From contig NIVC01000714.1 in assembly GCA_002269645.1 (NCBI GenBank), forward strand, positions 248,001 through 312,000: a DNA stretch of 64,000 bases. The letters run 5' to 3'. This document shows positions 1 to 64,000 of this stretch, piece after piece. A program made the translations under genes and the position numbers. Source of the DNA: Macrostomum lignano (taxonomy: Eukaryota). Position 1 is the stretch's first letter, and each line of letters starts with the position of its first letter. A model generated the notes under the pieces. The model did no database searches. It was not told where the DNA came from and saw only the letters and a list, made by a program, of their open reading frames with translations.

Positions 1-1594
1 ATAAATTTCTTAATTTTAAATATCAACAAACATGAAAAAAACAGGATATTAAACATATAAATGATGCTAGACAACATATTAATTATAGCATTTATATTAG
101 GTGATATTAGACCTAGGTCAGCCTTTTTTATAGCAGAGGGCATCTGATATTAATTAAGTTATCTCCTATTATAGTCAATAAGAAATTTCTCTCTAATCAA
201 ATAATAATATTATCTTAACTATCAAGTTAAGGTTATATATATAATATAATATATTAGATTATTTGAAGCTAACTAATAATATTTTTATATATATAGTTTA
301 TTGTGTAGAATGCACAACTTCAATAGTTTTAAATCTCCTAGGCTATTATTAATTTGAAAAAAAGTGTATTTAAATTAAGGTATTAATTTGTTTTCTTATA
401 TATAATATATAATATGGTTCCAATAATTTTATGCCAAAAGGTATACCAAAATATCTTTTAAAACATTTGTATACCAAGTGTATACTAAATATTTCCAAAT
501 ATATAGTAGACATTTTTAGCATTTAGGTACGTGACAATCTTTAATTTAGACTGGGTGTTATTAACTATTAAATTTAGTCTAGTTTATGAGTTTATGAGTA
601 TTTGAAATGAGTCAAATATAAAAAACAGATTTTTCATGTTTTCAATGTTTGAATTTTGAATTTTTTTTGTCCCATGGGGGTTTTATGCATTAGTCTATAT
701 ACTAAAATGGTTTGTTGGTATCTAGGTATCTATGTAATCAATTTCAGAAAAAAATGCTAAATTCATTTTTTAAACTGTAAGAAGGCTCATTCCATATAAG
801 CACAGTCGTAACATGACGGGCTATTTTTACTTATAAAATGAAATCTAATAATAGATTATACTAAACCAATATTTTAAATAAAAGATTATTTTGTCTAGAA
901 TATATTTAGAGAGTTTCATATAGATATCATCATTAGTATAGATGCTATTAAACCTTAAATGACACTTATGGTCGTAACGACAGGATTTTTGACATATAGA
1001 AACTAGAAGGTAAAAGTCATATAACATTTTTCATTTTTGATATTTTGCAATACATTTTTAAAATTTGACTAAGAACATCTTTAGAAATCATACTCTTTTA
1101 TTAGAATATATAAACTCAAAAGGCAACAAAGATACAAAAGAAAAGGCAGCCTTATGGTTGTAACATTATGGTCGTAACATATTTTTTCTGTCAATTCAGT
1201 AACTTTGAGGTACTAATATATTAAAAATATAATAGATTATTTGGTCACCAATGCTTTTATCTGATGATGCAAGTACTTACTTTTATCTATAGTTTGTTTC
1301 AACCTTCAAAAGCTTTCTATTTGTTTTTAAAAGGTACAAAATCTTAATGATGTCTTTTGCTTCGAAAAATGTCCAAATTTTTACAAAAATGACTTTTTGC
1401 CAATTGATAACATACTAATCCAACATTTTATCATTCATTTATTCTTAGATTGTATATATTGCACATAAAAACATTTGGTAAAAAATAGGCTAATAAGGCA
1501 ATGGCAAGCAAAAATATTGACTTTTTTCTATTTTCCAAATATGTCTATCTTATATGGAATGAGTCAGAAGTATAAAAAATATGAGAATTATAAG

Positions 1595-2293
1595 TGTTGT
1601 ACTTATGGTTTTCTCATGGTGGCCTGGTAGGTCTTTGAATCCCATTGCTGCCACCAGTGAAGTACTTGCAGTTTTCTTGCTGTCTAGCACAATGACTTGG
1701 GCTCTCCGTCTTCTCACTTGGAAGCCTTCTTAACTCTTAGTAGCGCAGGTAGTGCTGCCACCAGTTCCTTCAGGTCTTGGCCTTCAATGAAGTGAGCTTC
1801 CCATCGGAACGAAATAACGAAGTCAATGAACTCAGCACCGGGTGCAGATTTATAGTTCAATGTACAAGGTGTCTCGTCAGCAGCACCTGCCAGGCTTGGT
1901 TGGTTCAGGGAGGGCTGAGTTAGCCTCTCGTAGGCTTGAGGTTGGGCTTTAGTGGGGTCTCAGTCAGACCAGTACAAGCAGATTCAGTGTATGCAAAGGG
2001 CACTTAGTTAGACACTGATGCACATGGGAGCTTAGTGGATTCTCCGCAGATAAGAAGCCTCCTTAATGGAAACAAGGGGAGAGGCGTCTTATTTATAGCC
2101 GGGACAGCCCACATCAGAGAAGCTGGGGGCTGAGAAATGCAAAGCAAAACAGGCAGGAGGGAAGGGAGCAGCAACAGACAGCCAAAAGGAGGGAGGCAGG
2201 AAGCTGACCAGCAGCAGACAGCAATCCAGGGTGAGGGCAAGGGCAACTGCTAACAAAGTGTGATGCCCAACACTAAACTAGCGGATCACTACA
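1595..2293 (-). mobile_element. Solo LTR (~700 bp) of an LTR retrotransposon
   Basis: On the minus strand it starts TGTAGTG and ends ...ACAACA (TG..CA). It has an internal GGCTATAAATAA TATA box (2089-2100) and is a GC-richer island in AT-rich flanks. The 4-bp flanks are TAAG (1591-94) and TAGG (2294-97), a TSD with one mismatch. Confidence 0.6.
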
Positions 2294-3604
2294 TAGGCAA
2301 AAATAGGGGAATTTTCATATGCAACAAGGTCCTTAGTAGTCATATATGCTACTGTATACCACATAGGAGTTTTTTAATATTTTAGAATAGTTATTCTATT
2401 AGACTATCCAATCAAGTTAAACCTGCTTTCAATCTTATTCCTTTAGAAGCATCTATTTTTTAAATCTGGTAATTTTTCTATCTAGTTAAAAATTTAAATT
2501 GGCAAATATATATAACATATCTGAATATATCTGATTTTCTTGATAATATGCAGAATTTCTAACAAAAGTGATTCTAAATGTTAATATTAATAGTCAAATA
2601 GTGCTCTAAAATTCTAGAATGGTCTGTTAACACATTGGATGCAATTGAGTAAAAATTTAGTAAATTATCTACATTTTTAATAATTTAAACTTTTCCTACC
2701 TGCATTACTAATAGTAATCTGTTAAAGGTTTAAATGTAAAAAAATCAAAGCTTTGTTTGTCTGCAAATCCTAATTATTTTCATTGCTCTCCACATTTTAT
2801 GCTGTTATAGTACTTTCCTTAGTAATATGACTAAGTCTAGATTTACTACTATCTATAATCTTGCCAAGTCAATCTTTATGATTCTGGACTAAAAGAAATT
2901 TCAAACTCCCCCCTGCCGCTTATTTTCCTTCCCTCCCTGCCTTTCGCCCTCTTGCCCTCTTCCTGTTAATAGAAAATATTTTGGAAGGTCCCGACCACCG
3001 CCTTTAACGCCCCATTCTCCCTTCCCCAAAAAAATTAGTAATAGAGAATTGCTCTCGTAAAAATATGGAGAGCTGCGAATGATGGAGGGCCATTGTGTTG
3101 CTGATTGCCAATCCGCATCGAGGAAAGAGATTAGAGACAGGCGGCTACAAATTTTCACTCAAGATTTTGTTGGTTCACCAACCACCCACCGTCTTCACTT
3201 GGCCCTCTTGACACTGAAGGGTGAAGGGAGAGTGAGAGTGTGTGAAACGCGAGAGCTGTCAGGTCTCAATTAAATAATAATGCCTGACAATTCATCTTTT
3301 CTCTGTCTGCCCTGTCAATCTCCAGATTCCAGGCCAGTTTAGCTTGCATTTCCAGCTTCGAACCTTTATTCTGTGTGGACTTGACCTACCGGATGTCTGA
3401 AGGGAACTCTGGGAGCCGCTATTCACTTTGCATGCTGCACGTATTGTATTGAGTAGCTTTCACTGACTTGACTCTCGGAACTGTCCGTTAAATTGTCCAT
3501 TAAAATGCTGACTTTCTGTCTGTGTCCATCTGTCTGCTTGCGTCTTGAATCTACCTGCTGCTGTCCGCCTGTCTGTGCTGCCTGTGTCTGCCTGACTGCC
3601 CATC

Positions 3605-3635
3605 CATCTGTCTGTCTGTCTGTCTGTCTGTCTCA

Positions 3636-3708
<73 letters not shown>

Positions 3709-3790
3709 CCTGTCTGTCTGTCTGTCTGTCTGTCTGCGTGTCTGTCTGTCTGTCTGCCTGTCTGTCTGTCTGTGTGTGTCTGTCTGTTTG
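3605..3790. repeat. (TCTG)n microsatellite
   Basis: Direct tandem TCTG/CTGT units; the source of the spurious CLSV/RQTD ORFs. Confidence 0.95.
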
Positions 3791-3994
3791 TCAGCCTATG
3801 CCAACTCTGCCGGCCATCTCTCTTTCTGTCCCTTCCAATCAGCACCCGTCTGTTCTGATTGGCTGTCTCCAATGCGCATATATTAAGTGTATTTTATACG
3901 ACTAAAAAACTGTCCCAGTTTACTATACACTACAAACTGCATCTATGCTGTTATAAAGATAGAATAATATAAGAAAGTAAAATAATAGCTTATC

Positions 3995-20331
<16,337 letters not shown>

Positions 20332-20764
20332 TTATGCCTGATTAGCATCAGTATGAAAATTTAGCATGAAAGTACTTTTTTGTACTTTTCATTGCGTGTT
20401 GAATAGAGAAGAGCAGCTTATAGTTACAGTGCTAATATAAATGGCGAAGATATGATGCAGGCTCCTCCTATTATTATTCATTTCTAGATCTTGTTGGTGA
20501 TAATTATTTAATTATTTTTGGCGATTTTTCGGCTTCTGCTTTTTGGCCTGTCTGCCTTGCTTGTTTCACGTAGTTCTTGGCAAATTCAGTTTAGTTCCAT
20601 GAGCTGACGATATATATAATTAAAAATGATAATAATTCGATTCATATTCTAAAGATGATTGTCTAAGGCTAAGCAGCTCTATCACAAAGCTTTGCTAGCG
20701 TCTTAAATATTTGTTTTTGTACACTGCTTTGCACTGCCATTTGCACATTTAAATCCCTCCCTTA

Positions 20765-21770
20765 AATACTCCCCATCTCACTCCTGAACACTCGCCATCT
20801 CACGTCTGAGGACTCCCTCATCTCATTCCTTAGGACTCCCCATCTCACTCCTGAGGACTCCCCATCTCACCCCTAAGGACTCCCTCATCTCACTCCTTAG
20901 GACTCCCCATCTCACCCCTAAGGACTCCCTCATCTCACTCCTGAGGACTCCCTCATCTCACCCCTAAGGACTCCCTCATCTCACTCCTGAGGACTCCCTC
21001 ATCTCACTCCTGAGGACTCCCCATCTCACTCCTGAGGACTTCCTATCTCACCCCTAAGGACTCCCCCATCTCACCCCTGAGGACTCCCCCATCTCACCCC
21101 TAAGGACTCCCTCATCTCATTCCTTAGGACTCCCCCATCTCACCCCTGAGGACTCCCCCATCTCACCCCTAAGGACTCCCCATCTCACCCCCGAGGACTC
21201 CCCCATCTCACCCCTAAGGACTCCCTCATCTCATTCTTTAGGACTCCCCATCTCACTACTGAGGACTCCCCATCTCACCCCTAAGGACTCCCTCATCTCA
21301 TTCTTTAGGACTCCCCATCTCACTACTGAGGACTCCCTCATCTCATTCTTTAGGACTCCCCATCTCACTACTGAGGACTCCCCATCTCACCCCTAAGGAC
21401 TCCCTTATCTCATTCCTTAGGACTCCCGATCTCACTCCTTAGGACTCCCCATCTCACTCCTGAGGACTCCCTCATCTCATTCTTTAGGACTCCCCATCTC
21501 ACTACTGAGGACTCCCTCATCTCATTCTTTAGGACTCCCCATCTCACTACTGAGGACTCCCCATCTCACCCCTAAGGACTCCCTTATCTCATTCCTTAGG
21601 ACTCCCGATCTCACCCCTAAGGACTCCCCCATCTCACCCCTGAGGACTCCCTCATCTCATTCCTTAGGACTCCCCATCTCACCCCTAAGGACTCCCTCAT
21701 CTCATTCCTGAGTACTCCCCATCTCACTCCTCAGGACTCCCCATCTCACTTCTGAGGACTCTCCATCTCA
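20765..21770. repeat. 22-23-bp minisatellite (CCCCATCTCACTCCTGAGGACT)
   Basis: About 45 tandem units downstream of the Syk stop. Confidence 0.95.
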
Positions 21771-22989
21771 CAAGTAATGAATACTTATCTCACCCATTTA
21801 TTTTCCTCTCCAGTTTCGTATTTTGCTGCTAAAATTTTTGGTTTCTTTTAACAAAAAAGTATTTTATTATAAATAATAAATTTAGATAATAATTCACTAC
21901 TTTTTCTACTTGTGCGAGTAGAAAGTTGCGCAAATTGATGGCCTTTTCAGCTGATATAACCGATTATATTATACGATAGCATTTTTGTACACCGCAATGC
22001 TCAGTTGAACCACCGCTCGCCCCAAGGACCCCTGCAGAGGAGAGTATATTGAAGCCTAGTCAAGCTTATGTCTGCTGCTTTTTCCAGGATTTTGTATCGT
22101 TGCTTCGAAATACGCGCTTTTTGCTTCCTTTTTTCCCCTGGACCCAATTGCTGCACCCGCCTGGCAGTTTAAATAGAATAAATAGCCTGCTCAGCTTAAA
22201 CTTGTTACTCTCATTGTTAATTCTTCTGATTGTGCTCTATTTTTTACTATTTGTAATAGTATATATTTTAAATGCGTAAGGTGTGCTTTTTACTCCAGTA
22301 ATTGTGTTTTGCGTGTTGTTAGTCAATATCTATATATTTAACTATTGTACACAATTATATTAATATTGAGTATAACTTTACTTGCGTTTAATATACATGT
22401 GTGTTTCTTAAACATTTTATTTTATTCTATAATATCTATAGTTGGATACTTGGGAGTTTTACTCTGCCTCAAGACTTGTGCCTGGCCTGTGTAGATTATC
22501 TCTGAGCCAATGGTGGCATACGAAATACCTGCTATGCGCATAACACCGTTTTGTAATGTTTCCTAGACCTGCGCTTGCTGCTGCTGTTGTTGGCTATTCG
22601 ACCATACAGTAAATGTTTTGTTTTCATTTATTCATGTTTAAAGTTATGTTCATTTGTTACATTAGTATTATTGTTTATAATAAGTGTAGGTTCTGCTCGC
22701 TCTGACTGCTCTAAGTGGAATAGAATATAATCGCTTTTAAACTTTATTAATGTTTGATAAGATTTTATGGCCTTCATTATTGACGCTCGACGTATCCAGC
22801 TGGTGGGATTGAAATTCTTAAAGTTTTTTATGACGCTTGAACTTTTTTCTGTACTTTATTTGCTTGTTATTGGTCTGTTTTGTTACTCCTGTTTTTTATT
22901 ATTCAAGAAATCGAGTAGAAAATCATCCGCTTTCAATTCAATACGAATAAGGTTTATCTACACACACGCGTGGACCAACCCCATGACGG

Positions 22990-23390
22990 CTTTTCTCACC
23001 CTAATGTACACCTGGCCTGACCAGACCACAAGAGCCTCTCCACCAATGTACACTCGGCCTGACCAGCCCACGAGAGCCTCTCTCCCCCCAATGTACACTC
23101 GGCCTGACCAGCCCACAAGAGCCTCTCCCCCAATGTACACCTGGTCTGACCAGCCCACAAGAGCCTCTCCCCCCAATGTACACTCGGTCTGACCAGCCCC
23201 AAACGAGAGCCTCTCCCCCAATGTACACTCGGCCTGACCAGCCCCAAACGAGAGCCTCTCCCCCAATGTACACTCGGCCTGACCAGCCCCAAACGAGAGC
23301 TTTTGTCTCTCTTCCCAATGTGCACTCGGCCTGACCAGCCCCAAACGAGAGCTTTTGTCTCTCTTCCCAATGTGCACTCGACCTGACCAG
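22990..23390. repeat. ~43-45-bp minisatellite (CCCCAATGTACACTCGGCCTGACCAGCCC..GAGCCTCT)
   Basis: About 9 tandem units. Confidence 0.9.
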
Positions 23391-23741
23391 TCACTTGAAG
23401 GTTTTTCTACTTCGATCTCTACCTCTCCTTGATCTCTTCTTACTCAAGCTTGTATCTCTCCCTGCTTCCTGGATTTTCTCCATTTCGGTTTGAATGTCTA
23501 GCTATTTCTAAGTCTGGAATTTTTCTGCTATTTTGACAAGCCAACTATTTTATGCCTATATTTACTTATGCCTGCATGCATATGCATATGTTAATATAAC
23601 ATAATATCTATATTTAAATTTATATGTGCAATAGAGTCTGCGCACTCTTCAATAAAAGCAATATTGCAGTGCAGTGCTGCGTTTCTCTCAGCAATATTCA
23701 ACAATTGCTCCTTCATCATTGAACTTTTTTCTGTGCTTTGT

Positions 23742-24450
23742 AGTGAGATTTGAGAGTAGAAGCTTATCTCAGTAGGAGAGATTTGAGAGTAGAAGCTGAT
23801 CTCAGTAGGAGAGATTTGAGAGTAGAAGCTGATCTCAGTAGGTGAGATTTGAGAGTAGAAGCTGATCTCAGTAGGTGAGATTTGAGAGTAGAAGCTTATC
23901 TCAGTAGGTGAGATTTGAGAGTAGAAGCTGATCTCAGTAGGTGAGATTTGAGAGTAGAAGCTTATCTCAGTAGGTGAGATTTGAGAGTAGAAGCTGATCT
24001 CAGTAGGTGAGATTTGAGAGTAGAAGCTTATCTCTGTAGGTGAGATTTGAGAATAGAAGCTTATCTCAGTGGGTGAGATTTGAGAATAGAAGCTTATCTC
24101 AGTAGGTGAGATTTGAGAGTAGAAGCTTATCTCAGTAGTTGAGATTTGAGAGTAGAAATTATCTCAGCAGGTGAGATTTGAGAGTAGAAGCTTATCTCAG
24201 TAGGAGAGATTTGAGAGTAGAAGCTTATCTCAGTAGGAGAGATTTGAGAGTAGAAGCTTAATCTCAGTGGGTGAGATTTGAGAGTAGAAGCTTATCTCTG
24301 TAGGTGAGATTTGAGAGTAGAAGCTGATCTCAGTAGGTGAGATTTGAGAGTAGAAGCTTATCTCTGTAGGTGAGATTTGAGAGTAGAAGCTGATTTCAGT
24401 AGGAGAGATTTGAGAGTGGAAGCTGATCTCGGTGAGTGAGATTTCAGAGT
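23742..24450. repeat. 33-bp minisatellite (GAGATTTGAGAGTAGAAGCTGATCTCAGTAGGT) immediately 5' of USP14
   Basis: About 21 tandem units. Confidence 0.95.
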
Positions 24451-24550
24451 AGACGCTGAAGTCTCGCATAAACAATCTCATTTCAGCCATCCTTGCCTAA
24501 TAAATTCAACACGAAAACGCACCCCAATTAAAAGATAGCGCTGAGAAATC

Positions 24551-26917
24551 ATGTCATCACTTACTGTACACGTCAAATGGCAGAAGCAGAAGTTCTCCGA
24601 TGTCCCCGTGGACACCAGCCAACCACCAGAGCTGTTCAAAGCCACTCTGTACAGCCTCTCTGGTGTGCCTCCGGACCGGCAGAAGGTGAGGCTTTGACTT
24701 GATGGGTATCCGTTGGGGTGTCTTGAGTCTCCGGAATCGCGGATTGTCCCTTCTCCTAAGACGGTTGTCCACTCTGCTTTGAATTGGGTTGTCCAAAAAT
24801 TCTCCGATGGAATGTGATGTTCACTATGTTCTAAACAATCTAAAACCGAAGTGTCCACAATCCATTTAGGGTGTCCGCAATCCTAATCTAGGATGTCCAC
24901 AATCCTAATCTAGGATGTCCACAATCTAGGGTGTCCGCAATCCTAATCTAGGATGTCCACAATCTAGGGTGTCCGCAATCCTAATCTAGGATGTCCACAA
25001 TCCTAATCTGGGATGTCCGCAATCCTAATCTGGGATGTCCGCAATCCTAATCTAGGGTGTCCACAATCCTAATCTAGGATGTCCGCAATCCTAATCTAGG
25101 ATGTCCACAATCTAGGGTGTCCACAATCCTAATCTAGAATGTCCACAATCCTAATCTAGGATGTCCACAATCTAGGATGTCCACAATCCTAATCTAGGAT
25201 GTCCACAATCTAGGATGTCCACAATCCTGATTTAGGGTGTCCGCAATCCTAATCTGGGATGTCCACAATCCTAATCTAGGGTGTCCACAATCCTAATCTA
25301 GGGTGTCCACAATCTTAATCTAGGGTGTCCACAATCCTAATCTAGGGTGTCCAAAATCCTAATCTGGGATGTCCACAATCCTAATCTGGATGACTCAAAC
25401 TCAGACTCTACCTCTAACTCCAGGTAATGGTGAAGGGCGCTGTGCTGCCAGACGACAGCTGGTCGGGCATCGCCCTGAAGCCCGGCGCCACGGTTATGCT
25501 GCTTGGGTCGGCCGAGGCTCTGCCGGAGGCTCCGGCCACGCCGCCTGTAAAATTTGTTGAAGACATGGACGAAAGCGAACTGGCCAAGGCGATGGACTTG
25601 CCGCCGGGTTTGAACAATTTGGGCAATACCTGCTATATGAATGCCACATTGCAGTGCCTGCGCAGCGTGCCAGAGCTCAGGTCCATACTGTCCAAGAATC
25701 GGCTGGCTGGCCTGGGCGGTGCGGCAGCTTCAGGCGGAGGTCCCGAGGTGCTGGTATCGGCCATGTCTAATCTGTTTGCCGCGCTGGACAAATCCGGCAA
25801 CGCCGTGTCGCCGCACGTATTTTTGCACCTGATGCACGCCGCGTTTCCGCAGTTTGCTACCAAAGCTGAAGGCGGTGTGTTTCAGCAGCAGGATGCCAAC
25901 GAGTGCTGGGTGGAGCTGGTGCGCTGTCTGCAGAGCCGGCTGCCCGTGAGTTATGAACTAGGCCATTTAGGGCTTGTGTGCGCGAACATTGCCGTTGGAT
26001 GTTGTGTGAGATTCACAGCCATGAGAGCCAACCTTGCAGGGCACAGAGAGCGTATGTACACGCCTACAAGTCGGGGCGCTGTACACCCTGTATGAGCGTG
26101 TATGAGTTCGTGAACCTTTATGGGGGTCAGAGGGAGGGGGGCAAACCTTGATAGGGTGTCAGGGAGGGGGGTAAACCTTGATAGGGTGTCAGGGAGGGGG
26201 GGGGGGTAAACCTTGATAGGGTGTCAGGGAGGGGGGGTAAACCTTGATAGGGTGTCAGGGAGGGGGGGTAAACCTTGATCGGGTGTCAGAGGGCACAACC
26301 GGAAGTGAGGTTAATTATCCACATTTTAGTGGCAGATTAGTAGTTTAACAAGACCCCAACTTCCTAACCTGGCCAAGACAACCGAGGCCGGCGGTCCAAC
26401 GGACGTCTCCTTCACTGACCGCTACCTGACCGGCTCCATGACCTGCCGGCTGACCTGCCAGGAGTGCGGCCCCGAAGCCGAGCCGGAGGTCAATTTGGTT
26501 GAGACGTTCAGCCAGTTGAGCTGCTTCATCGACAAGGACGTCAAGTACTTGCACACGGGGCTGACTAACGCTATGAAGAGCTCGCTGACTAAGCGCTGCG
26601 ACCGGCTTGGCAGGGACGCCGTGTACTCTAAGCAGAGCAAGATTACCCGCCTGCCGGCCTATCTGACTGTGCAGTTTGTCCGCTTCTACTATAAGGAGAA
26701 GGAGCAGGTCAACGCCAAGGTGCTCAAGGATGTGAAATTCTCCCTGACGCTTGACATCTATCAGCTGTGCTCCGAGGAGCTGCAGGCCCGGCTGAAGCCT
26801 GTGCGGGAGCAGGTGAGGCTGACTGGCGGATAGGCGGGCAAACAGCAGACACTAAGACTCTAGATAGAAACTAAGACAGACAGACAGACAGACACTAAGA
26901 CACTAAGACAGACAGAC

Positions 26918-26954
<37 letters not shown>

Positions 26955-26981
26955 GGCAGAGAGACAGGCAGGCAGGCAGGC

Positions 26982-27046
<65 letters not shown>

Positions 27047-28088
27047 CAGTGAGTGACGCCCCCCCCGAAACCCTCACAGCTCCGCCGCATGGACGAATGG
27101 CTCGCCCTGCAGTCCGGAGCCGCCAAGCGACGTCCCGGCGGTCCGGCCGTGGCCCAAGGCGCGGAGCAGGCCACCACCGCCGACACGGGCACCAACAACG
27201 CTTCGTGGCCTCCGTCGCTGCCGCCGGTGGACCCGGGAGCGCCGCCGCCGCCGGCCTACTATTTCGGGGACGATCCGGGCTCCAACGCTAGCGGACAGTA
27301 CATGCTGCAGGCGGTGCTCACGCATCAGGTGCGCTTCGCTGGCTTTTCATGTATAATCAGCTGGCTTTTCTTAGCTTAGGACTAGCCTAATTCCATTTAT
27401 TAGCCAACCTAAACCCACTCCGTAGCCAACCTAATCCTTCATCTTAGAGTAGACAACCCAATTCTTCTTAGGGTAGACAATCTAATCCTTTATCTTAGGG
27501 TAGACAATTTAAATCCTCCATCTTTGGGTGGACAATCTAAATCATCCATTTTAGGGTAGACAATCTAAATCCTCCATCTTTGGGTGGACAACCAAATCCT
27601 CCATCTGAGGGTAGACAACCTAATCCTCCATCTGAGGGTAGACAACCTAATCCTCCATCTGAGGGTAGACAACCTCATCCTTCATCTTAGGGTAGACAAC
27701 CTAATCCTCCATCTGAGGGTAGACAACCTAATCCCCATCTTAGGGTAGACAACTTAATCCTCCATCTCAGGGTAGACAATCTAAATCCTCGCATTTCCAA
27801 TCCATCCCTCAGGGCCGGTCGAGCTCCTCCGGTCACTACTTGGCCTGGGTGCGCAAAGCGGACCAGCCCGCCAACGCCAATCCCGAGGAGGATGTCTGGT
27901 TCAAATTCGACGACGACTACGTCTCCCCAGTCACTGGGGCCGACATCCTGCGCCTGAGTGGCGGCGGCGACTGGCACTGCGCCTATCTGCTGTTGTACGG
28001 ACCGCGGCAGCTTGACCGGGACTATTCCAGCCTGCCGCCTCCCACCGATGCCTCTGCTAGCCAGGGTGGCGCGGCCGGCACCAATTGA
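24551..28088 (+). CDS. USP14: Ubiquitin carboxyl-terminal hydrolase 14 (USP14/Ubp6); exons 24551-24685, 25424-25945, 26336 (or 26330)-26812, 27080-27328, 27813-28088; ~552 aa
   Basis: N-terminal UBL (MSSLTVHVKWQKQKF..GVPPDRQK|VMVKG), Cys box GLNNLGNTCYMNATLQCL, QQQDANECW, LSCFIDKDVKYL, LPAYLTVQFVRF, His box LQAVLTHQ|GRSSSSGHY and LRLSGGGDWHCAYLLLYGPR. All four introns are GT-AG, phase 0. Confidence 0.96.
24855..25390. repeat. 22-bp minisatellite (CAATCCTAATCTAGGGTGTCCA) in USP14 intron 1
   Basis: Tandem units with interspersed 15-bp deletion variants. Confidence 0.95.
26125..26290. repeat. ~31-bp minisatellite in USP14 intron 2
   Basis: Unit GGTGTCAGGGAGGGGGGTAAACCTTGATAG, about 5 copies. 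Confidence 0.9.
26870..27050. repeat. (GACA)n microsatellite in USP14 intron 3
   Basis: Tandem GACA/CAGA. Confidence 0.95.
27405..27790. repeat. 27-bp minisatellite (GGGTAGACAACCTAATCCTCCATCTGA) in USP14 intron 4
   Basis: About 13 tandem units. Confidence 0.9.
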
Positions 28089-28924
28089 TGCGGTTTATTT
28101 TTAGCTTATTAATAATTCAATTATTATTTCATAATTGTCCGATTGGTTGGCTCAGACTGACAGTTGTGGCGTGTGTCTGCTATCTGCTAAAGCTCCATTC
28201 TTCCTATTCTTCCCCATGCAATGACTTCTCCTGTGTAACTGACTGTGCTTCAACCCTATGGACAAACAACTGTTTGCTTTTTGTTATATTATTTTACTAT
28301 CCAGCAAATTTGAATGTTCTGAAATATTTTCTGCTCTTTTCCTTTTTTTGCTTTTTCTATGTAGTAGCATAATTTCTAGTTGACTTAGGTCTGCTTGTGC
28401 GTGTGGGGAGCTGGCCTTTTGTCTTCTGCTGCTCTTTTTCCACATTAATTTGATTTCCGCTCTGTTAATGCAGTTTGGCATTTCCGTTTGTTTAGCCTTT
28501 CACACAATCCGATTCGCCAGTGAAAAAATTTGAATTAATATAATTTATCAATTATTTGATTTTTCGCAACCTTCGTGTATTGGCAAAGATCAAGTAGTGA
28601 AGCCCTGTGGTCCACTCAATATCCCAGTGACCGTGTGTGTTCCCCAAACTGCGTGCGTCTGTCTGTATTTCCTTCTTCAGCGCTTCTATTTAGCTCTTTC
28701 TCGTTTTATTTCCCAACAAGTTGAGTTTGATATCAGTGAAAATAATATGCAAACATTGACGTGCTCGGGCCGCCTTTGTCTCTTATATTTATTTTGAAAT
28801 CTTTATCTTTGTTTTTTTGCTTTTTATTGCAGTGTAACCATTGACTGATTATTAATTGACTGATCATTTTAATAACCTTAGTGAGCAGCACTCGCCTTCC
28901 CTTACCGCCACTCTTTATACCTGA

Positions 28925-30318
28925 ATTTGAGCCGCCACCCCTCTCCTCTAGTCCCCAACTGAACCGCCACCCCTCCTCCCAGCCGTTATCTAAACCGCCA
29001 CCCCTCCCCCAGTCCTTATCTAAACCGCCACCCCCCGGTCCTTATCTAAACCGCCACCCCTCCCCCAGTCCCCAACTGAACCGCCACCCCTCCCCCAGTC
29101 CTTATCTGAACCGCCACCCCTACCCCCAGTCCCCAACTGAACCGCCACCCCTCCTCCCAGCTCTTATCTAAACCGCCACCCCCCCGGTCCTTATCTAAAC
29201 TGCCACCCCTCCCCCCAGTCCCCAACTGAACCGCCACCCCTCCCCCAGTCCTTATCTGAACCGCCACCCCTACCCCCAGTCCCCAACTGAACCGCCACCC
29301 CTCCTCCCAGCTCTTATCTAAACCGCCACCCCCCGGTCCTTATCTAAACTGCCACCCCTCCCCCAGTCCCCAACTGAACCGCCACCCCTCCCCCAGTCCT
29401 TATCTGAACCGCCACCCCTACCCCCAGTCCCCAACTGAACCGCCACCCCTCCTCCCAGCTCTTATCTAAACCGCCACCCCTCCCCCAGTCCTTATCTAAA
29501 CCGCCACCCCTCCCCCAGTCCCCAACTGAACCGCCACCCCTCCTCCCAGCTCTTATCTAAACCGCCACCCCTCCCCCAGTCCTTATCTAAACCGCCACCC
29601 CTCCCCCAGTCCCCAACTGAACCGCTACCCCTCCCCCCAGTCCTTATCTGAACCGCCACCCCTCCCCCAGTCCTTATCTGAACCGCCACCCCTCCCCCAG
29701 TCCTTATCTAAACCGCCACCCCCCCGTCCTTATCTAAACCGCCACCCCTCCCCCAGTCCTTATCTAAACCGCCACCCCCCGTCCTTATCTAAACCGCCAC
29801 CCCTCCCCCAGTCCCCAACTGAACCGCCACCCCTACCCCCAGTCCTTATCTGAACCGCCACCCCTACCCCAGTCCCCAACTGAACCGCCACCCCTCCCCC
29901 AGTCCTTATCTGAACCGCCACCCCTCCCCCAGTCCTTATCTGAACCGCCACCCCTCCCCCAGTCCTTATCTGAACCGCCACCCCTCCCCCAGTCCTTATC
30001 TGAACCGCCACCCCTACCCCAGTCCTTATCTGAACCGCCACCCCTCCCCCCAGTCCTTATCTGAACCGCCACCCCTCCCTCCAGTCCTTGTCTGAACCGC
30101 CACCCCTCCTCCCAGTCCTTATCTGAACCGCCACCCCTCCCTCCAGTCCTTATCTGAACCGCCACCCCTACCCCAGTCCTTATCTGAACCGCCACCCCTC
30201 CCCCAGTCCTTATCTGAACCGCCACCCCTCCCCAGTCCTTATCTGAACCGCCACCCCGTCCTCCCAGCTCTTATCTAAACCGCCACCCCTCCCCCAGTCC
30301 TTATCTGAACCGCCACTC
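28925..30318. repeat. 30-bp C-rich minisatellite (CCGCCACCCCTCCCCCAGTCCTTATCTGAA)
   Basis: About 45 units, ending ~50 nt before the ATP synthase e ATG. The minus strand is rich in G-runs. Confidence 0.95.
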
Positions 30319-30368
30319 CAAATGAGCCGTTCATTCGCTGTCAACCGCATTGCAGCTCTCAGCCAGCC

Positions 30369-30674
30369 ATGGCGCAAAAGCCGGAGCCGTTCTACAACTT
30401 CAGCCGCCAGCCGCAGCCCTATTACGATATTAAGCTGCCTCAGCCGAAGGCGGTCTCACCTTTGATCCGAGCCGCCCGCTGGGGCTTTTTATTGACCGGC
30501 ATAATTTACGGCTACACCAGGTTCAATTATCTGGTGCGCAAGGAGGAGCGCGAGTGGCCGCAGACCCGGGCCATTCTGGAGCGGCGTAAGCACGAGTACG
30601 AGGCCAGTCAGAAGATGCGCGGCGAAGTTGAGATGCTCGAACTGGCTAAGGAGGCCGGCGTGAAGCCCAAGTGA
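30369..30674 (+). CDS. ATP5ME: Mitochondrial ATP synthase subunit e (ATP5I/ATP5ME), intronless CDS, 101 aa
   Basis: LPQPKAVSPLIRAARWGFLLTGIIYGYTRFNYL matches the subunit-e signature (VSPLI.. GxxxG TM, RYNYL), followed by a charged coiled coil ending LAKEAG. Confidence 0.9.
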   Translation: MAQKPEPFYNFSRQPQPYYDIKLPQPKAVSPLIRAARWGFLLTGIIYGYTRFNYLVRKEEREWPQTRAILERRKHEYEASQKMRGEVEMLELAKEAGVKPK

Positions 30675-31139
30675 ACCCTGTTCTTGTTTTAATACTTTTT
30701 TGGCCTCTGACTATTTAAAATAACAAAAAACCGTTATAATATAACTTTATTATTAGCTCTAGTGTCTACAGCAAATAATCTAATATATTCGATAAAAATT
30801 CGTGTGCTACTACTGCTATGCTAGCAGTAGTGTAGTTTGGTTAATTACCATTTTAATAGGATCCCATCTTAGTTATATCAATCTATATTTTATATTTTCC
30901 ATTCGTAGTTTTGTCAAACTTTTGTTAAATTGAAAGTGGCATCTGTGTACTTTATGTACGTCAACACCTGCTGAAGGATTCTAAGCTATTTCTATTAGGG
31001 AAATTGTTAAGATGAAAAAATATTATTTGACTAAATATAGCGTTGCCCCAGATATCCAACTGTCTGTTTGACTTTAATTTTTTATTGATATTATTTTACT
31101 TTTTATCACCTTAAGTGCTTCATTCAGCGAGGTTCCTGT

Positions 31140-31940
31140 AAGGGGGGTCAATTTCCCCTTGATATCTTCATATATCTGGGTTTCTGTAGGGGGGTCAATG
31201 TCCCCTTGATTCCAGTATTTAGCCAGGTTCTTGTAGGGGGTCAATGTCCCATTGATTCCAGTATTTAGCCAGGTTCTTGTAGGGGGTCAATGTCCCATTG
31301 ATTCCAGTATTTAGCCAGGTTCTTGTAGGGGGTCAATGTCCCCTTGATTTCAGTATTTAGCCAGGTTCTTGTAGGGGGTCAATGTCCCCTTGATTCCAGT
31401 ATTTAGCCAGGTTCTTGTAGGGGGTCAATGTCCCCTTGATTTCAGTATTTAGCCAGGTTCTTGTAGGGGGTCAATGTCCCATTGATTCCAGTATTTAGCC
31501 AGGTTCTTGTAGGGGGTCAATGTCCCCTTGATTTCAGTATTTAGCCAGGTTCTTGTAGGGGGTCAATGTCCCCTTGATTCCAGTATTTAGCCAGGTTCTT
31601 GTAGGGGGTCAATGTCCCCTTGATTCCAGTATTTAGCCAGGTTCTTGTAGGGGTTCAATGTCCCCTTGATTCCAGTATTTAGCCAGGTTCTTGTAGGGGG
31701 TCAATGTCCCCTTGATTTCAGTATTTAGCCAGGTTCTTGTAGGGGGTCAATGTCCCCTTGATTCCAGTATTTAGCCAGGTTCTTGTAGGGGGTCAATGTC
31801 CCCTTGATTTCAGTATTTAGCCAGGTTCTTGTAGGGGGTCAATGTCCCCTTGATTCCAGTATTTAGCCAGGTTCTTGTAGGGGGTCAATGTCCCCTTGAT
31901 TCCAGTATTTAGCCAGGTTCTTGTAGGGGGTCAATGTCCC
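31140..31940. repeat. 46-bp minisatellite (GGGGGTCAATGTCCCCTTGATTCCAGTATTTAGCCAGGTTCTTGTA)
   Basis: About 17 highly homogeneous units, ending 8 nt before an AG acceptor at 31948-49. Confidence 0.95.
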
Positions 31941-31949
31941 TCATTCTAG

Positions 31950-32735
31950 TACTCAGCCAACAGTCTGCCACCCCTCCCGCAGTCTAATGGTAAGCAGAAT
32001 TCGCAGCAGCTCAGTCGCCAACGCGTCGCCACCGCCGCTGCCGCCACCCAGACTGACGTAGGCACTGTTGACGACCTTCGGCACCTTGAAGAGCTTGCGG
32101 AGCTGCGGCTTCGCCTGTCAGTGGCCACCGATCAGCTGATCCGCCTGCGCTCCGCCTACTGCGCCTTCCCCGGCAGGGAGGACGCTCTCGATCGGTGGTC
32201 GCGCAGCGTCTTTCTCGGCATCTTCCACGACGATGACGAGGACTTGTCTTCATCGTCTGACACTGACTCTGACGGCAGTGGTGCCGAAAGCGGCGGCAGC
32301 AGTTCGGCAGACGCCGACGGCGAGCTGTTCAAGCCGAGGCGCCTTCGACGAGTTTCAGTCTCGTCGGCGTCTCGATCTCGGTCTAGGACCAACTCGTCGA
32401 CTTATTTGGCTACAAATATCAGAACAAAGACCAGTCATAGGAGTAGCAGTCTTTGCAACAGACGCCAAAACTCTTTAGCGTCGTTAAAAACGAAATTAAC
32501 CGCGCCGCTGGTATGGATTTTATCGGCATTGGTGCTTTGGCCCGCTGGGGTAGCTTGGCGACGTTGTCGACGATTAACAGCGGCGGCGACAGCGACAAGG
32601 ATAAGGAGGCCGAACGCTCTGATTGGCTGGCGGCCCCGGCCTCGCTGCTGCCTGCTGGCCTTGCTGATTGGCTACGCCGTCTGCCTGCACCTCGTGTTGG
32701 CCCACTGTCTACTGGGCTTCCTGGCCGATTATTAA
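31950..32735 (+). CDS. Orphan ORF, 261 codons with no in-frame Met: short coiled coil, acidic/Ser-rich linker, C-terminal hydrophobic segment(s)
   Basis: Open frame from the acceptor CCCTCATTCTAG|TAC to TAA at 32735, with GC-rich coding-like codons. Contains LRHLEELAELRLRLSVATDQLIRL, DDDEDLSSSSDTDSD and a terminal CCLLALLIGYAVCLHLVLAHCLLGFLADY. The 5' end is uncertain. Confidence 0.65.
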   Translation, partial: YSANSLPPLPQSNGKQNSQQLSRQRVATAAAATQTDVGTVDDLRHLEELAELRLRLSVATDQLIRLRSAYCAFPGREDALDRWSRSVFLGIFHDDDEDLSSSSDTDSDGSGAESGGSSSADADGELFKPRRLRRVSVSSASRSRSRTNSSTYLATNIRTKTSHRSSSLCNRRQNSLASLKTKLTAPLVWILSALVLWPAGVAWRRCRRLTAAATATRIRRPNALIGWRPRPRCCLLALLIGYAVCLHLVLAHCLLGFLADY

Positions 32736-34085
32736 CACTGTGCCATCCACCGCTATGAGTCACAAGGCATCATGTTAGTTGTAAAATCGTAAGAGTCGCG
32801 AGAAAGTCGTTTAAGACTCGTGTTAGCGCTTAGCTTTCTACACACTAACTCGAGTAGACTAAATAGAGTTTTTTAATAAATGCGAAATGCGATTCTAATT
32901 CATAAAGCGATGCAGGTGCGCTTTAGACGACTCTATCGCGCCTCAGATACGACCTGCGGCCTTAGAGTCATTATAGAAGCGTCCCAGAATCACTTACATT
33001 GCCCCAGAGTTGTAGAGTCGACTCTTTGACAACTTTTTAGCGAATTGTACCATGATATCTCGTAGTTCTAGAGTCAATTATTTCCTATTTATTTATGTTA
33101 CCTGTAAAGCACTGGGACGATTTCTGGCCTTGGTACCGTTTTCATCGGTCGCTGTCGGTGGTCAACATAATTAGCATGACCGCTTGTCTCCTCGCTAGCT
33201 GTTGCGGGTCACTTGTATACTTTTTTTACAGCTTACGAAACTCCAACTAGCCTACTGTACTTAGTAGAAATTTGAGCATTTGCAGAACCACAATAACTCA
33301 ACAGCCATTGTTTTGTTTGTGATTTGAATCTTTAGAGTCAGAGTTGCATGAGAGTCGCCCTCCCCGCAGAGAGTATTTTATCCAGGGTCCATGGACTGTA
33401 GTAAATTTCTAACTTTTGTCTACAGAGCTGTTGTCCATGATTTTGCAAAATAATCTGAATAAAATATGTGATACGATTTCGGTAATTAGCTACTTTGTTT
33501 AAGTTGTTCTCAATGGTTATGAGTAATCCCCATATCCGTCCTTCGACTAATTATCATAACAAATGTGCCTTTTGCTGCCAAATGATTACATTCAAATTTA
33601 TTCTCATCTTCCACTGATGTACTCGTAATGTGCACTTAGACGGTGAGATTTTGTTAAAAATTGTGTCACACTCACACTGGACTAGTTGCAGTAGTAGTTG
33701 GTGCATTTTTTCTTAACATGCTTAGAATAATGTTTTTATTGTGCTTGCTATATTTTATTTGAATTTCGTTACTAAGGGGTGAATTGTTGATGTGCATACT
33801 CCTAAAATATAGTCAAATCCACGTATTATTTTCAAATCGAAATACTACATAATACAATATAGTCTGTGATTTATTGATTATTGTACAGAACTTTCTTTAA
33901 AAATAGATTATTAGATACATTAAGTGCATCAACTAAGATAATGAGGAAAATCTAAATAATTCGCTTATCTGGGTTGTTTATATGCTTCTAAACTTTTGTT
34001 ATCACAAAGATTAACGCATTGGCGGGAGTGTAAAAACAGTATTTATCTTTATTAAATTTACACGGAATAATGAAAACAATTCACG

Positions 34086-34207
34086 GGAAAATTTCTGATC
34101 GAACAGTGCAAGTCTCCTGAAAATCGGTTCAGCCGTTTTTGCTAAAATTGATCACACACACATACCTACCGACAGACCATTTTTAGTATATATATATATA
34201 TATATAG
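34086..34207 (+). mobile_element. End of a putative Helentron/HINE-like element (copy 2)
   Basis: Homologous to 11819-11921; ends in CACACACATAC..ACAGACC ATTTTTAG(TA)n. Confidence 0.45.
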
Positions 34208-34444
34208 CTTCCTAATCCAGGATGTGGGCTTGCTTATTTAGATTCCCTATTCAGGACAAGGGCGTTTAAATTCCATAATTCTGGTTTAGGACTTAAAATT
34301 CCATAATTCTGGTTTAGGACTTAAGAGCCAGCTCCTGTAGCTATTGAGACTAAGAGTACATAAGTTGCTTCTAGGGGGGTCTGATTACAAGTTTTCATGC
34401 CAAACTGTTTAGTTCTAAAATTGACTCAAGTGAGCCAGTTATAT

Positions 34445-35083
34445 TCAGGTATTCATGTACTTCGCGGCACAGTTGACCGTCACATTGACGAAGCTCTTGA
34501 CGTAGACTCGATTCTCGCCGCCATTTTTCGGGCTGCATCTCTGCTGTAGCTTGTACACCTGACGGAAGTAGACTATGTCAACGCATTTTACTGGCTGTTG
34601 CCGACCGTTGCTCTTGTACACGATTGCTTCAGACTGAATGCATTCGGCGTGCACTATTAGCATTGGCACGGTGTCCGGGTAGTGCATCACCCTGTAGCGC
34701 ACTGGACACACCCGACTGCTCAGATCTCTCAGCGGCTTCATTACCGGCATTGCTTCCGGGTACTGATCGTCGGTTTCCGATGTCTTTGCAAGCTCTTGCA
34801 TCTGTTCAGCCAGGCTGTTCCACTCTTGAATTCTTAGCTCCTTCGGTAGATAAGTGTCGGCTGTGGAGTTCACGATCTCCTCGATAAGGCAGTCGGTATT
34901 GGAAATCTTTGTAAAACAGTTGCTTACGATTGACCTTGAATTGTCATCTCGACAAGTGACATCTGCGCTGCTGTTCAGTCGAATAAACGTTCGAGGCTTA
35001 GAGCTGCCATCGGCGAGCACCGAGTAGACTGTTATTGCTGCTAAAAGCGAGCAGCAGATCGCGGCCTTCCTCGTGGGCATCAT
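34445..35083 (-). CDS. Secreted cystine-knot-type protein, IL-17/PTTH/Trunk-like, intronless, 212 aa
   Basis: N-terminal signal peptide (AAICCSLLAAITVYSVLA|D) and N-glycosylation sequons. The C-terminal domain RVCPVRY..P..VP..IVHAEC..CVDIVYFRQVYKL..C..YVKSFVNVTVNC follows the invertebrate IL-17-like pattern (RxxCP.Y, P..L..A.C, C..V.Y...V, V.VxC). Confidence 0.75.
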   Translation of the reverse strand: MMPTRKAAICCSLLAAITVYSVLADGSSKPRTFIRLNSSADVTCRDDNSRSIVSNCFTKISNTDCLIEEIVNSTADTYLPKELRIQEWNSLAEQMQELAKTSETDDQYPEAMPVMKPLRDLSSRVCPVRYRVMHYPDTVPMLIVHAECIQSEAIVYKSNGRQQPVKCVDIVYFRQVYKLQQRCSPKNGGENRVYVKSFVNVTVNCAAKYMNT

Positions 35084-35685
35084 GTTTTTGGAGCTTACTA
35101 GACTTTAAGACGTTTACAAAGATTTTGGTTTCAAATGGATTTGATTAAGCTAACTCATGCAAGCAGGGTGCTGCTCTTTTTATGTGTTTCTAGATGTTTA
35201 CAATGAAAAACTCCATGTCCCGGGCTGAACACGCCAGTGACTAAATTAAGCCAGGAAGGTGGTATTATCAAGAAGTGAACGAATCTGTGTGTTTACGTGT
35301 GTCAGTTTGTCACGGGAGCTATACTATCCTGTGCAAAATATAGCCAGTAAAGTGTCAGTGTCAGCCCCCAATTGACACCTGCGTAACGTGTACTGCAGCA
35401 GTCATTTCTAATTTTAAACTACTTTTACTTGAAAACACGCGTAGGCGTGTGTACATGTAGTAAATCTCTGCTAGACTGTAGATTGATTTATAAGTCTGGT
35501 CATTTGATTTATATCTAATATATCATGTATCATCATATATTTAGTTCCAGTTAGGATTTGATTTTAGTAGCTTATAGTTATCTATTAAGGTCCTCCTGTA
35601 GGCTAAAAATTCCATTTCATAATAAGTAGTACATGTATAAGTAACGTGTATAGTGACATCGTTATGAGTCATGACAATTCACACA

Positions 35686-36763
35686 TGTGATGGGTTTCGA
35701 CCTTCCGGCCCCCTTGTGGGGAAGCCTTCGGGCCTCAGGTCTCAGAAATAAATCAATTAGAGACCTGGCCCCCCACTCCTGTCAGATGGTCAGCCCCATG
35801 GTAGCTTGATCGTGTGGCGAGCAGTCTAGGTCCTATAGCTAAGAGAGGGACAGCGAGAGACGAGCAGGGAGAATTTTGAAGGTAGAAATTAGTTAATCCG
35901 CAGATTAGCTAACTCGCTGCCACCAGCCCGTGCGCCCTGGCTCACCACACCGGGACTCTCGAAATCGGGCTTCCGACTAGAAGGGGCTTTGCACTTACCT
36001 GCCAACTAGTGTCTTTTGGCTGTCAATCCCGAAGTCATAGCCGATGATAAGGGACACTGCTGGGACTAGATCGCATTGGCCATGCAGGTACAGAGGGGAC
36101 TTGTGCAGGGGATTCTTGCGGTGGCGAGTCTATGGGGTAGCTACATGTACTATTACATTGCTAAATACGAAGAATTGTACTTTTGGCCTTCGACGCGCCA
36201 ACTAGCCTCTCCTAGCGCTGATGATAGACTAACTCGAACTTCAGAGACTGCATGATTCATTACCCGAGCCGCTTGGCTAACCTAGAGTGCACAAAGTACA
36301 TCTCTGGCGCCGATTCTGCACTCCTGGCAGCTTCGCTAACTGATTTGATAGATTGATCGACTGAGAACTGCCTTGCCATTGGTCCACTGTGACCGGCGCC
36401 TACTAGCTTAGCTACTCATCTGAGCCATCGGCGAACAAAGAAATAAAACCGATAAAAATAACTGTTAGATTTAACCTTCTCCTTAGATCGCTTCACACTT
36501 CGGATTGAATTGGAGTTTAGACTACTAGCAGTATTATTGAATGACTTCTGCCTCAGCAACAGCACTACTGAACAAAATGAGCAAAAGTGTGCGCCTAATC
36601 CAGCTACTGAAACAGGGGACAGATAAGGAATCACCCAATCAAGCAAGTCTAGATAGCCTCTCACCCAACCAATCAGAAACTCAACAGCCGGAGACCAGGA
36701 AATCCACAGTAACCGAATCGGCTTGATGCTTCGCAGCTGTAGACTCGGGATGATGCTGTCACA
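35686..36763. mobile_element. LTR-like segment (~1.08 kb)
   Basis: Bounded by TGTGA...TCACA, with AATAAA at ~36443 and no ORF. I found no TSD, PBS or PPT. Confidence 0.3.
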
Positions 36764-39109
36764 GTCTTCGCAGATAGCTAGCAGGTGATGATCTTAACTT
36801 TGATGTTCGCTGCTGATGACCGGGGGACTCGTCCTTGATGATGAGGGGGGAAGTCGCAATCCGGGGATCAAGAAACGACGGTCGGGCTCCGGGAACCAGA
36901 AATGTCGGGAAGGTTCCTCCGCGGGAGAGCCGGGTGAGGGTCCGAGCGGGCCAAAAACACCGGTTTAAATAGCCGCCAACTAGACCACAGTTTGTTATAA
37001 TGGAACACGTCGATTCTGATTGGCTGAGCCGTTTTGTTAAAATGAGCGCCGAATTTTCTGATTGGCTAAGCTTGTTGCTGCCCAGAATCACGTGACCGGG
37101 AGATCCTATCAGTTCCCACAGGGTCGTAAAAAGATGACAAGTGCGGCCATAAATCAATCAAAATCGCAACAAAATGATTTATGACTTTTCGCGAAGGATT
37201 GACAGAAATTAATGAAAAAATATACATTAGAAAGCTCTTATTAAATAGAAAGTGAAGATAATGAAGAGAAATCACTAATCGCTAATCCCAAAGTACTTTT
37301 AGGGGTAAAACGCATAGCTGTCAAAGCTGTCACACGCTTGAGTGAACCCGGACAATTGGCTCTGACCTCACAAATCTTGATGGCCTGTCAAAATGATGAG
37401 AAAAAAGCTGCCATTCGCATCCCCTCAGGCCATCTGGCGCCAGCCTCAACACTGAGTGAGGCGCAGGTGGCTGTCAGACAAACTTTGAAAGCGATGATTT
37501 ACGACCCAAAAAGCTGCGCCTATGTTATTATGACTACTAGTATGACCAAACATTATATCTAGTATAGATTCTATGACAATTCGCAGAAAAAGATTAAAAA
37601 TTCCCTTAGCCTACTGTCAGTAGGCTAGTAAGTTTAGAGCCCATGTGCTAGCGCGGGATTTGGGAAAAAGTGCGTCCTCATCACATGTTACATGTAAATA
37701 GTGATAGATGATTAACAGACTAAATATGAAAGGTTCCCATTTTAGCTGTATTGTCTGGATTCCGTGCTCTGGAGTAGTAAGGTTACAGGTGATGCGTTGT
37801 ACAGCGGATCACTAGCTTCAGGAATGAGTGTCGGCGTCGAGTCGTCGACTGACTGACGACTGACCAGTTTGATCATCTGATGAGATTCAGATGGCAAAAT
37901 AAGAAATGTCGGGTAAAAAAACCTAAAAATTCGAAAAGTACCCATTCATTCTCAAACTCTCAATCAGTCTCTTAAGTTTCTATGTACATCCTGATTTCCC
38001 AACTTAAAATGGACAAAATGAATCAAACATCTTTACCTTCCAGTGTTCATGCACATTATTTTCTTTGAGTTACGATTCAAAATATCAGAAGCAAAATTTT
38101 TGATTACTTTGTTTAAAACTGCATTTTTTGTTTTTGAACGTCCGGTCCACTCCACAGATACTATAATAATTAGATAATAATCCCGGTCCACTCCGGGAAA
38201 ACCCTAAAATTCACCACCTCCCTGAGATTTTCAAATTGAAATCTGAAGTTTTTAAAGGAATTGTGAACTTCGTACCTCATATTCAGTCACAGGCTCACGC
38301 TTCACACTAGCCGCAACAAATGGAATACAACACTCGACGCAGCTCTGAACTGACTCCCCCATGCTGTACTGTAGTTTAGTATAGTAAGAAATAGCTGCAT
38401 ATAGCACATGGGATCGCCATCTCATTTTTGTATTACTATTATTAGTGTCATTTTTGTTAGAAAATGTATTGTGGCTTTTTAAACTTTCAATTAAGGATTT
38501 GGCCCTTATCTCGCCGGGATTTGGGTTTGTAAACTTTGTATTTTTTGCAAAACTCAATATTGTAAACTTAAAGTTTAGATTTATAGCACTTCTGAGAAGG
38601 AAAACTTTTAGCAGGAATTTACTCTAAAAATTCGTTTAAAAAACCATTTTTTATTCTGGGTGTTTAGGGGTTCAATCCTGAGATCACAGGGATTCCAAAT
38701 TCGCTATCATTTTTAGTATATTGGATTAATAACAAAGATATCAAACAAACAAACAAACAGACAAATTGCTAGGACTTTTAGTTTTTTTAGTATTTAGAAG
38801 CCACAAGGAATAACTAAACAAACAGCTTGCTAGATAATGCACAACACTCGTAATACTACTCTATTACCGGAATTGTTTAATGCGCCACTTGACTTGATTT
38901 GGCCTGGGGGGCGGGCTGGGGGTCCGGGTCCGGGGGCCGTAGGTCTTAGAGTCTATATAGGCCCTGGGGGCCGGGGCCCTTGCTTCTTTGTTGTTTTGTG
39001 CCTTCGCTTCTGGAATGCGATAAAATAGTGCCACGAACCAGGCTCCGTAAGTGCCGAAGACTCCCCTATTCTCTTCTATGCCCCTCCCTTCCGTTCTCTC
39101 TGCGCAGTT

Positions 39110-39215
39110 TATGGCCGCCCGTTAGCGGAGCCCATCCCACGCTAAAAATAGCCCGTTAGCGGGGTCCGCCCCACGGTGGGGTGGGCTCCCTTAGCGCGGG
39201 CCAGCCCACAATGGT
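39110..39215. repeat. GC-rich Y-hairpin module, copy 1 (inverted relative to 49996-50100)
   Basis: Its reverse complement aligns with 49996-50100 over ~100 bp with few differences. Confidence 0.85.
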
Positions 39216-39359
39216 TAGGATATGCCATTGCGGGGCTGTGGAGAAGCAGACGCCAGAACTTGACTCGCATTGGTTGTCAAGATACATGGCACTAATTCAA
39301 AATAGAAAAAAAAACTTTTTTCGGCTCCATTGAGTGAGAACTAAATGCATTGACCTTGC

Positions 39360-41880
39360 CAGGGCGCTAAAATTGGCGCCCAAAGGCTGAAATTGGCGCC
39401 GGTATATTAAACTTGGCGCCCAGAAGTAGCAAGCTGATATATGCTGCCACTTCTACGCTCGTTGGCACATTCCAGCGCTGATTTGGGGATCCTGGCGCCG
39501 ATTTGGTGATCCTGGCGCCAAATTTGACTTTAGGCGCCAAATTGAGCTTTCCCGCGCCAATTTGAGCTATCCTGCGCCGATTTGAGCTTTCTAGCGCCAA
39601 TTTGAGCTTTCCAGCGCTAGTTAAGGTCTTTTCAAGCTGATTTCAGCATTCCGGCGCTAATTCGGCGATCCTGGCGCCGATTTGGTGATCCTGGCGCAAA
39701 ATTTGACTTCCGGCGCCAATTTGAGCTTTCCCGCGTCGATTTGCGCTATCCTGCGCCGATTTGAGCTTTCTAGCGCTGGTTTAGGTTTTCTTGAGCTGAT
39801 TTCAGCATTTCGGCGCTGATTCAGCGATCCTGGCGCCGATTTGGTGATCCTGGCGCCAAATTTGACTTCCCGCGCCAATTTGAGCTATCCTGCGCCGATT
39901 TGAGCTTTCTAGCGCTGGTTTGGGCTTTTTGGCGCTGATTTTAGCATTCCGGCGCTGATTCGGTGATCCTGGCGCCAAATTTGACTTCCGGCGCCAATTT
40001 GAGCTTTCCCGCGCCGATTTGAGCTTTCCAGCGCTGGTCCGGGCTTTTTAGCGCCAATTTGAGCTTTCCAGCGCTAGTTAAGGTCTTCTCAAGCTGATTT
40101 CAGCATTCCGGCGCTAATTCGGCGATCCTGGCGCCGATTTGGTGATCCTGGCGCCAAATTTGACTTTAGGCGCCAAATTGAGCTTTCCCGCGCCAATTTG
40201 AGCTATCCTGCGCCGATTTGAGCTTTCTAGCGCCAATTTGAGCTTTCCAGCGCTAGTTAAGGTCTTTTCAAGCTGATTTCAGCATTCCGGCGCTAATTCG
40301 GCGATCCTGGCGCCGATTTGGTGATCCTGGCGCAAAATTTGACTTCCGGCGCCAATTTGAGCTTTCCCGCGTCGATTTGCGCTATCCTGCGCCGATTTGA
40401 GCTTTCTAGCGCTGGTTTAGGTTTTCTTGAGCTGATTTCAGCATTTCGGCGCTGATTCAGCGATCCTGGCGCCGATTTGGTGACCCTGGCGCCAAATTTG
40501 ACTTCCGGCACCAATTTAAACTTTCCCGCGCCTATTTGAGCTTTCCAGCGCTGGTCCGGGCTTTTTAGCGCCAATTTGAGCTTTCCAGCGCTAGTTAAGG
40601 TCTTCTCAAGCTGATTTCAGCATTCCGGCGCTAATTCGGCGATCCTGGCGCCGATTTGGTGATCCTGGCGCCAAATTTGACTTCCGGCGCCAATTTGAGC
40701 TTTCCCGCGCCGATTTGCGCTATCCTGCGCCGATTTGAGCTTTCTAGCGCTGGTTTAGGTTTTTTTGAGCTGATTTCAGCATTCCGGCGCTGATTCAGCG
40801 ATCCTGGCGCCGATTTGGTGATCCTAGCGCCAAATTTGACTTCCGGCGCCAATTTGAGCTTTCCCGCGTCGATTTGCGCTATCCTGCGCCGATTTGAGCT
40901 TTCTAGCGCTGGTTTAGGTTTTCTTGAGCTGATTTCAGCATTCCGGCGCTGATTCAGCGATCCTGGCGCCGATTTGGTGATCCTAGCGCCAAATTTTACT
41001 TCCGGCGCCAATTTGAGCTTTCCCGCGCCTATTTGAGCTATCCTGCGCCGATTTGAGCTTTCTAGCGCTGGTTTGGGCTTTTTGGCGCTGGTTTAGGTTT
41101 GCTTGAGCTGATTTCAGCATTCCGGCGCTGATTCAGCGATCCTGGCGCCGATTTGGTGATCCTGGCGCCAAATTTGACTTCCGGCGCCAATTTGAGCTTT
41201 CCCGCGCCGATTTGAGCTTTCCAGCGCTGGTCCGGGCTTTTTAGCGCCAATTTGAGCTTTCCAGCGCTAGTTAAGGTCTTCTCAAGCTGATTTCAGCATT
41301 CCGGCGCTAATTCGGCGATCCTGGCGCCGATTTGGTGATCCTGGCGCCAAATTTGACTTTCGGCGCCAATTTGAGCTTTCACGCGCCAATTTTAGCTATC
41401 TTGCGCCGATTTCAGCTTTCCAACGCTGGATCCGGGCTTTTTGGCGCTGTTTTCAGCATTCCGGCTCTTATTCAGCGATCCTGGCGCCGATTTGGTGATC
41501 CTGGCGCCAAATTTGACTTCCCGCGCCAATTTGAGCTATCCTGCGCCGATTTGAGCTTTCTAGCGCTGGTCCGGGCTTTTTGGCGCTGATTTTAGAATTC
41601 CGACGCTGATTCGGTGATCCTGGCGCCGACCGGCGCCAATTTGAGCTATCCTGCGCCAATTTGAGCTATCCTGCGCCAATTTGAGCTATCCTGCGCCAAT
41701 TTGAGCTTTCTAGCGCTGGTTTCAGCTCTCCAGCGCTGGTTTAGGTTTTCTCGAGCGGATTTCAGCATTCCGGCGCTGATTCGGCGATCCCTGGCGTAGA
41801 TTTGGTGATCCTGGCGCCAAATTTGACTTCCGGCGCGAATTTGAGCTTTCCCGCGCCGATTTGAGCTTTCCGAGCGTTTT
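39360..41880. repeat. GC-rich GGCGCC-core satellite with ~20-bp subunits and higher-order structure
   Basis: Subunits TTTGAGCTTTCCxGCGCC, ATTTGGTGATCCTGGCGCC and AATTTGACTTCCGGCGCC. The rare variant TAGGCGCCAAATTG occurs at 39531 and 40167 (636-bp block duplication). Confidence 0.95.
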
Positions 41881-42172
41881 TGGGCATGACTTCAGGGATC
41901 AGCGCAGATTTATATCTATTTGGCACTATAAAAACCAAAAGTGTCATTTTCGGACTTGTTATTGTTTATTGTTTTGTTATTGATTATTTTTCAATTAGGT
42001 ATACTCCATCTAGATCACTGTTTGCTGAGAGTTCAGGATCTACTAAATATCGTTACTCAGCAACATTGAAAAGTCGCCACTCTATGCGCCAGAGAGTAAT
42101 ATATTATTAGTGAGTGAGTTAAAATATTATAAATAAAAGATATGATATAAACTAATCAAGGTAGCTTTAATC

Positions 42173-42372
42173 CAGTGGTTCTCAATCTATGGGTCGCGAC
42201 CCCCAGTGGGGTTGCGTGACCATTTTCTGGGGGTCGCAGCACGAAGAAATGTGTGATTTTGTCATACATAATAATGCATTACATGTAGATTAATTTTAAA
42301 AGGGGTCGCGAACATTAAAAATGATGCAAGTGAATAAATTGGGGTCGCCTGAAAAAAGGTTGAGAACCGCTG
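42173..42372. mobile_element. hAT (Charlie-like) MITE, 200 bp
   Basis: TIRs CAGTGGTTCTCAA / TTGAGAACCGCTG, a perfect 8-bp TSD CTTTAATC (42165-72 and 42373-80), and internal GGGGTCGC subterminal motifs. Confidence 0.95.
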
Positions 42373-43039
42373 CTTTAATCCGTTCAACCCTCGCACACCG
42401 CTCCCCCACTTCATTCCTCAACTCAAGTCTGCCGCGTGGCGTTGCGTCACTCGCAAAGATTGAGAGACTTCACTTGCACTTTCAAAAGTGACGACCGCAG
42501 ACTTCTGTGATGGCGACTTTTCGATGTTGCTGAGATTTAGGAAGTTATTATAATTAACTTATGATTTACTTTTACTACTTAATTGTGTAATGCCTTTGTC
42601 TTAATCTTTAACCCACTCGATGCACTGTTAGTGATGAGTTATGTTGCCACACAGAATCGCCCATATCGCTTTTATCGCTTTTTATCACCTTCCTCCAGGC
42701 CATTCAGTCATGCTACTCTCGTCCTACCCTATAGGTAGTCTGTATCTCTACCTATTGTCCTATCTCGCGATCCTCTCCTTTACAGTATATCACTCTTCTG
42801 ATCTTTCATCACCCTAACCTACAGGAGTAGGGGGGGGGGGGGGAGATAGGGCGCATGAGGGCGGGAATCAGAGTTTTCGCAGACGGAAATCTTCCTAATG
42901 AAGTTTATTAAGCCTTTGAAAAGGCCTTTAACCCCCCCCCCAACTAAAACCGCACCTGCGTGTAATCCCACAAGGTGTAGTATATATAATGTATGAAACA
43001 ATATTTGATGTTTAATGTTTGAATGTCTAAATGTTTGCA

Positions 43040-45640
43040 AGACTGCCAGAAATCATAGAACCTAGAAAAGCTCATTTTTAATCTCAATCCACGATTCTTA
43101 ATTCCCTTTCCCAGAAGGGCATATGGCATCTTTTGCGAGAAACTTGAAAGACTGGGTCAGATATCATAATTCATAAGGCAGAGAGGAGCTTATGGCACCT
43201 TTTTCTAAATGTTTGAAAGACTGGATCATTTATCATAATTCATAAGGCAGAGAGGAGCTTATGGCACCTTTTTCTAAACGTTTGAAAGACTGGATCATCT
43301 ATCATAATTCATAAGGCAGAGAGGAGCTTGTTATGGCACCTTTTTCTAAATGTTTGAAAGACTGCCAGCTATCATAGAACCGTGAGAAGCTCATTTTTTA
43401 ATCTCAATCCCCGATTCCGAATCCCTATCCCTGATTCCTCATTTTGGAACCCGAATCCACAATTCCTAATTCCATATCCCTGGTTCCTCATGTTGGAACC
43501 CGAATCCACAATTCCTAATTCCATATCCCTGATTCCTCATTTTGGAACCCGAATCCACAATTTCTAATTCCATATCCCCGATTCCTCATTTTGGAATCCG
43601 AATCCACAATTCCTAATTCCATATCCCTGATTCCTCATTTTGGAACCCGAATCGGCAATTTCTAATTCCATATCCCCGATTCCTCATTTTGGAACCCGAA
43701 TCCACAATTTCTAATTCCATATCCCTGATTCCTCATGTTGGAATCTGAATCCACGATTCCTAATTCCATATCCCTGATTCCTCATTTTGGAATCCGAATC
43801 CACAATTCCTAAATCCCTATCCCTGATTCCTCATGTTGGAATCCGAATCCACGATTCTTAATTCCATATCCCTGATTCCTCATGTTGGAATCCGAATCCA
43901 CGATTCTTAATTCCATATCCCTGATTCCTCATGTTGGAATCCGAATCCACGATTCCTAATTCCATATCCCTGATTCCTCATGTTGGAATCCGAATCCACG
44001 ATTCCTAATTCAATATCCCTGATTCCTCATGTTGGAATCCGAATCCACAATTTCTAATTCCATATCCCCGATTCCTCATTTTGGAATCCGAATCCACAAT
44101 TCCTAATTCAATATCCCTGATTCCTCATGTTGGAATCCGAATCCACAATTCCTAATTCCATATCCCTGATTCCTCATGTTGGAATCCGAATCCACAATTC
44201 CTAATTCCATATCCCTGATTCCTCATGTTGGAATCCGAATCCACGATTCCTAATTCAATATCAGCTGATTCCTCATGTTGGAATCCGAATCCACGATTCT
44301 TAATTCCATATCCCTGATTCCTCATGTTGGAATCCGAATCCACGATTCTTAATTCCATATCCCTGATTCCTCATTTTGGAATCTGAATCCACGATTCCTA
44401 ATTCCATATCCCCGATTCCTCATTTTGGAACCCGAATCCACAATTTCTAATTCCATATCCCCGATTCCTCATTTTGGAACCCGAATCCACAATTTCTAAT
44501 TCCATATCCCTGATTCCTCATTTTGGAATCTGAATCCACGATTCCTAATTCCATATCCCTGATTCCTCATGTTGGAACCCGAATCCACGATTCCTAATTC
44601 CATATCCCTGATTCCTCATTTTGGAATCCGAATCCACGATTCTTAATTCCATATCCCTGATTCCTCATTTTGGAATCTGAATCCACGATTCCTAATTCCA
44701 TATCCCCGATTCCTCATGTTGGAATCTGAATCCACGATTCCTAATTCCATATCCCTGATTCCTCATGTTGGAATCCGAATCCACAATTTCTAATTCCATA
44801 TCCCCGATTCCTCATGTTGGAATCTGAATCCACGATTCCTAATTCCATATCCCCGATTCCTCATTTTGGAACCCGAATCCACAATTTCTAATTCAATATC
44901 CCTGACTCCTCATGTTGGAATCCGAATCCACGATTTCTAATTCCATATCCCCGATTCCTCATTTTGGAACCCGAATCCACAATTTCTAATTCCATATCCC
45001 CGATTCCTCATTTTGGAACCCGAATCCACAATTTCTAATTCCATATCCCCGATTCCTCATTTTGGAATCCGAATCCACGATTCTTAATTCCATATCCCTG
45101 ATTCCTCATTTTGGAACCCTAATCCACAATTTCTAATTCCATATCCCCGATTCCTCATTTTGGAATCCGAATCCACGATTCTTAATTCCATATCCCTGAT
45201 TCCTCATTTTGGAACCCTAATCCACAATTTCTAATTCCATATTCCGATTCCTCATTTTGGAATCCGAATCCACGATTTTTAGTTCCCTTTCCCAGAAAAG
45301 CATATGGCACCTTTTGCAAGAAACTTGAAAGACTGGGTCAGATATCATAATTCATAAGGCAGAGAGGAGCTTATGGCACCTTTTTCTAAATGTTTGAAAG
45401 ACTGCCAGCTATCATAGAACCGTGAGAAGCTCATTTTTTTTATCTCAATCCCCGATTCCGAATCCCTATCCCTGATTCCTCGTTTTGGAACCCGAATCCA
45501 CAATTCCTAAATCCATATCCCTGATTCCTCATGTTGGAATCTGAATCCACGATTTCTAAATTTATATCCCTGGTTCCTCATGTTGGAATCCGAATCCACG
45601 ATTTCTAATTACTTATCCCTGATAAGATGCACTTGTTTAT
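43040..45640. repeat. 49-bp satellite (TTCCATATCCCTGATTCCTCATGTTGGAATCCGAATCCACGATTCCTAA) with a duplicated unique flank
   Basis: Period 49 (43862/43911). The main array is at ~43400-45260; the unique block ~43100-43420 is repeated at ~45280-45470 and followed by a few more units. Confidence 0.95.
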
Positions 45641-45929
45641 ATCCCTCAGAGGGGAATGGTGAGGGGAAGCTTCTGACGTTCTAGTTTCTTTAGCTATACA
45701 AGTAAATATAGATGTAGTCTTCGCATAAATATTTATGGCACCTTTTATCGAAAGGTTTGAAAGCCTTTAATCGGTTTTTGGTAGAAGAAAATGACAAGTC
45801 AAAGTGGCTGTCAAACCATAAACTCAAGCCAGACTTGTCCACAAACGTGTCCGCAAAATTCGGCAAAAAGCCTTGGGACTGCGCCTGTATGTGTATTCTA
45901 ATATGAAAACACAGCTAATAAAAGCAAAA

Positions 45930-46700
45930 AAAGAAGCGTCATGTATAAATGAAAGAAGCGTCATGCAAACAATCATAGAAGCGTCATGTAAACGATCATA
46001 GAAGCGTCATGTCAACAATCATGGAAGCGTCATGTAAAAAAGCATAGAAGCGTCCGGTAAAAATCATAGAAGCGTCATGTAAACAATCATAGAAGCGTCA
46101 TGTAAAAAATCATAGAAGCGTCATGTAAACAATCATAGAAGCGTCATGTAAAAAATCATAGAAGCGTCGTGTAAACAATCATAGAAGCGTCATGTAAAAA
46201 TCATAGAAGCGTCATGTAAAAAATCATAGAAGCGTCATGTAAAAATCATAGAAGCATCGTGTAAAAAATCATAGAAGCGTCATGTAAAAAATCATAGAAG
46301 CGTCATGTAAACAATCATAGAAGCGTCATGTAAAAAATCATAGAAGCGTCATGTAAACAATCATAGAAGCGTCATGTAAAAAATCATAGAAGCGTCATGT
46401 AAAAATCATAGAAGCGTCATGTAAAAATCATAGAAGCGTCATGTAAACAATCATAGAAGCGTCATGTAAAAAATCATAGAAGCGTCATGTAAACAATCAT
46501 ATAAGCGTCATGTAAACAATCATAGAAGCGTCATGTAAAAAATCATAAAAGCGTCCGGTAAAAATAACAGAGGCGTCATGTAGAAAAGAAAATGAGCTTT
46601 ATGTAAAAATGAAAAAAGTAAAAAAATGTAAAAAAATAGAAGCATTACGTAAAAATCAATAAGCATCATGTAAAAAGAAGCGTCATGTCAAAAAGTAGCG
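45930..46700. repeat. 23-bp satellite (TCATGTAAAAAATCATAGAAGCG)
   Basis: About 28 units; the reverse complement resembles the 9020-11335 unit. Confidence 0.95.
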
Positions 46701-47075
46701 TCATTTCAAAATAAAAGAAGAGTCACGTGAAACTGTGCTGTGACTCTTGAGGAGAATTACTAAAATGTCAAGGCTCACGGGGAATAACTGAGATGTACTC
46801 GTAAATGCTTATGAGGGATTTTTGAGATGTCTAGGTAAAATTCAGAAGCTACATGTAGTTTATTCACTTTTTTATTACATTCTTTGTTAGTTCCCACGAG
46901 GGGCGCTAATAGAAGAAGCGTCATTTTAAACAGATGAAAGTAGATATAAAAGAAGAGTCATGTCGAAGTTAGGAGATTCATTTGGGAATCGCTACGATGT
47001 CAAGGCTTGGAGGAATTGCTATAATGCTGTAATGTTATAATGACTCTTGGGGAGAATTACTAAAATGGCAATGCT

Positions 47076-47111
47076 TTAGGGTTAGGGTTAGGGTTAGGGT
47101 TAGGGTTAGGG
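47076..47111 (+). repeat. Interstitial telomere-type repeat (TTAGGG)6
   Basis: Six perfect TTAGGG units. Confidence 0.9.
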
Positions 47112-48151
47112 TTGACAGATTTTTTAAGATTTCAAGGCTTATGGGGGTCATCGCTCAGATTTCAAGGGGGGGGGTTGATATGTTAAGACTTGTGGGGGGA
47201 GGAATTGCTGAGATGTCAACGCTTACAAGCGATTGCTGAGGTTATTGCAAAGAGACACTACAATCTACATGTAGTTTATTAAAAAAACTCGTACTGCATT
47301 TTTTGGCTCCCCAAGGGGGGGGGCGCTGATTGCTAGTTAAATTCTGAAAATATGAACCACGAAAAGACAGGAGCAGTTGAAACTGAAAAATAACAAAACT
47401 TAGTTCGTATCATATCGGCCATCGGGTGTTTCATAGTCTAAATCTGGGATAAAAGTAATCAAACTGGTTTTAAATAAACATTCATCTGCTTCTCATTTTC
47501 TATTAATGTTGCTATGGTGACCAAAGTATCCAGGTATCCAGGCGATATCCAAGTGCAGGTTTGTGGTGCCCCTATGACATCGCAGCGGCCAGGCCATAGG
47601 CGTTGTACATCCTGGGCTCCAGGTCCGGCTGGACAAAGAATGCCGGCAGCCGAGTGGCCAGGCGGCAATCTCGCCCTCTGCACTCCGGCAACGGCAGAGC
47701 GCGCTAGAAGCCCTCGTAGCGATCGGGCAGAATCTGGATGAGAGTGCAAAATGTGTTTTTGACTGGTTGGTTTCGTTGCTTCGATACATGTCGGCTGTTT
47801 TGTGATATTAATTTACAGTTTCTAAGGTTGTAACTTGTTTCATCAATGATTTAACGGCCCAGCCTTGCTTGCGTCAAAAACTGTAGAATTTTAGCAAAGT
47901 AAATCAGTATGTCGATTACTAGCCACGGTAAATTCTAGTACCTAGGAAGAAGTACCTAGGTATCCAGGTAATAAAAGTTCCTAGGGAGCGCTGGGAGGAG
48001 TGGCGCTCCCACCAGACCCCTAAATCCGCGCCCCTGGCTACAGCTGTTGCGAAATATTTTAAAAGTGTCATTTTTAGTCAGTTCAGTATACTTCAGTATT
48101 TCTGTTTTACTGAACTTTTATACTTCGCAATTCAATTTACGAGGGGTGTTA

Positions 48152-48366
48152 ATTCAGAAGTACAATTCAGAAGTACAATTCAGAAGTACAATTCAGAAGT
48201 ACAATTCAGAAGTACAATTCAGAAGTACAATTCAGAAGTACAATTCAGAAGTACAATTCAGAAGTACAATTCAGAAGTACAATTCAGAAGTACAATTCAG
48301 AAGTACAATTCAGAAGTACAATTCAGAAGTACAATTCAGAAGTACAATTCAGAAGTACAATTCAGA
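48152..48366. repeat. 13-bp perfect minisatellite (AATTCAGAAGTAC)
   Basis: About 16 perfect units. Confidence 0.97.
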
Positions 48367-49995
48367 ATTTACGATACAGTTGTAATCAGATAAGGATTTA
48401 TGGATTCCGACTGGGGCTATTTGTTTTAGACGAGTCAATTATGGATGGAATGTGCTTATCTGTTGTGGTAGGATGCAATGACTCACTAGGCGGCGCCGCC
48501 AAGCATCAGAACGTGGCCGCCGGCCGGCCATCGTCGCGGAACGCCATCTTAGCGGACAAAATCAGCGATGGCCTCGTTCAGCAGGGGAGGTGAACAGCGT
48601 CCCGAGTAGCCAAACCACGGCTAGCCAGCCATGAGGTCTGCTGGCAGCGGATTCTGTCACCTGCGGGTTGATTGCGGCGGATTGCGTTTAGTGCAACCTG
48701 AGCAACTGTAAATTAAAATCACAAAACAGCCGATATGTATCGAAGGGCGATATTTTTTCAGAAAGGGTATCAGAGTATCGCTTTTAACCGATACTTTTTC
48801 TGAGTATCTTGCCCAACACTGGGTAATTATTATCCCTTTTTAATTGTTTCTTTTCTACCATTTTTGTTTTATTTTCAAAGTTTTATCTTAAATACGAGCG
48901 GGTCCGAAAGATCAGTTTGCTCTAGTGTAAACAGAATTCCAAACAATATTATCGCTTTGCTTAAAATGCTAACATTCAGTATCTATTTGTACTCCAGCAT
49001 AAGATCAATTTATTTGACTACTTTACTCTTTATTTGACTTCCTAAACTAGAAAAGGAAATAAGATCATACAGCAACCACAATTCAAGTATTTCAGGGCCA
49101 ATGAAGTGCCAAAGGGGGCGCCAGATTGCCAGAATTTAACGAACGTGAGATTTTGAATATCCGCGTGAATTTAAATTTTGTTCAAATTCCTAATTTTTTA
49201 ACTTTGTGCGGAAATTCAAAATTTATTTTTCCGCCTTTATTGACAATATTTACAAACGGATGCAGTATACGAGTATTGAAAATAAAGATAACTGCTAAAG
49301 GACAAGTCCAATCTATAGAAATTAGAAAACTGGGACTCAGCGATTCTGCGAATTAGGAAATTAGCCTGTCTGTCAATTTTAGAATAACTCGCTTAGTACC
49401 TTACTTTGCTAAGTTTGTTTTTTTTAAATCTTTTACGTTTGAAACGAAATGGATGGCTAGTCGTCCTCACTTCTTGCGCCTGTACTATTTTTCTTTGACC
49501 ATATTTCCACCTTTAAGGTTTTGGAAGAATATAAGATATTCCTAGCATATTGCAATTATAAGCTAGACATAAAAGAAAATACAATGAGTACAATGCAAAT
49601 TAAGAACCAACGTTTGCTTACCTTTGGAATAAAGAAATAACAAAAGCCTTACGAGCGTATTAAGAATAAATCTGAAGATCTTAAAGATTCAACTGAGTCA
49701 AATAGTTTGATAAATGATATGTATTAAAAAGTAGAAACTATACGTTGAATGAAACGCGTTTCTTTAAAGAATACAATTCCTTGCAGCTTAAAACGTAATG
49801 CGTTCTAGGAGTTTTTTAATTTTGGGAGAGTTGGGAAAGACAAAGAGCCGTCTTCATCCAGCATACATTAATATACGAGAAATGAGTCACGGATGTGCAG
49901 TGTTTTCAGCTAGCTTCATTGCTAGTACAGTGCTAGTACGCTAGTGCGCACTGGCGTTCCACACTCACCCAACACCCACCCCACCTCTCCCTCTC

Positions 49996-50100
49996 CGCTC
50001 GTGGGCTGGCCCCCGCTAAGGGAGCCCATCCCACCGTGGGCTGGGTCCCGTTAACGGGCTATTTTTAGCGTGGGATGGGCTCCGCTAGCGGCGGGCCGTT
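49996..50100. repeat. GC-rich Y-hairpin module, copy 2
   Basis: Perfect 14-bp inverted repeat GGAGCCCATCCCAC (50021-34) / GTGGGATGGGCTCC (50070-83), enclosing the palindromes CCCGTTAACGGG and GCTATTTTTAGC. Confidence 0.85.
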
Positions 50101-52344
50101 AGGTGCTCTGCGCGTTCTCTCTCTAGCTTCGATCGATAAATTCCAAGCTTAGGCAGCACTCTGGTTGGCTGATTCAACCTCCCCCACCCTCACGGCCCCA
50201 CCTACCCCCCCCCAGGCCCAAAACTCCAGTTAGGAAAAGGACACAAAAACCTTCCTTCCCTTGCGTTGTTTGTTCGTCTGCTCTGCTGTTCCACTTAGCT
50301 CCCGCATTTTAACCTAGGCCTCCGGTATGTATTAGCCAAAGGATTCCAAATCCCGCGTCTGATTCCTTTTCTTTCCTAAGAGTGTTCTCTATCCCCTCTC
50401 TCATGTTGGAAAAGCCAGTGAACCAACGTAAGTTGTGTCATCGAAGTCATATTTAACTAACAACTCCACGTTACACCCTTGCCTTACACTACGGCTTGTA
50501 CTTTGCCGGTTGTCATTTTGATTTGAATACTCTACTAGCAAACAAAGAAGCTAGTCTTAATTATAAAAACTTTTTTAGAAAAAATGACTCCAAACCAATT
50601 GACGTCTTATCTGACAGTACTGGAAAGCTAATTGGCTTAGCAAATCTAGCTATTTAAAGCAAACGCCCTCGCTCTAATACTGTCAGGTAATGATGTCTAT
50701 TGAAGGAGTATTCGCCAAGTGTTTGCCAATTGTTACCATTCTGTCCATCTTGCAGTTTGTAAATGCTACCATGGACAACTCTAGTTGTCCATGAATGCTA
50801 TCGCATTCAAGTCGCCAGCTAGTTGGCCAAGCCTAAGCCTAAGATATGCACGTTTACCCAGCCACTGTTTATATTTCGCCATAATAGGAACTAAATTTTT
50901 GTCAAATAAATCCATATAAAAATGACGGCATTGGGCGTTAGACTTAACATGATTTACCGTGTTTTGGAATTTTGTGCAGACTGCGGACTCGTGTTATTTG
51001 TTGCTCACTGCAAAAGCAAAATATCTCTTTTAAACTACAATCTGCAACTGCTTTGCTATAACAAGTATCAACGTCGTAGTTAATTTTAGCGATCAAGTTT
51101 TCTCCAATTCTAATTTCTAATATGATATGGCCATACCATCATAGGTGAGCACAAAATCAAGCTGAAACTTGGAATTAACTACAATTACAATGCGCCATAT
51201 CAGTGCCCAATAATTTGCCGATAATTAAACAATTAAACTAATTTTACAGATAAGAAAATATAAAGATAATGGAAAGAGTAAGACGAAGGAATGAATAAAC
51301 AGGAACAGATTACAGAGAATAAGAAATAAAAAATCATGGGTAATTAATTTATCATGTCAGAAAAGTAGTAAAATATGTTTGTATGCTAATACTAAGTAAT
51401 ACATCACATCAATACCGCAGCGATAGCTAAGATCTTCCGCCTTGCTGTCTGGGACTCGGAGAGCTACTACTACTACACTACTGTTCTTCGCACACTTCTG
51501 TGGTGATTTTTGCTCCCGTCCCGACTCCCAATCCCAACTCGGCAGTGTATATTTATGCAGTCAAAGTGAGTTACGAGCGTATTTCCGATATGCCCGCTAC
51601 GTGTATGCGTTATACTAACACTATTTTTATAATACATGTATGGGTGTAGATGCGCATAAAGAAAGTAGACTATAATATAATAAGTACATATATCAATTCT
51701 ATCCGAGTCTGTTTGCCTGAGAATTATTAAGCAATACAATTTCGATGGTAGCACACCTTTAAAATGTACTTGAAGGTGTTTTTTTATGCTGAGAATATGC
51801 TAATGCTGATATAATGGATAGGCTGCACAGAGTTAAAACGAGCTAAAACGTCTAGGCGCCGAAGCGTTGTATATGGTTTGTTTCTGCCTCTGCGTGTACC
51901 TGTACGTTAGTATTGATGTATTGGTGTTGCAGTTAGCGCGCCAAGTGAGGATTTACCACAGACAGTCTCTCTCAAGGCGTGCGCCACACAGTCACACACT
52001 GTGACACTGGCTTTGCTCTGAACCAAAAGGTTTATTGGCCATAGACGTTTTCAGCGGGGGCTGTCGTGCGCTTCAACCTCTTTCTAACACGCGTACAAGT
52101 ATGTACATGTAAGTGAAACGATTCTTAGTCCTCCTACAACAATGAAATTGCCATAGACGTTGCTCCTCTGGAAAAGGATTGGACTGGGAAATAGAAATAA
52201 ATAAGCGAGAAAAACATGTACGCTTCTGCTTACTGCCCAAGTTAAATGACTACATGTACATATAAATCAGGGGTCGCGGCAATCGACTGCCCGCGAAGCC
52301 TCTCTAACCGGCCCTCGGCTCCTTTGTGAAACTTTGCAATAGCA

Positions 52345-52635
52345 ATCCGGCCTGTTCAAGGTTTGAGTCTCTTCTCAGCTAACTCTTCTTTTCTCTCGCT
52401 GTCGCCTCCCTCTCTTCTCCACCAGTCTCTCCTCTTCCAATTCCCAATTTTCTCACCTCTCCTTCGCTCTCCTCTTCCCCTCTCCTCTCTCTTCCCCTTT
52501 CTCACCTCTCCTCTCCTCTCTCTCCCTCTCCTCTCTCTCCCCTCTCGTCTCTCCCTCTCCTCTCCTCTCTTCTTTCCACTCTCATCTGGCCACAACCATA
52601 AGCTGGAGCTGGATTCTTTATCTGGCCCTCGAGGT
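52345..52635 (+). mobile_element. CT-microsatellite element copy (same family as 16483-16624 and 62275-62598)
   Basis: GGCCTGTTCAAGGTTTGAGTCTCTTCTCAGCT, then a CT tract, then CTGGCC..CCAT..TTCTTTATCTGGCCCTCGAGG. Confidence 0.6.
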
Positions 52636-52799
52636 GTTTCGCCGACCTCTAGACAAAATGAAACTTCATGCATATACTTACATGAATGTACATGTACATC
52701 AGAGGGTTATAAACTGCAATGCATGAAATCTTCTACATGTATATGGTGGCATGGTCATATGCATATGTACAATTGTACATGTATTCGGTAGTCTAAACA

Positions 52800-53830
52800 A
52801 GGGAGGTGCTAGAGACCAGAAGTGTGCTACATGTAAAAGAAGAAGGGGTGCTACAAGCAGAAGGGGTGATAAGCAGGAGTGCTAGAAGCAGAAGGGGTAC
52901 TAAAAGCAGAAGAAGTGCTAGAAGCACCGGATGCTAGAAGCAGAAGGGGTGCTAAGCAAAAGTGCTAGAAGCAGAAGGGGTGCTAAGCAGGAGTGCTAGA
53001 AGCAGAAGGGGTGCTACAAGCAAAAGAGGCGCTAGAAGCAGAAGGAGTGCTATGGAAGTAGAAGGGGTGCTAAGCAAGAGTGCTAAAAGCAGAAGGGGTG
53101 CTAAGCAAGAGTGCTAAAAGCTGAATGGGTGCTAAGCAAGAGTGCTAGAAGTAGAAGGGGTGCTACAAGCAGAAGGGGTGCTAGAAGCAGAAAGGGTACT
53201 AAAAGCAGGAGTGTTAGAAGCAGAAGGGGTGCTAAGCAGGAGTGCAGAAGGGGTGTTACAAGCAGAAGGGGTGCTAAGCAGGAGTGCTAGAAGCAGAAGG
53301 GGTGCTACAAGCAAAAGAGGCGCTAGAAGCAGAAGGAGTGCTATGGAAGTAGAAGGGGTGCTAAGCAAGAGTGCTAAAAGCAGAAGGGGTGCTAAGCAAG
53401 AGTGCTAAAAGCTGAATGGGTGCTAAGCAAGAGTGCTAGAAGTAGAAGGGGTGCTACAAGCAGAAGGGGTGCTAGAAGCAGAAAGGGTACTAAAAGCAGG
53501 AGTGTTAGAAGCAGAAGGGGTGCTAAGCAGGAGTGCAGAAGGGGTGTTACAAGCAGAAGGGGTGCTAGAAGCAGGAGTGCTAGAAGTAGAAGGGGTGCTA
53601 AGCAAGAGTGCTAGAAGCGGAAGGGGTGCTAAAATCAGGAGTGCTAGAAGCAGAAGGGTGCTAGAAGCAGGAGGGGTGCTAGAAGCAGAAGGGGTACTAG
53701 AAGCAGAAGGGGTGCTAGAAGCAGAAGGGGTACTAGGAGCAGAAGGGGTACTAGAAGCAGAAGGGGTGCTAGATGTATATAAGAAGTCAGGTGTGCTGGA
53801 AGTCAGAAGTGTTTTTAGCAGCAGAAGGAA
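52800..53830. repeat. Purine-rich satellite (GCTAGAAGCAGAAGGGGT-type units) with a 291-bp higher-order duplication
   Basis: ~15-18-bp units; identical blocks start at 53142 and 53433. Confidence 0.95.
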
Positions 53831-54554
53831 TGCTAGAAGCAAAAGGTGAGCTACATGAAGACGCTCCTGAAGCACATGAAGCAGCTACAGGGCTCATGAA
53901 ATTTTGAGCACTATCGCTATCATTCAAGCTTTGCTTTTGCTTTGCTTGCAATGGCGAGGGTCTTTGCTTGTGCCTGCCAATGCATATTTGCCGTACATTA
54001 AGCATGCAGGCTCCTACACCACACACAGGCGCTTCCGCATTGCTTTTTCATGAAAAGCATTCAACAATGAGCACTCACTCCTGGGCGAAAACGGGAAACT
54101 TGTTTTTTTTCTGCAACTCAACTAAAAAGCAATTGTCAATTCTGTTCAAGAATTGCCCTAGAATTGCCCTGTAGCTGTGTATGCTATCCTGCTACCGGTC
54201 CATTCAGTCTCTTTGTTTCCTTTGTCTTCATCAGAATGAAAGTCTCTCTGTGGGGTTCTATCCATCAACCCATCAATTCCATTGCCTGAAATCTTCGTTG
54301 CTTATGCAGACAGAAACATGATTGAAAACTTCTTACCGGAACAACAGTGGCAGCTGGAATTTTCCATTGTTCCTGAGCCCGCTGCTGCACCAGCACCGGC
54401 ACACAACGGCAACGAGGACCTGGCAGGTGTTTTTAGGAAGCTTCCTAAAAACGCTATATTTTTACCCACCGACAAACCTCTGCCGCTGATGTTTGCTGAG
54501 ATGTGAGAAAAACTATCCATAGCTCGTATTCTATTTTATCTACATGTATCTATC

Positions 54555-55821
<1,267 letters not shown>

Positions 55822-56627
55822 ATCATTCATCTATCTACGAGTATTTTTGTTATTTCTTTTACTGAAAATATTTTATGAGATAAAATTAAAATATTTGCTT
55901 AGTTACCTGTAGACTACTATGAGTAGAAGATTGTGAACAAGGAATGTCGAAATTAATAAGGCAAGTCACTCTGCCTATATGTCATCATCCTATTTGTGCC
56001 AGATATCAATTCGTAGCGGTCGTAAACTTTTGATACTAATTTTGTTTTTGTTTATCGCGCTGCAAAACTGTGCGCTTCTAACTTGCTTGCTTCTGCTCCG
56101 GGAGAGGCCACAACAAGCGCAAAAAAGTGGGTACAGCTTACAGCACAGCAGTACAGACTTGTAGTTTATGCTGTCTCCCAACAAATGCAAATATTAGTAA
56201 ACTGCCGATCGAAGTATTAATGCATACAGTGGGAAGAGTTGCATTGGAAATTTCTTGACTTGTCGGGTCCTGAACTGCACTGCCCCTCCGCCTGAATTCA
56301 GCTGGCACTAATCTTATGGCCGCTTTGGACTGGAGTTGCGGGGGGGACTCTGGCTGGGGGCTGCTGCGCCTATGCAGTAATGTATAGTATGTAACTTCTT
56401 TACTCTTAAAACGAACTAGAGGCATGGATGTCTAGAATTAGAGATCTGGACCAGAAACAGAGCTCTTAATTTGGGTGTAAAAATTAATATTTAAAAGCGA
56501 TAGTTCAATCTAATATAATGTATATTTAATAATATAGTGTATGTAACTTGTTTGTAACTTGTCAGCCACAGATCAGCTGGAAAAAGTAGGACTGAACCTT
56601 TCTGGAGCCTAATCAGATGAAATGGCG

Positions 56628-56836
56628 CCTGGGCGCCAGCACCAAGTGGCGCCAGCACCAAGTGGCGCCAGCACCAAGTGGCGCCAGCACCAAGTGGCGC
56701 CAGCACCAAGTGGCGCCAGCACCAAGTGGCGCCAGCACCAAGTGGCGCCAGCACCAAGTGGCGCCAGCACCAAGTGTCGCCAGCACCAAGTGTCGCCAGC
56801 ACCAAGTGGCGCCAGCACCAAGTGGCGCCAGCACCA
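56628..56836. repeat. 16-bp minisatellite (GGCGCCAGCACCAAGT)
   Basis: About 13 units. Confidence 0.95.
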
Positions 56837-57054
56837 AGTCTTCACCAGGGCCAGGCTCACTCACCTCGGGCCAAACCCGGTTCTCTCCGACGTTTGCAGG
56901 CCCGAGAGTATCCCACCGCTCGCCCGGTACCTCAGGGACACGGGACGAGCTGATTTCTTCCCTTGAGCGACATCACTTCGATGGAAGTCTTTGGTCGCCA
57001 GGGGCTAAAGGAATGGGCGGTCGGACGATGCCCCCTGCAGCTAAGTCAAGTCAG

Positions 57055-57250
57055 ATGAAATGGCTCCTACTCAGATATATGAAATGCCGCCTACCTACTC
57101 AGTTATGAAATGCCGTCTACTCAGTTATGAGATGCCGCCTACTCAGTTATGAGATGCCGCCTACTCAGATAAAATGGTGCCTGCTCAGATATGAAATGGC
57201 GCCTACTCGAATATGGAATGGCGCCTACTTAGTTATGAAATGGCGCCTAC
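57055..57250. repeat. ~22-bp minisatellite (ATGAAATGGCGCCTACTCAGTT)
   Basis: About 9 diverged units. Confidence 0.85.
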
Positions 57251-57738
57251 CAACGAAAGGACGCCCCTCAAAGTTTTGTCCTCTGAAATGAGAGTGTTTT
57301 CCATTCCGGACTCTACTCTATCTAGAAGTCCCTGCCGAGAGGGTCGAGGAGAGGGTTGACGTCCATTCCCTCACTCTACCCCTTCGCGTTTATTCTTCTG
57401 CCGTATCTTTCTCCCTCTCTCTCTCTCTCTCTCTCTCCCTGCGCCGAATAAGTTATTGATTTCACTTTGCGCAGATATTGAGGCCCCGCTGCACCTCCTC
57501 CAGTTCTAGGCAGGCATTGGGCGAGAGATCAACTGGCATTAATCTGCGCGGCCAGGGTTCATAAGTAAGAAAAACTCGTTGCAACGAGAGGCGTGCCTTC
57601 GAACTATTTTATTTATTATCTCTACTTTCTGCTAAAATACAACCTCGATTGTTCCACGGCATCATCAGTGACAGCTGAAAGTTCCAGTTTTGGTTATATA
57701 TCTGCGACACTCGTCCTCACGAATTACTTTTTGAGACT

Positions 57739-59732
57739 ATGTCTGGAGAAGGCGGTAAGTTACAGCAGTTACAGCTGATGGAGCTAGGGTAGCCCCAAGC
57801 ATATCGAAAAATCCCGAATGGTCACCAGATCCCGAATGGCGCCCTCACCAGATCCCGAATGGCGCCCACACCAGATTCCGAATACTGCCCTCAGCAGATC
57901 CCGAATAACGCCCTCACCAGATCCCGAATGGCGCCCACACCAGATTCCGAATACTGCCCTCAGCAGATCCCGAATGGCGCCCTCAGCAGATCCCGAATTG
58001 CGACCTCACCAGATCCCGAATGGCGCCCTCACCAGATCCCGAATGGCGCCCTCACAAATCCCAAATGGCGACCTCACCAGATTCCGATTGGTGCCCTCAC
58101 CAGATCCCGAATGGCGCCCTCAGCAAATCCCAAATGGCGACCTCACCAGATCCCGAATGGCGCCCTCACCAGATCCCGAATGGCGCTCTCACCTAATCCT
58201 GAATGGCACCCTCAGCAGAATTCGAACGGCGCCCCTCCCAAACAGACCCAAACGACGCCTCTACCGAAACAGACCTGATCCTAAAAATGGTAACTACTCA
58301 GCCCCTTTTCCATTCAAAATGGTGCCAGCATAGCAAAACCTAGGCCGATCCGTCGTAGCACCCCCCCCTCCCCCACCAGAACCCAGTTGTAGCACCCACT
58401 GGTAAAATTATCTTTATCCTTAGATTATACCGTACATTTAATGGAAATTATTTTACGCATTTGCATCTGAAAATTTACTTCGAAGTATTAGCTGTTGCAA
58501 AGCGACAACGCCCCTATTTTGGCATTTCAGAAGAGGCCCCAGCGGCAGAGGTTAGTTCGATCAACATTATTTTTAGTTCGCATGGTAAAGGCAGAACGTA
58601 ACCCCACACAGTGCTTCTTGCCAGCCGTAAACGACCGCGGCATTGGGGCATTGTATATTAATAAGAAAACTTTACTGCTAATTTAGGGTCGTCCTAAGCA
58701 TCGGCTTAATCAAACAATTTGCGCTATAGGGAACATTTGCGAGAGAAAGACGCTTGCTCGCAGACCCCAACCCTTACCCTACAATCTCGCCATTTCTGAT
58801 CAACCGCCCACGGCCTGGCTGCTGCTGCGTAGTTGATGCGCCCATGTAATTGGTACCGTTCAGACTAAAGTAAATAAGAGAAATTATTTATGACTAACCA
58901 TATGCTGAACTGCTTCCTGCAAAGCTTGTAAATCTTATTACACAGGGTTCTTTGTACTGACCTGATTTGGACTCGCTATACACAATGCATCTGACTCGTA
59001 AAACTTTCAGACCACGACTACAACTGAGGAGACGAAGACAGTCGAAGAGACAACTACAGAGGTTTGGTCCTTTCTTGGCTCTGTGTTTCAGTTGGACTGC
59101 ATGATTGATACTTATTGCAACTGTTGTATCTCACGCCTGTCCCATCTCATTCCCTTTCTAGCCAATCATGGGCTAGCCTAGCCTAGCGTATGTACACTTC
59201 CTGTCCCATCTATCCTCCGTCAACAGCCTCACTCTATCGCTCTCATCTCTGATTGGCTATCGCAGCGTCCAGTGAAGTTTGACATTTAGCTCAGAGATCG
59301 AAATAAGTGGATTGGATTCAAATCGCGCACAGTACGCTTGACTGAAAAAGAGAGGGGCTGGCTGGTTTTCTATGTCTCTCTTGCTTTCTCTCTCTGTCCT
59401 CCGCCTGCCTCCCAATCATTTCCTATGTACACTCAGTCAGTCAGTCAGTCAGTTGTGTCTAAATGTCTATTTTCTCTTTCCCACCAGTAGCCACGAATAA
59501 CAACCTTATTCCTCCGCCTCCCTTTCAATCCGATTGGCTATCGAATCGATTGACAAAGAAGGTCAAATCAACGCTCTCGTCTCAGTTAATGTTATCAACA
59601 TAAGATTTTCTTCTTTTCCAGGAAGCAAAAGCCGGCGATGCCTCTAATGGCGACTCCAAGGCTAAAGAGGGCGACGTGAACAAGAACGTGAAAGACCAAC
59701 AGCCTGGCAATGTCTGCTGCAACATTGTGTGA
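57739..59732 (+). CDS. Micro-exon gene for a 65-aa acidic peptide with a C-terminal CCaaX lipidation motif; exons 57739-57754, 58531-58550, 59011-59061, 59622-59732
   Basis: ATG TCT GGA GAA GGC G|GTAAGT; TTTCAG|20 nt|GTTAGT; TTTCAG|51 nt|GTTTGG; TTCTTTTCCAG|111 nt to TGA. Phases 1,0,0 join without stops to MSGEGEEAPAAETTTTTEETKTVEETTTEEAKAGDASNGDSKAKEGDVNKNVKDQQPGNVCCNIV*. AATAAA at 59736 and ~59753. Confidence 0.72.
57822..58250. repeat. 23-bp minisatellite (CAGATCCCGAATGGCGCCCTCAC) in intron 1 of the CaaX gene
   Basis: About 18 units, related to the 57055-57250 unit. Confidence 0.9.
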
Positions 59733-60408
59733 CACAATAAATTGCTTTGTTTAATAAACGAATACTACGGTAAACAGTCAATTATGGGCAAATCTTGATA
59801 ATGAGTACTTCTGTAAATCTTAGTGTTATGTGCTCATCAACAGCTAACCCCTCCAACTGACGCTGTGATGGGCATGCGAAACTTTTAGATCATGTGTAAC
59901 AGCGTGAGTTGGGAGAGGATTTCAGCTGTTGCTGAGTACTCGTATGCTCCAATGGACGAAATTGTTTATTTTCGTAATTCAAAAAACGTTTGAAGGAATT
60001 TAAATTAAATATTGCTATCACTATATAAAGCTTTTTGCTCAGAAACTAAACATCTTTAAGTTATACTACGTAGCTTTTTCTCAAAAATCGGGTCCTGGAA
60101 TTCCTTGTTTCGATTAAACAAACTTTAAATAATAAACATCGATAAAAGACTGTCGTTATCTCCTTATACCTTTTATGTGGTGAAGGATCTAATAAAAATA
60201 TCTGTGCATCGTTTTTATTTGCTAATTGACCGAGAAATTGTTTAAATTCAACAATAGTCAACGTACATATACATTGCAACTGCATATCCGGTATACAAAG
60301 CAGCACGATCTGTAAACTCACTCGTATGTTTATCCAGGTGCTTTATCTGAAGCTTTCGAACAACCTAAATAATTTGTACGTACATGTCCTGCCCATCACT
60401 TGAAATCT

Positions 60409-60690
60409 AGGCCGCAGCCCAGAGGTCCAGCGCGGCGCTCTGATGTGCCAGCGGCCCAGGCTCGATTCCCAGTGCAGTCACATTATTTGGGGCTAAATTG
60501 TAATCTCGGCTTAAGCTCTTCTCGTGCAATTAACACCTTTAAGGGCCAACCCCCAGGGCACAATGAAGTGTACATCCCTAACGATAAAGTCGGGGCCGCT
60601 CCGGGTAGTTGTGTGACTCGGCGGAATTGGCAGTAATGCCTCTCGCCGGTGTGACAATGCCGCCCAAAGTTATCTGGGAAGCTTGTCCAA
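60409..60690 (+). mobile_element. tRNA-derived SINE-like element
   Basis: Box A-like GCAGCCCAGAGG and box B-like GGCTCGATTCC at tRNA spacing. It cannot fold as an intact tRNA, and the 3' boundary is uncertain. Confidence 0.5.
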
Positions 60691-60850
60691 CAACTGAGGA
60701 TCTTGGGGCTGGCTCAGCAACTGACACTCTGGGAGGCTGTCCCAGCAATCGAGGATCTGGGAGGCTTGCCAAGCAAATGAGGATCTGGGAGGCTGGCCCA
60801 GCAGCTGAGGATCTAGGAGGCTTGCCAAGCAAATGAGGATCTGGGAGGCT
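60690..60850. repeat. Short inverted copy of the 28-bp Syk-intron minisatellite
   Basis: CAGCAACTGAGGATCTGGGAGGCTGGCC is the reverse complement of the 5915-7515 unit. Confidence 0.85.
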
Positions 60851-60931
60851 CAGGAAATACTAGGAAGTGAGAAAGTTCCTAAGATTCAAGCATCAATTGA
60901 AAGATCAAAGGCATTCGTCACTATTCATTAG

Positions 60932-63011
60932 CTACATCGCTAGGAATCTGGGCACATGCGTTTTCGACGGCGACGTGAACGACTCCTCAGGTGGCTGACG
61001 CTGCGGCGGTGGCTGCGACTCCAGCCAGTTTCGAGATTGCGCTGCCTGATGCGCCTCGTCTAAGCCACTGTGATTCAGAGGCCACCGACCAAATAATGCC
61101 TCGCTGGCTGAAGCTCTGAAAGGTGGAGCGAAGCAACGATGCGTCTAAGTGAACTTAGTGAACCAACCAACCAACCAACCAACCAACCAACCAACCAACC
61201 AACCAACCAACCAACCAACCAACCAACCAACCAACCAACCAACCAACCAACCAACCAACCAACCAACCAACCAACAAACCAACCAACCAACCAACCAACC
61301 AACCAACCAACCAACCAACCAACCAACCAACCAACCAACCAACCAACCAACCAACCAACCAACCAACCAACCAACCAACCAACCAACCAACCAACCAACC
61401 AACCAACCAACCAACCAACCAACCAACCAACCAACCAACCAGCCGAAAATCGAAGAAATTAATTAACTAACCTTGCCGAAGCGTGCTGTTGCTCTATCAC
61501 TACTGTCAGCATCCGAGGATGCCGATAGCTCGCTGACTCTCCCAGCTCCGTCTCCGATGGCACCGCTCGAAGTCGACGCCTTGATCTGCTGATCAGAGAC
61601 TCAGCGGGGTCCAGGCAGCACTGGACGATCTTGTTGTTGAGTCCGCTGACAACCACGATATCCGCATCGTCTGCGGAAGTGCCGTGCCAAGTGCAGCCGC
61701 TGTGAAGCGATGCCTCCGATGTAGTGAACCGTCCGGAAAGGTGGCGGGCTCGAGCTGGCATCACCCAGTCAGTCATGGGCAGCAGCTCGGCGCTCAGGCT
61801 GGTGAGGGTCTCCATGCTGGGCAGCGTGAGCAGGTCTCGGGAGCCGCCCAGTCCGTCGCCACCGCTGGGAGACACCTGCGGGATCAGAGAATAGTGGACA
61901 GCTTTTTATTATCCGAACCTCAATATTGAAATCCCAAAATCTGTTTCAGAATTTAGGAGCTTCAGAATCGGAAATCTTAAAATTAATAATATTAATAATA
62001 ATAATTGATTACAACTGCCCTACTGGTCAGATGTGCAACCGACAGCTAAGCCGCAGCTATTGCGCGGCGCATCTGAAGGCTGCGTACAAGGACTGGGGGG
62101 GGGAGGTCGCCACACACAGCCTCAATTACCCCAGCTAATGCTGGCACCCATTTTACAGCTGGGTGAACTGAAGCGATGCAGAGTTAAGTGTCTGTCTTGC
62201 TCAAGGACACAAATTTTTCCGAGCGGGTCGAGAATCGAACCCACGATTTTTCAGTCGTAGGTCCGATGCTCTAACTCAAGGGTTAGAACCTAGCTAATGG
62301 CCACGGGCCAGGGAGAGAGAGAAGGAAAGGGAATAGAGTAGAGAAGAGAAAACAGATGAGAGAAGAGAGGAAAGTCGAGAGAGGAGATGAGAAAAGATGA
62401 GAGGAGATGAGAGATGAGATATGAGATATGGGATGAGAGAAGATAAGAAAATAGATAAAGATGAGAGATGAAAGGAGAGAAGAGAAGAAAGAGAAGATAA
62501 GATGAGAGAGGAGAGGAGAGAAGAGGGGCGAGGTAATAGAGAGAAGAGGAGAGACAGGTGGTAAGAGAGCTGAGAAGAGACGCAAACCTTGAGCGGGCCT
62601 AACCACTAGGCTACAACCCCATTGAAATTAGGTCAGAATAGGAAGCTCAGAAAGCTCAGAGTCTCAAAGCGTCACCTGAATGGCCACAGTCCGCCTGTCA
62701 AGAGCCAGCCTAATAAACGGCTGCATCGCTCGTTTCAAGTTGCGCCTCCTCTGCCGTTCCTCTTCCACGCGTACAGTCGGAGTGCTGCGCAGAAAGGCGC
62801 TCACCTCCCGGTCCAGCTCCCGCTTCCCAGCTCGCCGGTTGATGTGCGACACAATCATGAACAGGATGGCCATGGCGTATACCGTCACCACCGTCACAAC
62901 GTACCACATGGCGCCGTTGTGATCGTAGGGAGTCTCAGCTGGAGCCGTAGTCACCGGCGGGGCACCAGTGCCATTCGACAGCAGTCCCAGCAAGTGAGTT
63001 CGGCGACCCAT
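60932..63011 (-). CDS. Single-pass membrane protein with a KCNE-like TM region; exons 63011-62676, 61875-61472, 61115-60932; 307 aa
   Basis: No signal peptide; an NGT sequon; one TM ([24 protein letters not shown]) followed by the basic [13 protein letters not shown] and a Ser/Pro-rich tail. Splice sites CAG|GTGACG..CCCGCAG|GTG (phase 0) and AG|GTTAGT..CACCTTTCAG|A (phase 2) give a 924-nt open frame. Confidence 0.75.
61160..61441. repeat. (ACCA)n microsatellite in intron 2 of the minus-strand membrane protein gene
   Basis: About 70 units. Confidence 0.98.
61985..62620 (-). mobile_element. tRNA-derived SINE interrupted by an insertion at 62275-62598
   Basis: Removing the insert restores GGGGTTGTAGCCTAGTGGTTAGAGCATCGGAC..GTGGGTTCGATTC (boxes A and B). 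This is followed by the body GTGTCCTTGAGCAAGAC..CACTTAAC..CACCCAGCTGTAAAATGGGTGCC and an (ATT)n tail at ~61985-62005. Confidence 0.8.
62275..62598 (-). mobile_element. CT/GA-microsatellite non-autonomous element inserted in the SINE head
   Basis: Flanked by CTAA (62271-74) and CTAA (62599-602). It has the inverted 7-mers CTCAAGG (62275-81) and CCTTGAG (62587-93) and a ~270-bp GA-rich core. Confidence 0.7.
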
Positions 63012-63444
63012 TGCTGACAGGCCAACTTGTCAGGCTAGAATTCTCGCGAGCTCGAGTTGAATTGGTTTTAAGAAAGAATGAAGCGGGAGGAGGGAGAGAA
63101 AAGACAGAGAGTAAAGGCTTACTGAGATGGCCTTTGCATTAACTGCAGCCCCACCTCAACTGTCTTCTCTACGGTACTATATAGTCCTTCAGCCTCGCCT
63201 AGAACCGCCATTTGCCTGCTTTGCAGATAGAATGCAAACTAACTATATAGATAATAAACTCTGCTATATGGCAAGTTGAGATACACGCAAGTCTGCCTAT
63301 TGTACCGCTCTGTTGTGCATAGAATGATTGGACAACTTCAGACAATGGTTCGTATTTTTGGAAATTAAATGTGATATACGATGCTATTGTAGAGTACAAT
63401 TGCTTCATTTTAGAGTAACTGGTTTCTGACTTTGTTAGATACGT

Positions 63445-64000
63445 AGGGCACTGATGTTGGGGCACTGATGTGTGGGGCACTGATGTGTTGGGGCACTGAT
63501 GTATTGGGGCACTGATGTTGGGGCACTGATGTGTGGGGCACTGATGTGTTGGGGCACTGATGTTGGGGCACTGATGTGTGGGGCACTGATGTGTTGGGGC
63601 ACTGATGTATTGGGGCACTGATGTTGGGGCACTGATGTATTGGGGCACTGATGTTGGGGCACTGATGTGTTGGGGCACTGATTTTGGGGCACTGATGTAT
63701 TGGGGCACTGATGTGTTGGGGCACTGATTTATTGGGGCACTGATGTGTTGGGGCACTGATTTTGGGGCACTGATGTATTGGGGCACTGATGTATTGGGGC
63801 ACTGATGTGTTGGGGCACTGATGTATTGGGGCACTGATGTTGGGGCACTGATGTATTGGGGCACTGATGTTGGGGCACTGATGTGTTGGGGCACTGATTT
63901 TGGGGCACTGATGTATTGGGGCACTGATGTGTTGGGGCACTGATTTATTGGGGCACTGATGTGTTGGGGCACTGATTTTGGGGCACTGATGTATTGGGGC
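63445..64000. repeat. 14-16-bp minisatellite (GGGGCACTGATGTGTT/GTATT) running off the window end
   Basis: Tandem GGGGCACTGAT units. Confidence 0.97.

What the first reader, a model, noticed from the sequence alone, without database searches (positions are those of the whole stretch)
57739..59758. Micro-exon gene encoding a 65-aa acidic, disordered peptide with a dual-lipidation CCaaX tail
Seen: coding exons of 16, 20, 51 and 111 nt with good splice signals and matching phases, a terminal CCNIV* and two AATAAA right after the stop. It is absent from the ORF track. Known: a CaaX with an adjacent Cys is prenylated and palmitoylated, as in Ras isoforms and paralemmin, and small acidic membrane-anchored proteins (GAP43/BASP1/paralemmin class) shape neuronal membranes. 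Inferred: an apparently uncharacterised lipid-anchored microprotein. The phase-0 51-nt Thr/Glu exon could be skipped in frame, and further micro-exons may exist (e.g. CAG|ACTAAA|GTAAAT at 58864-69).
Basis: partly seen in the sequence, partly recalled or inferred. Interest (0 to 1): 0.75.

Follow-up and report, generated by a model that had tools for sequence, protein, structure and literature searches.

The report
Candidate lipid-anchored microprotein gene, flatworm
A stretch of Macrostomum lignano (flatworm) DNA probably holds a tiny, unannotated 3-4 exon gene for a 48-65 residue acidic peptide. Its tail (Cys-Cys-Asn-Ile-Val) fits the rules for lipid attachment, but no transcript, relative or experiment confirms it yet.

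Summary
The described sequence is all there: four exons of 16, 20, 51 and 111 nt with GT/AG borders and matching phases, a 65-aa ORF ending CCNIV*, and two AATAAA signals just after the stop. The window is Macrostomum lignano.

Exons 1, 2 and 4 are well supported:
- Exons 1 and 2 carry the two best donor sites within 3.2 kb.
- Exon 4 has the best acceptor in the whole window.
- Exon 4 shows coding-like codon usage only in the proposed frame.
- Upstream lie a 451-nt ATG-free stretch and a TATA/Inr-like pair.
- Splice and poly(A) signals alone would arise by chance about 4 times per window. With codon usage added, 0 of 100 simulated sequences matched.

Exon 3 is only the best available in-frame cassette.

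No relatives were found in 5.8 and 1.8 billion-protein libraries, and no Pfam family matches. GenBank's M. lignano proteins have nothing here, as expected given an annotation pipeline that dropped transcripts without a predicted ORF.

CNIV fits the canonical geranylgeranylation profile Cx[VIL][LFIMV], and the neighbouring Cys could be palmitoylated. The neuronal GAP43/paralemmin-like role has no support.

A rival product, from the ATG that ends the spliced leader joined in frame to exon 4 or exon 3, would keep the same tail.

Verdict: a plausible orphan lipid-anchored microprotein, unproven and of modest interest.

The parts
57291..57738 (+). ATG-free leader/promoter-proximal stretch ending at the proposed start codon
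   Evidence: No ATG lies between 57288 and 57739. This 451-nt gap ranks 13 of 975 in the window, and most larger gaps lie in tandem repeats. The mean gap is 66 nt.
57695..57701 (+). TATA-like element (TATATAT)
   Evidence: It is the only TATA[AT]A in 57600-57740. It lies 31 nt upstream of the A of an Inr-like TTACTTT. The promoter role is inferred.
57724..57730 (+). Initiator-like TTACTTT (YYANWYY), putative start of transcription at A57726
   Evidence: Read directly from the sequence. The spacing to the TATA is canonical, and the implied 5' UTR is about 13 nt. Inferred, not shown.
57739..57754 (+). Exon 1 coding part (ATG + 13 nt; MSGEG + first base of the next codon)
   Evidence: ATG has A at -3. 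The donor GCG|gtaagt scores 9.6 bits, the best of 135 GT sites in 57000-60200. It fits the M. lignano cis-donor motif GT[G/A]AG (PMC8629364).
57755..58530 (+). Intron 1 (776 nt), holding an 18-copy 23-bp minisatellite at 57822-58234
   Evidence: Tandem Repeats Finder. The long ORFs listed there are repeat artefacts and are not on record as genes.
58531..58550 (+). Exon 2, a 20-nt micro-exon (completes E, then EAPAAE)
   Evidence: The acceptor tttcag| scores 7.1 bits (rank 8 of 177). The donor GAG|gttagt scores 7.5 bits (rank 2 of 135). It is the only route that keeps exon 1 in frame with exon 4: joining exon 1 directly to exon 3 or exon 4 runs into early stops (read from the sequence).
58551..59010 (+).
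   Evidence: ACTAAA ranks second among in-phase cassette candidates, with acceptor 4.7 and donor 4.6 bits. Unsupported otherwise.
59011..59061 (+). Exon 3, a candidate 51-nt phase-0 cassette (TTTTTEETKTVEETTTE)
   Evidence: It is the best of 56 in-phase stop-free candidates. Its signals are weak: acceptor 1.9 bits and donor 3.7 bits (gtttgg, which is not GT[GA]AG). Codon LLR is +4.0, p about 0.06. Ten ACN codons have varied third bases, a pattern found at about 4 non-repeat loci in the window. Genuine sites in the window score as low as -0.1 bits.
59062..59621 (+). Intron 3, with four CCAAT/ATTGG motifs and short repeated modules
   Evidence: the repeat finder families D1, D2, D3 and D6, including GATTGGCTATCG twice. 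Meaning unknown.
59622..59732 (+). Exon 4 coding part: 36 codons plus TGA (EAKAGDASNGDSKAKEGDVNKNVKDQQPGNVCCNIV*)
   Evidence: The acceptor ttttcttcttttccag| scores 14.3 bits, the only acceptor of 13 bits or more in the window on either strand. Codon LLR is +15.0 in frame, against -11 and -21 in the other frames, p about 0.02 against open non-coding stretches. A stop lies 6 codons upstream of the acceptor.
59715..59729 (+). Codons for Cys61-Cys62-Asn-Ile-Val: CaaX box CNIV with an adjacent upstream Cys
   Evidence: Sequence. CNIV fits the Cx[V/I/L][L/F/I/M/V] profile of canonical geranylgeranylated, Rce1-cleavable sequences (PMC11304957). Lipidation itself is inferred.
59736..59758 (+). Two AATAAA poly(A) signals (59736-59741 and 59753-59758), 4 and 21 nt after the stop
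   Evidence: They are the only A[AT]TAAA in 59700-59900.

Best explanation
This is most likely a real, unannotated small protein-coding gene of Macrostomum lignano.

Gene model:
- Transcription probably starts about 13 nt upstream of ATG 57739, downstream of a TATA-like box. The start site is inferred.
- The pre-mRNA is cis-spliced exon 1 to exon 2 to exon 4, and the 51-nt exon 3 is an optional in-frame cassette.
- The mRNA ends a few tens of nt after the stop, at one of two AATAAA signals, so it would be only about 200-260 nt long.

Product:
- A 48-aa peptide, or 65 aa with exon 3.
- It is acidic (pI about 4.2), has no aromatic residues, is very hydrophilic and is almost certainly disordered.
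- It has no signal peptide and ends in Cys61-Cys62-Asn-Ile-Val.

Inferred mechanism (none of these steps is shown):
1. Cys62 is prenylated. X = Val and a2 = Ile point to GGTase-I, though FTase is not excluded.
2. The -NIV tripeptide is removed by an Rce1-type protease.
3. The new C-terminus is methylated.
4. Cys61 is S-palmitoylated, which fixes the acidic chain to the cytoplasmic face of a membrane.

What the tethered acidic chain does there is unknown. A membrane-surface charge or scaffold role, possibly tuned by CK2-type phosphorylation of the Thr/Glu cassette, is the simplest guess.
For: Gene model:
- Every sequence element is at the stated coordinates.
- The exon 1 and exon 2 donors rank 1 and 2 of 135 sites. 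The exon 4 acceptor is the best in the 64-kb window on both strands.
- Exon 2 is required for the frame, and both of its sites are strong.
- Exon 4 codon usage is +15.0 bits in frame against -11 and -21 out of frame, or 0.42 bits per codon. Known exons of the window score 0.19-0.61.
- Exon 4 is among the best-scoring unannotated ORF segments in 35-61 kb.
- None of 100 simulated 128-kb sequences gave a strict-signal chain with this codon score. The only other strict chain in the real window scores -2.5.
- A 451-nt ATG-free stretch ends at the start codon.
- A TATA-like and an Inr-like element sit at canonical spacing.
- Two AATAAA signals lie within 26 nt of the stop.

Why it would be missing from databases:
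- The published M. lignano annotation called ORFs with TransDecoder and removed 'non-coding' transcripts before GenBank submission (PMC5730564).
- Average intron length is 1.1 kb and there are 4.9 introns per gene (same paper), which fits introns here of 460-776 nt.

Lipidation:
- CNIV fits Cx[V/I/L][L/F/I/M/V] (PMC11304957).
- The N-terminus MSGEGEE and only 7 hydrophobic residues in 65 argue for a cytosolic protein.
Against: - There is no transcript, junction, poly(A) or peptide evidence.
- No relative was found in 5.8 billion clustered proteins or in 1.84 billion representatives searched with exon 4. The single hit, P0121, is a bacterial repeat protein matched by composition.
- No Pfam family matches. 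No paralogue exists in the window or in the homeologous locus L001.
- The homeologous copy of this locus could not be reached, so conservation is untested.
- Splice and poly(A) signals alone are expected by chance about 4 times per window.
- The codon-usage p-value against real non-coding open stretches is only about 0.02-0.03.
- The exon 2 donor (gttagt) and exon 3 donor (gtttgg) do not fit GT[G/A]AG.
- A 13-nt 5' UTR and a 20-nt internal exon are unusual.
- CaaX-like ORF ends are common by chance: 15 were found in the window under a loose definition.
Confidence: 0.5

Rival explanations
1. Chance constellation: no gene exists here. The ATG, splice-like sites, open frames, CaaX-like end and AATAAA motifs lie in non-functional, repeat-rich intergenic DNA and were assembled into a model by eye.
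For: - Strict-signal chains with a stop followed by AATAAA arise about 4 times per 128 kb in simulated sequence.
- Thousands arise at the thresholds exon 3 needs.
- CaaX-like ORF ends are frequent.
- No homologue was found anywhere.
- No annotated protein lies in 49.5-64 kb.
- The region is a gene-poor, repeat-rich stretch.
Against: - The codon bias of exon 4 is frame-specific and as strong as in known exons.
- None of 100 simulations combined the signals with that codon score.
- The exon 4 acceptor is the best in the whole window.
- There is a 451-nt ATG-free leader.
- A TATA/Inr-like pair and two poly(A) signals sit exactly where a gene would need them.
Confidence: 0.2
2. The locus is transcribed and spliced but is non-coding. 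It would be a short spliced lncRNA, possibly the downstream part of the primary transcript that carries the mir-8/200 hairpin 7 kb upstream on the same strand. The 65-codon frame is not translated or has no function.
For: - mir-8 lies at 50598-50700 on the + strand.
- 20% of non-trans-spliced M. lignano genes are classed as non-coding (PMC8629364).
- The ORF is very short, has no relatives and is low in complexity.
Against: - Frame-specific codon bias.
- The first ATG after 451 ATG-free nt opens the frame.
- The stop is followed at once by poly(A) signals.
- The locus has its own TATA/Inr-like elements.
- No Rfam family, such as an intronic snoRNA, was found in 57000-60300 even at E up to 1.
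Confidence: 0.12
3. The same C-terminal peptide is made from a trans-spliced mini-gene. The M. lignano spliced leader, which ends in ATG, is joined to the exon 4 acceptor or to the exon 3 acceptor. Both exons start in phase 0, so the leader's ATG opens the frame. The products would be 37 aa (M+EAKAG...CCNIV) or 54 aa. Exons 1 and 2 would then be irrelevant or part of an outron.
For: - The leader is CGGTCTCTTACTGCGAAGACTCAATTTATTGCATG, and the trans-acceptor motif [T/C]TNCAG fits TTCCAG (exon 4) and TTTCAG (exons 2 and 3) (PMC8629364).
- About 30-39% of genes are trans-spliced.
- The exon 4 acceptor is exceptionally strong.
- CCAAT motifs in intron 3 could mark an internal promoter.
Against: - Trans-splicing needs an acceptor with no upstream cis donor. 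Here two very strong donors (exons 1 and 2) lie upstream and are in phase.
- Trans-spliced genes are mostly conserved genes (69.9% have a human homologue), and this one has no relatives.
- Use of the leader's ATG has not been shown for this locus.
Confidence: 0.1
4. Exon 4 is the last coding exon of a larger gene whose other exons lie elsewhere, for example the hypervariable tail of a Rab, Ras or Rho GTPase, Ykt6 or a PRL phosphatase. All of these end in CC-containing prenylation motifs.
For: - CCXXX is also a Rab-type C-terminus (own knowledge).
- Exon 4 has no in-frame ATG of its own.
- Hypervariable tails are hydrophilic and disordered, like this peptide.
Against: - tblastn with RAB11A, HRAS, RHOB, RAP2A, YKT6, PTP4A1 and GNG2 finds no such exon anywhere in the 64-kb window.
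- The upstream + strand genes (USP14, ATP synthase e, the 250-aa gene) end with their own stops.
- No protein in the libraries, including GenBank's M. lignano proteins, carries this 36-residue tail.
Confidence: 0.05

Closest known systems
Proteins with a CaaX box plus an adjacent Cys (prenyl + palmitoyl anchor): paralemmin (CCSIM-type end), RhoB (CCKVL), Ykt6 (CCAIM)
   Same: The C-terminal pentapeptide is Cys-Cys-x-aliphatic-x. Dual lipid anchoring to the cytoplasmic face of membranes is predicted. Like paralemmin, the rest of the chain is hydrophilic and acidic.
   Different: There is no sequence similarity to any of them: no Pfam hit and no GTPase or longin exon in the window. The candidate is only 48-65 aa and has no folded or coiled-coil domain. 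X = Val points to geranylgeranyl rather than the farnesyl of paralemmin and Ykt6. The comparison motifs are quoted from my own knowledge.
Heterotrimeric G-protein gamma subunits (about 65-75 aa CaaX proteins)
   Same: Similar size, a multi-exon small gene, a C-terminal CaaX, and cytosolic synthesis followed by prenylation.
   Different: No GGL-domain match. No helical or coiled-coil character: the peptide is acidic, Thr/Glu/Gly-rich and of low complexity. G-gamma has no second Cys for palmitoylation.
Hydrophilic lipid-anchored disordered proteins: GAP43, BASP1/CAP-23, Leishmania HASPB
   Same: These are small, highly charged, disordered polypeptides held on the inner membrane face only by lipids.
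   Different: They are anchored at the N-terminus (Gly2 myristoylation and/or N-terminal Cys palmitoylation). The candidate begins MSGEGEE and has neither feature. There is no sequence similarity and no evidence for neuronal expression.
Schistosome micro-exon genes (MEGs)
   Same: A flatworm gene whose short CDS is split into very small exons (16, 20 and 51 nt), with one in-frame skippable exon.
   Different: By my own knowledge of the family definition, MEGs consist mainly of symmetric exons of 36 nt or less whose lengths are multiples of 3, and they encode secreted proteins with a signal peptide. Here 16 and 20 nt are not multiples of 3, 51 nt exceeds 36, and there is no signal peptide. A CaaX tail implies a cytosolic protein.
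Fungal a-factor-type lipopeptide pheromone precursors
   Same: Very short, hydrophilic, signal-peptide-less precursors that end in a CaaX box.
   Different: The residues next to the CaaX (KDQQPGNVCC) are hydrophilic, unlike the mature pheromone. No processing sites are recognisable and no animal example is known. This is a speculative analogy only.

Membership tests
CaaX-type prenyltransferase substrates (functional class) | Cys at position -4 from the C-terminus, i.e. the stop codon directly follows C-x-x-x | tested here: met
   TGC AAC ATT GTG TGA at 59718-59732. This holds only if exon 4 is translated in this frame.
CaaX-type prenyltransferase substrates (functional class) | a2 branched aliphatic and X within the set accepted by FTase or GGTase-I | tested here: met
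   a2 = Ile and X = Val. This fits Cx[V/I/L][L/F/I/M/V] and the Caa[L/F/I/M/V] GGTase-I consensus (PMC11304957). The exact tetrapeptide CNIV was not found in the held supplementary tables.
CaaX-type prenyltransferase substrates (functional class) | Cytosolic exposure of the C-terminus (no signal peptide or transmembrane segment) | tested here: met
   The N-terminus is MSGEGEEAPAAE. GRAVY is -1.08, and only 7 of 65 residues are hydrophobic with no run of them. Judged by inspection; no dedicated predictor was run.
CaaX-type prenyltransferase substrates (functional class) | The protein is made and carries an isoprenoid | not testable with these tools
   Needs RNA/Ribo-seq, mass spectrometry or metabolic labelling.
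Dual-lipid (prenyl + palmitoyl) CCaaX anchors | A Cys directly upstream of the CaaX Cys | tested here: met
   TGC TGC at 59715-59720.
Dual-lipid (prenyl + palmitoyl) CCaaX anchors | S-palmitoylation of the upstream Cys | not testable with these tools
   Needs acyl-exchange or click chemistry, or a C61S localisation test.
Paralemmin family (Pfam Paralemmin) | Sequence match to the family profile | tested here: not met
   No Pfam family matches at E up to 10. No homologue was found.
G-protein gamma subunit (GGL domain) | Sequence match to the GGL profile or to a G-gamma sequence | tested here: not met
   No Pfam hit. tblastn with GNG2 finds nothing at the locus.
Rab-type CCXXX double geranylgeranylation | A Rab GTPase domain upstream of the CC motif (needed for REP/RabGGTase recognition; own knowledge) | tested here: not met
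   No small-GTPase exon lies in the 64-kb window. The ORF has no room for one.
Schistosome-type micro-exon genes (MEGs) | The bulk of the CDS consists of symmetric micro-exons of 36 nt or less with lengths that are multiples of 3 (definition from own knowledge) | tested here: not met
   Internal exons are 20 nt and 51 nt, and the first coding exon is 16 nt.
Schistosome-type micro-exon genes (MEGs) | N-terminal signal peptide (secreted product) | tested here: not met
   The MSGEGEE... N-terminus is acidic and not hydrophobic.
GAP43 / BASP1 class | N-terminal acylation motif (Met-Gly for myristate, or N-terminal Cys pair) | tested here: not met
   Residue 2 is Ser, and the only Cys residues are 61 and 62.

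The most novel reading that the evidence does not exclude
The locus encodes a lineage-restricted precursor that consists of little more than a disordered acidic chain and a CCaaX tail, and that is not just a passive anchor. One reading is a precursor of a prenylated peptide released or exported without a signal peptide, an animal counterpart of fungal a-factor-type lipopeptide signals. The other is a minimal, alternatively spliced 'charge brush' whose Thr/Glu cassette is switched in and out to tune membrane surface properties. Nothing in the evidence excludes either reading, and nothing specifically supports them.
Probability: 0.04. Interest if true: 0.8.

Novelty: new member of a known kind. 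Interest (0 to 1): 0.33.

Why it matters
If real, this would be an orphan microprotein made of an acidic disordered chain and a prenyl/palmitoyl anchor. It would have been missed by the M. lignano annotation, which relied on TransDecoder ORF calls and dropped transcripts without a predicted ORF from the GenBank submission.

It would show that such pipelines discard short lipid-anchored proteins. It would also give M. lignano, a transgenic regeneration model, a native C-terminal membrane tag to compare with the heterologous HRas and KRas tags already tested there (PMC12633465).

The biological pay-off is otherwise modest. CaaX anchoring is well understood, nothing ties the gene to a process or cell type, and it may be restricted to one genus.

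Tried and rejected
1. Homology. The 65-aa peptide was searched against 5.8 billion clustered proteins with no hit at E up to 10. Exon 4 was searched against 1.84 billion representatives and gave only a spurious bacterial repeat protein. Pfam gave nothing.

2. Reaching the homeologous M. lignano copy for an exon-versus-intron conservation test.
- USP14 led to NIVC01002256.1 (L001), which is colinear with window 17.2-34.5 kb. Non-coding sequence is 90-98% identical there, and the ATP-synthase-e ORF is 100% identical.
- The candidate lies about 23 kb beyond the reachable flank.
- A concatenated query of all 38 non-repetitive ORFs of 62 aa or more from 49.5-64 kb found no annotated neighbour to step from.
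- Exact look-ups of the IL-17-like ORF and of the two minisatellite ORFs in intron 1 were not on record.

4. The idea of a larger-gene tail was rejected. No Rab, Ras, Rho, Rap, Ykt6, PRL or G-gamma exon lies in the window.

5. The idea of a snoRNA or ncRNA host gene was rejected. An Rfam E-value scan of 57000-60300 was empty.

6. No SL RNA gene is in the window, and there are no tRNAs.

7. No repeat or transposon is shared between the locus and the rest of the window or L001, apart from (TC)n.

8. The exact tetrapeptide CNIV was looked for in the yeast FTase and GGTase-I CXXX screen supplements and not found in the held text.

9. Structure prediction was not attempted. The spliced sequence is not accepted, and the peptide is of low complexity.
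Full report
**Organism and setting.** The window is eukaryotic and repeat-rich. A USP14 exon (25427-25945) is 98% identical to Macrostomum lignano BOX15_Mlig029734g1. That protein's contig is NIVC01002256.1 of assembly GCA_002269645.1, fetched as L001. L001 is colinear with window 17.2-34.5 kb: non-coding DNA is 90-98% identical and the ATP-synthase-e ORF is 100% identical. So the window is M. lignano, a hidden polyploid (PMC10468722), and L001 is a homeologous or allelic copy. Other genes in the window are:
- a Syk-like SH2-SH2-kinase gene (3995-20331, +);
- USP14 (24551-28082, +);
- ATP synthase e (30357-30674, +);
- a 250-aa gene (about 31956-32735, +);
- an IL-17-like ORF (34445-35083, -; Pfam IL17 5e-8);
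- a mir-8/200 hairpin (50598-50700, +).

The finding lies in a gene-poor, minisatellite-rich stretch between 35 and 61 kb.

**Observation.** All elements are present at the stated coordinates:
- exon 1, 57739-57754 (ATG...GCG|gtaagt);
- exon 2, 58531-58550 (tttcag|AAG...GAG|gttagt);
- exon 3, 59011-59061 (tttcag|ACC...GAG|gtttgg);
- exon 4, 59622-59732 (ttttccag|GAA...TGC TGC AAC ATT GTG TGA);
- AATAAA at 59736 and 59753.

The spliced frame gives MSGEGEEAPAAETTTTTEETKTVEETTTEEAKAGDASNGDSKAKEGDVNKNVKDQQPGNVCCNIV.

**Is it more than chance?** I scored all GT and AG sites in 57000-60200 with a generic metazoan splice PWM.
- The exon 1 and exon 2 donors rank 1 and 2 of 135.
- The exon 4 acceptor ranks 1 of 177. 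At 14.3 bits it is the only acceptor of 13 bits or more in the whole window on either strand.
- The exon 2 acceptor ranks 8.
- Exon 3 ranks 12 (donor) and 55 (acceptor).

Enumerating every chain of ATG exon, internal exons and stop exon with AATAAA at the exon 1/2/4 signal strength finds two chains in the 128 kb of both strands. One of them is exon 1-exon 2-exon 4. Markov-simulated sequence gives about 4 such chains per 128 kb, so the signals alone prove nothing. At the thresholds exon 3 needs, thousands of chains exist.

Three independent features change the picture:
1. *Codon usage.* A table trained on 1434 codons of known exons in this window gives exon 4 +15.0 bits in the proposed frame, against -11 and -21 in the other two. 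That is 0.42 bits per codon; the training exons score 0.19-0.61. About 2% of open non-coding stretches of the same length score as high. None of 100 simulated 128-kb sequences had a strict chain with the codon score of exon 1-2-4, and the other real chain scores -2.5.
2. *ATG-free leader.* The start codon is the first ATG after a 451-nt ATG-free stretch. This gap ranks 13 of 975, and almost all larger gaps are tandem repeats.
3. *Core promoter elements.* The only TATA-like element within 140 nt (TATATAT, 57695) lies 31 nt upstream of the A of an Inr-like TTACTTT, 13 nt before the ATG.

Exon 2 is required for the frame, because joining exon 1 directly to exon 3 or exon 4 hits early stops.

Its codon score is +4.0 (p about 0.06). 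It has ten ACN codons with varied third bases, a period-3 pattern found at about four non-repeat loci in the window. Genuine M. lignano sites in the window score as low as -0.1 bits, so exon 3 is possible but unproven. The exon 1 donor fits the published cis-donor motif GT[G/A]AG, while the exon 2 and exon 3 donors do not. All three acceptors fit (T/C)TNCAG (PMC8629364).

**Why it is absent from databases.** The 65-aa peptide has no relative at E up to 10 in 5.8 billion clustered proteins. Exon 4 has none in 1.84 billion representatives: the single hit is a bacterial repeat protein matched in six stretches by composition. Pfam is empty. The M. lignano annotation estimated coding potential with TransDecoder and removed non-coding transcripts before GenBank submission (PMC5730564). 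A 65-codon ORF would therefore not appear even if its transcript had been assembled. No other Macrostomum data seem to be in the libraries: the next-best USP14 hit is only 56% identical. Absence of relatives is thus weak evidence.

I could not reach the homeologous copy of the locus, which would have been the best test available. No annotated neighbour exists within 10 kb, and exact look-ups failed. A degenerate pattern for the C-terminus found nothing in metagenome contigs.

**What the product would be.** The peptide is 48 aa (exons 1-2-4) or 65 aa (with exon 3), with pI about 4.2-4.3. The 65-aa form has 15 D/E against 6 K/R. Both forms lack aromatic residues and have GRAVY near -1. The exon 3 cassette adds several S/T-x-x-D/E sites. 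There is no signal peptide or hydrophobic segment, so the C-terminus would be exposed to cytosolic enzymes.

The last four residues, CNIV, fit the profile Cx[V/I/L][L/F/I/M/V], which describes canonical geranylgeranylated sequences with an Rce1-compatible a2 residue. Val is among the X residues accepted by GGTase-I (PMC11304957). The adjacent Cys61 gives the arrangement seen in paralemmin, RhoB and Ykt6 (own knowledge), where prenylation is followed by palmitoylation. All lipidation steps are inferred.

**Rivals.**
- *(a) Chance* (0.2). See the chance analysis above.
- *(b) A spliced non-coding RNA*, perhaps linked to the mir-8 primary transcript 7 kb upstream (0.12). The frame-specific codon bias and the ATG-free leader argue against it.
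- *(c) A trans-spliced mini-gene* (0.1). The M. lignano spliced leader ends in ATG and is thought to supply a start codon in this genus. Exons 3 and 4 both begin in phase 0, so the leader joined to exon 4 would give a 37-aa product, and joined to exon 3 a 54-aa product, each with the same tail. Two strong in-phase cis donors upstream argue against it.
- *(d) The tail of a larger prenylated protein* (0.05). No GTPase, Ykt6, PRL or G-gamma exon lies in the window, and no database protein carries the tail.

**Comparison with known families.** The candidate works like a CCaaX dual-lipid anchor attached to a disordered acidic chain. It is not a member of the paralemmin, G-gamma, Rab, GAP43/BASP1 or schistosome MEG families, because each fails a defining feature (see the membership table).

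**Verdict.** The gene model is plausible for exons 1, 2 and 4 and weak for exon 3. The lipid-anchor reading is reasonable but untested, and the functional class is speculative. The decisive tests are simple: public RNA-seq, SL and poly(A) tracks; the homeologue and sister-species alignment; and tagged-tail injections.

No step had to be referred.

Noticed in passing
window 50598-50700 (+): A mir-8/mir-200 family precursor: Rfam 52.3 bits against a gathering score of 47, with hairpin z-score -5.1. The 3' arm carries UAAUACUGUCAGGUAAUGAUGU. It lies 7 kb upstream of the candidate on the same strand, in a stretch with no recognisable protein-coding gene.
   Followed up: partly
window 59130-59550 (+), inside 'intron 3': Four CCAAT/ATTGG motifs sit within about 400 nt, embedded in short repeated modules: GATTGGCTATCG twice, CCTGTCCCATCT twice, and TCCTCCGCCT(G/C)CC twice. 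They could mark an internal promoter or enhancer. Unexplained.
   Followed up: partly
window 61477-61887 (-) and 62664-63011 (-): Two minus-strand ORFs have coding-like codon usage (LLR 43.8 and 54.3). The second encodes a 115-aa protein with an N-glycosylation-type NGT, one transmembrane helix and a basic cytoplasmic tail. Neither has a Pfam match or a database relative. This is probably another unannotated gene, convergent with the candidate.
   Followed up: partly
window 26460-26501 vs P0001 residues 247-260: The GenBank protein of the homeologous USP14 (BOX15_Mlig029734g1, 265 aa) switches into another frame after QECGP and ends early. The window reads on in frame through the conserved USP14 core. 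The cause is either a frameshift in the homeologue or an assembly or annotation error.
   Followed up: no
window 30340-30674 (+): The ATP synthase subunit e gene is 100% identical to the homeologue over 318 nt, while flanking DNA is 90-94% identical. The annotated gene starts directly after a TTGCAG acceptor, as expected for a spliced-leader trans-splice site.
   Followed up: partly
window 34445-35083 (-): A single-exon 212-aa ORF with a signal-peptide-like N-terminus and an IL-17 cystine-knot domain (Pfam PF06083, 5e-8). The exact protein is not on record in the gene-call collection.
   Followed up: partly
window 47460-47810 (both strands): A GC-rich island in an AT-rich region, open in several frames on both strands. 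One minus-strand segment (47578-47703) has the highest codon score of any unannotated segment in 35-61 kb. There is no Pfam hit. Its nature is unknown.
   Followed up: no
window 5900-7500, 19100-19950, 60672-60850: The same 28-bp minisatellite family (units such as ...CCAGATCCTCAGTTGCTGGGCCAGCCTC...) occurs inside the Syk-like kinase gene's long ORFs and again near 60.7 kb. It produces long spurious ORFs of the '[20 protein letters not shown]' type. More generally, minisatellites account for most of the long ORFs in this window.
   Followed up: no
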